Shown here piece after piece: positions 1 through 64,000 of a DNA stretch of 64,000 nucleotides (positions within the stretch are counted from its first letter, which is position 1; the number at the start of each line of letters is the position of its first letter). The stretch spans positions 23,014 to 87,013 of the forward strand of contig CALSCP010002399.1 in NCBI GenBank assembly GCA_943704425.1, written 5' to 3'. The position numbers were made by a program, and so were the translations under genes. Origin of the DNA: Ministeria vibrans ATCC 50519. Lineage: Eukaryota > Protista > Filasterea. Under the pieces are notes generated by a model. It did not search any database. It was not told the DNA's origin and saw nothing but the letters and a program-made list of their open reading frames with translations.

Positions 1-90
1 GTACGATGATTTAGAACTGGTGGACGACAATGACCGGGCAATGACCGCCCTCGTGACGGTGCGTAGAGACATCACCGATGATTGCATCAT
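1..90 (-). CDS. 5' end of a gene running off the window; probable mitochondrial presequence
   Basis: ATG at 90 reads MMQSSVMSLRTVTRAVIARSLSSTSSKSSY..., which is Ser/Arg-rich with no acidic residues, and follows an AT-rich tract. Confidence 0.45.
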   Translation of the reverse strand, partial: MMQSSVMSLRTVTRAVIARSLSSTSSKSSY

Positions 91-381
91 GGTAAAGCAA
101 ACGTAAAATAATAATAATAATTTATATTTCTAATTTCCGATCTCCGAATGACCGAATTCCCGTCCTGTTGTAATGAGTAAATTGAATACCGGTTGATCGC
201 ACTTCCAAACTCCAAATAAGAGTCGTCCTGGGCTAAGCACTCTTTTGTTCAAATTTCGCTTCATGGTTCTGAGCTGTTGTGGATCTGTTTGTGGCGTCGC
301 TTGGTGTTGTCGCTTCGTTGTGATTTGACTTTTTCTTCTTCTTCAAAATCATTCATTAATTAAAGGGTTGTCTTCATTTAT

Positions 382-703
382 TTATTGCGTTCGCCGAATG
401 AGACCGTGCTCACTGAGAGCGGCCAAACACTTGGCGGCCGATTCTTTGACGGCGGGCTCTTCCTGAGGGTTGGCAAACACAGCTGTGACCACCTCGAGTG
501 CGTCGTCTTTGTTCATGAACTGGACAAACAAAAGCACAAAAAATTAGACAGGTCGTCTCCTCTCTTTGCTCCTCTACCTGCTCGGCAAGCTCACGCGAGT
601 GACGCAACAGATTCTGAATGACATGCAGAGCACGCACCTTGAGCTCCTTCTCACGCACAAGCATCTCCTTGAGAATCTGCACTGCTTGTTCGTGCGCCAG
701 CAT
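382..703 (-). CDS. UNC45: UNC-45/UCS myosin chaperone, C-terminal 87 aa only (exons 703-578, 519-382)
   Basis: The spliced product ...ILKEMLVREKELKVRALHVIQNLLRHSRELAEQFMNKDDALEVVTAV...VKESAAKCLAALSEHGLIR resembles the UNC-45 C-terminus (ELQHRG..V.NM...SREIA..LME...AAACL..A.EYGLI). GT-AG intron at 577-520. Confidence 0.7.
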
Positions 704-741
704 CTAACAGAACAGCCAAGAGGAGTGAGAGAGGAGAACAG

Positions 742-773
<32 letters not shown>

Positions 774-1490
774 AAAAAAAAAGCTAATGCGAAAAAAAGA
801 GAGCTGATGGGGCGAAAGGTAGCAAGCTAGAAACCCCTTACGAGACAAGAGATCGGCAGGGCGCGTGCCGAAGGAGCGGGCGATTGCGTGAAACGAGCGG
901 TTTTTCAAATGGAAAGAAAAAAACGAGCTGATAAAATCGAATGGGAGAGGATAGGCGCACATGCTGCGGGGCAAGGGCTTGAGCACGGCACCCGGATGGG
1001 GTGCGTGGGGTACGGGTGCGACTGGGACACCTGTGCGTTTGACATGACGACAAGAAACGTCTGCTGCTCTTTTTTTTTCTCCCCTTTGAAAGTGGTCTAG
1101 CGCCGGAGTGGAGGGCGGGTGCGTCCATGCGCGCAGCCAAGGTTGCAGCGGGGCCCGGGGAGCGGGCGGTGGGGCCGGCAGAAGCGCGGCAGGGCGCCGA
1201 GGAGCATGGGAGCGGGCGAGTGACAGATGGGAGGAGCATGAGACGGTACCTGAAGGATAGAACGCGCAAAGGAGGCCGACGAAAGCAGCTCAGGAGTCTG
1301 AGACGCGGTTTCACAGCCACAAAACGAAAGTCAAAAGTTTGGTCTTTGATAGTTTGATTCGTTAATAAATCGTTCCGTCTGTGCTTATGCGACAAAGTGA
1401 TCGAGAAATCAATTTGCAATCAATCAGCATTCTCTTCCCTCCTTCCCTTCCCGAGCCCCGTCAACTTGCTTGAGGCACTCGGGGAAGACT

Positions 1491-2716
1491 ATGTTTGGAA
1501 GATCGTTAACGCCGGCTGCAGCAGGTGAGGAGAGAGAGAGGAGAGAGAGAGATTGAGAGAGAGGATTCCGTTTTCTGTCCCACACCTCGTCAGGGGTTTC
1601 CCGTTCTCTCAGCTCACTCACCCGTGTCGTCTGTCCTTGTGACGCTGGAGCTCTTTTGTTGTTGTTTGCTTTTTTTTTTTTTTTTTGAAGCATTCAGAAA
1701 TGGTTCGTTTGGGCTTTTTTTTTTCACGTCTTCGTTTTGCGCTCTTGTCGTGTTCTCAGCTCACCCTTTACCATTGTTTCTCTGTGCAGCGGTTCGTTCT
1801 GCGCGATTCTTACACTCGGCCCCGAAAGCGCTTGCGGCTGTGCCCGCTAAGGAGCCCGAACAGGTTGAGGTTTTCGTCGACGGGCAAAGTGTCAAAGTTG
1901 CGCCTGGCTCGTCGATTTTACTGGTAAGCCCGCGGTTTTCGTCTGCGCTGTGTGTTGTCCCGATCTCTTTACTCCTATGGCGCGCTTCTGCTGTTGATTT
2001 CGAGCCAGGTTTTATGGGGTTTTAACGTCACTTTGAAAAAAAAAAACGCGTTTGCTCTCTTGGCACTCTCTTATGGCTCACATCTACTCATTCTCTCTCT
2101 CACTCTCACACTCTCTTTTTTCTAGGCATGCGAGAAGGTTGGCGTTGAGATACCTCGATTCTGCTACCACGAGCGCCTTGCCATTGCCGGCAACTGTCGC
2201 ATGTGTCTGGTGGAGGTGGAGAAGTCGCCGAAGCCTGTGGCGTCGTGTGCGATGCCTGTGATGCCTGGCATGAAAATCAAGACCAACACGCCCATCGCAA
2301 AGAAGGCGCGTGAAGGTGTGATGGAGTTTCTCCTTGTAAACCATCCTCTTGACTGTCCCATTTGCGATCAGGTGCACAACTATTATCAAATGTAATATTA
2401 TTAATAATGTTTCATTCTTCATTTGTTAGGCTGGCGAGTGTGATTTGCAGGATCAGTCGATGGGCTTTGGCAGCGATCGATCGCGCTTTGTGGACAACGT
2501 GTTCTCAGGCAAGCGTGCGGTGGAGGACAAGAACATTGGACCGCTGGTGAAGACGGTGATGACGCGCTGCATCCACTGCACGCGATGTGTGCGGTTTGGC
2601 GCGGACATTGCGGGCGTGGAGACGCTGGGCACGACGGGCCGTGGCTCAGACATGCAGGTATGTTAGAGAGTACGAGAGGGAGTAAGAGACGTGTGTGCCT
2701 TTGTGGTGTGTGTTGT

Positions 2717-2758
<42 letters not shown>

Positions 2759-4584
2759 TCGTGCGCGCGCTAGTATGTGCTCGTATGTGCATTGTACTTT
2801 TTGTGCTTAGTGTGAGCATATTGATATGTCTGATTGTTTTCTCTCTCTGTGACAGATTGGGACCTATGTTGAGAAAATGTTCAAGAGTGAGCTGTCGGGC
2901 AACATTGTCGACCTGTGTCCCGTCGGAGCTCTGACCAACAAGCCGTACGCGTTTACGGCGCGCCCATGGGAGCTGCGGACGACGGAGAGCATTGATGTGT
3001 TTGATGCGGTGGGCAGCAACATCCGAGTGAACACGCGTGCGGGTGAGGTCATGCGGGTCCTGCCGCGTATCAACGACCATGTCAACGAGGAGTGGCTTGC
3101 CGACAAGAGGTATGCACGCGTTCTCGTTCTGTTCTGTTTCTATTCTGTTCCCTTGCGTGTTTTTTTTTTGTTTGTTTTTTCTTTTGCATGTGGTCTGGAC
3201 TGATTGTTGTTTTAGTCGATATGCAGTGGATGGACTGAAGCGACAGCGTCTGACGTCGCCAATGATGAAGGTGGACGGGCGGCTGCAGGGAGTGTCGTGG
3301 GAGACTGCACTGGAGGCGGTTGCGGCGCGGTTGAAGCAGACAGGCGCGGACAAGACGGCGCTAGTGGCGGGCGGGATGGCTGATGCAGAGGCACTGGTCG
3401 CGTACAAGGATCTGCTGGGCGGACGCAATGTGTTTATTGGAGACAATGTGCCGGCAACGGGTCGTGATGGCGAGGCGCGTGTGCGTGCGTCATACCTGTT
3501 CAACAGCCGCATTATTGGTGTCGAAGAGGCCGATGTCATTCTGTTGGTGGGCACCAACCCGCGCTACGAGGCACCGCTCGTCAACTCGCGCATCCGCAAG
3601 GCGTATGTGCAGACCGAGCCTCGCATTGGCGTTGTGGGCGACGTGGGCACGCTCAACTATGGTGCAGAGTCGCTCGGTACGACCGCGTCGGTGCTAAAGG
3701 ATCTTGCGAGCGGCAAGGGCGCTTTTGCGGATGTGCTGAGCAAGGCCAAGCGACCCATGATCATTGTGGGCACGGCGGGACTGCAAGGCCGCGCGGATGC
3801 AGCTGCCGTCATGGCACTGGCACAGAAGATTGCACTGCGCTGCACGAGCGCCGACAAGGACTGGCAGCCGTTTAATGTGCTGCACTCACAGGCGAGCACA
3901 GTTGCGGCGCTCGACTTGGGCTATACCCCCGCTGCAGACACACACCTTGCCGCGATCAAGCCCAACCTGCTCTTTATGTATGGCGCCGATGATGAGCGTG
4001 TCTCTCGCGCCACTCTTCCCAAAGACTGTTTCGTCGTGTACCAGGTATCATCAAACAACGACAGTGGAGCAACGACAACTCCACAGACGTACTAATAATA
4101 ATATAATATATTTTTTGTGTGCTTTATGTAGGGCCATCATGGTGACCACGGAGCACACATGGCGGATGTGATCCTTCCTGGTGCAGCCTATACGGAAAAG
4201 GATGGGACGTACGCCAACACGGAGGGCCGCAGTCAGACGACGCGTCGTGCGGTGACACCACCAGGCATGGCACGCGAGGACTGGAAGATTGTACGTGCAC
4301 TGAGTGAGTTTGCGGACGCCCCACTGCCGTACGACACACTCGGCGAGGTGCGAAGCCGGCTGTTTAAAGCAGCACCGCACCTGGAGCACTATGAGTCGAT
4401 TGTGAGCACGGGTGAGACGCTCCCGGCGCCTACGGTGCCCACAACGGCTGTGCTCAAGGAGCCCTTGAGGCCGCCCATGCGTGCTCTGCGTGACTACTAC
4501 CGCACTGATCCCATCAGCCGTGCCTCCAAGGTTATGGCCGAGTGCGTTGAGAGTGTGGACGAGATGCCCGGCGAGGAGTGTTGA
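1491..4584 (+). CDS. NDUFS1: NADH:ubiquinone oxidoreductase 75 kDa Fe-S subunit, multi-exon
   Basis: Exons encode [71 protein letters not shown] and [16 protein letters not shown] at 1491; first intron 1525-1789. Confidence 0.97.
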
Positions 4585-5250
4585 AAGAAGAAGGAGAGAG
4601 AAAAGGAGAGTGAACAATCTGTGTGGGTGAGAGAGGGACAATTTTTCGAGAGAATGAAAAAGAAAACAAACGAAATTTAACCAGAGATTGTTATTTTCTA
4701 CCTCTTCTTCTTCTTCTTCTTCACAACCTCCTTCGTCACTATTGGTTCTAGGATTGAATTAATGGTTCTTCTTTTGTAATTTTCATCTTCTTCGTCAGAT
4801 AATCAGTCTGTCCTCGCTCCGGCGCTTTCTCTCGGGTCTCGAGTCTCGACGCTCGTGCGAATGAGTCGTGTACTGAGTAGCGTCGAAAGTGGTTCTGAGT
4901 TGTTTGTCTTGTCGCTTTTCGTTTGTCATTCAGAAATGAGTAGAAAAAAGAATAACTCCTTCACACATTGGACTGAGTCCATTCCCCAGTTAGGGAGTCA
5001 CCCAGATAGTCCGTTGCCAACAACTTGCCGTTTATTTGCCAATAGGCCAGTACTTTCCAGTCATCAAATATCAATGAATATTCAGAAGAAGAGAATCTGA
5101 TTGGTTGAAGATTGAATTTTTTTTCTTCTGATTATTTTCGCACCTTTTCCGAGATATTCACGACAGAGTCTCTCGTCCGATCTCAGCCAATCCTATTCAT
5201 TCTTTCTCTTTTTTTTTATAACCCTGAAGCAAGGTTGACCAGAGTGGAAC

Positions 5251-7712
5251 ATGGACGGCACAGCCATGGATACGGGGCCCGAAGCGGGGCTGCCCCGGCG
5301 GACTGAGGTGGCGCGCGATCAAGACGCCGCCTGCTACCTCGACGAGGACGCCATCTCGCAGATGCTTATCGATGAGCGACTCTACATGGTACGATCTACT
5401 AGTTTTCCGCTCTTGCGGCCCGCCGGATTGCCATGTCTTGCCGCGTTGGCGCTTGGAGAAAAAAAAAAAAAGACCCATTCCCATGATGTTGTGTCTCACG
5501 CGCCATTGGGTGTGTTTCAGGCGGATTCCCAGTACCTGGCTACTGTTCAGGGTAACACCATCCGTCCATGGATGCGACAGGAGCTTTGCGAATGGATTTT
5601 GGAGGTACGAGCGTTTTTTTTTCGGTCGCGCATGTTTTGGCATGTTGCTTTTTGCTTTGCCAAGTTCGCCATGAGCATTTTCGCCGGGTCCCGTCCCCTA
5701 TCGTTTGCAGCAAGTGCTTGCAGTCTGTGGTCTGTGTCGTGTGGTTCTGCGTCGCGTGCGATTCGTCGCCTAGCGGCTCCCCTGACCGCTTTTGTCGCGA
5801 GCTGTCAACATCAGACGATTTTTTTTTTTGCAAGTTTTCGCTGGCATGGTCGTTGTAGACGCCATCGGCTGAAACATTTTGCTGGAGTAGCACCGTGTTG
5901 CTTTCACGGGCCCATACATAGCGGATTCTGCGCCGTAGCGGGTGTCGTCGGGCCGCGTGCCTCACATAAAAAAAAAGGTTTTTTTTTTTGCTGGAGGATT
6001 GCTCATCGCTCCGCCGTGCTCTTCTTGCGATATTCTCTGCATGGGGCCATTTTGGCGATTGCATCGCTGGTGGTGGTGCGAGAAGGGCTCGTCGGCGCGT
6101 CCAACGGAGCTGGATCCCTCGTTTCTTCGGCCGACTGCCGCAATATCACTGCAGCGTACACGGCCCATTGTGGCCCCGGTTTCCTCGGACACCACTAGAA
6201 ATACGCCGGCGCACCCCTGGCCTCCAGGAGTTTTCGGTTTGCGTGCGAATCCGCCGGTGGTGGTGTCTGTTCCACTGCAATGTGTGAAAAAAAACACCAT
6301 CGTTCTGCCGCTGTCGATTCCATCTTGTGACCCCTGCGATCTGCGCCTCGTGTCTACTTGCGCTTTACTCTACCCCTCCCCTTGAGATTCTCTCCGGGAT
6401 TTCGTCGCGATCAGTCGCTTTGGCCTCTGAAAAAGAAAAAAAAAGAAAACACACCACCAAAAAAAAACGAGTCTCTCTGTTGTTTGATACCCCTCGGGCT
6501 GTGTCACTCGCGCACATGACGCTGGACGGTGTTTTTTATGCGTCCCTATCTTGCTTGGCCCTTCACCGCACTTTATTTCCATTGCCCAATGACTGGTCTT
6601 CTTTGTTTACTTTGTGTTTTGTCGTTTTTTTTATCATCTTTTTTTTTTTGTTGATTTTTTTTTTTTCGTTTGTAGGTGGCTGATTTGTACCGGGTGAGCA
6701 CGGATATATATGGGTTGGCAGTGAACCTGGTGGATCGATGTTTGTCGCGCTTTCCTCTGGAAACGCGTCATCTCCAACTGTTGGGCGCAATGTGCCTGCA
6801 AGTCGCGTGCAAGCTGAAGGAATCCACTGCTCTGAGTGTAAGCATTGCTTACTACCTGTGCACCATCTTTCCATCGCTTGTTTCCTTACTCTTTTTTGTT
6901 TTTTTTTGTTGTTTTTTTTGTATTTCTTTGCTTGGTAGACGGCGGAATTGATCGCGTTCTCAGACAATGCGTTTACATTTGAGCAAGCGCGTATTATGGA
7001 ACACACAGTGCTAGAGCGTCTGGACTGGAGACTGTCGGCCGTGACGCCACACGACTGGCTCGAAGTGTTGTTGTGCCGCAGTCAGTTTTCGCCCGAGGTG
7101 TCTCATGCGCTGCGCCACGACGCACGTCACTTTATTGACATGGCACTCACACGCTATGTGTCGTTGGGGTTCAGTCCATCGCTCATTGCCAGTGCTGCAC
7201 TGCTCAATGCGGCCGACTATGCAGCGCCTGCCTTGCCTCTCACACTCATTGGTCGTCTGCCCGCGGTCATTGTCCATCTGTTGCGTCTCCATAACGACCG
7301 TCGTCTGTTCAAGTGCACACGCATGCTCAGACGCATTATTGTCGCACTCACACAGCAACAGCAACAACAACCAGAGAGCGAAGATGAAGACAACGCAGAT
7401 GACGGCAACGACGACGACAACCACAACCGTCACCGCCAACGCAACAATAGCGAGGGCGGGGAGGAGGAAGGCGGCAACGACAGCGGCAGCCATGTTAACA
7501 ACGGCAACAGCAATCCAGGTAGCGCCACGCAGCAACCTCCACCACCGCCTCCGCCCCAGCGTCTTCCGCACGCCTCTGTGTCGCAGAGTGAGCTGTCCAC
7601 CCCCGAGTCCTCTCGCGCCAGTTCCTCCCATGACAACAGTGCCAGTCCTCTCTTCTTCGCTCCCATTCCCCTCTCCCATGAAACTGCCTATCACGCCTCT
7701 CTTGCCATGTAA
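5251..7712 (+). CDS. G1 cyclin, cyclin D-like (exons ~5251-5388, 5521-5604, 6676-6837, 6939-7712)
   Basis: Cyclin box MRQELCEWILEV...AVNLVDRCLS...LQLLGAMCLQVACKLKE...MEHTVLERLDWRLSAVTPHDW, followed by a PEST-like tail. Confidence 0.88.
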
Positions 7713-7811
7713 TTCTGTAACACTATATACAACACAGGAATGTTTGTTGTTTTTCTTTTTTTCTTTTTTTTTTTCTTTTTTTTTTCTATTTCTGTTGGAT
7801 GAGACGGAATT

Positions 7812-9422
7812 TCAATCGGAGTGGAAATCCTCATCGCCAATGAAGTCGGCGTCGCTATCGTCGGCGCCCGTCACGATGCGGTCCATGTCGTCGGCATCAA
7901 ACACGGGCGGGGGCGGGGCGGCAAAGGCAGGTGCAGGCGGAATGGGGGCGGCCGAGGGCGGCAGGGGCGGCGGCGGCCGAGCAAGCAGAGGCGAGGTGGC
8001 GAGCGGTGGAGGCGGTGGAAGGCGCAGGTCAAGGATGGCCACCTCGTCTCGCGTCATAATGTGGATTTTAAAAGGCGATCCTGGAACTATGTTGTCGTTG
8101 ACCGAGATCGACACAGTATATTCTCCTAAATCATACACAAACGCAAAAAGACGCAATAATAATTGATAATAATTAAAATAATAATAAACGATTTCTTCTC
8201 CTTCAATAATCGTACCTGCTGTCATGGGTAAGTATTCTGTCTCCCATACGCCCAGATCTGTTTCGGCGATGGTCACCTACAAAGAAAACAACGTAATAAG
8301 AGAGAGATAGAAAATGCTCTGTATAAAAAAAACACAATAATAATAATAATAATTATTATTATTATTATTATTATTATAATTATCAAAAATTTACCACTGG
8401 TTTTAACCCTTTGCACTGAACTGTCACTGAACACGAGCCACCAATGCTCGGCTCCTACAAATCCAATATAAAAACAATGACAAAGGCGTCGTTCGTGTCA
8501 GCGTCGCATTACCTGTCGGACGGAGAAACGGGCTAGCTCGCCAGTGCGCCCTTGGATGAGACCGTTTCCTTGGAGATAGATAGTACAATCGGGGAGGATG
8601 CGAGGATAGGGTTTTCCGTGAGGATAGGACTCGGCCGGGGGCTTGGGTGTCTTCTTCTTCTTTGCCTTGAGCGAGTACATAGGGCGCTGCGGTTCCAAGT
8701 CGGTTTCGTCGAATTCCTCGAGGAAGCGACCGCTCGTGTTCGTTTCCGCGTCCACACCAACTCCCGTGCTTGTACCAATGCCCGCTGTGGCAGTCTTCTT
8801 TGGAAGGGTGTCTCCCTCGAGAACTTGGGCGTGCGTCGACAGGTCCGCATTGTCCTAAAAACATCCAATTACATGAGAAAAGCCAGTGGAATTGTTTGAG
8901 GTTTCGTACGTTCGGTCTGCGATACCGCAGGGTTCCTTGGTCGAACGGAGCTGCATCGGAGAGGCCACCGTCGTCTGTGGTGTCGTCAGCGACAAAGGAA
9001 GTGCGACGATGTGGAGGGTGTGCGCGTAGAGCAGGCTGTGACTGACTGGTCGGCAGCATGTTGAGGAGCTCGGCGATGGTGTCGTTAGTCGAGTGGACGG
9101 TCTTGACGACGTGTGTGCTGCCAGGTGTGGGCACAAGCACTTCGGATGTTCTAACGTTTGCGTGGTAGGCTGAGTACATGGAGGAGTGTCGTGTGGGTGG
9201 GCCCTGCATGCTTGTGGTTCGGGTGTTGCAGGACACGCGCGAGTCCCACTTGTGAATGAGCGTTTCGAGTCTCTCGCAGTCGTTGTCTGTCTCCCACTTT
9301 GTTGAGCTGGTACGCCGCGCACGGCGGCAGATGTAGATAAAGTACAGCGTAATGGCTACAATGACGACACCGACGGCCATAAAGGTCCAGCCTACTTTGT
9401 TCTTGTCGTCCCAAAACGACAT
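7812..9422 (-). CDS. Single-pass membrane protein with a filamin-type Ig repeat and a proline-rich tail
   Basis: N-terminal TM segment GWTFMAVGVVIVAITLYFIYIC followed by RRARR. Spliced filamin motifs GNGLIQGRTGELARFSV, YLPMTAGEYTVSISVND, VPGSPFKIHI. Confidence 0.7.
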
Positions 9423-10854
9423 GGTGCCAACAGGTGAACTTTCTACAATTGAGAGGGCACTTTTTGAGTCGTGACAAGAAGAGCGTGAAGCGGGCACGTG
9501 TATGGTTGGCCGAGGAGGGGAGAGGAGAGTCAATGCCGTGTCCAAGGGGGAGGGAGAGGGCGAGAGAGGGGCCGGGTGGGAGGAGGAGGAGAGAGAGAGA
9601 GAGAAGGAAATGGCTGTGCAGTGCATCTTATGTTTGCAGAGCACAGCTCGAACAGGCTGGGCGAGAGATGGCGCGTTGCGAGACGCAGGAGAAGACCAAG
9701 GACGGTCTGCTGGGCGGGGGCACGGGTGGCATGAGGGAAGCAAGCGGTCGTATTTTGACATCGAATGCGAAGAGGAATTTGTTTTTTTTTTGCAACGTCA
9801 CAAAGACTGTTTTAAGTGAGCGAAACTTACTTGAATGGCAGTTAAGTGGCCGTTGGTGTTGAGGGCCGACTCACTGCTGAGTGACTAAGGCTGGCCAAGA
9901 CTACAGTTGGACTACTTGGGGCTTAGTAGTCTGAAGTCTCTTAAAAATTGAAATAAATGAAAATATTAATGAGTGAATATCTTTAATTAATTACCAATTT
10001 TCCCCAGTCAGTTTCTTTTTCTTCGCTTGTTCGTCTCTCAAATCTCAATACGCTTGCAAAGTATGCGACCTTGACGTCTCCAAGTTTCTTCCCGCCGTCC
10101 AACACAAGCCCCAAGACGCTTTCGCTGAAAGAGGACGATCACAGATTCCAGTCACACTTATGTTTCAAAATTCTTATGAATAAGTGGCGACAATTAACCT
10201 AATAAACCAAATCTTTTCCGTTATTCACAGCGTTCCTTTTCTTCTAATATACTAAATTATACTTATAGAAAAAAAGATGCAGCGCACCTCCATGCTACTC
10301 ATGATACAGTGCAATCGCCATCCTTTGCGGCAATCAATAGTATAATTTTGATGTAGAACCGGCAAGTGTCTCTTGCACTTCATAGGCCATAGAAATGCCA
10401 TTACTGCCAGCAGTTCAACAATATATAAATCCGACGGGACGGGTGGTAAAGTATTGAAAGTAATAGTAAAAATAATAATCATGGTTTGATTGATTTTCTT
10501 CTATTCAATATGACAAAAGCAGTTGACATCCATATCAAATCTCTACATTCGTCGGTCTGCAAGACGTCCGCTTGGTTCGGCGCAAGCGGCGCAAGCGGGG
10601 TTCAGCGCTGTGTGTTGGCGAGTGAGTGAGGGTGAGAGTTGGATTCAAACCAGTCTTAAATAGGCCAATAAGGCCATAGCGATAACGACTTAAGGAGTAG
10701 CTGAGCACGACAAAGAGGTCGCAAAGAAGGTGAAGAAGATTGCCGATTAAATAGTTATCAGTTGTGACAGTTGATCTCGTGAAATCTGATTTATCTGAAC
10801 AGATACTGAAATAACTGATTACTGAACACACTTTTGTCAACGAACAGGGTCAAG

Positions 10855-12890
10855 ATGGCGTCACTGTTGCAGGATGGAATTGACTGGTACAAGGATGCCA
10901 TGACGAAGGGAGGTAACGAACGACGGAAGGAACGAACAAACGAAGGTCGTTGATGACTTTGCTGCTGTGCTGTGCGGGGGCACACGCCGAACCCTCGACC
11001 GTGCAGGCGGGGGTGCTCGCTGCAGCATATCCAAGGGCGCATTCTAACAGACGCGACTTGTCTCACTCTCTCACTTACTCACTCACTCTCTCTCTCTCTC
11101 GCGCGCGCCCTCCGCCAGATCCCCGTGTCGCCGACTGGTTCCTCATGCAGGAGTTCTACGTCACGTTTCTCATCTCCATCGGCTACTACCTGAGCATCCC
11201 TCTCGGCATGTGGATTATGAAGGGTAACCACCACTCATGGCCAACCCGATCACCTGAAATGATTTTTTTTTGGGGGTGTTGGGGATGTCCGTTTTTTGCT
11301 CACTGCTCTCCTCGTCTCGCCTCCCGCCCAGATCGCGCTCCACTTCACGTCAAGCCCCTGGCCGCCATCTACAACCTGGCCATGGTGTTTTTGTCGGCTT
11401 ACATGTTCTACGAGGTGAGCAGTGGTGAAAGAACGTGAATTTGTCACTTTGATGCCGCACGTGAAAATGACTATGCCGCCGCATTGCTGGCCACGGTCGC
11501 CGGGCGGGCCCACTATCACTGCAAAGCTGCTTAATCAAGCGCAACATGGCGGCTGTAGGCCTCGCCACGTCGCTTGATCGGTGTGTCGGGATTTGCGATC
11601 AATCTCAAGATCGCACACACACATTTCATTGTACATTATGATATAATTGTTATTATGACAAGTGCAATCGACCAACTCGCGTGGCACCTCACCCAGCCAA
11701 ACCCACACCGCGCTCATCAAAAACAAACGGTGTGCTCTTCCTCTCTTTAAAAACTTTTTGTTTTGTTTCGTCCTTCTTTGTGTGCAGATGTGGATTCCGA
11801 CGTTTGCTCTTGGCTGTCGATTCGAATCCATGTGCTGCCCCGTCGACTACTCAGACAATCCATATGCCATTCGCGTAGGGCAAAAAATGACTTGACAAGA
11901 AAATCAACTCATCTTATTATTGTGTGTGTGAACGTGTCTGAATGATGTGTGTGTTTTAGGCGGCCAAAGCAGTTTGGTGGTACTATTTCTCTAAAGCCAT
12001 TGAGTTTCTGGACACGTGGTTTATGATTGCGGGAAAGAAGTTCAACCAAGTCACGTTTCTCCACTGTTACCACCACGGTACAATCGCATAAGACACATAT
12101 TAGATGTTATGTGGTATTTGTGTTGTGCTTAGGAGTTGGTTTGTAGTTATTGTGCGTGTTTCATGCGTTACGTGTGTTGTGTAGTGTATGTGTTTATATG
12201 TTGGTGTTGTGTGATATGTGATCAGCATGCGGCATCATATGTGATAGAGCTAGAGAGTGACTGATGATTTGGGTCTTTTTCGAGTGATGTTGATTGACGT
12301 GCGTGTGTGGTAGGGACGATGTTGTCCATTTGGTGGATTGGGGCAAAGTATGTTGGCGGAGGAAACAGTGTTGTGCCCGCCGGAACCAACTGTTTTGTGT
12401 AAGAGATCAAACAAATGGAAAAGACACTCACGCAAAATATGACTGATTTTTTGTGTTGTGGTGCCTGTCTCTTAGTCATGTCGTGATGTATCTGTACTAC
12501 TTCCTGTCTGCCATTGGAGTGAGAGTCTGGTGGAAGAAATACGTCACTCAACTACAATTGGTACGAACGCACAGCACAAGCCCGTTGCTTTGAATCCTAG
12601 CCCTAGCCCTAATATCATAACCCAAACATGCCAACATGATCTCAACCCCAAACGAGCTTCTCACACCCACACCCACGTACGCACACACACTCTCTTCCCC
12701 TGCACAGGCTCAGTTCTTTATCATGCTTGGATTTGCCGTGACGGGCTTTGTCATCGACTGTGACTACCCCCGCTGGATGGCGTACGCCCTTGCCGCCTAC
12801 ATGCTCTCCCTCATCGTCCTCTTCATGAACTTCTACCGCCATGCCTACAACAAGAGCCAGGAAGAGAAGAAGAAGAAGAAGGCGCAGTAA
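10855..12890 (+). CDS. ELOVL: Very-long-chain fatty acid elongase (GNS1/SUR4 family)
   Basis: [62 protein letters not shown] and LFMNFY motifs across about 8 exons; C-terminal di-lysine ER signal. Confidence 0.95.
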
Positions 12891-12972
12891 ACTTCTTTGT
12901 TCATTTCATTTCAATTACTTCTTAAAACTCTTTTTAACGGCACTTTTATTAAAGCTGGCTCCAGTGATCCTG

Positions 12973-13005
<33 letters not shown>

Positions 13006-13321
13006 CAGCCAACCTGTCTCCGCTCCCTCTGACCCTCTCGACGCTTCCGTAGCTTAAAAAGTGGATCTGACCTGTTTGCGTTATCGCTTTTTTGTTTGTG
13101 ATTGATAAGTTGTTACTTTTATTGATAAAAAGGTCTATTTCTCTTTTCTATGTGTTTATGGGTGCTCCATCTTCTTGGGGCTAGCCTATAGCGAAAGTAT
13201 TGTGTTACTTTCATTGCATTATTTTTCATCTCCTGGCTAGGAGTAAATTTTTCCTTTCATTAACTTATTTTTTTTTCTTCTCTCCTTCTTCTCTCTTGCA
13301 CCAGTCGCCACCAGATCTTTA

Positions 13322-16300
13322 TCAGATTTCGTACGACTGCTGTGAGTGCTTTGAGTGCTGACACGGGAGAAACTCGCCGCTTAAGCAAACCTCTGCTGGA
13401 CCTTGATCATGCGAGTGCGTGAGGGAGTGGCGCCAAGTAGTGAACGGGCCCAACAGCGCAAAATTTGAGCCAGACAGGGCTTGCGGCTGCGGAGAATTCG
13501 AGCAGTCGACGGCGAGCTGGGTTGCGACAGGAGCATGCGAGAAGGCGTGCCACTGGCCTGTCTGTGGGTGCTGGAAGCGCGAAGCGAGGCCAGTGTGCTG
13601 GAGCATCAGGCGTGCGCCAGAGACACATGTGCCACTGCTGCTGTTGACAAAGCGGGCGCGGGCGTGGGTGACGCGCACATCGCAGCGATCACTGAGAAAC
13701 TCTTGCAGCTGCGGCGATAGCGGATCAAGCACTGTCATCGTAGACGTGGCATTTGCTGCGATCATGAAACAGAGTCCCGGGTCGACGAACCGCTGTGGGT
13801 ATCGGCCCTGTGCGTTCAAGCTTTTTGTGTTCGCCAAAATAATGCCACGATGGGCATTGGCGAGGTGAGCGACCGAGGTGAGCACGACGCGTGGGAGTTC
13901 CATTGGTGACACTAGCGACTGGTAACTGAGCGCACGTGCCTCTTTGTAGATGGCCCACGCGAGCTCGCGTTTCCAAAATGCCGTCACATGAGCAAGGAAC
14001 GCCTGACGATTTTGCAGAGGCACATTCATCGCGCTCTGCTTGCGATCCCACACCTCCAATTCCTGGTCCTCCAACACCAACTTCCGGTTCACATGCTCCT
14101 GACGTGTCTCCGCGAGCGAACGCTGCACATGCCGCGCCTGCTGCAATGCCCCATACAGAGCAGCCAGGCGCTTCTGCTGCGCCTCCACCGCCTTCACCGC
14201 CACCTTCAGGGGACCCTGCGCAATACCACTCGACACCGATTGTCGTCCTCCAATGCCCCACTTCTGCAGTTGATTGTCCATTGCAGATATTACCTTCTGC
14301 GTCTGCTTCGACGTCATAACCTTCTTCGGCAGCATCATCAGTCGCTCGAAATCTATCGACACATCGCCGCTCTTCAGCGCCGCGACTATCACATCATGAG
14401 TATTTTCCGATGCAAGTCCCTCGATCCGCTCAATTGTTTGCGCCACATCCTGGCGCGTTGCCACCACCGCATCTGCAAAGCTGTGTGCTGTGGCTAAGAT
14501 CCCCGCATCGGCGCTTTTCAGCAGCCGAATCGGCTCAGCAAAGTTTGCAGGCAGTGATGCAATTCTGAGTCCAATACGTGCAAGGTCCATGCCACCCTTG
14601 AGTACCACATTCGCAATAAACCGGAGGCCGATGCGTCTCCTTTTCGATGAGGCTCGTGCTGCCTCATTGCGCACGTCATCTTCCGCCCGCTGTGCCGCTG
14701 TCACGAGCTCAACCAACGCCTGCTTCCCGCGCTGCCATTCCAAAAGCAATCCGTCAATGCGTTGTTCAGCGCTCTTCATTGCAACGTCCAAATGCCCGAT
14801 CTCGCTGTTCAGATTGGTACGCGCTCGATCAATGGCCACCTCAGCCACCTTGGCTGTTGTGAGTCGTGTGGCCAAATCCGCCGTCTCGTCCCTCACAACC
14901 TGCAGTGCCTTCTCAAGTTCTGCGGCAAACTGGAGCTGCGGCTCAATTGCGTCGTGCAGCTGCTGCAACGACAGACGCTCGACGTACGTGAACGCGTCAC
15001 CAAACACATCGCAATCAAGACTGAGTCGCGCAAGGTAAAGCATTGTCGCATTGCGCACGTGCTTTGCCCACTCGGGCCGCGATCGTCCACCGCCGAGGTC
15101 GAGCACATGTAGCAGGTTCGTCAGCACGTGCGCCGCATTATCCAATCGATGTGCCAGAAACTCGCCGACTCCCACATTCAGCATGGCTCGCGCGTACTCA
15201 GGCCCGAGCGCCAATACAAGTTCACCCACGGGCGCGGTTGAATATGTTCCACTCTTACATACATGTGTGGCGCAGTTCTTGTTGCTACCACTAGCGCCTT
15301 GCGGTCCGTTTTTACCCTCAGGCTCTGTCCAACGCTGTACAGTGCACCGACGACGTCCTGTCCAGCGGCGGCGCCTCGGGCATTCCGATTCACGTGGGCG
15401 TCCAGTTCCTCCAGTTCCACCATGCCCACCTGAACCTTCATTGCCGCGGTTGCCAGGGCTTCCACAATCCATTGTCACCTTCAGAGCGTTTTCAGATTTG
15501 GCATGATCGCAGCGCAGTGACACCTTTCCACCTCTGCCACCACGTCCACCACAGCCGCCACTGCCACCGGTACCGCCCGCCAAACCGGGTTCCCCGGTCT
15601 CATTGGCTCCATCACGCCCAGTGCCGCCACGGCCGCCTTTCTGCCCATCGCTTCCATAGCCGCCACGAGCAAATACCTCCAGCGAGCTGGCACCCTCAAC
15701 ATCAAACTGCTCCGCTCGCAAGCTCACACTACCAGAATCTAGTCCCGCGTCGCCATCCTTGCCTGCACTCCCCGTCAGACCAATCTCTGTCGCGTCCGTC
15801 GCTGGTCCACTCCACGACACAACTGCCGTCTTTCCGTCCACGTTGATGGTCACGTTCGTTCCAGCGCGCAGAACCCGACAGGAGATATCGACGGATTGTC
15901 CTGGCAAATGCAGCAAAGTGTTCTCTTGTATCGTCACCGTGTCCGCGACAACGTGCAAGCCCTTCGCCGGGTTCACCATAGCCGGGGAGAGGTTTACGTC
16001 AATTCCAATTATGCGCGTTGTTGTCTCGTTGCTACTCAGCACAAACTCTGGGGTAGTGTCAGTCGGGGACATTTCGTCTGAGCTCTTCACGTCCTCCTTC
16101 AGGTCGTCCTCCATGCGTCGAAAGAAAGCCGCTCTCATTGCCACGAGCGCACGGTGGCAAGCCTCCTGGACCTGTGCCACGGCATCCACATACATCTGAT
16201 TGGTGGTGGGCACCTGCGTTGCCTCCATTAGACTGACTGCATCACGGCACTTCTCACCATGTGCCAGAATGAGGCTACCAAGGGCGTCTGGGAGAGTATA

Positions 16301-17428
16301 TGTGTCCTGCCACACCTGCATACCACTCGTAGCCTTGTCTTTGGCAGCGACGATTGCTGCTGCGTACACCGGTTGCCAGTCGAACATGCGTCCACCGTTG
16401 ACGCCGGTCACTACTGACCGCACCAAAGTCGCCCACTCATCCGGTGTAATCGCACGTCCGGATCCGCCGTTCAACTTGATATTCTTTATACGTCGGAAAA
16501 GACCCGACGTGAAGCGAGCAACGGCATGCGGATAGCCGCCAGGGATCTTGTTCAAGTCGTCAAGGGACACAGGCATGCTGCCGTTGACAAGCTTGCGGAA
16601 ATACCCACGGTGAGCAGGAGCAACAGTGGGCAAAACACGCAGCGTTGTGTGGGGAAACATCATGCGAAATGATGGTGACGGCTCGTTGCCAGGATACGCA
16701 AAGAATGTTTCGAGGTACTCGTTGCACTCAAACTCTGTCGTGTTGCATGCACCACCAGTCAGCAATTCCTCGCCATCGCGAAGGAGAAACTCGATGTGTG
16801 GCTCGTGACCAAGGAAACGCCTTGCGTCCTCTTCCGCATGGGTCTGCTGCAATGCGTGCTGCACCGCGCGCTCAAGATGCTCCATCTCGATTTGCGACAT
16901 TACTCCCCCTCGCACAATGAAAACTGTGTGCGAGGAGAGCGCAAGCACCGCCGCAGACATGCGATTGAGAAACTTTTCTGGACCTTGGCCGAATCCCTGA
17001 GTGTCGTAGGAGACAACAACTCCAGGTTCGCCATCAATACATGTACGATTCAAAACCATGGCAGCCACGCCCAAGGTGTGCGTAACGCCGCCGCCGGCTG
17101 TTTTCACCGGCGGCACAATAGCTGTGCCATTCGGTTCCAGGTTCAACAGGAGCCCCATAAGAATGGTGCTTTTTCCTGCCTTCGTGTGCGCCAATTGGGC
17201 GTTGGCGGAGATTGGTCCCGGCGAGGCTCCGTCGATGTGCATCGAGTCGGCAAACGAACTAATTGTGGTCTCATTGAGAACGAGCATGTTCTCCGAATCA
17301 CTCGACATAAGAGTCGTCATCGGGTGCAGAACAAGCTTACACTCAGAAGCAGTTAACCCCTTGGCACCAACGATGCCGTAAACCAGCGATGCAATGAGCA
17401 TCAGCAGCACTCTGCATGAAAAATTCAT
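13322..17428 (-). CDS. Secreted GBP-like GTPase fused to a Gly-rich linker and a putative pore-forming toxin module (1368 aa, intronless)
   Basis: Signal peptide, then GBP motifs AHTKAGKS, THTLGV, YDTQGFG, LALSSHTVF and FLLRD. GxxG repeats follow, then a coiled coil with an apolar hairpin, and a C-terminal beta domain (DVRVTH...LLGPFTTWR). Confidence 0.85.
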   Translation of the reverse strand: MNFSCRVLLMLIASLVYGIVGAKGLTASECKLVLHPMTTLMSSDSENMLVLNETTISSFADSMHIDGASPGPISANAQLAHTKAGKSTILMGLLLNLEPNGTAIVPPVKTAGGGVTHTLGVAAMVLNRTCIDGEPGVVVSYDTQGFGQGPEKFLNRMSAAVLALSSHTVFIVRGGVMSQIEMEHLERAVQHALQQTHAEEDARRFLGHEPHIEFLLRDGEELLTGGACNTTEFECNEYLETFFAYPGNEPSPSFRMMFPHTTLRVLPTVAPAHRGYFRKLVNGSMPVSLDDLNKIPGGYPHAVARFTSGLFRRIKNIKLNGGSGRAITPDEWATLVRSVVTGVNGGRMFDWQPVYAAAIVAAKDKATSGMQVWQDTYTLPDALGSLILAHGEKCRDAVSLMEATQVPTTNQMYVDAVAQVQEACHRALVAMRAAFFRRMEDDLKEDVKSSDEMSPTDTTPEFVLSSNETTTRIIGIDVNLSPAMVNPAKGLHVVADTVTIQENTLLHLPGQSVDISCRVLRAGTNVTINVDGKTAVVSWSGPATDATEIGLTGSAGKDGDAGLDSGSVSLRAEQFDVEGASSLEVFARGGYGSDGQKGGRGGTGRDGANETGEPGLAGGTGGSGGCGGRGGRGGKVSLRCDHAKSENALKVTMDCGSPGNRGNEGSGGHGGTGGTGRPRESECPRRRRWTGRRRCTVQRWTEPEGKNGPQGASGSNKNCATHVCKSGTYSTAPVGELVLALGPEYARAMLNVGVGEFLAHRLDNAAHVLTNLLHVLDLGGGRSRPEWAKHVRNATMLYLARLSLDCDVFGDAFTYVERLSLQQLHDAIEPQLQFAAELEKALQVVRDETADLATRLTTAKVAEVAIDRARTNLNSEIGHLDVAMKSAEQRIDGLLLEWQRGKQALVELVTAAQRAEDDVRNEAARASSKRRRIGLRFIANVVLKGGMDLARIGLRIASLPANFAEPIRLLKSADAGILATAHSFADAVVATRQDVAQTIERIEGLASENTHDVIVAALKSGDVSIDFERLMMLPKKVMTSKQTQKVISAMDNQLQKWGIGGRQSVSSGIAQGPLKVAVKAVEAQQKRLAALYGALQQARHVQRSLAETRQEHVNRKLVLEDQELEVWDRKQSAMNVPLQNRQAFLAHVTAFWKRELAWAIYKEARALSYQSLVSPMELPRVVLTSVAHLANAHRGIILANTKSLNAQGRYPQRFVDPGLCFMIAANATSTMTVLDPLSPQLQEFLSDRCDVRVTHARARFVNSSSGTCVSGARLMLQHTGLASRFQHPQTGQWHAFSHAPVATQLAVDCSNSPQPQALSGSNFALLGPFTTWRHSLTHSHDQGPAEVCLSGEFLPCQHSKHSQQSYEI

Positions 17429-18380
17429 AAAAGCGACGAAGAAATTAATTTAGCCAAAAAGCGCGCACTCGATCTTGCCAGACAGAGCAGTATGTTAGTC
17501 GTTACCTGTTGCGATGCGGCGTGACCAGGTTTATCATGGTGAGTTGGAGCCACCGGAGTGAGTGAAGTGATGAAGTGTATGAATTTGAATGAATGATTTT
17601 CGAGTCGGGAGTCGTGACATGAAATTAAAGTTCACTTTTGAAGGACGTAAAAAATCTTCAAAAAATCCTGTCGGAATAAATCACCGAATTTCTCGTGTGG
17701 TTCTCGCCTCCAGCTCCCAGCACAACGTGGAAATTTTTATGTTTGCCTTTGTGTGCAGGTTCAGGTAGACTGAGGCAGCGGGAGGGAAGTTCGTGCACTG
17801 CAAGGGCGTGTTTTGGAAGCGGGTGGTTGAACGTGGAAGTTTGGAAACGGGTGATTGAACGAGGGTTGAACTCATATACTGAAGCGCTTGAGTGTTAGGA
17901 AATAGGAGCTGAGTTGTGCACGCCACGAGCGACGAGGCTGGCGGTGAAACGGGAAACCCCACGGTAAGAGACTAAGAGTTGAAATGTTACAGTTGCAGTA
18001 GTCAAACAGTCGAGGAATTTTTTCTGTCGAAACTCACTCGAAAGTGTCCAGTCAACTATTTTCTTTCTCCTCTCCAACCGCCCAACTCCTCTTCTATCCT
18101 CTCTAAACCAGTAAGTCTTCTACGTAGCTATAGAGCATCTCTTCCAAGTGTCTTTGTTCCACTTTGACCCTCCTCCGAACTTTCTCCGCAACTACAACAG
18201 GGGGGCAATGTGAAGCTTTAAACTCTATGAGAAAAGAGCCTAAATTGGCTGACGATTGGAATTTTATGCTGGTATTCCAGGCGGCATCGGATAACTACAG
18301 AAGCACAGCTACTCACCGTAAACACCGGATATTGAGGATAAATACAAGCTTCTTCGTTCTTTCACTTTCACTTTCACACT

Positions 18381-19134
18381 TTATACAAATGTCTGCTTGA
18401 GTTGAGCCATGAAACTGTCGTTGGGCTGTGCCAGGGGGCGTTTGGCTTGGATGTGTGCAAGGGCGGCATCGACGGTGGGGCTGTGGCCGGAGTGGACGAG
18501 GAAGGCGACGAGGACGGTCGTGCTGCGCGACCGCCCCTGCGCGCAGTGCACAAGCACACGGGCTGGCGGCGACTGTGCGCGCAGTCGCGCAAGGTGCTCG
18601 ACGCCTTCGTGGACAAAGGCGTCGATCCTTTGCTCGTGGCTGTCGTCTGCGTCCACCACAATGTGCTGATTGTCCGCAATGATCTTCTGCTCAATTACTT
18701 TCGCCATTCCCGAACCAAACTTGGGCAGGAACTTCTCGAGAGTGCGCGCCACCGTCACCACTGCGGATATGTTGTTGTCGTGCAGAAAGCGGCCGTTGAT
18801 GGCAGCTGCAGGATGCGGCAAAGAGACATGGGACACACTTGGTCAACACTGCAACACAACTGAACTTGTCACCTTTGAAGCCACCCAGAAAAAGGCCCGG
18901 TATGATCTCCTATGTTGTGTGCAGGTGGTCAGGGAGTCTCTCTTCTACCATCCCCTGCGTAACCTGTGCCACGCCGTCGTCTTGGGAGGTGAGGGCAGCG
19001 AGTGCATCGGCGTCGCTCACCGCCGAATGGTGCAGCCACGGACGCATGCAGTGTGCGCACGAATGGCGCTTGAACGCATTGGGAGAGAATCCAGGACACC
19101 CCTCGGGGTTGCTGCTGGCCAGCGTATACTGCAT
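18381..19134 (-). CDS. Dual-specificity phosphatase with an N-terminal Cys/His module
   Basis: Spliced EIIPGLFLGGFKAA, catalytic VLVHCAQGRSRS and KRPLAQPNDSFMAQL. N-terminal CPGFSPNAFKRHSCAHCMRPWLHH. Confidence 0.9.
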
Positions 19135-19172
19135 GTACAAGTAAATCTGAAGTGAAACTAAAACTTATGTAT

Positions 19173-20979
19173 TCAATCTTTGGCCACATTTTGCACAAGA
19201 TCGACTGCACGGGCCTGGCGAAGTGGAAAACAACTGGTGCGGGGAACACGAGAGGGACTCAAGGAGGGTGCTGCGGTGCAGGGACTGCTGTAGCTCAACG
19301 TGGCCCGTCGCACATCGCACCTTGTCCACCTGCGCCTCGAGCGCCCGCACCCGCGCCACCCACGACGCAGTGCTGCGCTGCAGACGCCGCTTGAGCCCCA
19401 TATAGCGCTCTTTCCAGTCCAGCGAGGACGCTGATGCTGACAATACCGCCCCTTCTTCTTCGTTGTTGTGCTGCGCCTCCTGGCTCTCCTTGTGCTGTCG
19501 CTCGAGCACCACACAGCGCTCTCTCAACTGCTCACACTCGCGAATGGCTCTCGACGAGACCTCCTGCTCCTCTTCAATGCGTCTGCGCAGCACACCCACA
19601 GTCCCCTCACAGACCTTCACCCGCTCCGCACACTCTCTCGTCAGTCGCTCGTTGCTCTCTCTCTGCTTCCGCTCACTCTCAACACGCTCCAGCGCACTGC
19701 TCCTCAACTCCCGTACCACTCGATCACGCGCCGTCTCCGCTGCCTCTCGCGCACGTCCCTCCTCCACCAGCTGCGCCTGAGACTCTCTCAGCTTCACATG
19801 AAACTCCGCAATCTGCGACACACTACTGCTCTCCTCGGCACTCACTCGATCCGTCAGTGCCGCCAGACGCACCGCCATCCGCCGCGCATCCTCGCGCAAC
19901 ACATTGCGCTCGCTCTGGTACCGCTTGAGCCGCGTCTGGGCCGTCTCCGTGTGCACTCGCAGTGCCTCGCGCAGCTCGTCCACAGTGCGCGCCTGACTCT
20001 CCCCATTCGCCTCTGCCTGCTTCACCTGCTCCTCGTATGCCGCGCGCGCCGCTTCCCACTCGGCTCGCTCTCTCTGTCGCTCGGTGTCGTATTCCAGTCG
20101 TAGTGTTGTAATCTGTTCCTTGTACTGTCGCACCTCAGAGCGATGTTCCGTTCGCGCAATGCTCTGTGTGTGCAGCTCACTCGCCAATTGCTCATCAGCC
20201 TCGCGCACACGCACACGCAGACGCTCAATCTCTCCTGTAAGCGTGCGCACCGTCGCTGCCTTGGCCTCGGCCGTGTCCGTTGCCTCCTCCGCACACTCTT
20301 CTGCCGAGCGCACTCTCCCTTCCAGTTCCTGAATGCGTCGAAGCAGTCGCTCGCGCTGCGACAGGGCTTGCGTGCATTCTGCCTCCAGCCGCTCGGTCGC
20401 CTGTGTTGTCGCCGCACGCTGACTCTTGAGGGCTTCCTCCAGCTCGCGCACGCGCTGGTCGTAGGCACTCTCCATCTCAGCAATCACCGCAACCAACTGC
20501 TCGTTCTCGCGACTCAGATCGTCCACGTCGGAGCGCAGTCGCGACACATGAGCCTACACAGAACAACACAAACACAGGCGCAGTCGTCGTCAGCAGCAAA
20601 GAGCGCACAGAGTGCGTCAGAAGCGAGACACCTTTGAGCCGGCGCTGGTCGCCTCGCTCGCTGCGTCCAGCTGCGCTTCAGCCAGGCGCATAGGCTTCTC
20701 CACGAGCAGCGACAGTCTCTCCGTGAATCGCGCCGAGTCGGCCGTGGCAAGGGCGCGCGATGCCGGCGACAGGATGGACGGCGCAGCCAGGCCCGGCGTG
20801 CGCAGCCCCCCTGGTGTGTGTGCTCCGTTGCCAGCCAGGCCCGGCGTGCGCAGTCTCCCTGGTGTGTGTGCTCCGTTGTCAAGGGTCGAAAAAAACGTTT
20901 TCCCCGACACATTCTCCGGCGTTCGCGCCTCCATATGTACAGCCTCATCAAGGCGTTTTGGTGAGAGCCGAACACTCAT
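19173..20979 (-). CDS. Long coiled-coil protein, function unknown
   Basis: Exons ~20979-20632, ~20554-19321 and 19214-19173. E/R/A-rich heptads; N-terminal TP motifs. Confidence 0.75.
20782..20878. repeat. 48-bp in-frame tandem duplication (NGAHTPGxLRTPGLA x2)
   Basis: gccaggcccggcgtgcgcag..ccctggtgtgtgtgctccgttg occurs twice in tandem. Confidence 0.85.
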
Positions 20980-21124
20980 TCAATAATCAATCGTTTCAGT
21001 AAGAAAAAATGATACTTTGCGAATTTTCAATCATGAACAAAAGTTCATTAACAATTTTGCCAACAATCAAACTAAATAATTAATAATATTATTATAAATT
21101 TTTTTGCTGCCGCTGTAGGATTCC

Positions 21125-22458
21125 ATGGCAAACTTAGCGCTATCAATTGAAAAGGCCACGACGCCGGGCGAGCCGGACTGGGCCATCATTCTGGACTTGT
21201 GTGACGGCATCAACGAAAACCTCGTCAGGTACGCTCCCCTGCGCCCCCTGCGGCCCGAATAGCCTTGCCATAGCACTATCCTGTTGTTGTGTGTGGCTGT
21301 TGGCGTCTGTCACAATCGTGACGAACATTTGTTGCGTTTTTTTTTGCCTTTTCTTTTCGTTTTTCCATTTCGTGAGTTCAATAAAAATTTCCCGTTGAAT
21401 GGAGACTGTTCCCGTTGCTGTGGGGGAGCAGCCAGGAGATCACACCACTCACACGCGCGCTCTGATGCAGTCCGCGCGACGTCTTGCAGCAGCTAGAGGC
21501 GAAAATCAAAGGGAGCAGCACAGGAGTGGCGCTGCAGGCACTGGCGGTGCTGGAGGCCTGTGCGAACAACTGCACGCCGCCCTTCCACCGCGCCCTTGCC
21601 GAGCAGCGCTTTCTCGACTCCCTTGCTGTCACTCTCGAACCGCGCGTATGAGGAAGAAAAAAAAACAATCACAAACACAACAAGACGCACTAAACTCACT
21701 CATTCATTCTTAGTCGTGTGCCGACCCAAAAGTGTGCGAGAAGCTCAAGGATCTGTTGCAATCGTGGGCAATGGAGTTTGGCCAAAAGGGCGGACAGCTG
21801 GGCTACCTCCAGACGATGTATCTCTCGCTCAAGGGCAGCGGTCACGAATTCCCGCCCATGCGACAGCAGCAGCAGAAGCAGCAGCGAAGTCAGCCACGGC
21901 AGGAACAGGAACAGCAACAGCGCACGGCCGCCCCGGCGGAGCTGCTTGCCGCTGCGGGCGACGATGCCGAAATGCGACTTGCCATCCAGCTGTCGTTACA
22001 AGAAGAGGAGCAAAAGCGCATCAAGCAGCAACAGCACGAGCCCCGGCAGAAGCTCTACCCTTCGCCGAGGAGCATCCGTTCGACGCCCAACACCACTCCC
22101 TCGCGACACGCACACCACCCGTCCCCTGCACGCCCATCGACCACCAACACGCCCTCGCGCACGCCCTCATCGCCCCCGAAGCAGCGCACGATGCGTGCTC
22201 TGTACGATTTTGAGCCAAAGGAGGAGAACGAGCTGGGCTTTCGCACAGGGGACGTTATCAAAGTGCTGGACGACTCGCACCCCGAGTGGTGGAAGGGCAC
22301 CGTGAACGATCACGAGGGCTTTTTCCCTGTCAATTTTACCGAGGAGGTGCGTCGACGTCGCAAGACGGAGAGAGAGAAGGAGCCCACGGAGGAGGAGAGC
22401 GAAGGGAATGGAAAGCCAGGGGAGACCGAATCGACCACTACTCTGACGACTGGCGTGG

Positions 22459-22492
<34 letters not shown>

Positions 22493-23057
22493 CGCTGCGG
22501 CTGTGCAAGAGGTCACCGTGGACGAAGTCCTTTCGCGCTTTCTGTCTGCAGACCCGAGCAAGGAGGATCCCAATGGATTTGCCGAGCTGGAGGCACTCGC
22601 AGCGGGAGCAGCTGCACACCGGCCGGCTGTGGAGCAGAAGATGCAGGAGATTGATGGAGTGCTAGCTCAGTTGGGGTCGTTTTCGCAGCACTACACGGCA
22701 GCTATCAACGCGTACGAGTCGTTTATGCGCACGAGTGCACCGCCAAACGCACCCAGCAGCACCACAGCTCCCGTCGCAGCGTACCCTCCGTCACAGGCGT
22801 ACCCTTCTCCTGGCACTGACGCACATCACCCACAGCAACACACACAGTCACTCCCCCCAGCGCACCAACAACAGTGGGCCCCCCCTACTTCCACCCCTCC
22901 TTTCTCTCATGCTTCTCCTCCTTCTGGTGCTGCCCCCCCTCCCGCATATTACGGGGCCATTCCCACCGCATTCTACCAACCACAGCAGCAGCAGCAACCA
23001 CAGCAGCAGCCACAGCAACAGCCACAACAACCACAGACAGGTGTATACCAGCGCTAA
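21125..23057 (+). CDS. STAM: ESCRT-0 subunit STAM/Hse1 (VHS-UIM-SH3-GAT)
   Basis: VHS IEKAT..PDWAIILDLCD...ALAVLEACANNC; UIM DDAEMRLAIQLSLQE; SH3 RALYDFEPKEENELGF...WWKG...GFFPVNF; P/Q-rich tail. Confidence 0.93.
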
Positions 23058-23161
23058 TCGAAACACGCAAAAAGTACCAATGCAGAGGAAGACGCATCTT
23101 TATAATTTTATAATTATTATTAATTATGACTGTGAGTGTGAGGATTCAGTCACTATCACAA

Positions 23162-24490
23162 TCAGAGAGGCTGCAATGGACGCGGAGGGTACAGTTCCGT
23201 CATTGGAACGTGGAACCGTCTGCCCCAATAGTATTCATTGTGCTCACCCCCTAAGCATACGTTGTCATTCATCATCATCACACACAGACATATATGATTT
23301 GCGTCGGAGATTGTACCTTTGTCAAGGTAGTAGAAAAGGTCAGTGTCGAGCGACCATCCTTTGCGTTGCATGTGATTGCGCACTGTCTGCGTCTCTACAA
23401 GGTCGTCACGCCCACTGCCTGAATCGCCGCTGTCCAGGTACACTGCAACTGACGTTCGTGCGTGTGCCACCAGCTCAGTCGTGTTAAACTAGAAAATAAA
23501 ACATTTGCTATGAGACTCATTGAGACTCATTCAGAAGCAGCGCTCGATTGTACGTCTTGATTGTTCCACCAAAAGGAGCTAGACATGCATCCGGCCCGAT
23601 CGTATGTCGTTGAGCGCACCAGAGCGGCATAGCACGATGTCAGACCGCCCAACGATGAGCCGAGAATGCCCGCGAGGCGTGTGCTGTCAACACGGAAGTC
23701 AAACTGGACTCGCGGAAGCACCGTCGACTCGAGAAAGTCCAAGTAGTGGTCCGCACCACCGCCTTGGCTGTAGTCGGGATCTTTCGAGTATGTGTACTCG
23801 TACATGCGCTAAGACAAAGAGTGCGCTGTAGTGTCAGTGTGGCACGGGAGTGCTCTCTCACCTCTCACGCACGCCTACCTCCGGTGTGTTGTCCACTCCC
23901 ACAATGATAATCTCCTCCATGGCGCCCTGGACAACAAGCGTATTGACAGTGTCCTGGCAAAGCCAGGCGATGCCTCCAAAGCTGGTCGACGTGTTGAAGA
24001 GGTTCTGGCCGTCGTGCATGACAAGCAGTGGGTAGACCTTGAAGGGATTCTCCTCGTACGACGGAGGCGTGTAGACGACCAAGTCGCGCGTGTTGCCAAG
24101 TTCCTTGGAATGGATATTGCGCACATAGGTGTAGCGGCCTTGGCGAGGCGTGAAGAAGGGCGCGAATGCGACTGTTTTATCGACAAGTGGTAGAGCTGCG
24201 ACAAACTCATTTGCGCCCACTGCCCAAGCAAGCTCGCCCGTTCGTGTCGTTCCGGTCGCCTTCATTTCAAGCCGTCGTCCGACTTCGCGTTCCCCGACGG
24301 TCAGGTTGGCCTGGAACAGACCGCTTCCGACGAGATGCAGCGGGACATCCTGCGACCAGGAGAGGCCACAGCTGTCGCCGCGCAGGCCCAGCGGACCCCC
24401 TTCACTGGGGTAGTGCACATTTACTGTGAGCGTCACACCCAATACGAGGGGGATGCATAGTAGGAGGAGGTGACCCAGAGCACGCATCAT
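23162..24490 (-). CDS. Secreted alpha/beta-hydrolase (putative esterase) with an N-terminal CBM20-like beta domain
   Basis: Signal peptide; RDLVVYTPPSY, YPLLVMHDGQNLF, nucleophile GSSLGG, YLDSG and GGEHNEYYWGRRF; 3 introns. Confidence 0.88.
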
Positions 24491-24574
24491 GAAAACAAAA
24501 CAAACTGATACAAGTTACAATATGATGAACTGAAACGCCTCAACTCATATACTCATACTCATATCCACTACTTT

Positions 24575-25851
24575 TTACTTCTTCTTCTCGGACGCTTCTG
24601 CGGCCTTGTCGGCCTCAATCTGAGCCACAACAGCCTCAATGGCGTCGTTATCCAGCAGCCTCATGGGCCCACCGCGTTCCATCACGGCAATCTCAATGTT
24701 CTTTGCGCCCGACTGGACCACCTCGAGCAGCGCACTCACCGCCAGGCGCACACACCCATCGCTCGACGCCACCCCTTCCTCACTGTAGTTCTTCTCGAGG
24801 TACTCTCGGACTGTCTTGCTGCTTCGCCCCGTCGCGTTTGCCTGTACCAAAATCACATCACACTCAGAAAACAAAAGCAGCAGAGTCACACACAGCTACC
24901 GCTGGCGTACCTTCCAAGCGGAGTATGTTCCTGACGGGTCTGTCTCGTACAGATTGGGCTTTCCGTCGTAGTCAAAGCCCACAATCAGCGTTGAAATACC
25001 AAACGGTCGTACCCCGCCACTCTGCGTGTACTTTTGTTGCACACCCGCAACGTATCGCGTAATGTACTCCACTGTAACCGGATCCTGACGGAAAGAGACG
25101 AGAAACAAAACGGGTTTGCTCTCGTTCCTTCTGCGCTCTCTCTCCCCCACTCTGGTGCTCGCATTACCTCTACCGAGAGACGGTACGACTGACACTCTGT
25201 CCTTGCCTTGTCGACGAGGACACGTGCGTCGGCGCTGAGTCCAGCAAACGCCATAAAGACATGATCGTCAACGAGACAGATTTTGCGAACGGTTCGCGAA
25301 TCGCGCAACTTTGCCATGCTACGCTTCTCAACGCCAAGCACGACGCAGTCTGCACCGCGCACGCCAACCTACGGGTTCAGGCGAGTGTTTGAGTCCGTGT
25401 GGAAATGACACACAGTGATCAAAAAAGAAGAAACAGACACATCGAGTGAGTTTTTGGCCAAAATGACAAATGACGAGCGATTCAGTGCCAAAACAAGGCT
25501 GAGACAACGCAAAAACAACCCTGCACACCCAAGCAGGGGCGGCCGTGGTCCGCGACACGGCAGAAGCGAGTGCGTTTTGCAGATGAGTGAAGGAAATAAG
25601 AAAAAAAAAATCACGAACAAACGAAAAGATTTTTTTTTTTCTTTTCTCGTTGGTCAAAAAGAGCATTGGCGTCTCACCGCAGTCGTTCCCTTCCGTACAG
25701 CCTCAATTGCATACTCGACCTAGCACCAGGGGCAGAGGGGTGAGTGATGGTGTGAGAGAGAAAGAGAGTTCGAGTTGATGTGAGACAATACCTGAAACAA
25801 GTGCCCGTCGGGCGAGAACACTGTGATGGCACGATCGTATCCTGCACTCAT
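24575..25851 (-). CDS. PSMA7: Proteasome 20S alpha-4 subunit (alpha type-7)
   Basis: [65 protein letters not shown]. Confidence 0.97.
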
Positions 25852-25973
25852 GGTGGTCTGCTGATACAAAATGAAATACTTTGAATAGATTTGAGATTTC
25901 TTAATCTTTGATTTTTAATCGAGTGATCGGTCTAAAATAAACAATAATTTTTTATTACTGTTATTATTATCTG

Positions 25974-27076
25974 ATGAGGTGGCCCTCCCTCATTGTAATT
26001 GGCGTGCTATGCGCCATTGCACCTTTATGTCTTGCTGAGGAAGAACCAGTTGTGTCAGAGACGGTAAAAAAAAAAAAAAAACGCTGCCACGAAATCTCAT
26101 GGGCCAATCTCACGCGCTGGCAACAAGCGACGGCTTCTTTTGAGAGATGCCAGACGATTTCGACGCTGGAAGTTGTGTGATTTCGTTGGGTTGTTAGTCA
26201 AAACTTGTTGAAACGTGTTTTTGAATATCGCGTCCAACTCGCCCCGCTTGCGCTGTAGACCCGTATGGAAGACGCCGACCCGACTGGAATCCTTGCGTAC
26301 GCTGCAAAGGCCACCAGCAAGAAGTTTGTCCACGGCTTTGTGGCGAGCTTTGCGGTGATTCTCGTGAGGTAGGACGGACGGAAGGGGACGCACGACGCGA
26401 GCTGATGGGGTGTTGTGTCTGCCGTAGCGAGATTGGCGATAAAACCTTCTTCATTGCTGCCATTATGGCCATGACGATGCCCCGGTTTACGGTGTTTGTC
26501 GGGGCGTTGGGTGCGCTTGCGGTGATGACTGTAATGTCGTCTTTTATGGGATTTGTGACGACGATTGTGCCGCGCTGGGTGACGTACTACACGGCAACGG
26601 GACTGCTGGGGATATTCGGTGTGCGCATGCTGCGAGAAGGCTGGTACATGTCGGAGGCGGAGGGCCAGGAGGAGATGGACGAGGTGACGCAGGAGCTCAA
26701 GGCGAAGCAGGAGGAGCTTGAGGCACGCAAGCCGGGCGATGTGGAGGCGGGCAGTGGCAGTGGGGACTCGGCCAAGACGCCCGCGTCGTTTCTTGGACGA
26801 TTTCTGTCGCCGATTTTTATTCAGGCGTTTGTATTGACGTTTCTGGCAGAGTGGGGCGACCGGTCGCAGGTGGCAACGATCATTCTGGCGGCTCGCGAAG
26901 ACCCTGTCGGCGTGACGGTGGGGGGTGTGCTGGGGCACGCCATCTGCACGGGAGGTGCTGTGCTGGGCGGGCGTCTGCTGGCCCAGCGCATCTCGGTGCG
27001 CACTGTGACTCTCGTGGGTGGCGTCGTCTTCATCCTCTTCTGCATTGTGGGTCTGCTCAGAGACCCCAACGAGTAA
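25974..27076 (+). CDS. TMEM165: Golgi Ca2+/Mn2+ antiporter GDT1/TMEM165 (UPF0016)
   Basis: Signal peptide and the twin motifs SEIGDKTFF and AEWGDRSQ. Confidence 0.95.
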
Positions 27077-27260
27077 CGAGGGAGAGAGAGACTCTCTTAG
27101 TGTGTGTTTGTATCTTCTACTTGCAGCAAAACGAAAGTGGGTTGTGTGTTTAAGTTACAGACTGGAGTATGTATGTATGTGTATGTATGCATGTATGTAT
27201 GTATGTGTGTGTGTGTGTGTGTGGGTGTAGTGTAGTGTAGTGTAGTGTGTGTGTATGTGT

Positions 27261-28811
27261 TTAGCGCAGTCGTCCGGGCCCAATGAGCGCATCAAAGCCC
27301 CACAGCTCGACAATAATGCACTCAAACTCAGGCGATCCACTCAACTGCGGATTGTCAAAGGTCTCACAGGGATACGACGCACCGAAGCGCAGATTGGGAT
27401 CAATCCACAAGCCAAAGTGGCCCGTTGTAGTACCACCGCCAAAGGCAAGCGCCTCCTTGCCCTCCTCGCTCGCCTGCAGAAAGTCATTGTTGCCTACGTC
27501 ACATTCAGAGGATAAGCAATGTGTGTGTGTGAGTGTATGTGTATCATGTGTGTATGTGTGCCTGTCCAGGGGTAAATGTGCGTTTCGGGCGCAAGTGAAA
27601 ACAGGAAGGCCTCGCCTGTGCCGTAGAAGCGGGTCTCCATAGTCTTGCGCCACGGGTGCATGGCAAAACCCCCAAAAATCTACAGTTTGGGTGGTGAGGT
27701 GAGTCTCTGTGCGCTGTTGTGCGTGTGAGTTGAAAGAGGGAGGGAGAGGGAGAGGGAAGGAGAGCAGCAGGTCGGTACGTGGTCTTTGCGGTCGCGCACA
27801 ACTGCGACAGAGGGGCCATTGTATGCTTTGAAGTTGCGGTGGAGAGTGTTGAGCGACAGGCCGTGTTTGTCCGAGCTGTAGATCAGAATCCAGTTCTAAA
27901 AGGTCATTAGAAGGGAACGGAATGAATTCGGTTGGCTGGGGTGTACTTTGTCGCTGAGTGCGCGAGGGAGACTTTTGGCAATGGCTCGCATATGGTCGAC
28001 AGTCAGCAATTTTGACGAGTGTTTCATGCGGATGAGCTCCCATGGCTTCTTTGCAAGCGCTGCCTCCGATTCACTAAGGTCACTTGATCCCTCGTCGTCG
28101 TCGTCGTTGTCGTCGTTGTTGTTGTTGTCGTCGTCGTCGTCGTCGGCGTCCCCCTTGTCGGCGGCGGCGTCGTTCTCACCGTCTGCAGCGTTGTCTGTTT
28201 GTGCCTTGGCCTCCTCTGCCAAGTCAGTCGCTTTGCTGTTGCCTACAGCGTCTTCTTCTCTCAGAGCCGCATCGACAACGCGAGCGTCCACTTGCACATC
28301 AGTCTTGCTGAATGACGACTAAGCAACTGGAATGAGAGGAAAACGAGAGAGAGAGAAGAGAAACACCACAAAAAAAAAAAACGCAGAAAAAAGTCGCACC
28401 AAACCGTCCCATTGCTTTTTCCCTCTCTCTCTCTCTCTCTCCTTCTCTTCCCTCCCCCTCTGCGCTCCCACGCTTCGCAAGCTTACTGATAATCTCTTTA
28501 AGGAGGCGGCGGCGGCGGACGTGGGCGAGGGGCTCTCTGTGGGCGTCGCGATGATGTGGTCGCCGGTGACAGACGGGAGCATCGACTTGACGCCCGTGTA
28601 GAGGCCCCCGATGAACGCCGAGAAGGTGGCAGGGTATTCGGGGGTCTGCGGACCATTGCTGGCGGTCCCTAGAGGCGCGCAAGAAGCGGGGAGAGAGCGT
28701 GAGAGAGCAATACAGCCGATTATATTGTCTACCCGCTTCCGTGGACGTTTGACGGGGCTCCTCTGAGCTCTCAGCCTTCTCTGCTGTTGAAGGTGCTTGT
28801 AATTTGCTCAT
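27261..28811 (-). CDS. TLDc-domain protein (OXR1/NCOA7-like)
   Basis: WILIYSSDKHGLSLNTL, IFGGF, FYGTGEAFLF, LAFGGG, FGLWID, CETFDNPQL, VELWGF. Confidence 0.9.
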
Positions 28812-28953
28812 GACAACAATTCTATTGCAAAATGTGATGTGTGATGACTGATGACTGATGTGATATGATATGATAATTATGTTTATATCTTTTTCATGTC
28901 ATCGAATCGAATGATCGAAAGAGTGAAACTCATTTTTTTTTTGCCTCTTCGGT

Positions 28954-30677
28954 ATGGCCTCTGGAAGTCCTGTCGTGGAGCCACTAGAGCACTCTCTTTT
29001 GAGGGTACCCTATGAATCGTTAAATAGAACCTTTCGCGCGACCCAAAAGCTCCTTGAAAAGGTAGTCGATTTTCTGGTCTTCAGGCGGAGCTGTCTCGCC
29101 CTTTGTTGACTCCAGTGTGTGCAGGAGATCTCGCTTGTGCTGACTTCGCTGAAGCAAGCTTCGTCGGGGCGTGAGGGCGAAGGAAATCGCGACGAAGTTC
29201 TGGCGAGTGTTGCGGGGCGTCTTGCGATGCTGAAGCGACGTCTACGCGACGCATGCAGCGAGGAGGAGAAGTGGATTCGGGTGTGTCGGCAGCGCCTGGA
29301 CCACCTGGACGACGGGCATGTCGCGAGCAACGCCCAGCGGTGGTCTCAGCAGCGTCTCAACCGCTATGTTGTCGACCACATTCTGCGCCAGGGCCATCAC
29401 GTGACGGCGCAGCGCCTTGCCCAGGAGACCAACGTCACGGAGATGGTTGATTTTGACGTGTTTGAGCGCGCACACGCTGTGCAGGTGCGGAGGGAGAGGA
29501 AAATGTGAACTTCCGCTCGTCACTCTCTGATGTTTTCTGCTTCTTTTTTGTATTCTTAGGAGTCTTTGCGTCGACGTGAATTTGATGTTGCTTTTCAATG
29601 GTGCAACCTACAAAAGAGTCGACTAAAGAAATTAAACAGTCCGCTTGAGTTTGAGCTGCGAGTGCAAGAATTTGTTGAATTGTGTCGAGTGCGCGACACA
29701 GCGAAAGCCATTAAGTAAGAAACTCCACAGAAGATGTCATGAGGGTACTTTGGCGTCAACGGTCAAGCAATGCGTAGATATTCCCGAGTGCACTTTGCAG
29801 GGAGTGTGGTGGAGGAGCGGATGGGGGAGATTGAGAAGGCAATGGCACTGCTTGCGTTTGGGCCGGAGACACAGTGCGATCGGTATCAGGCGTACTATTC
29901 GGATGCGCGGTGGGACTCGCTTCTGTCGCTTTTTGCTCTGGTACGGGCGCGCACGAGAGTGATTGCGATACTTGATGTGTACTGATTACTCTCTTTCTCT
30001 AAATTGCTTTTTCTTTTCTTTTTTTGTCTTTGTCTGTGTGTATTTGTGTATATATATATATATTATGTGTGTGTGTGTGTGTAGGAGAACTTTCGTGTTC
30101 ATTCGATTGTACCTCAATCTGCGCTAAGTATGACCCTTCAGGCTGGTCTCTCTGCTCTTAAAACACCGTAAGCACCACACAGTCAGCGTCTTTCTTATCG
30201 TGTTTTCCTTAGAATGTGCTATGATCGGGACAAGAGCAGTGCAAATTGTCCCGTGTGCACTCCTCTCCTCAATCAAATGGCCCTCACTCTGCCCTTCTCT
30301 CAGCGCGGTCAGTCTTGTCTTGTGTGCCAGTACGCCAAACAATCGAGTCCCTTTAAATGTGTGTCTATGCGTGTTGATACTAATCGCTGTATGTATGGGT
30401 TTAAATTCTATTATGTGTGTGTAGGATATCGGGTGATATTATGAACGAGGACAATCCACCAATGGTTCTTCCCAACGGCTACGCGTACGGTAAAAAGGTA
30501 CACTTTACCAAGTCAAGTTGTTTTGTGCGTATGCGTGTGTATGTGTGTTTTGACTGTGTGTGGGGCACTGTGTAGGCGCTTGAGGCAATGGGGCGCGAGT
30601 GTGGTGGGCGCATTACGTGTCCCCGGACCAAAGAGGTGTTCCGACTGCGCGACGCAAAGAAAGTGTTTGTCATGTGA
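28954..30677 (+). CDS. MAEA: CTLH/GID E3 ligase subunit MAEA/Gid9
   Basis: [18 protein letters not shown]; Lis[15 protein letters not shown]; [14 protein letters not shown]; [11 protein letters not shown]; [13 protein letters not shown]; CPRTKEVF...KVFVM. Confidence 0.95.
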
Positions 30678-30712
30678 TGCGATACAGTTTATTTGTGTGT
30701 GTGTGTGTGTGT

Positions 30713-31706
30713 TTAGACAGATGTGTCGTGTTGACGAGAGTGAGACCAGTCGAAATCAGGCCAGAATGCACTGGGATCACACTCGGCAGGCGAGTCTGAG
30801 TCCTTTCCAATGTCGACTTGGCTAAGTTGCGGGTCAAAGTAGCGCAGATCGACAGTCGAGTGTGATTGCGGGACGAACGGAGGAGGAAGCAAACCAGACT
30901 CGACTGTGGACCAAAAGCGAATGATGTTGGATGCGTTGCGAACGAAGAAGCTGGGAAGGGAGGAAGAAACTGTGAGTGGGCGGGCGAGAGGAGAGCGTAA
31001 AAGCGTGTGGCTTACGGGTGGTACATGAGCACTTCCATGGTGGGCCGTGCCGAAGGGTCCTTGTCGAGTAGGGCAAGGAGGAGTGTGCGTGTGTCCTCGT
31101 CGGCAGATGCCGTGGGCGGCAGTTGAGGCATCGCTGTGCTGATGAGACGGAATGTTGCGCTGACGGTGTGCCCCTGAGCAATAAAGAGGGAGAGTGGAGG
31201 AGGGAGAAGAAACGTTGAGGAGTGACATGGACATGTGAGAAGCTTTTGAGAAGAGCTGCGTTACTTGAAATGGCATTCGTCCATACGCCATTTCGTAGAG
31301 ACACACTCCCAAGGCCCAGAAGTCAACAGGAAAACCATACGGTTGCTAGAGAGATAGAGAAAGAGAGAGAGAGAGAGGAGGCGGAGAATAAACAGAAGAC
31401 AAACAGCATGGCGACATAGTGAAACGCGTACTCCGTGGACCATTTCGGGAGCCATTGCAGTGGGAGTACCACAAAGGCTGTTGGTGTGACTGTCTGAGTC
31501 CATTTGCAGTTTCACCATTGCAAAGTCAGTCAGTCGGATGTGACCCGACCTGTCAATGAGCACATTCTCAAGCCGGAGATCACGGTAGAGTATTGAGTGT
31601 GCGTGAAGATGGTCAAGTGCCACTGCAATCTAAAAGAGAGAGAGAAAGGAGGGGGAAAGCAACAAAGTGATAGAGAGAGAGAGACAGAAACAAGGCGCAC
31701 GCGCGC

Positions 31707-31739
<33 letters not shown>

Positions 31740-33009
31740 TTGAGTGCGTGGTAGTAAGAAATAATGACATGGTACTTCAGCAGTGTAGAAGCGACACTCG
31801 TCAGGCGAGAGTGCTCCTACAGTCTGGACACGACGGAAAAGGTCTCCTCCGCAGTAAAACTACGGTTTTATAAAGAGATGGTGAGATGGATGTGAGATGG
31901 CATATATGTCAATACTAATATCATTCTGTCTTTTATCATCTACGTACTGTCATTGCAAAGTAAATATGGTCCGTGGTTTGGAAGATGGACTGAAGTTCTG
32001 CAATAAAGGTGTGTCGGGCCTTCTAAGGAGAAAAGTAGAGGTGTGTGAGCTATTGAGAGTGAGTGTATAAGTCACTGGGAAGTCACTGGTACTGAGGGTA
32101 AATTGAATGAGTGTACGTGAATTATTGAGTGAATGACAGTGAGTGAGTGGATGGGCCGGGTCTGACCTGAAGAACTTGGCGTTCTGCGTTGAGCCAGTGG
32201 AGAGTGTCCTTTTTGTCCGTTCCATTTTTCTAAGGCGCGTGTATAATAGCATCACACGATTACGACAGGAAAATAATGTCTGTACCTTTTCTATACGTTT
32301 AAGGGCAATGAGGCGGCCCGACTGGACATTTTGACAGAGAAATATGTGAGCAAAGGAGCCACGTCCAATAAGATGAAGAAAGGAAAAATGGTCGAGAGCG
32401 CAGGGGAGGTGGGAGAGGGACGGCGGGGAGGAGGGGGCAAAGGGCGGAGCAGGGTGGATGGCGGAGAGGGCGGAGGGAGAGGAGCGCAAAAGGGAGGAGC
32501 GCATGCCGGTGTGAGGGTTGATGGGAAGGGAGACAGAAGGGCGGAGAGGCGGATGTGAGGATTTGGAAGGAAGGGGGCGGTGCTCGAAGACGGACTGAAT
32601 ACGTGTGGAGGCGGACGGGCCAAAGAGAGACAGGCACTGGTCGGTGTCGGGAAGGGACGGGTTAATGTTGGTCAAGATAAGGTCGACGGGTGTTGAGTGA
32701 CTGCGCTGAAGGACGCGCGTAGCTGGAGGGGCCGTTGGCGGAGTCGTGGAAGTGGTTGTGGTAAGAACTCGGAGTGCTTTGGCGGGGGCAGGAAGGCGGT
32801 AGAAGGAGCACTCTTGGGGCACCAGAGCCTCGCACGTGGGGTGGACGAGAAGGGCGCACGTCGCGCACTTGCTCTTGATGCGGGTGCTGATACGGTGTCC
32901 GCAGTGCATGCAGTGTCGTCGGCCCATCATGTGCCGCGGAGTGAACGTGTGAGGCACACTGACTGGCGTGTCTTTGGCGGGACTGAAAGAGATAAAGAGA
33001 GTTTGAGAG

Positions 33010-33058
<49 letters not shown>

Positions 33059-34318
33059 AAGAGAAAGAAAGAAAGGCCAGAGTAATGAAACAAGCAAGGT
33101 GATATGTATAATAAATTTCAATTGTTATGTTATCGAGAGAGATGAGTATGATATAATAATAAGGGTTCGCGATTGCTTACGCTTTGGCACAAACGGACCA
33201 GAGCTGCTCAATACAGGCGTTGTGGACGGCCATGCGGCAGGCAACACACGCATGGTATGTCCTGCGCAGGCCCCAGATGGTGCGCTTGCAGTGTGCGCAC
33301 AGCAGCACGCGCGTCAGTCCGCTTAGGCGATGCTCCGTGAACGTGTGCCCCAGCACGACGCGTGCTTGTGTGCGCTGCCCCGCTGCGCTGCTCGTGCTCT
33401 TTCGTCCGGGTGCATTCGTCATTGGGTGTTTTCCGCTGGCGTTGTGTGCTAATGTTTGATTCCTGTCCAAGAGAGTGAGGAGAAGAAGAGAAAGAAAAAC
33501 AAGTGTGTGTGAGAGAGAAAGAGAGTCGATCTACAGAGAGCGGCTACAATGCCGGAGCCGGGGCGGGGGCACCTTGAGACTGAGGCTGCACTGGCGCCTG
33601 CCGCAGCAGTGTTGGCGACCCAGCGAGAGGCAAGGAAGCTGTCGTTGAAAATGTGCAGTTCAAGGTCGCAAGCAAAGGCTTCCGGTGCGCGACCGAGCGT
33701 GATTGGCAGCGGCTGTGCGCTTGGCGACGACCCAAATGTCGACAGCAGCGTCGTTGAGGCGGCTGGATGCTGTTGCTCCATGGCCTGCTGTCGTCTGGTC
33801 TGCTGTTGGACGGCAAGCGCCTCGTCGAGCTCCGCGTCGGAAGCGATGGCACACACATCCTCTACACACCACAGTTTGCGTTACATTGCGCCTTCTTTGA
33901 TTTGGACAGAGGCGCATGGGAGTCCACGTACGCTCCGGATCGACCCATTTGATGTAGACAGTGTCGGATTCCGCAAAGCCAAAGAGGGTGTGAATTTCTT
34001 CACGCAGTCGTTCGATTTTCGTTTGCCTCCTGTTCCGCCCTCGCCGCAAAGTAAGCGATTCGGCGCGTCTGGAGGGCCAGAGAAATAAATAGAAAGAAGT
34101 GTGTGAGAGTCAGCAGGGGAGACGGCAGCGAGGGAGACGGGCAGGGGACGTCGAAAGAGACGCGGAACATAGCGACGGTCCAGTGACAGTTTGTGACGTG
34201 AATACCCGTGGAATATTAACAGGAGGTTGACGGGAGTATACTCATCGTCGACGACCACAGAGAGTGGTGCAGCCAATCGAGACGCCGGTGTTGTTTTCTG
34301 TTGCGTGCTTTGCGCCAT
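30713..34318 (-). CDS. Atypical PKC-like AGC kinase (PB1 + two C1 + kinase)
   Basis: PB1 IKWVDPE..DVCAIASDAELDEAL; two C1 fingers; IGRGSFAH; YRDLRLENVL; TDFAMVK; CGTPTAMAPE; VDFWALGVCLYEM; acidic hydrophobic motif FWPDFDW. Confidence 0.88.
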
Positions 34319-34577
34319 GCAAGTTAAGTCAATTATTTTGAATTATTTTTGAATAGCTTTGATTGTGATTGATTTTTCTTTTGTGTAATTGCCGCGCAAA
34401 GTTACCAATTTAGACAATCAGACAAATTGCAGATTCAAGAATACTCGAGATCGGCACATATGACGCCTAACAAGAAGGAGCTAGTTGACATTTTTTTTTT
34501 TAAATTTTCGCTTGAATGAAAAGAATAAAGATCAAAACAATTAACAAATTTTTTTTCACTCTCTCTACAGTCCGAAA

Positions 34578-34697
34578 ATGATTACCGACGTGCAACTCAT
34601 GACGACAGCAAACTTGCTGGGCGTCGTCATCTTTATCATGATCGTGTTCTACCACTACGTGGCGGGGCAACAGGAGAAGGAGAGCAAGAAGGAGTAG
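34578..34697 (+). CDS. OST4: Oligosaccharyltransferase subunit 4 (39 aa, below the ORF-track cutoff)
   Basis: MITDVQLMTTANLLGVVIFIMIVFYHYVAGQQEKESKKE matches the OST4 consensus MITDVQL...AN.LG.....L.V.YHYV. Confidence 0.95.
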   Translation: MITDVQLMTTANLLGVVIFIMIVFYHYVAGQQEKESKKE

Positions 34698-35659
34698 AGC
34701 CCACTCGTAAGCGCATTCCCTGCCCGTCCGCCGCCCTGCGACTCCCCGCCACCGCCCACGGCTGGCACCACCCTGCCCCCTGCGCGCCCCGCCCTGTCCC
34801 AATTCGCCTGCAGTTCTTCTGCTCGCGTGGCTGTTGAAAATAGTCTCAGCGCCTATGAAAAAAAAAAAAAAGGAAAAAAGAGGAAAAAAACAGAAAATCG
34901 GATTGGGATTGGGGTCAGGTGGGCCCGGAATCGGAACGAGTGTGTGCCACCGGTCCCTGGCGATGCGTTGGAGTGCGTCTGGGCGGCGTGTGTGGCTTGC
35001 TACAGTGATCTTTCGGCTCTCAACCGCTTTTGCGATTCATTAAACACCACAAAGGGCGCCCTCCCCCGCCTCGCTGGGGCTGGCTGCTGTGGATCACGCG
35101 CGTGATCTCCCGATGCTCTTTCCTTTTCTTTCGCGGCGCATCAAATGTCTCTCTCTCTCTCTCTTTCTTTGTCTGACTGTCTCTTGCTATTTTCGCATAG
35201 GGAACCGTCCAAGTCATGCCAGAATCCTCACCGCCTCGTCAACCTCTCTCCGTTTGTACAATGAAAGCAACAACTGTTTCTTCTCAGCGAGCTTTCCAGA
35301 AATCAATCAGATATAGAGGAATGGCGAAACAGTGCATGGCAGAGCAGCAAGTGCACGGCACACCCCTGACGAGTGACGGCCCTGCCGTGCATGCGGACGG
35401 GCTTGCTAGAGCAACGTCAGAGAGGCAGTGCACAAGGGACGGAGGCTTGCGGTGCGCTCTCGTGACAGTGCGCAGGAGGGGAGGGAGGGGGGAAGGGGTT
35501 ACTCTGTGCAGGGGTGTCTCAGTGGCAAAGCAGTCTCGAAGAGACATTATAAAGTTCGCAATGGAATTGAAAACGAGAACAGATGTATACAAATAGGCGA
35601 ACGGTGATGGTGGAGGAAGGGAGGGGGCTATGTTTCAGGGAGAGAGCGCGTCGGCGCGA

Positions 35660-36091
35660 CTACTCTTTGCCGCCCTTTTCGTCAATGCGCGAAATGAAAT
35701 CCTTTGTCTTGGACTCCAAGTCGTTGATTTGCGTCGTGACGTTGCTGAAGTACTTGTGGTAGAGGCCCGCAACATTCGGCACGCCCTGGTATGTCTAGCA
35801 GCAGCACAAAGAACACGCGAGAGGACGAGGGAATGAGGTCAGGCGCGAGAAAAGTCCCCACAATGAGACATGGGTCGACTTCCCACGTCAAAAAAGGGTT
35901 TTAGGACGCACCTGTTGCACGTAGATGCCGCCAATGACGCCCACAATGACTCCGAGCACCGCACGCTTGTTGACGGTGGCAAAAACGATGCCGGCGGCGA
36001 AGGAGGCGAGCGAGAAGGAGTTGAGCCAGCGCGGGAGAGCCGGCGGCAGCGGCAGAGTCGCTTTGTTGTTGCTGTCTGTGTTCTCATGCAT
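35660..36091 (-). CDS. Small membrane protein, STMP1-like
   Basis: Spliced VLGVIVGVIGGIYVQQ|TYQGVPNVAG resembles the STMP1 motif G...G.Y.AQNY.IPN.A. Confidence 0.6.
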
Positions 36092-36287
36092 GGTATATGG
36101 GATAGGAGAGAAAGAGAACGAAAGAGGGAGATCGAGTAATAATAAAATTTAGTGACTTGAGTGATTGAGTTGTAGTTTTTGTCATATTCATCACGATTAT
36201 CTTTCTTTCCCTCCCACACGGCACACTACAGCTCCAGACAGGCAACTCTTCCACTCTTTTTTATTATTATTATTACGTTTGCCGCAT

Positions 36288-37036
36288 ATGTCGCTGTTGG
36301 ACGCGCTGATTGGCACTCCCTGGTGGGCGATTGAGACGAGCATTCGTCTGGTGCTGTCGCTCATCGGTTTGGTGTTTGTCATCCCACTTGCGATTGTGAG
36401 GCTTGTCAGTGAAGGCAAGAGGTCGGTCATGTCACTGGCGGGGCTCTACCAGACGTGTGCCATGGTGAGTGGGACTTGAACTCGCCTCTCCTCTCCGTTG
36501 ACTCTCTCTTGTGGTGCGCAGGTGCCGTTCTTTGGGCCAATGCTCTTCTCGTCGCTCATTGGCGTTGTTGCGCCCTACTCGGCTGGAATTGGCGCCTACA
36601 TGCTGGCAGTGGAGCGATCCGGCGTGTGCATTGCGTCTATTCGCGAGCGCCCGTGGCTGAAGAATCCGTTCAACTCGATTCACGCTCTGGGTATGAATGA
36701 GACTGCGCAACACACTCAGAGTCAACGAACGCCTTTTCTTGCGTAGCGCTTGCCAATCTGGGCGAACTTGTAACGGGCTTGGCGGTGATGACGCTGCTGG
36801 AGAAGCGTCGCAACACGAGCGCTATTGTGACGGGGATCAATACGACGTACTCGAAGAAGGCGCGCGGCACCATTACCGGCTATGCCAATGTGACGCTGGA
36901 GGTGCCCGAGGACACGCCCGGCGACTACCACCAGTCTGTGGTGGGCGAGCTGAAGAACGCAAAGGGCGAGGTGGTGGCGACGACGACGGTGCAGTGGACC
37001 TTTCGCGTGAAGGCCAAGAAGGCCAAGAAGGAGTAG
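36288..37036 (+). CDS. Hotdog-fold thioesterase (DUF4442/PaaI-like) with an N-terminal TM anchor
   Basis: APYSAGIGA, RERPWLKNPFNSIHAL|ALANLGE, YSKKARGTITG; 2 introns. Confidence 0.85.
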
Positions 37037-37089
37037 TGTGTCAACGTTTGTTTTATTGCATATTACATTTCGTGTGTGAGAGCTGAGTA

Positions 37090-38507
37090 TTAGGTGGGCA
37101 GTGAGCCGGAAGGAGCATCGTAGGGCACCTCGGAGGCGCGTTTGACAACGACATAGTCGGCAGGGAGATTGGGAGCAGTGATAAAAAGGTCGGAGGTCGA
37201 ACTGTGGGGGTGCTCGTTGAAGAGATGGTGATTACAGTCGATGGACTGAGAAGAAGAGTTAGGGGCGGTGGAGGCGGGGGAGGGTGAGGCAGTAGTATTG
37301 GCAGTGGTAGTAGTGGTGGTGTTGGTGGTGATGGTAGTGGCGGCGGTGGTGGGTGGGAGTGCGTGGTGGGACGTGGAGGGTGAGGCCATATAGACGGGCA
37401 TGCGAGCTTGGACGCTGATGAGGGAAGGGCCGCTCTGCTGTAACTGGGCAATGGGTCAGTGGGTGAGTGGGCGGGTGAGTGTGTGGAACGTACTTGGTTG
37501 AGGAAGAGACATAAAGCGTCAAACTCTGCGTGGGTCTGGGTGAGGAAGCCCACACTCATGGTGGGATCCATGCTGCTAAAGGCCATCTTGACGGGCATAT
37601 TTGTGTGGTGGATCTGCACGACAAGTGTCGGATCAGTGATCGTTGAGCGGACAGACATTGTGTGTTTGTGTGTGTATCTTTTGGTGTGTGTGCTTTGTGT
37701 GTGTGTGAATGGCGTCCAACGTTGCTTTGTGTGTGATTGTGTGTGGGGGCTTTGTGTGTGATTGTGTGTGGGGGCTTTGTGTGTGATTGTGTGCGCTTAT
37801 GTCTTGTTCACGCTCTCTATTATTGTTACGTCTGAGTTGAACTTTGAGTCAGAGACTGGTACAAACTTTTTGAGCGCGTGGGGGTCAAAGTAGATAACCC
37901 CATCGCCTAAACAGAGAGCAAATCAACTCAATGAACAAGTTTGTTTCGTTCGTACTTTGATATGCGACAAAATACAAAGAGTGCTTGGGTTTTCCTCCAA
38001 TGATTCCCACACAAGAACTTTGTTCCAGAAATTTCTATAAAAGTAATGTTTAGTGCTCAAATTTCCACACAAATCTGTTGTGAATGAGAGGTACTTTTAA
38101 CAGAGGAATGTAGATTTTGTTGACGGATGAGATGCCAAGACGAACAGGGACAAAAGTCAGTAAAGGACCAACAGATCCAGAAGGAAACAGACGCAACACC
38201 TGAAAGAATGAGAGGGAGAGAATGAGAATGAGAGACTCGAGAAGAAAGAAATGAGAGAGACAGAATGAGAGGAACATACACAGACCTAGGATTGAAACTC
38301 ACTTATATACTGGCAGAATACACAAAAAATGAGAGATATCAAAGAAAGAGAGGAGAGGGGAGGGAAAATTGAGAGTGACACACAGTAAAGACAGTGAGTG
38401 TGACTGTGGGCCTCACCTGGTCCCGGTAGATCACTTGATCGCGTGCCAAATACGCATTGAAGGGCGTCCCTGGCGCGTTTTCGCATCGCTGTCGATTGAT
38501 CAACTCA

Positions 38508-38541
<34 letters not shown>

Positions 38542-39597
38542 GTGAGTGGACTCTCCCTCCCTTTCATCTCCTTTCGTACGTGAGCACACGAGCGACAGTC
38601 GCCGGCCCAAACCAGTCGCCAATGGCTTTGTCAAAGATGCGTGCGCCCAGTCGGGTCATGCTGTGCACCGAGTAGGGTGTTTCCGGCGTGTCCTGAAACT
38701 CCTTTAGAATCTGTACAGAAGCATCAAAAAAAAAAAAAGAAAAAAACACACAAAATCATATGAGAAACGGATTGGTCGAAAGACAAGAAGCCCTGCTGTG
38801 TCCTCACTTGGATGTAGATGGGGTACATGTCCGATTTTTCCGAGAGCGACGTTTCTCCTGAGCCTATTCGAAAATCTGGCACAACGTTAAGGGGTCGAGA
38901 AACGAATGGTCGATATGAGGCGCTTTGGGGGCTTACCACGGCCAAGGCGACACACCGACATAGCCTGGGCGACCATCATCTGGGCGCTGCGCAGCGTGCA
39001 GCCCCACCCCGAGTCCGACGTGTACGAGGAGCCCTCGAGACGCGGAAAGTCGCGTCGATAAGAGAAAAACAGACGACTCTCAAAGTCTCGAATGAATTCG
39101 TGCACATGCGGCTTTCGGTGGGCCTTCTTCGGCAGACACGGATCTATTGACGCCATATCTAGAGCAAGGCAGGTCGAGCGTTATTTTTTTTTTTTTCTCC
39201 TTCGCGGGAGGACTGAGCACTGTAGTTCAGCTTGCAGGGGGCGCGGGAGGGCGCGGGCGGGCGCAGCGCGTACCGTTCAGGTCGTATTTCTCGCCGAGAC
39301 AGTAGATAGGAGAGTCGCTGAAGGAGGAGAGGGCGCCAGACACTGGAGGAGGGCACAGAGAGAGCGTCAGAAAAGGCACAGTTGATTGCGTTGCCATTGC
39401 GCGACTCGTTTGGGCAAGTCGCTCCTGTCAGTGGTGGCATGGTCCGTACCGTGATGCTTGAGAGAGTAGAATACACCCATGACTTTGGTTTTCACGTCGT
39501 GAACACTCGAGTTTGAGAGTGACGGCGCACCCGTCGAATCGTCCGAGGCGACTCGATCAGCCATGTGGGCGCACCCCCTTGCACAAGTGCCGTCCAT
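37090..39597 (-). CDS. ATG4: Autophagy cysteine protease ATG4
   Basis: FSYRRDF, catalytic [39 protein letters not shown] and [10 protein letters not shown] over about 10 exons. Confidence 0.95.
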
Positions 39598-39849
39598 GAC
39601 TCGTTCTTCACAGGCGCCAAATATCGAGTAGAATTATATTATTAAAATTTTTGTTAATTTGTAAATTGAAAATGTCGAAATTAATGTCGAAAATCAGATA
39701 AGCAACGCCGACACGAAGAACATGTAAAAGAAGTAGTCAACTCAATTACTCAAACAGAAAAAGTATCAATTGCATCAGTATACAGCAACTCGAAAGTCGA
39801 AAACATGCTAATAAGCCACTCAGTGGGTCGTCCTTAGTCTTTGTCTGGG

Positions 39850-42800
39850 TCAGGGACTCACGTTTGCGGCACTTTTGCAACTTTCGCTGAGCTTTCGCAG
39901 AATCAGCAGCGCGCCCGACTTGTCAATGGTCTGGTTCTTCTTAGGGCAGTCCACATCAAAGACACAGTCCTTGCAGCCGGCAACACAAGGGCACGAGGCA
40001 ACGAGCACACACGCACGCCGCAGTGCCTCGTCCATGACATCAAGAGCCGCCAGAGCAACACCCACCTTCCGTGACCTATCGTACACAAGCAGACGCACGG
40101 GACGTGTGCGCAGTGGAGTCTCCGCGGCGCTGACATGCTCGGTGCCCAGATCACCCCGATCACAGTTAAGCAGTGGCAAAAGCATGTGGACAAGGGCATG
40201 TGCCGCGGCGTGGACTGCCAGCTTGATATCGGCAATAGCCTGTGTGCCATCGCCAGAACCCGGTACCTGCAGCAGCTCGCGCTGCCACACTGCCGTCACA
40301 TCCACCCAGGTGGCCGCTGTGTCCACTGTGTACTTAGGCAAGTCCAGCGGCACCGTTTCTATGCGCTCGTTGTTCTGCTTGCGCAGTCGATGGAAGCCAT
40401 AGACATGAGTGACGCTGGTGGCGGGTGCATGTGACACAACGCATTGGTGGTACGCCCGCCAGCGCGTCACGGCTCCCACATGGACATCGTGCACATCCTG
40501 CTGCCGCGTGTAGTATGCCAGGGGACTCGCCTGCCGCGCCCGTGCCACACGCCCCTCCACGTCCAGCGACTCCACAACGTACTCCACACCCCGATTGGCA
40601 TACACTGCTCCCCTAAAAGACGAAGAAAAAAAAAATCATTTTTTTTGTTCTGATGCTTGGTTGGTGTTTGTTGTTGTTTCAGTTTACGGGTACGCCTCAA
40701 AAAAGACACGCCATGGCTCGATTTCGTCTAACACTTCGCCACTGGCCGAGTCGAGCACGCGGTAATTGCTTTCGCTGATATCACGCAGATGAACAGCGCG
40801 CGCTGGGTAGGCAACGGCGCGCGTGTCATGCCACAGTCCTGTGCGCGCATCTCGTGCTAGGGCGGGCCCTTCGCTGCGACGGGGCTGTGCAAGGCGCTCA
40901 ATCATTGCCGTCAATTGTTTCTCACCACCAAACCAGAGTGCATCACGCTTCAGATCGAGTGGGCGTTCAGCGGCCGCACAGAGTGTATGGGCCTCGAGCA
41001 CATCCGCCTGATCGGGATTGAGCACCACCTGCTCAGTCTCGAGTGCCAGCGCTGCCTTGGGGTCCGCTGCAAAAAAGGCGTCGGTAGCGCCCGTTTGGCA
41101 CAACACGAGCACCGCGATTGAGGCACGCGCCGTCGAGCGACCCGCGCGACCCGCCTGCTGCCACAGACTGGCAACACTGCCGGGAAAACCCGCGTGCAAA
41201 GTCACATCAAGCACTCCAATGTCAATGCCCAATTCAAGTGCATTGGTCGCGACGACGCCCAAAAGCTCGCCAGAGTAAAGGCGCCGCTCAATGTCGCGGC
41301 GATCGGACGCCGAGTAACCACCACGATAGCTGGTGACATGGGGAAGGAGGTCATTGCGCTTGCGCCAGCGCAGTTCGTCGTGTGCGTGCATTAGCGTCAC
41401 CTCACACTGCTTGCGATAGCGGCAGAACAAAAGGGTGCGCAGTCCAGCAAGAACACACTCCACCAGGAGACTCGCTGCCTCCTGACTGTCGGTGCGGCGC
41501 CGATCAATGGCGTGCATGGCAAAGGGGCGAGTTTCGCTCTGCTTGCGTGCGCGTGCCTCAAGAGCCTGCAGTTCCTTGGCCGACTTCTCGGGCGGTCTCC
41601 ACACCACGACGAGCTTGCGACCACAGGCTGAGCCATCATCGTCAATCACAGTGAGCGTCGTGGCACAGCGTGCCGGAAGCAAGCGAGAGGCGAGCGCGCG
41701 GGGATTGCCAGTGGTCGCGCTGCAGCACACATACACGGGGCGGTCACTGGGTGCGCAATTCGTGTCAAGCAGTCGCTCGAGACGACGCAGCACAACAGCT
41801 ACATGTGCACCAAACGTACCGTGATACGTGTGGCTCTCATCGAGCACAACCACAGCGAGATGGGACAGAAATCGTTGCCAACCATGAGTGTGATTGGGGA
41901 GCACAGTCACATGAAGAGTGTCGGGATTGGTCAGAATCACATTGGCAGTGGCACGCGTCAGAGTGCGTTCTGCGGCAGGAGTGTCACCATCAAGTATGGC
42001 GGGATGGACTAATGTCTCAAGATGCGTCCCTCGAATACACGTGTTGAGCGCGCGCAGCTGATCTTGCGCTAGTGCCTTAGTGGGGAACACAAGAAGTGCA
42101 GTGATGCTGTCGGGCTGTTGTACGAGCCGTTCGAATATCGGCAGTAGATAGCACAGAGATTTGCCGCTCGCGGTGCTTGTAGCCACGACGGTGTGCCGTG
42201 AGTGAAGAAGAGCATCTACGGCCAGCGCCTGGTGTGCATACAGCTGCGAAATACCCAGGCCTGATAGCAGGCCCACAACTGGATCGCTCAGTGCAATGGT
42301 GGGCGACAAGAAGCGTGCCTGACGCGCAGGCATGTCTTTGACATGAAGAATCTGTTGCTTGTACGAGGGTGCCAACACGAGACGTCCAAGCAGGCCATTG
42401 CACACGTCTGTTTCATCCAAAGGGAGCGCTGTTTTTGAGTGTGTTGTTGTTGTCGTCGTTGGCGTTGTAGCGGTCAACATTGACGGTGACGTGAACTCTG
42501 AAGCGCCCTTCTCCCCATCCAGAGGGATATCGGCCATCCAAGCGTAGTCGTCCTCCTCGCCTTCCTCGTCGTTGCAGTCAGCGCCACTCTCGGTTGTCTC
42601 GTCCGACTCTTTCACGCGCCTTCTCTTTTTCACGGGCGACAACGACTCCTCGTGAGAGCGCGGTAATGGACTCATAGGTGGAGGTGCGTTGGGGTCAAGG
42701 TCGAGGGTTGCAAGACGTTCGCGAAATGCAGTGAGTCGACGCTGTCGCGCAACCGGACCCCAGCTTCCTGCGCCGCGCGCTGCATGAGAAAAGGACACAA

Positions 42801-43182
42801 CAAGGCGCATCTGTTCGCCGTCATTCGCACTGCGTGCTGGGTCGTACGGATCGTACTTGGGACGCGCAAGTTGAAGTGTCAAAAGTGCGGGAGCGACAAA
42901 GGCCAGTCGTCGCGCATCGTCGTCTGTCAGCGGTGCAATTCCCATCGAGTGTATTCTCTCAATGCTGCACTGTACTCCACGAGGGGAGAGCAATGCGCAC
43001 GAGGCGTCCACTGCTGAAAATAGCGCAGCATAGCGTTCCAACGTCTCGCTCAGAACGCGTTCCTTCTTCCTTTTTTGTTTCGGCACTAGCAATGACTTCG
43101 GAAGTACCCGACGAGGAGAACCATGCGAGAGAACATCCTTTGGAGGTGGAAGAGAGACTCTGGTCGGAACTCCGTCCATCAA
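39850..43182 (-). CDS. HRQ1: Hrq1/RecQ4-like SF2 helicase with a C-terminal DUF1998 zinc-binding domain
   Basis: LYAHQA, TSTASGKSL, FPTKALAQDQ, LTNPD, LDESH, SAT, YRGGY, ATNALELGIDIG, QQAGRAGR, CPCVAGCKDC; one intron at ~40614-40687. Confidence 0.93.
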
Positions 43183-43514
43183 TGAGAAAAGTGTGTAAAT
43201 TTTTTAAATATTTCTGATTGAACTCACTGAAGAACTGACGATCTCTCTGTCTGTCTGACGCCGACCGACGCGCAGGCACTCACCAACTCAGTGGATCACT
43301 CACCGCTCACTTTTCCAGAGCCCAGAGACTACGATCGCAGCCTATGAGCTCGCTCGACGGACATTGTAAAAATTAATGATAAGAATTATAAGATGCAAAT
43401 TGCAAGCACTCGACTTAACACTCACTGCCAAACAGTCTATTTCTCATTCTTCTGCTGAAATCTGCTCCTTTTTTTCACGAGGACATCAGCGATTCTTCAT
43501 CACGGGCACAAAAC

Positions 43515-44227
43515 ATGATGATGAAGGTGAGGGTTTCGGCGCGTTGGATTCCGCTCCTCGCCCTCGTGTCATCGCTGTGCTTTATGTTGTTCATGTCTCG
43601 TGAAATTGTCGACTATGACCGCCCCGAGAGATCCGTCGTTGCCAACCTCTCTCCGCCCCCCGTCTATTCGGCGCTTTCTACTCGCCAGCACGGCACTGCG
43701 CCAGAAACGCCAGAAAGCGAGGGCGTTCATGCGCTGCAATTCAGACTTTTTGTGGCGCCCACGACAGAGCGTATCTTTGCGCTGCTGCGTCGCCGGTTGC
43801 CGTCGTACGCCCCCATTGAGGTACTCGACTCAAACTGGGAACAGTGGGCGGACGCGCGAGTCGCCTTGGCGGGCGATATTTTTCTCACGTTAGAATCGTT
43901 TGACGGCAACGAGTCAGTCGTTCAACGGCCAAACGTCACGCAAATCAAAGGGGCGCCTCTTCTGCGTCTCCGCATGGACACAACCGACGAGTTATTGCGA
44001 ATGAACGAGGCTTCAGGCGCGGAGGCGGTCGAAAAGAATCGTTTGTGCACGGGGTTTGCATCGTCAGACATCGCGTTGGCAAGATCCATGACTGAGTTTG
44101 CTGTGTGCCCACAGTCGTTCTTTGTCGGTAACCTCTGGGCGGACGTACTCCACGAGGAATTTGCACAGGCACACTGCAATAGCGTCGATGGTACCTCGGG
44201 CAAGTTGACTAACGCCACTGGCGGCAA

Positions 44228-44258
<31 letters not shown>

Positions 44259-46284
44259 AAGACGACTGCAATTGTGTTCCTGTCGGGCAGCATACCCGAG
44301 AGTGATGCTGCTCGCAAGCAATGGCAGCAGCACGTTGCCCCTCTCCAGCGCCTCCACGTTGTGTCATTTGCCAACGAGCATCGCTCGACAGGCTGGCTTT
44401 TTGCAACTCAAGCACATCAACAGCAGCAACAGCAGCAGCAGCAACGTCCCACCTTCTCCAATTCTAGCCACATCTGTGCCGCTCTTCTTGCGCTGCGCTC
44501 CAACAAGAAACATGTTCGGGTGCTCTCCGACTCACCGGCACTTCTGGACGCTGCACGTGCCATTGCTCCCGCGGCCGCATCGGCGCCGGTGTTGCCATCG
44601 CCGTCATCACTGCGGCCACCACAGAGGACGTCATCTCACGAGTTTCTTTACGTCGACCAAGACGGCAGTACCGTCGCAATGCTCCCACTTCATCCTGCAA
44701 CAAGGGATGGCTGCGCCGTCGAGCGACTCGCAGACCTCGTTCACGCGACCTTCGACAGGGTAACGACTGTTGAGGTGCGCAAGGGAGTGTTCGAGCCACG
44801 TGATGGGCAGTGGTCATCCAGCGGCACCTCTGCTGGACCCGTGCCGACAAGCCCTCTTCCACGACCCATGCCAAGCCAGCGCATTTTTGTAAATCTTGCA
44901 GACTGGGTGGGGCGGTGTGGACCCGAGGAGACAATCTCCGGCGGCCTCATCTACATGCAGCGGTACATCTTTGAGCTTGCCCGCTCCCCATCGACGTTTG
45001 TGCACATCATGAGTGTCTATGGCATTGACATCGTGCCCACTCTGGTTAGCCGCATGCTTTCGAGTCACCCGCGCGTCGCGCTCATCTACTCGAACAACCA
45101 ACTGGGCAGACTCAACCAGATTGACTTGCACGCGCGTCAACACGTGTCCAACGTGCACGCTTTGCTCCGAAAATTTCACTGTATGGTACTTATTGTGCGT
45201 GCTCTCTCTCATGCTCGGCAGCACGTTGCTCTACTTCAGGCATACGCCTTGTACGCTCCTGTGATTATACGGCGTCGTATTGTGCTGGCACCGTTGAGTC
45301 GCCCCAACATGGAGGAACTTTTGCGAGCGCTCAGCCTCCGAAAATTTCAGCTTGCGTCGCAGCAGCCGCGTCACCAAGGACTCTGGCTGCCTGATCATCC
45401 CGACCATCCAGTTCTCTATATGCCACCTGTAGTTTCCACGTCAGAGACCGATGCATCGCTTCTTCGCGAGCGTCCCTTCTCCATGTCCGAGCCCACATTT
45501 TGTATCATCGCCATTGCGCAGCCTCGCTACGACGGACTACAAGCCACACTTCTCGGCCTGGCGCTTGTGCAAGAGCGTCTTCCTCACGCCCGCATTATCG
45601 CTCACATTGGTGGCCTCCACCGCCTCAATGAGTCGTCTACAGCCACAGGGCAGGCACTTGCTCGTCTGAAAAACGCCAATATCACCGATGCCGTGCCGTA
45701 CGACGAGGCTCGTCAAGCCTCTCTCGAGCGTTGTGACTTTGGGTTTCGCAGCGTGCGCAAGCCCGACCAGGATGGCTACAGCGACCTAAAGGAGCTCGTG
45801 AGCACCAAAGTGCTCGAGATGGCCATCACAGGACTGCCCATTGTCTTGGATCCCTTTCCGGTACACACGCGAGCAGACCATTTCGGCGAGGATTACCCCC
45901 TCCTGTGGGATTGCATGGGCAACGATGCGCCACAGCGACTTGCGGATTTGCTGGTGCGAGTGGTGGCCGACCCCACCTTGTACAAACTGGCGTCACAGCG
46001 GGTCTTGCGCATGTCGCGTCAATTCCGCGTTGAATACCACGTATCCGTGTTATTGTCACACCTGGTCGGCGTGTATCCACGTGGCTCGACCCAGCAGTCT
46101 ATTGTGCGGAGCGAAAATGCTCTGCTACTCGCCCAGGGTGTCTCTTCAGACACACAGCCCGACCGCTACTGCATTGCCTGGTCGTCAATTGCCACCTGTA
46201 TCATGTATTGCAATGCGTCCACATGCTACAAAGAGATCTTTGACTCGCGCGCCTTAGGCAACACCGTTCAAGATATCACCTTGG
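43515..46284 (+). CDS. Type II membrane protein with a GT-B (GT4-like) glycosyltransferase domain; 3' end uncertain
   Basis: N-terminal TM; ELVSTKVLEMAITGLPIVL...GEDYPLL GT-B motif. The coding exon ends at a GTAAAT donor at 46285. Confidence 0.7.
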
Positions 46285-46289
46285 TAAAT

Positions 46290-46460
46290 TATTATTATTA
46301 TTATTATCATCAGTTCTTATTCTTATTAATAATATTCTTACTACTATTATTATTATTATTATTATATATTTTTTCTTACTATTACTATTATTATTATTAT
46401 CATCAGTTCTTATTCTTATTAATAATATTCTTACTACTATTATTATTATTATTATTATAA
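46290..46460. repeat. ~75-bp AT-rich direct duplication built on (TAT)n
   Basis: tattattatcatcagttcttattcttattaataatattcttactactattatt occurs twice, next to the transposon left end. Confidence 0.8.
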
Positions 46461-46499
46461 TTAAAATAATTATAATAATAAATAAATTATTTAAGAAAT

Positions 46500-49115
46500 C
46501 GTCCATAAATAAATTGCTCAAACGGCGAAAAATTGAATTTTTTTAATCCGCGTCTAAAGTTCACCGCAATACTGCACTCGCACCCCATCCCCAATCTCCC
46601 CGAACACGCCACTATAGGCAACCCCTATGGGTTCTGTTGACGTCCCGCCTTTGATTTCCGCCATGAGAACCACGCATCAACGGTGGGACGCGTCAATATT
46701 GACGTGTCTTGCAACTTCGCAATTTCGCCCATCGCATAGTCGATTAATTTGGAGCACTGTCGCCGCCACATCGCCTTCTCTCCCTTTCGCGCCCCCAAGG
46801 ACTGACGGTACACGGTCTCAAGCACACGTTTTTGTTCGATGGACTCGATGGTGGGCTCAACTGGGACAGCTTTGGTGGTCAAAGTCGGACGACCACGTTT
46901 TCGCGGTCTGGGATTGCCATCCTCATCCGCCTCCTTGGCAGCCGCATCAGGTCCGTCCGGGTGGGGGCATGTCTGGTCTCTCTTGGTATACTTCCTGATG
47001 TACTGACGCACGTTCTTATACAAAAACATGCGTCGTGCGCGCGTCATGGCGAAGTCATTCGCGGCGGGCGCGGGAGGAGCAAATTTCTCAACTTCGAACT
47101 TCGATGTCCCTTGCAAGTTCGCCGATGTCAGCGTCGGATTTTCGCCCCATTCCTCCGTCATCGTCACCTTCCACGGCTCGTCCTTGTGGAACGAGAACGT
47201 TCGGTACGCTCCAATGCCCTTGATCTTCGCGAGCGAGTCAAAGTGCAGCGACCACAGACGCCACTGGTACCCGAACGGGACTGGCACCGATTTGCCGCGG
47301 AAGTGCACTGCGGTGTAAGTTGTGCCCTTTGTTGCGACCTCGCCAAGCTCTTGAAGAGTGTCGATCGCCAATGCGCGACGGTACTTGCTTTTGAAGACAC
47401 CAAAAAAGGCATCTGGGCGGAACTTGGTGTGGCCAGGAATCATGAAGTCGACGAGGACGGACTCGAAACGGCCTGTGGCAACGAGCCAAGCGAAGAATTG
47501 CATGACCGTGCGGTTCTTGTTCTGGCCAGTGCAGTTGTCCATCTGCACCCTCAGGTGCTTCTGGCCAGCAGAGCGAGTGCACAGGTACTCGAAGAGCATT
47601 GTGACAACGGCATCTGCGCCAAGGCGACCTTTTTTGCTCACTCCACCGCTGGTGCTGGCTGCTGCTTCCTCATCCGCATCCTTTGACGACGTCTCACCCT
47701 CGTCAAACAAGAACAATGTCATGTGTCCGATGTTCTCATTGACAACGCCAAAGACATGGACGCGGAGTGGGGTGGAGAAGTAGATGGTACCGCGCTGGTC
47801 TGACGAGTATGGAACGCTGACTTCCTCAGCAAAGTCGCAGCTGATGAGCAGAGTGTCGTCGCGAGTGCACCACTCATCGTCAGCAAGTGCTGCCGGCGTG
47901 CGCTGGTCCCACTGAAGTCGCTTGAACATGTACTCCTGGTAGTCGACTGGGGCGTCCGTGAAGGAGCGCGCGGCCTCAAGCTGGTGACGCTGGTAAGTCT
48001 TGCGAACATCCTTTGCGACTTGGAGGTGATCGCGCCACCGCTGTGTGTGCCCGTCCACGAGCGTCTCGTTGTCAGCATTCGTGATCTGATCGCGGAGCTT
48101 CTGGCAAGTGTCACAGAGGTCACTGCGAGGGCCAACAGTGATGACATGTGGAAAGTGCTCATGGCGCATGTTGTAGAAGCCGGCGCGCGAAATGAGGGGC
48201 TTCTCAGCCTGAATCGCAAGCTTGGCGAACTCGGCATAGATGCCCTCAATTGTGTACGCGCTGGGTAGCAGGATACGCGGCCTTCCGTTACTGCCAGACA
48301 CCTTCGCGGGATCGGGCATTGCATTTGCCGACGCGAAGTTTTCGAAAAAGGTCATTGCGACGTCCAACTTCTCCTTCTCCGCCGGTCGACCGCGACGTTC
48401 CTCCTCGGGCTCCTCCCATATGATGTTCGGGTGGTCTCCAGCAGCCTTGGTGGCGCTGAATATCGTGCGAACCGACGATGACAATACCGTCGCAAACACC
48501 GCCCGACAGACCTCCTCACCGCGCAACATGAAGTGCGGTCGCTTGCCAGAGGCTGTGATGATCCATGCGCCGAACTCAATGAATTCTCGACGCTCCACAA
48601 GGCCGCGCGAACGCAGTTGGCGAGCAACGCTCGCCACGTCATCAACGGCAAACTTCGTGGTGCATTTTTTCGTGCACCCGCAGCCGTTTTCCCACAGATT
48701 GCGAACGTCTTGCTCAGCCTTGTTGATTTGAACCTCAGTGGCGAGCGCGTGAGGCGCGGCGGGGGGAGTAGGTGAAGTTTCGGCACCGGCTTTTTCAACA
48801 TTCTCGACGCGCCCAACGAGAATATCAACACGCTTTCGCACATGCGATACGCGTAGACGGAGTTGTTCTTGGATGTCCTCTTCTGTCGCACCAATGTGCG
48901 CGAAGTCTTGACGATCAAAATCGTCCATTTGGACAGAATCGTTTTCAGCCATTTTGAAGTGGGAGAGGGTAATTTGAACGCCAAATGGCGACGCGACGTA
49001 CAAATTGAAAATGCAAGATTAATAGTGCAAAAAAAAGCGCGGAAAACGGTCGTCTGGATCGTGAGATAACCGCGAAAACGACGATGGGCTCATTTGAGCA
49101 ATTTATTTATAGACG
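46500..49115 (-). mobile_element. Sola1-type DNA transposon, ~2.6 kb, apparently autonomous
   Basis: Terminal inverted repeats cgtc(c/t)ataaataaattgctcaaa at 46500-46522 and 49093-49115 (1 mismatch), with AWWT-type flanks AAAT and ATTT. Encloses an intact transposase ORF. Confidence 0.88.
46625..48952 (-). CDS. Sola1-type DDD transposase (775 aa from ATG 48952)
   Basis: CGCTKKC, VCRAVF, DLCDTC, ISCDF, FDEGE, MDNCTGQNKN, FMIPGHTKFRPDAFFG; intronless with no stops. Confidence 0.88.
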   Translation of the reverse strand: MAENDSVQMDDFDRQDFAHIGATEEDIQEQLRLRVSHVRKRVDILVGRVENVEKAGAETSPTPPAAPHALATEVQINKAEQDVRNLWENGCGCTKKCTTKFAVDDVASVARQLRSRGLVERREFIEFGAWIITASGKRPHFMLRGEEVCRAVFATVLSSSVRTIFSATKAAGDHPNIIWEEPEEERRGRPAEKEKLDVAMTFFENFASANAMPDPAKVSGSNGRPRILLPSAYTIEGIYAEFAKLAIQAEKPLISRAGFYNMRHEHFPHVITVGPRSDLCDTCQKLRDQITNADNETLVDGHTQRWRDHLQVAKDVRKTYQRHQLEAARSFTDAPVDYQEYMFKRLQWDQRTPAALADDEWCTRDDTLLISCDFAEEVSVPYSSDQRGTIYFSTPLRVHVFGVVNENIGHMTLFLFDEGETSSKDADEEAAASTSGGVSKKGRLGADAVVTMLFEYLCTRSAGQKHLRVQMDNCTGQNKNRTVMQFFAWLVATGRFESVLVDFMIPGHTKFRPDAFFGVFKSKYRRALAIDTLQELGEVATKGTTYTAVHFRGKSVPVPFGYQWRLWSLHFDSLAKIKGIGAYRTFSFHKDEPWKVTMTEEWGENPTLTSANLQGTSKFEVEKFAPPAPAANDFAMTRARRMFLYKNVRQYIRKYTKRDQTCPHPDGPDAAAKEADEDGNPRPRKRGRPTLTTKAVPVEPTIESIEQKRVLETVYRQSLGARKGEKAMWRRQCSKLIDYAMGEIAKLQDTSILTRPTVDAWFSWRKSKAGRQQNP

Positions 49116-49210
49116 ATTTATTATTATTATTATTATTATTTTTTTTATTTTTTTTTCACACCCTGTCAGTTTGAAGTTGTCAGAACGATCGACCCTGAGC
49201 GCTTGTCGAA

Positions 49211-49475
49211 ATGGCCTCTCCTGCACGTGGAAGTATCACCACGTCGGCGTCCATGATGGTGCGCACCCGACCAGTGCATGTGCTGTGTCTCGATGTGCCC
49301 CGATGTGTCGTCTAACGTGTGAAACGTCTTTTTTCTTTCGCCGTCTGCAGGACAAAAAGACCCAATGGGATGCGACGCAGAAGCAGACCTTCACCCGCTG
49401 GGCCAATCAGTACCTCCTCGACCGGCTGATGGAGATGAAGAACCTCTATGAAGGTGCGTAATCGCTAAAGCTGTC

Positions 49476-49506
<31 letters not shown>

Positions 49507-50800
49507 GTCTGTGTGTTGGTTTAGGCGACGTTTCCATGTTTCTCGAGGCCGTCTTTGAGCGGGAGGTGATGGACTCGAGGCGGGTGCGCAACGTGCTCCG
49601 CGGCACGTCGCTTCCCTGCAAAATCCTGTCGACGTTTGCTGGACTGCACAGCGAACTGTTCAGCGACGCGACTCTGCGCGCCCCCATCCACAAGATCATC
49701 GACCATTTCGGTTCGTTTGAAGTCGACCCGTCGCGCACCGCGTCTCCACAGGAAATGAGAGTACGTCGCTGCTGCTATGCGTGCTGCTGGGCGCAGTAGA
49801 CCCCACCCTGATACTTGTTTGTTGTTGAATGCATAGGTCAACTTGGAGCAACTCCTTCGATGCACCAAGGACGTCTTGAGCGCCCTCTATCGCTCACTGT
49901 CGGGTCTGCCGCTTGCCGTCCGTCGCGTCTTTCTCATGGTCTACGGTCGCATCCAGAAGCGTTTTCCTCGCTCCGGCGAGTCCGAGTGGCGCTTTGTCAT
50001 TAGCAATTTCTTCTTCAACGCTTTCATTTGCCCTCTCCTCGTCTGTCCCTACGACGCCGGCATTGTCGATGTCCACCCCCATCCAGCAGCATTGCGTCGT
50101 CTTATTCTCGTTGCCAAGGTTCTCGTCCAGCTTGGCACCGGCGACCCCTTTGCCGACACGGACCCACTCAGTGTGACCAACGCCTTCATTCGCTACCAGA
50201 CCAGCTCCGTCGACACTCACATTGTCGAGAACCTCCTTACCGACCCAACTGTCGTATCGACTGTCACCGCCACAGCAGCAGCGTCAAAAGTGACAGCAGG
50301 GAGCGAAGGTCGCGCTCCTCCACTCGGCAGCAATGTTGCTCCTGGCTCGACTGCCGGCTTTGGTGCGGCCCAGACCGCGGACGCTGACACGCCACCATTA
50401 GAAGATGGCTCGGCACAATTGTCGCCGACTCCCTCCGTCTCCTCCATGCCGTCCGTGTTGCCTCCCGAAACGATGCGTCGCTATGCGGGCACGTCGCTTG
50501 AACAGGTCATGGCCAACATGTCCGAGTTGCACGAGTACTTTTCGCGCATGGCCGTCGTCATGGCCGAGTGTGTCCAAGCCAAGGAACGCGATCCACGACT
50601 CGCGGCCCTTCAGGCACGCATGAAAGAGCCCGTTCCCGCCGCCGTCCAGCGCATCTTTTTCAACCAACTCACAGCGTCCCTGGGTGCGCTCACCACTCGA
50701 CGTGTCCGCATTCAAATGGCCCAAATCAGTCAAAGTTCACAACAGCGCGAATCACTCCGTGACAAGAATCACCAGCACAAACATCAGGCAAAACAGTCTC

Positions 50801-50849
<49 letters not shown>

Positions 50850-50857
50850 CCAACACC

Positions 50858-50888
<31 letters not shown>

Positions 50889-53771
50889 CCAACGTCAGTC
50901 AACAAGTACACTTGATACTCCCGAGCTCCTGGTCGAGGGTGAAGTGCCGCGCAAATCAAGCGACACGAGTAGTAATGTGGGTGCTGGGGAGGACAAGCAC
51001 TTTGGAGGCTTTTCTCGTTTGAGTCGTCGTATCAAGCGAGGCGTGTCGCGCACCGCTATGCAAATGCAGTTTGAGATGGCGCTCAACGTCGAGGCAGTCT
51101 TCAGCGATGTGAACGCCGAGCCGCCACGCGATGCGGTCGTTGTGGCGCACAATTTGCTGGATCGCATGCGTCGCATTGTCGCCGTGTGCTCGCGCGAGCC
51201 TGAAGACGAGACAATATGCCATCAGGAGTCGGTCGATGACACCGCCGTACAGGGCGATGGAAGCGACATGACATTGCAAGCCACGAGTGCTACTTCCACT
51301 CTGGACCTTCCCTCAAGCGCCACCATGTCGGTGAGTGGCGCCTCTTCGTCGGGTGGCGCGTCATCGTCGACGTCCACGTCGCGCAGTCCGAGCCTCAAGC
51401 ATCGCGCCTTTAGCAAGTTCAAGGATGGCGTCAAGGCCATTTTGCCGCTTGCCTCGGAGGATCGCAGCGACGCCGGTAGTACTCTGATGGGTGGTGACGC
51501 GCCCGGCACCGACATGGTCGAGCCACTCTTTAACGAGCGCGTTCTCGAGCCGCTTGATGCCATCGTACACTCCACGCCCACGTCGCCCGGCGCGCCGCAT
51601 CACCAGCCGTCTACCTCCGAGAGTGCCCTCTCATCCAAGGCATCCAGCTCCAATGTAACCGGCATCCTCACGGAAGTCTCCATGACGTCGGCGGGTCATG
51701 CGGGCCATGCGAACCTCATTACGTACTGGGACGAAGTAGCTAATCACCTGGACTTTCGCGAAATCATGCTGGGCCTTACGGAACTTCAAGCGATCGACCT
51801 GTCCGCCATGTCGCTCAAGCAACAGCTCACCTTCTGGCTCAACATCCACAATCTGCTCTCGCTGCACGGATGTGTGCTGTTGGGCGGTCCGCCTTCATCG
51901 TCGTCCAATCGCAAGCGGTTCCTCGAGGCGTTCATCTACAACATTGGTGGTCACGCTCTCTCGCTCACCGACATTTACACGGGCATTCTGCGCGGCAACG
52001 ACCATCACTACTTTCAGGCGAGCGACGCGCGCCTCGCCCTCGTGCCGGCCGCGTGTGACATTCGCGTGCACTTTGCCATCTCGTACGCGACCGAGTCCAC
52101 CTCGCCCATTGTGTTGTACGTCGTGGACACGGTTGGCGACCAGCTCACGGGCGTAACCATTGAGTATTTGCGCAGCCACATTCACGCCGAGGGCCGCCAT
52201 GTGACGCTGCCGCACATCTTTGACGAGTACCGCAATGACTTTGGGCCGTCGTGGCCGCGCGACATTTTTGCCTTTCTCAGTCGCTTCCTGCCCTCGGTGG
52301 GTGCCCATCGCCTGTGTAAGGCGGCGTGCACGGGACGTCTCGACGTGCGCTACACTCCCAAGTCGTGGCGACCGCGTCGCGGCAACCTCTTTGCACAGGT
52401 GTCGCCGACGCTGCTCAGTGCGCGCAAGAGTGAGATTCTTGATCGCTCGTGCCTCGACGAGATTGTCGCACGGTGGCGCCTCAAAGTTGAGGCACGACGA
52501 CGCAAGAAGAGCGCAGCGGAGCGCGCCGACTCCGTCGGTGAGATTGGAGTGCTCAACCAGGAGAGCGAGTGGCATGCTACGCCCCGCTCGGCCTCCGTGG
52601 TCGCCGAGAGCCTCTTGCGCACCTGCATGACGCTGTGCCGTGCCTACCTCTACGACTGGGGCTCCATTTCGGCGAGTCCCGAGTTTGTCTCGTTTCTCTA
52701 CGAACTCTCCGAGCTCAACTACGTCTTTCTCAAGGAGCAGGAGCGCGAGACGTACATTGCCTTCTGGCTCAACGTCTACCATCTGCTGGTGCTGCACCTG
52801 CTCATTATGAACCGCCCCTTCCGCGATCTCAATCCCGTCGACAAGCATCGCGCATTGCGTGTCTACAAGTACAAGTAAGCCATGATATACAATCTTCTAG
52901 CTGACGTGTCCTTTATTGCCCTATCATTTTATAATATTACTTATTTTTATTATTAATAATAATTATTAACAATTATTAATCTTTTGACTTAATTCACTTG
53001 TATAGCATTGAGGGATGCGGATACACCCTGTACGACATCTACCATGGAGTGTTGCTGTCGAACCGAATTGACAAGGTGCTGAAGCGGGCGGATGCGCGTC
53101 GGCTATACACGCTGAACTCGAGTGCGGGCGACGATCCACGGCCCGTCATGGTCGCTTCGCACTTGTGCCACGGCGACGCCGCCATGCAAGTGTTTGTGGC
53201 CGATGCAGCGACCATCGACGAGCAGCTGGACAGCGCAATGGCGGCGCATTTGCAGCGCAATGTGGCGCGTGAGTCGCCGACGATGCTGTCGCGCGACAGC
53301 AGTGGTGCCAGTGTGATGGCGCTCAAGGTGCGCCTGCCGCGCTCAGCTGAGGTGGCTTATCTGGCGTTTTTCCTGCATGAAGACGCCCACGAGTCGCATG
53401 GGCCCGAGAGCGCACGCAACCCGACCAGGAGCGCGCCCGAGTCGAGTGTGGACATTCTCAATCGACAGCTGATGGAGAAGAAGAACAAGAAGTCGTTTTT
53501 CTCCAAAATGACAAGTACCATGACGAAGCGTCTGATGAGTCAGGGTGCCGTGGCCGAGCAGGAGCGCAAGGCGGACTTTATGGAGTACATCAGCAAGTAT
53601 TTGCCTCCCGAGTGGTAAGAAAAGAGCACAGTCAAAATAAGTATGAGAGTGTGTTTATTTATAAATCATAATGTGTCTGTCAGGAACGCTTCCTTGCGCG
53701 ATCCGCAGTCGGGCGACATCACAACCAACATTCGCTTTCGTGACCAAAACTGGAACGTTGAATTATTGTAA
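49211..53771 (+). CDS. Partial CH + RasGAP-like + polyQ + two DUF547 domains
   Basis: WDATQKQTFTRWANQYL (start of CH1); VLRGTS..K and FFFNAFICP..LVAKVLVQL (RasGAP); LTFWLNIHNLLSLHG and IAFWLNVYHLLVLH (DUF547). Confidence 0.82.
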
Positions 53772-54083
53772 AAATAATATTAATAAGAAAATAAATTAAT
53801 AGAGAATAATAGAAGTAATGGGTTACATTCTGCTTCTTAATAATTATTATTATTTTATCTACATCTTATTAACATTATCTACTTATTACTATTACTATAG
53901 TCTATAATAATAATTATGGACTATGGTTGATTTTAGTGACTTTTTGATGGGTCATGCATTGTCACGATCAGTTTCACAGCTTTGAGAATCTCACAAAACT
54001 AATAAAAACAATTTTTAATCATTTTTTTTACGTTCTTTCTTTTAATCTTTGTCTTCTCAATACTCACAACTCTCTCTCTCTCA

Positions 54084-56529
54084 ATGAGCTCTGCATCACC
54101 CTCGACCAAGGTATAGTTTGATGGTGTTGTCGGCGCTGCTCGTCTTTTGCTTGTGCGCGCGCTCTGTCATTTTTGATGACACATTTAATGCTTGTCAACA
54201 ATGAATCATCGGCACAGCCTACGCTATTCTGCACGACTGACACACGCGCTTGCTCACCCACACACCCTTAGACGTCATCTGCCTCTGAGGCAACGCCTGC
54301 CCCCGCGCCAAGTGCCGTTGCGGCTGTTCCAGCAAATGTCGTCATTTCCGACGTTTTCGCTGCTCGCCGTGCCCAAGCGTACGCTGCTGCTCTGGCTGCC
54401 GAGGAACGCGAACCTGTGCCATACGCCTCCAAGCCTGTTCTCGAAGCGTTCACGGCGACGCTGCGCAGCGACGCCGAGGCTGTGGCGCCACTCGACCAAA
54501 ACCGCACAGCGGTTCGCCCCACAATGCGCCTTCGCCAGGGCAATGCCGTTGACCTTGCGGCTCGTGAGCGTGCCTACCAGTCGTATCAGGCATTTTTGGC
54601 GACCGACGAGGCGGCGGCGTCGACTGTTGCTCACCAACCGAGCGCCAAAGTGTCGCTCGACGCTTTTCGTGCCAAACTCGTGAGCGGTGCGCCCCGTGCG
54701 CAACCCGTGTCGCAGGAGCACCTCAACAAGAAGACGAAGGAGGGCGAGCAATCGACTTCCAGTGCGGCCACAATTCGTCTTCAAGTGCACCAGTCGCGTT
54801 CGACGACCACTCGTCCCATGATGCGCATTGTGCAGGTGCCGGAACCCACCCAGGCGTACAAGGCGCGTCGTGAGCAGGCGCGTGTCATGATGGAGCGCCA
54901 CTTGGCCGACAACGCGCCCGAGCCCGTCTGGAAGCCGACGCCCAAGCCTGTGCTGGACGCCTTCCGCGCCCAGCTTGTCTCCGGTGCACCTCGCGTTGCC
55001 CCTGTGCCCCAGAAACAGCAGGTGAAGACAACGGTGCGTCCCACTATGCGCATTGTGCAGGCGCCCGAGCCTACCGAGGCGCAAAAGGCTCGTCGTGAGC
55101 AGGCGCGTGCCATGATGGAGCGCCACTTGGCCGACAACGTGCCCGAGCCCGTCTGGAAGCCGACGCCCAAGCCTGTGCTGGACGCCTTCCGCGCCCAGCT
55201 TGTCTCTGGTGCGCCACGTGTGCGTCCTGTCATGCAGAAACTGCTCAACCAGCGTGTGACGTGCCTTCCCATTCGTCCCGTCCCCGCGCAGCTCAAAGAG
55301 GAACTGTCGCGTCGCGCTTCGCGTCACGCCCACCCAATGGTGTCCGACAAGAAGAACACTGCCTCTACCGTGCACAATGCTCGTGCACTGCTGACCACGA
55401 CGACCACTACGTCCAACTCCAACTGCATTCGCAATCGTCCTATGATGCACATTGTGCAGGCGCCCGAGCCCACCGAGGCGCAAAAGGCTCGTCGTGAGCA
55501 GGCGCGCGCAGTCACTGAAGGCATCATGAATAACTACGACGCGCCTCTCCACGCACAGCTTTCGTCGTCGTCGTCGAGCAAGCCTGTGCTGGACGCCTTC
55601 CGTGCCCAGCTTATCTCGGGTGCGCCTCGTGTGCGTCCTGTGCCGCAGAAACAACAGGAGAAGACAAGTGTGCGTCCCACGATGCACATTGTGCAGGCGC
55701 CCGAGCCTACCGAGGCACAAAAGGCCCGTCGTGAGCAGGCACGTGCCGTGATGGAGCGCCACTTGGCCGACAACGCGCCCGAGCCCGTCTGGAAGCCGAC
55801 GCCCAAGCCTGTTCTGGACGCCTTCCGCGCCCAGCTCGTCTCTGGTGCACCTCGCGTGCGTCCTGTGTCGCAGGCGAACCAAACGGAGCGCCAGCGTGCC
55901 ACTGTGCCTCGCATGCGCATCCGTCCAGCCCCCCAGCAGCTGAAAGAAGAATTGGCGCGTCGTGAAGCGCGTCGTGCGGTTGCGCAGGCGGGAATGGAGG
56001 CATTTCTGGCCGCCGACGACGCCGAGTACGCGCACCTGCACGCGCCCACGCCCAAGCCTGTCCTCGACGCCTTTCGCGCCCAGCTCATCTCCGGTGCCCC
56101 TTACGTCGCTCCTGTGGCTCAGTCTCACGTGAATAAGGAGAAGAACAGCGGATCGACACCCGTTCGTCCGGCTGCGCACCATCTGAAGGCTGAGGTGGCG
56201 CGTCGTGCGTCGCGTCGTGCCGAGGCGTACGCTGCCATGCAGGCACACTACGATACGCAGGCGCCCGCGGAGACTGCCAATGTGTCGACACCCAAGACGT
56301 CCCTCGATGCCTTTCGTGCCACTCTCATCAGCGGTGCTCCGCGTGTCAAGCCAGGTATGTCTCATAGGGAACTTGACATACTTATGTTGATTAATCGTGT
56401 TCGTTTTTACTCATAGTGCCTCAGACGTCGCATCACGAGCGTCGCTACACCGGTCTTACGTCGGAGGCCCAGCAGCAGATTGAACTTGAGTCTCATATCC
56501 GCCAGCTGGAGCGTCTCAATTGCCTCTAA
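54084..56529 (+). CDS. Orphan basic tandem-repeat protein (8 repeats of ~75 aa; exons 54084-54110, 54272-56353, 56417-56529)
   Basis: Repeated ARREQARAVMERHLA...PKPVLDAFRAQLVSGAPRVRPV; strong codon bias; canonical introns. Confidence 0.85.
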
Positions 56530-56594
56530 GAAACGAAGAGAGTAGTGAACGAGCGCGGGAGTGTGGATAGGAGTCGTTCTTTGTGGTGTGTGGA

Positions 56595-56751
56595 GTGAAT
56601 AAAAACAAGCGGCGTGCCCTCGTTCCTCGACATTCCTTTGTGATGGTATAAAAATGTGTGGTCGGTCGAGCTCATGGAACGCTGTTGGGACCTCGGCCCC
56701 ACCAGGAGGCCCACATTCGACATGTGCTGTGCTCTCCTTCCTTATAAATGA
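56595..56751 (+). pseudogene. Remnant of a TK/TKL kinase subdomain XI
   Basis: 56665-56751 reads VELMERCWDLGPTRRPTFD, with an in-frame stop at 56641 and no upstream kinase exons. Confidence 0.6.
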
Positions 56752-56857
56752 GCACAACTCATAAGTTATAAGTTATAACTCTTTAACTTATAAGTCTTAT
56801 ATCATTTTTTTTAAGTTTGCCTCGCATCTCTGTGTCTATTGGCGAAGTAGCGAGCGT

Positions 56858-58085
56858 ATGATGGGTCTCCAACACGTGCAAAAGCTCATGGTGTTCGGCG
56901 CCGTGGTGTGCTCGTTCACCGCCTTCTTCCTCATCACTGCCTGGTAAGCAGCGCGCATTCGCCCCGTCTCTTGTGCGGATACGCTCTTGTGCCTCTGATG
57001 GAAGGCCGCTTGCCTGGACCCAGGCATAGCCTGATTCAGTCACGAGAAGTTCCGATTCAAAAAAAAAAAAAAAAAAAAATCGCAAGCTTGTCATCGACAG
57101 GAAACTAACGAGTTGTATGACTTGCCGTTAGGATGAACGAATACGTGGGCGACGGACTGGTTTGGAACGACGCAAACATCTTCAATTTCCACCCTTGTAA
57201 GGTAGATCGCTGCCTGTGTGGGGCTGGGGAGACAGCGGCAACGACGCTGTTGCGGCACTGCAGCGCAGCGCGTTTCCCTCTTTTGCTCCATCACACGCCG
57301 CATTGGGGCTTCCCATCCACGTCCAGTCTGGACGACACGCTGTGTGCTGACCTGTGGCGTATTCTCGTTTAGTCTTTATGGTGCTGGGATTTGTTGTGTG
57401 CGAAACCAACGCCATTGTGCTCCACTCATCACTCACCATTGCACGTCCCAAGCGCAAAATGATTCACTTCCTTCTGCACGTCTTCTCCATCACCTTTGCT
57501 ACCATTGGTCTCTATGCCATCTTTGAGTCTCACAGAATCCAGCACAAGGCCAATGTGTACTCGCTGCACTCCTGGTGAGTCTTCAAGATGTGTTTGCATT
57601 TTGCATTGCAATGCTCAGCAATTGTACTTTATACTTGCTCTTGTAGGATGGGTCTGATGACAGTGTTCTGCTGGTCTCTGCAGTTCATTTTTGGCTTTGC
57701 CGTGTACTTCTTTGGCTCGGATGCGTCCACCAAGAAACAGTACTCTGCGCTCCACATCAAGTGGGGACTCTTTGTATTTGTCCTCGGGTGCGTTTCAGAG
57801 AGAGAAACATTGAGGGGAGGGAAGGAGAACCTCATTGACACTGATGTTTTTGTGCGTATGTGTGTAGTTGCATTGCTGCACTTTTGGGCATTCTTGAGTT
57901 TGCCACATTTAAGTAAGAAGATAAGGAAAAGGTGACCACAGTCTTAACATGGGTGTTTGTGTGTGTGTGCAGTTCTCTTCAGTCTGGAACAGTTCTGCAC
58001 ATTGCAAATGGGGCTGGAATTATGATTGCAATGACTCTCTTGTGTGTGGTACGAGAAAAAAAGAAAGAGAAAAAGAGCGTATATT

Positions 58086-58116
<31 letters not shown>

Positions 58117-58202
58117 TACAGATTTGGATTGTGACCAACTACGCACAAAACTTTGCGACGGGAAAGAACGCAAGCGACTCGCTGATCCAGAACGAATATT
58201 AA
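56858..58202 (+). CDS. CYB561: Cytochrome b561 family transmembrane ascorbate-dependent reductase
   Basis: FNFHP, KMIHFLLH, YSLHSWMG and YSALHIKWG supply the four heme His; about 7 exons. Confidence 0.92.
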
Positions 58203-58250
58203 ATAATAGCATTGAGCAGCAACCAAGAATTACGATCGTATTGGGGTTTC

Positions 58251-58875
58251 TTATTGGGTACAGAGGAATTGGGTGAGAGTGACAGGCGGAGGAGTGTAGT
58301 GTGGCGAGGAAATGAGCAAATGGAGCATATGGGAGTCGGAGGGAACGCAGTGGAGTCCATGGAACTGACACACTGTCATCTGAGGCGTGAGGAGAGGTTG
58401 AGTGTGAGTTTGTATCCGTGCGCGCGTGTATGTGGGTCGTTCTTACTGCCATATCGCGGTCAAAGGCGTTTTCGACTGCCACAGTATGGACATAGTCTGC
58501 AGAGGACTCCATGCGCTCAATAAGGTCTGCCTCAAGTGCAATGAGTGGACCGGGGGGAAGGCGACGACGCCGCAAAAACTACAGCATGTGTGTGCGTGCG
58601 TGTAGTGCAGTGTGGTGAGTGACGAAGAGAAGTGGGCTCTTCGGGGGAAAGAGGAAGAGGGCACTCTGTGCACTCCCACAACACATACACTGGTGCAAAG
58701 AGAAGAGAGAAAACTCTCTGTCTCTCTCAGAAAGAGAAATGCCTCTTTTGCGTTCCCATTGGGCATTGGAAGGAAGGGGCTCCAAAGGCGAAGAGAGAAA
58801 TGGAGAACAAATCGTGCAGACGCAAGAAGAGGCTAAAGTATGCCTCGCGAATGGTTCACCAGCTGCGTGTTGCAA

Positions 58876-58910
<35 letters not shown>

Positions 58911-59770
58911 ACACACACATACATACACATACACATACATACACGCATACACACACACATACATACATACACACATAAATAGACAGACAAAGAAAGATGA
59001 GTCACACTTGGCTTACGCGTCGAGTGGACGGCTCAATGCGGAGGTAGCACTGTGTCGCTGTGAGCGGAACCGACTGCGTTTCGCTCGTCATTGTCTCCCC
59101 ATTTACTTCGACAAACCCGTCGCTGTCACTGTCGTCATTGTCACCAAGACACTTTTCGTGTTCTACAGATGGACACGGTGAGAACAAAAGTAAATCAAAA
59201 AGGAACCCACTATTACCTGAGGTGTCTAGCATGCGATATTGCTCTTCCTCTGACATCTGAGAAAAGTCGAGCCATCGCTTCAGCTTGTCGAGGTTTGCCA
59301 CGTCGAACAACGAGGAGAAGACAGAGAACTTCACTTCGCGCGCAGGGGTCTCGTCGAGCACGGGGTCGACGTTGGGAGCGGCCTCCAGCAGCGAGATGAC
59401 TAAAAATAACAACAACAAAGCAAATGACGGACAGAAAAAGGGGGGAAAAGGGGGTGTCGTTTGGCCAAGGAAGGCGTACGGTTGGCAAAGCGTTGTCTTC
59501 GGCGAGAGAACTCGCGGCCAGCCAGGAAGCCAATCTCCTGGCGGCGGTCGCGCGAGGCGGCGCGTCGTTGCGATCGGCGGGAGGGCCGCGGAGACGCAAG
59601 GGCGGCGTGGGCGCGCGGGGATACGTGCTCGAGGGTGTCGCTGGCACTGTACGTGGCTGGGCAGGAAGAGTAGCAGAGTTGGGTTGTGAGAGAGAGTGAA
59701 TTTCGCAATAACGGTCGATCACATTCCATAAAAGAGACGCAATACACATACTGGTGGTCAGGGTCGCCAT
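58251..59770 (-). CDS. R3H-associated-domain protein (R3HDM4-like)
   Basis: RRRQRFANR; CYLRIEPSTRR|FLRRRRLP..LIALEADL; NAFDRDMA|MTVCQFHGL; PPVTLTQFL. Confidence 0.7.
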
Positions 59771-60016
59771 GGTAGATTGGTGGACTGGTGAAGGTGGTGA
59801 ATTCGAAGGGTACAGGTTGAAGAGAGAGAGGACAGAGCCAGTTGAAGGAAAATAAATATTAAAATATTGTATAATAATTATAATAAACATTCTCCTAATT
59901 ACATTATTGTATGAGATACATATTAATAATAATAAAATATTAATAAATTAATGGTAACTCGTTATTGCGGAACACCGAGACTCAGCCTCACTCAGGTCTT
60001 GCGAGTGACAGGACTC

Positions 60017-60128
60017 GTGACTCACTCTTGACTCACTCTTGACTCACTCTTGACTCACTCTTGACTCANNNNNNNCGTGACTCACTCTTGACTCACTCTT
60101 GACTCACTCTTGACTCACTCTTGACTCT
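60017..60128. repeat. 11-bp tandem repeat (TGACTCACTCT)n spanning an N gap
   Basis: About 4.5 units on each side of the Ns at 60069-60075; both blocks begin with cgtgactcac. Confidence 0.9.
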
Positions 60129-60249
60129 TTGAGTCTTGCATCTTGATACAAAATATCTTGATTTGTTTCGTTGAGATTTTCGCAGAATGATTTATACACA
60201 CACACACACACACACACATACAGCGCAACGTATCCGGGTCCTCGCTGTC

Positions 60250-61102
60250 TCACTTGGCCTTGGCAAATTGGAGTCGGGGAGAGTCCAGCTCAAAGTTTGC
60301 AAAGCAGGCAAAGGAGTTTGAGAGACGGTTGCCGCGATGGCTTGGCTTGAATGTGGTCAGGGAGAGGCCAAGCGAGTCACGAGGCACGCCCGAGTCGGCC
60401 ATGACAGCGCCCGTGCACAGGACGAGACGTGCATTGGGACGCGCCACTTTGGCAACTGTGGCACACATTTTAGTGAGGCATTCGGGTGCGAGAAAGGGTG
60501 GATCAAAGATGACCAAGTCGAAGGAGTGCACTAAATATAAAAAGTAGCAACGTCAGCGAGTGTTGCCAGGGCACCGCCACGGCAGTGGTTGTTTGCTGAC
60601 CGTGATCGGCGGGCACTTCGTCTTCGTGGTTGTAGTCGTAGAAGACAAAGTTAGGGTATTTAGCAAAGCGCTTGTCGAATTCATACACAAAGACATTCGA
60701 GTCGGGCAAGGAGTCCTACAGCATGCCGAGGGTCAGACAGCATCGGGTGCGCTTCCACCGTGTACCTTGATCGACTTGAAGAGCGACGGTGCGCTGATAA
60801 TGGCGATGCGGCCGTTGGGCGTCGCTGCACGCGCAACCGCCGTCAGAAAGTCAATCGTTGCCGTGTCATACCAAAACTGGCTGAGATTCCAGTCTTCTGC
60901 AAAGTCGTCGATGGCCGGCTCCTCTTCTGCATCACACACAGCAGGCGGCAGATCAGGCACACAGGGCAGACGAGGCGAGCGCAGTACCTTTTTCAAAGGC
61001 TTCTTCGGCTGCCTTGCGTTCCGCTAAAAACTCAGCCAACGCTGCCGCAGCAAACGAGCTCAACTGCGGCTTGTCATCATCGCTGTCGATAGCGTCACTC
61101 AT
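60250..61102 (-). CDS. EEF1AKMT1: eEF1A lysine methyltransferase 1 (Efm5/N6AMT2)
   Basis: PQLSS.A.AALAEF, EDWNLSQFWYD, IAIISAPS, EFDKRF, FVFYDYN, DPPFL.ECLTK, LCTG, LSNSFACFANF. Confidence 0.95.
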
Positions 61103-61252
61103 ACGACTTACGTAGCGAAAACAGAAAAAAAAATTGATCAACGAATGATCAATGAGTCTGTCACTGACTCAGTTTGTCTTAGTCCATTTCACATCCATTT
61201 AGTCCAGAGTGCTGGATTTTATAATATTAATTACGAAATTCACTCTTATTTA

Positions 61253-63504
61253 ATGCCAACCACTCGCAGCAGCTCAACAGAGGCGGATTCGTGTAAGCAA
61301 TCAGTCAATCAAAACTCTTCGCAACTTTTTCAAAAATATAAAAAAAACAAAAAGCACAAACGCGTTTGTCTCTAAAACCGCAACGGGAAACGCCACAACG
61401 ACGACTCTATATGATACATATACTCTTTTGCCTTCCACAGCGCCCGGCCGGCCGCCACGCCGCCGCAGCCGCTCGCCAGCGCGATCGCGCGCCGTTTCAA
61501 AAACGACAGAAACGGTTACGACGATTGTGCGATCGCGCAAGACTACTGCCGACGCCCCCGCCGCCCGCAGCCGCGCCAAGTCACCGGCGCGTGCCAAGTC
61601 GCCCGCTCGTGCCAAGTCGCCGGCGCGTGCCAAGTCACCAGCGCGTTCCAAGTCACTCGCGCGCGATCCGTCTGCGTCGCCTTCGTCTGCCGCGTCGCCC
61701 GCCCCTTCCAGTGCGGCCACTCCGCCCTCATCCTCACCGGTGAGCCATGCCCGTTCCCTTGCTCCTGTTCAAGCGGCGTCTCATGTTGATGAAGAAGTCG
61801 TCTACGAATTCGGTGGTCCCATCGTAAGTCATTCAACTTAGTGCATTGTTTATTGTTATTATTGTTTTTGGTTTTGTGTTGTACATAGTCTTGTTTTGAC
61901 ATTACGAACAACTCTCCATTCTCTTCTTGTTATTGGTTTTTCTGTCTAGGGCGCTGCGGGCTTTATCATCTTTTCGCACGTCCTACTGTACTACCTGTAT
62001 GCGTGTTGGCGATTCAACAATGGCGAGGTGCTCCTCTTTTCGTCGCTGGCCGACGTGCGCAGCATGGCGGCGCGTGTGTGGGCTGAAGCAGGCCCCACTT
62101 GCATGGGCATGAGCATTTACGGTGTGTACCTGGTGAGTCAGGCAATTCTGACGGTGATGCTGCCGGGACTCAAGGTCGAAGGTCTGCCAGTGCCCACCGA
62201 GGGCAACCGATCGCTGTGGTACCACTGCAGCGGCGTGAGCGTGTGGTACGTCTCGCTGGTGCTCGCCGCCTTTCTGCATTACTTCAACATTTTCCGTCTG
62301 ACTCTCATTGTCGAGCATGCGGGGCCCATCATGACCGCCGCCATCATCTACAGCGACGTCGGTAGTCTCCTCATCTACCTCACGGCGCTCGCCACCAACA
62401 ACACCACTCGAATGAGCGGCAACCACGTCTACGACTTCTTTATGGGCGCCTGGCTCAACCCGCGCATTGGTGACTTTGACATCAAAATGTTCTTTGAAGT
62501 GCGCGTCTCGTGGACCCAGTTGTTCCTCCTCACCGTGGCATGTGCTTTGACGCAGTATGAGCGCACCGGAGCAATCTCAAACTCAATGATTCTCATGTTA
62601 GGCAACTAGAGAGAGAAGGGGGGGGGAGGGGCAAAACGAACCGAGAGAGACAGGAGAGATGAAAGAAAAAAAAAGAACTAAGGGAGAGAGCGAGAGGATG
62701 AAAAACACACACTGACAGGGAAAAAAAAATGAGAGTGACTGATTGTGATCATTTAGGTTGGTTGCGCACGGACTGTACACCAACGCCGTGGCCAAGGGCG
62801 AAGAGTGCATCATCACGACATGGGACATCTTCTACGAAAAGTTTGGATGGATGCTACACTTTTGGAATGGAGTGGGAGTGCCCTTTGTGTACACATTCCA
62901 GTCCTTTTTCCTGATGGCGCATGCGCCCCAGATTGTGCTGTCGTCCTTCCAGACGGGTGTGCTTGTGGGGGCTCTCCTTGTCATTTACTACGTGTGGGAC
63001 TCGGCGCAGAGCCAGAAAAACAGCTTCCGCATGAAGGTTCAACACAGATCGAAAGGGTCGCTTGAGAGTATTGTGAATAACAAATGTAAGTAGATCCGAG
63101 GCACATTTGAGCCGCGCAACACATTTCCTCAACTGCCGTGGCGCAACCTGACAGCACCGTCGTTCATTCGCACTGAGCAGGGAAGCTACCTTCTTACAGG
63201 TAAGAGTGCGTGTGTGAGAGTGAGAGTGAGAGCGACAGACTCAACTGAGTGTGTCTGTTTGTCAGGGGGCTGGTGGGCGTACGCTCGCAAGATCCACTAC
63301 ACATGCGACGTGCTGATGGCCCTCATCTGGGGCCTCTCGTGCGGCACTGGCCACTTTTTGCCCTATTTCTACTTTGTCTTTTTCACCGGTATGATTGCCC
63401 ATCGCTACACGCGCGACGCAGAGCGCTGTTCCAAGAAGTACGGCAAAGACTGGGAGGAGTACTGCCGTCGCGTTCCCTATGTTTTTGTTCCGGGACTCTT
63501 CTGA
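61253..63504 (+). CDS. ERG4: Delta24(24-1) sterol reductase (ERG4 type) with an RS/SP-rich N-terminal extension
   Basis: YEFGGP, YDFFMGAWLNPRIG, KGEECIITTWDIFYEKFGWML.FWN, ARKIHYTCD, RCSKKYGKDWEEYCRRVPY; first exon 61253-61292. Confidence 0.9.
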
Positions 63505-63654
63505 ACACTTTCAAACAATGGACTCTTTTTTTAATTGTTTACATTGTATCAAGTGAGATCCCTTTTCCAGTCTGTTTGGCCTATGTACGTGAACAGGTGT
63601 GTGCGTGTGCGAGCGTGTTGAGATAGATAATCATAGAAGGGGTGTCTAAGTCTT

Positions 63655-64000
63655 ACCTGACGCACTGCCATTCCCTGTTGGAACTGTCGTTCGAGCTCCT
63701 CATTCGCTCGTTCCACGTTCACTTGTCCGCTACACCAAAAAAGCAATTCAACACCTTATACATTATGATATATGCGTACGTTCGCACTGGCGCTGCTTTC
63801 ACTCCAGCCTTTCCCGCTCCCATAAGACGCAAAAACTTTTCCTTTTGTGTCTCGCTTGAAAACTTGCTGGCACTCCAGTAGCTATCTACCATCTTTGTGG
63901 GCGTTTCCTTCTTGGCCTTCTTCACACTGCCATTGCCGTCGTCGTCATCGTCGCTGCTATCCTGACTCTCCTCGCGTGCCCGCTTCTTCTTCTCCTTCTC
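63655..64000 (-). CDS. SMAP-domain (KNOP1/C11orf58-like) lysine-rich protein, partial
   Basis: WSASKFSSETQKEKFLRLMG...NEELERQFQQG; the 5' end lies beyond the window and the last exon is uncertain. Confidence 0.75.

What the first reader, a model, noticed from the sequence alone, without database searches (positions are those of the whole stretch)
13322..17428. Secreted GBP-GTPase / pore-forming-toxin fusion: a candidate new effector system
Seen: one 4.1-kb intronless ORF in an intron-dense genome. It starts with a signal peptide (MNFSCRVLLMLIASLVYGIVGA) and has many N-x-S/T sequons. Established: aa ~45-440 align motif by motif with GBP1/atlastin (G1 AHTKAGKS vs GLYRTGKS; G2 THTLGV vs SHTKGI; G3 DTQG vs DTEG; G4 FLLRD vs WTLRD; FRMMFP vs IRKFFP; first middle-domain helices). 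GBPs are cytosolic, so a secreted one is anomalous. Inference from recall: aa ~490-1368 follow the motif order of fern insecticidal PtIP-83/IPD083-type proteins and Tc-toxin-A C-terminal-like proteins. The order is LHVVADTV..LHLPG..V.I.CRVL; DVFG...YVERLS; a long coiled coil with an apolar hairpin (aa ~930-990); RALSY; DVRVTH; LLGPFTTWR. I know of no described protein joining an immunity GTPase to such a toxin. It could be an anti-predator, prey-killing or antimicrobial effector.
Basis: partly seen in the sequence, partly recalled or inferred. Interest (0 to 1): 0.92.

Follow-up and report, generated by a model that had tools for sequence, protein, structure and literature searches.

The report
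Secreted GTPase-like, Tc-toxin-channel-like fusion protein
A marine protist transcribes a gene for a secretory-pathway protein that joins a very divergent GBP/atlastin-type GTPase-like domain to a rare, mostly bacterial module whose predicted fold matches the membrane-piercing channel of insecticidal Tc toxins; I found no description of this combination.

Summary
The 1368-codon ORF at 13322-17428 (minus strand) is real. Transcript contigs carry both halves on one piece, so they are not joined only in the assembly.

Two details are wrong. The gene has a 94-nt GT..AG intron (17412-17505). The start is probably ATG 17537, which keeps the hydrophobic signal-peptide core.

The C-terminal ~900 aa belong to a rare unnamed family: bacterial stand-alone proteins of 930-1010 aa, plus one intact and one or two fragmentary copies in this genome. 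An AlphaFold model of this part gives Tc toxin A subunits as Foldseek's top 21 PDB hits (E 6e-10 to 1.5e-6). The match is collinear with the TcdA1 channel and TcB-binding domain (residues 1996-2516). Before it lies a Gly-rich polyproline-II bundle.

No TcB/TcC genes were found in the genome. A stand-alone pore former is therefore the best guess; this is inferred, not shown.

The N-terminal domain fails the Pfam GBP and RHD3 models. It does carry G1, G2, G3, an RD-type G4 and GBP-specific motifs, all in register with two Pfam-verified GBP domains. Language-model features also point to GBP/RHD3.

Kinship to fern IPD083 could not be tested. Verdict: largely confirmed, with a new architecture and an untested function.

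The parts
17506..17537 (-). Exon 1: probable true start codon (ATG 17537-17535) and the first 10 2/3 codons (MINLVTPHRN + 2 bases of R)
   Evidence: Spliced contigs in X1 and X5 join 17506 to 17411. Sequence read; the frame is kept. Contigs end at 17526 and 17535, so use of this ATG is inferred.
17412..17505 (-). 94-nt spliceosomal intron (GT..AG, phase 2).
   Evidence: The joint 'skips 94, CT..AC on +' appears in RNA contigs of two studies; sequence.
13322..17411 (-). Exon 2: single 4.09-kb coding exon, including the stop codon at 13322-13324
   Evidence: X1 contig 13268-17411 with one mismatch.
13268..13321 (-). 3' UTR as far as the transcript contig reaches
   Evidence: X1 record 4 ends at 13268.
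17363..17411 (-). Hydrophobic core and c-region of the signal peptide (VLLMLIASLVYGIVGA, then KG). Predicted cleavage follows V-G-A.
   Evidence: Only KD19 > 1.3 segment of TM strength (2.05). Small residues at -3/-1 and a basic n-region from exon 1. No SignalP was available.
16529..17296 (-). Divergent GB1/RHD3-type (GBP/atlastin-like) G domain, ORF aa ~45-300. G1 lies at 17168-17191, G3 at 16994-17005 and the RD-type G4 at 16775-16789.
   Evidence: Atlas features 0.92, 190 of 256 shared. The ordered motif set occurs in 2 of 300,000 shuffles. hhalign gives prob 37.5%, E 3.5e-4. The motifs co-align with two Pfam-verified GBP domains. A 2-sequence HMM scores 6.7 bits, reached by 2 of 3000 shuffles. 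Against: no Pfam hit.
16019..16528 (-). Mostly helical region after the G domain (ORF aa ~301-470); possible GBP-like middle domain
   Evidence: Helices appear only in a low-confidence AF2 model. No homologue was found.
15821..16018 (-). N-terminal beta-rich part of the ~900-aa module (ORF aa 471-536), holding the family motif ADTV..LPG..V.I..R
   Evidence: Conserved across family alignment A1/A4. This is the best-predicted part of the model, pLDDT 70-84.
15269..15820 (-). Gly-rich GGxGGxG repeat region, predicted as a polyproline-II helix bundle (ORF aa ~537-720)
   Evidence: VIA: snow-flea antifreeze protein 2pne_A/3bog_A, Z 11.4, rmsd 1.7-1.8 A, 79 of 81 residues; 7jjv Z 10-10.6. 25% Gly. 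Invariant Gly columns.
15344..15382 (-). Cys-bracketed polybasic loop CPRRRRWTGRRRC inside the Gly-rich region (ORF aa 683-695)
   Evidence: Sequence. P0002/P0006 have a Cys-bracketed basic loop at the same alignment place, other members do not. pLDDT is below 50 here.
13799..15229 (-). Long antiparallel alpha-helical hairpin region matching the TcA pore-forming (channel) domain (ORF aa ~734-1210)
   Evidence: Foldseek top 21 hits are TcA subunits, E 6e-10 to 1.5e-6. VIA: model 264..886 aligns to TcdA1 1996..2516, Z 9.2.
14459..14647 (-). Apolar/amphipathic element at the tip of the hairpin (ORF aa ~928-990)
   Evidence: In 6 of 8 family members the most hydrophobic 17-mer outside the N-terminus falls at this alignment column. 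In the window protein it ranks third, KD 1.10. pLDDT is below 50.
13361..13798 (-). C-terminal beta domain ending in the family motif (L/S)(G/S)PFTTW, matching the TcB-binding domain of TcA (ORF aa ~1211-1356)
   Evidence: The VIA alignments run to the last residue of TcdA1, 2516. hhalign of family versus TcA C-termini gives a single hit here, E 0.008, prob 4.9%. P, F and T of the PFTTW motif are invariant in the six-sequence alignment.

Best explanation
This is a genuine, spliced and transcribed eukaryotic gene of a marine protist. It encodes a ~1373-aa secretory-pathway protein with five parts.
1. A cleavable signal peptide.
2. A ~430-aa domain unique to this gene. It is most likely a very divergent GB1/RHD3-type (GBP/atlastin-like) G domain with a helical extension.
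3. A beta-rich segment followed by a Gly-rich polyproline-II bundle.
4. A long alpha-helical hairpin with an apolar tip.
5. A C-terminal beta domain.

Parts 3 to 5 form a ~900-aa module. This module exists as a stand-alone protein in a few bacteria and as a signal-peptide-only paralogue in the same genome. It was therefore probably acquired from bacteria, and the GTPase-like domain was later inserted between the signal peptide and the module.

Parts 4 and 5 have the fold of the Tc-toxin A-subunit translocation channel plus TcB-binding domain.

Proposed mechanism (inferred). After secretion, or delivery into a lumenal compartment such as a phagosome, the module oligomerises through its helical hairpins. 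It then inserts the apolar hairpin tips into a target membrane as an alpha-helical pore. The N-terminal GTPase-like, beta and PPII domains occupy the place of the TcA shell and receptor-binding domains. They would act as a targeting or regulatory part rather than as cargo.

Shown: the gene structure, transcription on one contig, family membership of the module, the fold-level TcA match and the G-motif register. Inferred: secretion, oligomerisation, pore formation, nucleotide binding and the biological target.
For: Gene and transcript:
- ORF confirmed.
- One 4165-nt spliced contig covers both halves. The same splice occurs in a seawater metatranscriptome at 99% identity or more. Neighbouring genes are spliced and a poly(A) tail is seen.

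Secretory signals:
- The N-terminus is the only strongly hydrophobic segment, with a basic n-region and V-G-A before the predicted cleavage site.
- Sequons are enriched (13 versus 6.8, p about 0.015) and there are 22 Cys.
- The paralogue also has a signal-peptide-like N-terminus directly before the module.

Module family:
- P0001 at E 2.6e-13, with a BLASTP alignment over aa 798-1332.
- P0002 and P0003.
- Desulfoluna and Pseudomonas loci.
- Paralogue on G000:C1787.
- Collinear alignment with shared motifs.

TcA-like fold:
- Foldseek top 21 PDB hits are all TcA subunits, E 6e-10 to 1.5e-6, prob 1.00. The next family (dynein stalks) starts at 2e-4.
- VIA gives Z 9.2 with 251-252 residues aligned. 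Model 264..886 matches TcdA1 1996..2516, and the equivalent C-terminal range matches in XptA1, TcdA4, YenA2 and TcaA-TcaB.
- The model used no templates and no TcA sequences.
- hhalign places the C-terminal beta domain on the TcB-binding part of PF18276, in the same register.
- A conserved apolar element sits at the hairpin tip.

G domain:
- Atlas features 0.92 with 190 of 256 shared; all ten best named hits are in the GBP/RHD3 clan.
- G1/G2/G3/RD-G4 occur in the right order and spacing in 2 of 300,000 shuffles.
- hhalign prob 37.5%, E 3.5e-4.
- G1, G2, G3, G4 and the GBP-specific LSS and FP motifs share columns with two Pfam-verified GBP domains.
- Empirical p about 1e-3 against a 2-sequence GBP HMM.
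Against: N-terminal domain:
- The Pfam GBP (PF02263) and RHD3 (PF05879) models do not hit it, even at E <= 10.
- phmmer against PDB finds no GBP or atlastin.
- BLASTP to genuine GBP domains is not significant.
- The single-sequence AF2 model is useless (pLDDT 36) and gives no fold match.
- No homologue of this domain was found anywhere.

Module:
- Model quality is modest: mean pLDDT 56, and below 50 over the hairpin tip and parts of the beta domain.
- TM-scores to TcA are only about 0.18, and VIA Z 9.2 is below the ~13 that long-helix models can reach by chance. Generic coiled coils score higher over the hairpin alone.
- There is no sequence-level link to TcA: PF18276 is silent, the family profile against PDB gives only coiled-coil noise, and hhalign probability is 4.9%.
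- In the window protein the tip segment is only moderately apolar, KD 1.10.

Context:
- A GTPase in an extracellular or lumenal setting has no obvious GTP supply.
- No TcB, TcC or RHS partner was found in the genome.
- No activity of any family member is known.
Confidence: 0.55

Rival explanations
1. The C-terminal module is a non-lytic extracellular structural, adhesive or surface protein made of a coiled-coil stalk, a Gly-rich PPII bundle and a beta domain. Its TcA match would reflect a generic long helical hairpin plus a small beta domain, not a shared pore-forming mechanism.
For: - Generic coiled coils (dynein stalk, SMC, EnvC, PcsB) outscore TcA over the hairpin, Z 10-12.5 versus 9.2.
- TM is about 0.18.
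- There is no Pfam or PDB sequence link to TcA.
- The tip segment of the window protein is only moderately apolar.
- Bacterial members sit alone among housekeeping genes, without toxin or secretion neighbours.
- One source names P0002 'CwlO-like'.
Against: - The coiled-coil hits cover only model residues 376-669. TcA hits cover 264-886 collinearly, up to the exact C-terminus of TcA, in all TcA homologues.
- Foldseek puts 21 TcA chains first, five orders of magnitude ahead of the next family.
- hhalign places the beta domain on the TcB-binding domain.
- The hydrophobic maximum sits at the hairpin tip in 6 of 8 members.
Confidence: 0.25
2. The N-terminal ~430 aa are not a GBP/atlastin-class GTPase. 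They would be another P-loop NTPase, or a degenerate nucleotide-independent scaffold whose GBP-like motifs are partly coincidental.
For: - No HMM, phmmer or BLASTP significance.
- The AF2 model failed.
- The hhalign match covers only 44 columns around the P-loop.
- The motif test was defined after seeing the sequence.
- A lumenal or extracellular location is odd for a GTPase.
Against: - G1, G2, G3, the RD-type G4 and the GBP-specific pre-P-loop, LSS and FP elements all fall in the same columns as in two Pfam-verified GBP domains, at 21-23% identity. Those two share 29% with each other.
- Atlas features reach 0.92 with 190 of 256 shared, and all ten named hits lie in one clan.
- Shuffle tests give 2 of 300,000 and 2 of 3000.
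- Every nucleotide-contacting motif is intact.
Confidence: 0.25
3. The hydrophobic N-terminus is an uncleaved signal anchor. The protein would then be a type II membrane protein of the cell surface or an endomembrane (phagosome, extrusome, vacuole) and would act there rather than as a freely secreted toxin.
For: - The basic n-region (H, R, R) before a 16-residue hydrophobic core fits N-in orientation equally well.
- No SignalP or cleavage data are available.
- If transcription starts downstream of ATG 17537, the first AUG gives a very short N-terminus (MLIASLVYGIVGA), read.
Against: - Small uncharged residues at -3/-1 (V-G-A) directly after the core fit a cleavage site.
- The paralogue has an A-R-A site at the equivalent place.
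- This rival changes the location only, not the nature of the domains.
Confidence: 0.3
4. The fusion is an assembly artefact or bacterial contamination.
For: - The module's detectable relatives are bacterial.
- The long exon is atypical for this genome.
Against: - The DNA contig in X7 spans 13380-18400.
- RNA contigs of two further studies carry both halves and a spliceosomal intron.
- Neighbouring genes are spliced.
- The contig is over 87 kb.
Confidence: 0.02

Closest known systems
Tc (ABC) toxin A subunits: TcdA1, XptA1/2, YenA2, TcaA-TcaB (alpha-pore-forming channel domain plus TcB-binding domain; Pfam PF18276)
   Same: - The predicted fold of aa ~734-1356 is collinear with TcdA1 1996-2516: a long antiparallel helical hairpin followed by a C-terminal beta domain.
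- Both have an apolar element at the hairpin tip.
- Evidence. Domain layout of TcA is taken from PMC11435725.
   Different: - No sequence-level membership (PF18276 silent).
- None of the ~2000-aa TcA shell, receptor-binding or neuraminidase-like domains is present.
- No TcB, TcC or RHS genes in the genome.
- The protein is eukaryotic, has a signal peptide and contains an intron.
- It is preceded by a PPII bundle and a GTPase-like domain instead of the TcA shell.
Unnamed bacterial family of 930-1010-aa hypothetical proteins: MDR0207684.1 from a Pseudomonas putida MAG (P0001), P0002, P0003, the Desulfoluna spongiiphila AA1 locus L013 and the Pseudomonas UBA11273 locus L012
   Same: - Full collinear architecture of aa 471-1368: ADTV..LPG motif, GGxGG repeats, DxYG..YVPLVSY, coiled-coil hairpin with apolar tip, and a beta domain ending in PFTTW.
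   Different: - The bacterial members have no signal peptide and no N-terminal GTPase-like domain.
- Identity is only 16-26%.
- No family member has a known function.
GBP / atlastin / Sey1-RHD3 large GTPases (GB1/RHD3-type G domain, dynamin superfamily; PF02263, PF05879)
   Same: - G1 (AxxxxGKS), G2 (T), G3 (DTxG) and an RD-type G4 in place of NKxD.
- The pre-P-loop, LSS and FP elements lie in register with genuine GBP domains.
- A helical region follows the G domain.
   Different: - Below detection by both Pfam models.
- It sits behind a signal peptide, whereas GBPs are cytosolic and atlastin/Sey1 face the cytosol.
- It is fused to a toxin-like module.
- It has no homologue of its own, even in the same genome.
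Fern insecticidal proteins IPD083 / PtIP-83 (867 aa, no known domains; PMC6669613)
   Same: - Similar size to the stand-alone module.
- Both lack Pfam domains.
   Different: Not testable here. No IPD083 sequence could be obtained through the tools. The paper and its held supplement contain no sequence text, and no structure or mode of action is reported in the papers read.
Snow-flea / springtail antifreeze proteins and other Gly-rich polyproline-II bundles
   Same: The Gly-rich region (aa ~537-720) superposes on 2pne/3bog (Z 11.4, rmsd 1.7-1.8 A, 79 of 81 residues) and on 7jjv.
   Different: - The resemblance is driven by Gly-X-X composition.
- Here it is one domain inside a 1373-aa protein.
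- No evidence of ice binding; it is probably a rigid spacer or oligomerisation element.

Membership tests
GBP/atlastin/RHD3 (GB1/RHD3-type G domain) | Match to Pfam PF02263 (GBP) or PF05879 (RHD3_GTPase) above the gathering score | tested here: not met
   No hit at E <= 10 with hmmscan. The six-frame genome scans ring at other loci but not at this one.
GBP/atlastin/RHD3 (GB1/RHD3-type G domain) | G1 P-loop, G2 Thr and G3 DxxG in canonical order and spacing | tested here: met
   AHTKAGKS at aa 80, THTLG at ~115, DTQG at 142. The ordered set occurs in 2 of 300,000 shuffles.
GBP/atlastin/RHD3 (GB1/RHD3-type G domain) | RD-type G4 instead of N/TKxD | tested here: met
   FLLRD at aa 214, and no [NT]KxD in aa 1-480. 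It aligns with WVVRD of a Pfam-verified GBP domain.
GBP/atlastin/RHD3 (GB1/RHD3-type G domain) | Family-specific elements outside the G motifs, in register with genuine members | tested here: met
   The pre-P-loop LVLNxxT, LSS and FP elements share columns with L040 and L021 GBP domains. hhalign prob 37.5%, E 3.5e-4. HMM empirical p about 1e-3.
GBP/atlastin/RHD3 (GB1/RHD3-type G domain) | Dynamin-superfamily G-domain fold followed by a helical domain | tested here: inconclusive
   Single-sequence AF2 gave pLDDT 36 and Foldseek found nothing. No alignment could be built.
GBP/atlastin/RHD3 (GB1/RHD3-type G domain) | GTP binding, and hydrolysis stimulated by dimerisation | not testable with these tools
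   Needs biochemistry.
Tc toxin A subunit (TcA) | Alpha-helical pore-forming channel plus C-terminal TcB-binding domain fold | tested here: met
   Foldseek top 21 hits are TcA, E 6e-10 to 1.5e-6. VIA Z 9.2, model 264..886 against TcdA1 1996..2516. Caveat: model pLDDT 56 and TM about 0.18.
Tc toxin A subunit (TcA) | Sequence membership (PF18276 TcA_TcB_BD) | tested here: not met
   No hit in any of the 8 family members at E <= 1 or in the genome at E <= 10. hhalign gives only prob 4.9%.
Tc toxin A subunit (TcA) | Large alpha-helical shell, receptor-binding and neuraminidase-like domains N-terminal to the channel | tested here: not met
   Only the last ~520 residues of TcA align. The upstream part is a GTPase-like domain, a beta segment and a PPII bundle.
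Tc toxin A subunit (TcA) | Partner TcB/TcC (RHS cocoon) genes | tested here: not met
   PF12256 and PF05593 found nothing in the 29.7-Mb assembly. There are none beside the bacterial homologues either. The assembly is fragmented, so absence is not proven.
Tc toxin A subunit (TcA) | Pentameric assembly and membrane insertion | not testable with these tools
   A five-copy complex of the channel part exceeds the limits of complex prediction. Needs cryo-EM or biochemistry.
Unnamed bacterial ~950-aa family (P0001/P0002/P0003 type) | Significant sequence similarity and a collinear full-length architecture | tested here: met
   E 2.6e-13 to P0001. The profile of 5 members hits the Pseudomonas locus at 3e-159 and the Desulfoluna locus at 1e-63. 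Shared motifs.
IPD083 / PtIP-83 fern insecticidal proteins | Sequence similarity to IPD083Aa (KY558369) | not testable with these tools
   No IPD083 sequence was reachable. All three homologue searches returned none, and the paper's supplement has no sequences.

The most novel reading that the evidence does not exclude
A eukaryote has built a self-contained, secreted alpha-pore-forming weapon. It would have grafted a GBP/atlastin-class, nucleotide-driven oligomerising GTPase onto a bacterial TcA-like channel module. The GTPase would replace the TcA shell and control assembly or prepore-to-pore firing. That would be a previously unknown class of GTPase-gated pore-forming effector, acting in the lumen of the secretory or phagosomal pathway or outside the cell. 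It would also imply that GBP-type GTPases can work on the non-cytosolic side of membranes.
Probability: 0.2. Interest if true: 0.9.

Novelty: new variant of a known kind. Interest (0 to 1): 0.72.

Why it matters
- **TcA channel as a portable module.** If the fold assignment holds, the TcA translocation channel exists as a ~900-aa module outside Tc toxin complexes, in bacteria and, after transfer, in a eukaryote. This would give a name and a testable function to an orphan family.
- **Link to commercial insecticidal proteins.** That link was not tested here.
- **A GTPase on the wrong side of the membrane.** GBP/atlastin-type GTPases are known as cytosolic immune or membrane-fusion machines. A GBP-like domain behind a signal peptide would challenge that view.
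- **Ecology.** The gene is expressed in culture and is present in a seawater metatranscriptome. It may matter for predator-prey or microbe-microbe interactions in marine plankton.

Tried and rejected
Searches that gave nothing useful:
- Pfam, NCBIfam and PADLOC scans of the whole protein and of its parts gave no meaningful hit.
- phmmer/hmmsearch against PDB sequences gave only coiled-coil noise.
- The word-indexed homologue search with the N-terminal domain and with the family profile A2 found nothing. It did not even recover known members, so that blank is uninformative.
- The exhaustive representative search with aa 745-1368 found only two weak hits.
- The search for related loci failed in four ways. 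A2 had no conserved stretch. The N-terminal domain found nothing in metagenomes or viral contigs. A3 found nothing in metagenomes. The GBP alignment A7 found nothing in viral contigs.
- Exact look-up of this protein, three neighbouring ORFs and the paralogue: none is in the 15-billion-protein collection.

Structure attempts that failed:
- Single-sequence AF2 of the N-terminal domain failed (pLDDT 36), and its Foldseek search was meaningless.
- The wide VIA search of the module was dominated by generic coiled coils.

Sampling limits:
- A sample of 401 Gammaproteobacteria held one true family member and one GBP-domain hit. No deep alignment could therefore be built for either half.

Rejected ideas:
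- Contamination or misassembly.
- A full Tc A-B-C system.

Not done:
- The joined, spliced 1373-aa model was not sent to any search or fold tool. All searches used exon 2 by reference. The two exons were joined once in a script, only to check the reading frame across the splice junction and read the N-terminus.
- No homo-oligomer prediction was run.

Full report
**1. Observation**

The window holds an uninterrupted 1368-codon ORF at 13322-17428 on the minus strand.

The window is G000:C2399:23014-87013, part of a 29.7-Mb assembly of 2860 contigs. The genome is intron-dense: its own Sey1/RHD3 G domain is split into five exons within about 1.1 kb.

**2. Gene structure and expression**

- Run X1 holds spliced contigs and a poly(A) tail, so it derives from RNA. 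One of its contigs, 4165 nt long, covers 13268-17411 and continues at 17506-17526.
- The same 94-nt skip (17412-17505; GT..AG on the minus strand) occurs in X5. X5 is a seawater metatranscriptome whose six contigs are at least 99% identical to the window.
- The DNA run X7 is contiguous across 13380-18400 (all).

Three conclusions follow. The two halves are not joined only in the assembly. The gene is expressed in culture-type samples and in the sea. It is a genuine eukaryotic gene with a spliceosomal intron.

The upstream exon begins with ATG 17537 (context caccATGa) and joins in frame, with the codon AG|A coding for R. The N-terminus is therefore MINLVTPHRNR-VLLMLIASLVYGIVGA|KG, and the protein has 1373 aa.

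The RNA contigs stop at 17526 and 17535, so use of that ATG is inferred. If transcription started later, the first AUG would give MLIASLVYGIVGA. The hydrophobic core survives either way.

The spliced model was not sent to any search or fold tool. All searches used exon 2 by reference.

**3. Secretory signals**

- The N-terminal segment is the only stretch of transmembrane-like hydrophobicity (KD19 2.05).
- It follows a basic n-region and ends in V-G-A.
- Sequons are enriched: 13 against 6.8 +/- 2.4 in shuffles, p about 0.015.
- There are 22 cysteines.

No signal-peptide predictor was available, so cleavage versus signal anchor is open. Either way the bulk of the protein should face the lumen or the outside.

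**4. The C-terminal ~900 aa: a rare, unnamed family**

The whole-protein search found one relative: a 931-aa hypothetical protein from a Pseudomonas putida MAG (E 2.6e-13). It aligns over aa 798-1332, including DV[FY]G..YV and GPFTTW. An exhaustive HMMER scan of 1.84 billion representatives with aa 745-1368 added two weak hits of 964 and 1011 aa.

Pattern and profile searches added more members:
- a 936-aa ORF in Desulfoluna spongiiphila AA1 and a partial Pseudomonas gene;
- in the protist itself, a 961-aa open frame on contig C1787 (its probable ATG start lies 23 codons in) and fragmentary copies on C2362 and C2782.

All members are collinear. The order is an N-terminal beta segment (ADTV..LPG..R..IDVSG), GGxGG repeats, DxYG..YVPLVSY, about 450 aa of coiled coil, and a beta domain ending in PFTTW..NPGLDLS.

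The bacterial proteins lack signal peptides. They sit alone among housekeeping genes, with no Tc B/C or secretion genes nearby. The family is scarce: 1 of 401 sampled Gammaproteobacteria.

The intact paralogue has a signal-peptide-like N-terminus directly before the module and no GTPase-like domain. The module is therefore the ancestral unit, probably of bacterial origin. The direction of transfer was not tested. The GTPase-like domain was inserted between the signal peptide and the module in this gene only.

**5. Fold of the module**

An AlphaFold2 model was built from the 8-sequence alignment A4, without templates and without TcA sequences. Its mean pLDDT is 56. Confidence is best in the N-terminal beta/Gly part (70-84), about 55-78 in most helices, and below 50 at the hairpin tip and in parts of the beta domain.

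Foldseek against PDB:
- The first 21 listed hits are all Tc toxin A subunits: YenA2, TcdA1, XptA1/2, TcdA4 and TcaA-TcaB, in prepore and pore states.
- Their E-values run from 6e-10 to 1.5e-6, at probability 1.00.
- The next family (dynein stalks) starts at 2e-4.

Re-alignment with VIA:
- Model residues 264-886 correspond to TcdA1 1996-2516, that is the channel plus the TcB-binding domain up to the last residue (Z 9.2, rmsd 5.5-5.8 A, 251-252 aligned).
- The equivalent C-terminal range matches in every other TcA. The TcA domain layout is taken from PMC11435725.

Caveats:
- TM-scores are only about 0.18.
- Z 9.2 is below what long-helix models can reach by chance.
- Generic coiled coils score higher over the hairpin alone.

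What favours a real relationship:
- only TcA appears at the top of the Foldseek list;
- the TcA match also covers the beta domain;
- the match is collinear to the exact C-terminus.

Two further observations agree.
- A profile-profile comparison of the family with six TcA C-termini (taken) gives a single hit. It places our C-terminal beta domain on the TcB-binding part of PF18276, with Y..L.PF...W against RYLPFEG....W, at E 0.008 but probability 4.9%.
- In 6 of 8 members the most hydrophobic 17-mer outside the N-terminus lies at the same alignment column, at the turn of the long hairpin. This is where TcA carries its membrane-piercing loops. In the window protein that segment ranks third.

There is no sequence-level membership in TcA. 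No TcB, TcC or RHS gene was found in the genome. The protein works like the TcA channel at best; it is not a Tc toxin.

**6. The Gly-rich region**

Model residues 67-250 (aa ~537-720) superpose on the snow-flea and springtail antifreeze polyproline-II bundles (Z 11.4, rmsd 1.7-1.8 A, 79 of 81 residues). The match is composition-driven but geometrically tight. I read this region as a rigid PPII bundle.

It contains the Cys-bracketed polybasic loop CPRRRRWTGRRRC, noted by other first-stage readings. A similar Cys-bracketed basic loop occurs in P0002 but not in all members. A proteolytic activation site is possible but untested.

**7. The N-terminal domain**

Negative evidence:
- Pfam GBP and RHD3 models do not detect it, even at E <= 10. 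They do ring at genuine GBP and Sey1 genes elsewhere in the genome.
- phmmer against PDB and BLASTP to genuine GBP domains are not significant.
- No homologue exists in the collections searched or in the genome itself.
- The single-sequence model is unusable.

Positive evidence:
- ESM-Atlas features place aa 25-470 with GBP/RHD3 clusters, at 0.92 with 190 of 256 shared features. All ten best named hits lie in that clan.
- The ordered set comprises an [AG]x4GK[ST] P-loop, a Thr, a strand-preceded DxxG and an RD-type G4 at GBP-like spacing. It occurs in 2 of 300,000 shuffles. The pattern was defined post hoc, but from textbook motif definitions.
- hhalign against two Pfam-verified GBP domains gives probability 37.5%, E 3.5e-4, over the pre-P-loop and P-loop.
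- A three-way alignment puts G1, G2, G3, G4 and the GBP-specific pre-P-loop, LSS and FP elements in shared columns. Identity is 21-23%, against 29% between the two genuine domains.
- A two-sequence GBP HMM scores the real sequence at 6.7 bits, a level reached by 2 of 3000 shuffles.

I rate a divergent GB1/RHD3-type G domain at about 0.75. All nucleotide-contacting motifs are intact. The R of the GBP/atlastin P-loop is a K here.

**8. Mechanism: what is shown and what is inferred**

Shown:
- a spliced, transcribed single gene;
- a secretory-type N-terminus;
- membership of the module in a bacterial-type family;
- a TcA-channel-like predicted fold;
- a conserved apolar hairpin tip;
- GBP-type G motifs in register.

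Inferred:
- The protein enters the secretory pathway.
- The module oligomerises through its hairpins (TcA forms pentamers) and inserts the tips as an alpha-helical pore.
- The N-terminal parts stand where TcA has its shell and receptor-binding domains. They would therefore target or gate the pore rather than travel through it.
- The GTPase-like domain may drive or control oligomerisation.

The lack of an obvious GTP supply outside the cytosol is unexplained. A lumenal compartment such as a phagosome, or a nucleotide-independent scaffold role, are alternatives.

**9. Comparison with known systems and novelty**

The closest known systems are:
- the TcA channel, by fold only;
- the unnamed bacterial family, by true membership;
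- GBP/atlastin/RHD3 GTPases, by motifs and features but below Pfam detection;
- PPII antifreeze bundles, by local fold.

The papers give no sequence text, structure or mode of action, and no homologue search returned a fern protein.

Literature searches found no description of a stand-alone TcA-channel family or of a GBP-toxin fusion. This is weak evidence of novelty.

I classify the finding as a new variant of known kinds: a new architecture built from a dynamin-superfamily GTPase-like domain and a Tc-like alpha-pore-forming module.

**10. Verdict**

Interest is 0.72. The function is untested.

Noticed in passing
G000:C2596 (L021:1891-5100, minus strand): The genome's clearest Pfam-positive GBP domain (PF02263, E 2e-10) lies in a 1070-codon open frame that also holds thrombospondin type-1 repeats (TSP1_ADAMTS, E 2e-12), an extracellular module. 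GBP-type domains in extracellular contexts may therefore be a wider feature of this organism. The open frame was not checked for introns or a signal peptide.
   Followed up: partly
L040:1405-2142 (G057:C244, a contig of a genome sampled as Gammaproteobacteria): A Pfam-positive GBP G domain (E 8e-33) follows a signal-peptide-like N-terminus (MLSVFLLIACAAAAASAG...). The ORF breaks off and similarity seems to continue in another frame, so this may be a eukaryotic contig inside a bacterial MAG. It is a second example of 'signal peptide + GBP'.
   Followed up: partly
G000:C2362:56682-57805 (L043) and G000:C2782:52-334 (L044): Further pieces of the toxin-like module family. On C2362 there are stop codons inside the matches (1 TGA, 2 TAG) and only short ORFs, so the copy is either intron-split or decayed. 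They were left as they are and not reconstructed.
   Followed up: partly
G000:C1787 (L003:1344-4229, minus strand): An intact paralogue: a 961-aa open frame consisting of a signal-peptide-like N-terminus plus the module, with no GTPase-like domain. It is only about 20% identical to the window gene, as distant as the bacterial members. A tttcag acceptor-like site sits just upstream of its probable ATG.
   Followed up: partly
window 15344-15382 (minus strand): The Cys-bracketed polybasic loop CPRRRRWTGRRRC lies in the Gly-rich region and could be cut by furin/kexin-type proteases. P0002/P0006 have a Cys-bracketed basic loop at the same alignment position.
   Followed up: partly
window 18110-18201 (plus strand): The neighbouring gene has a 90-nt GT..AG intron, spliced in X1 contigs at higher depth than the studied gene. 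A poly(A) loose end at 12914 marks another transcript end just downstream of the gene.
   Followed up: no
G001 (Pseudomonas sp. UBA11273): C215 (L012/L014) and C174 (L032): The same bacterial genome carries both a member of the unnamed module family and a Pfam-positive TcA_TcB_BD gene (E 2.7e-79), on different contigs. The two families therefore coexist and are distinct.
   Followed up: no
window 17636-17950 (minus-strand contig in X1): A low-depth (4.6) RNA contig lies upstream of exon 1. It could be a longer 5' UTR, an upstream exon or another transcript. The transcription start of the gene is therefore not fixed.
   Followed up: no
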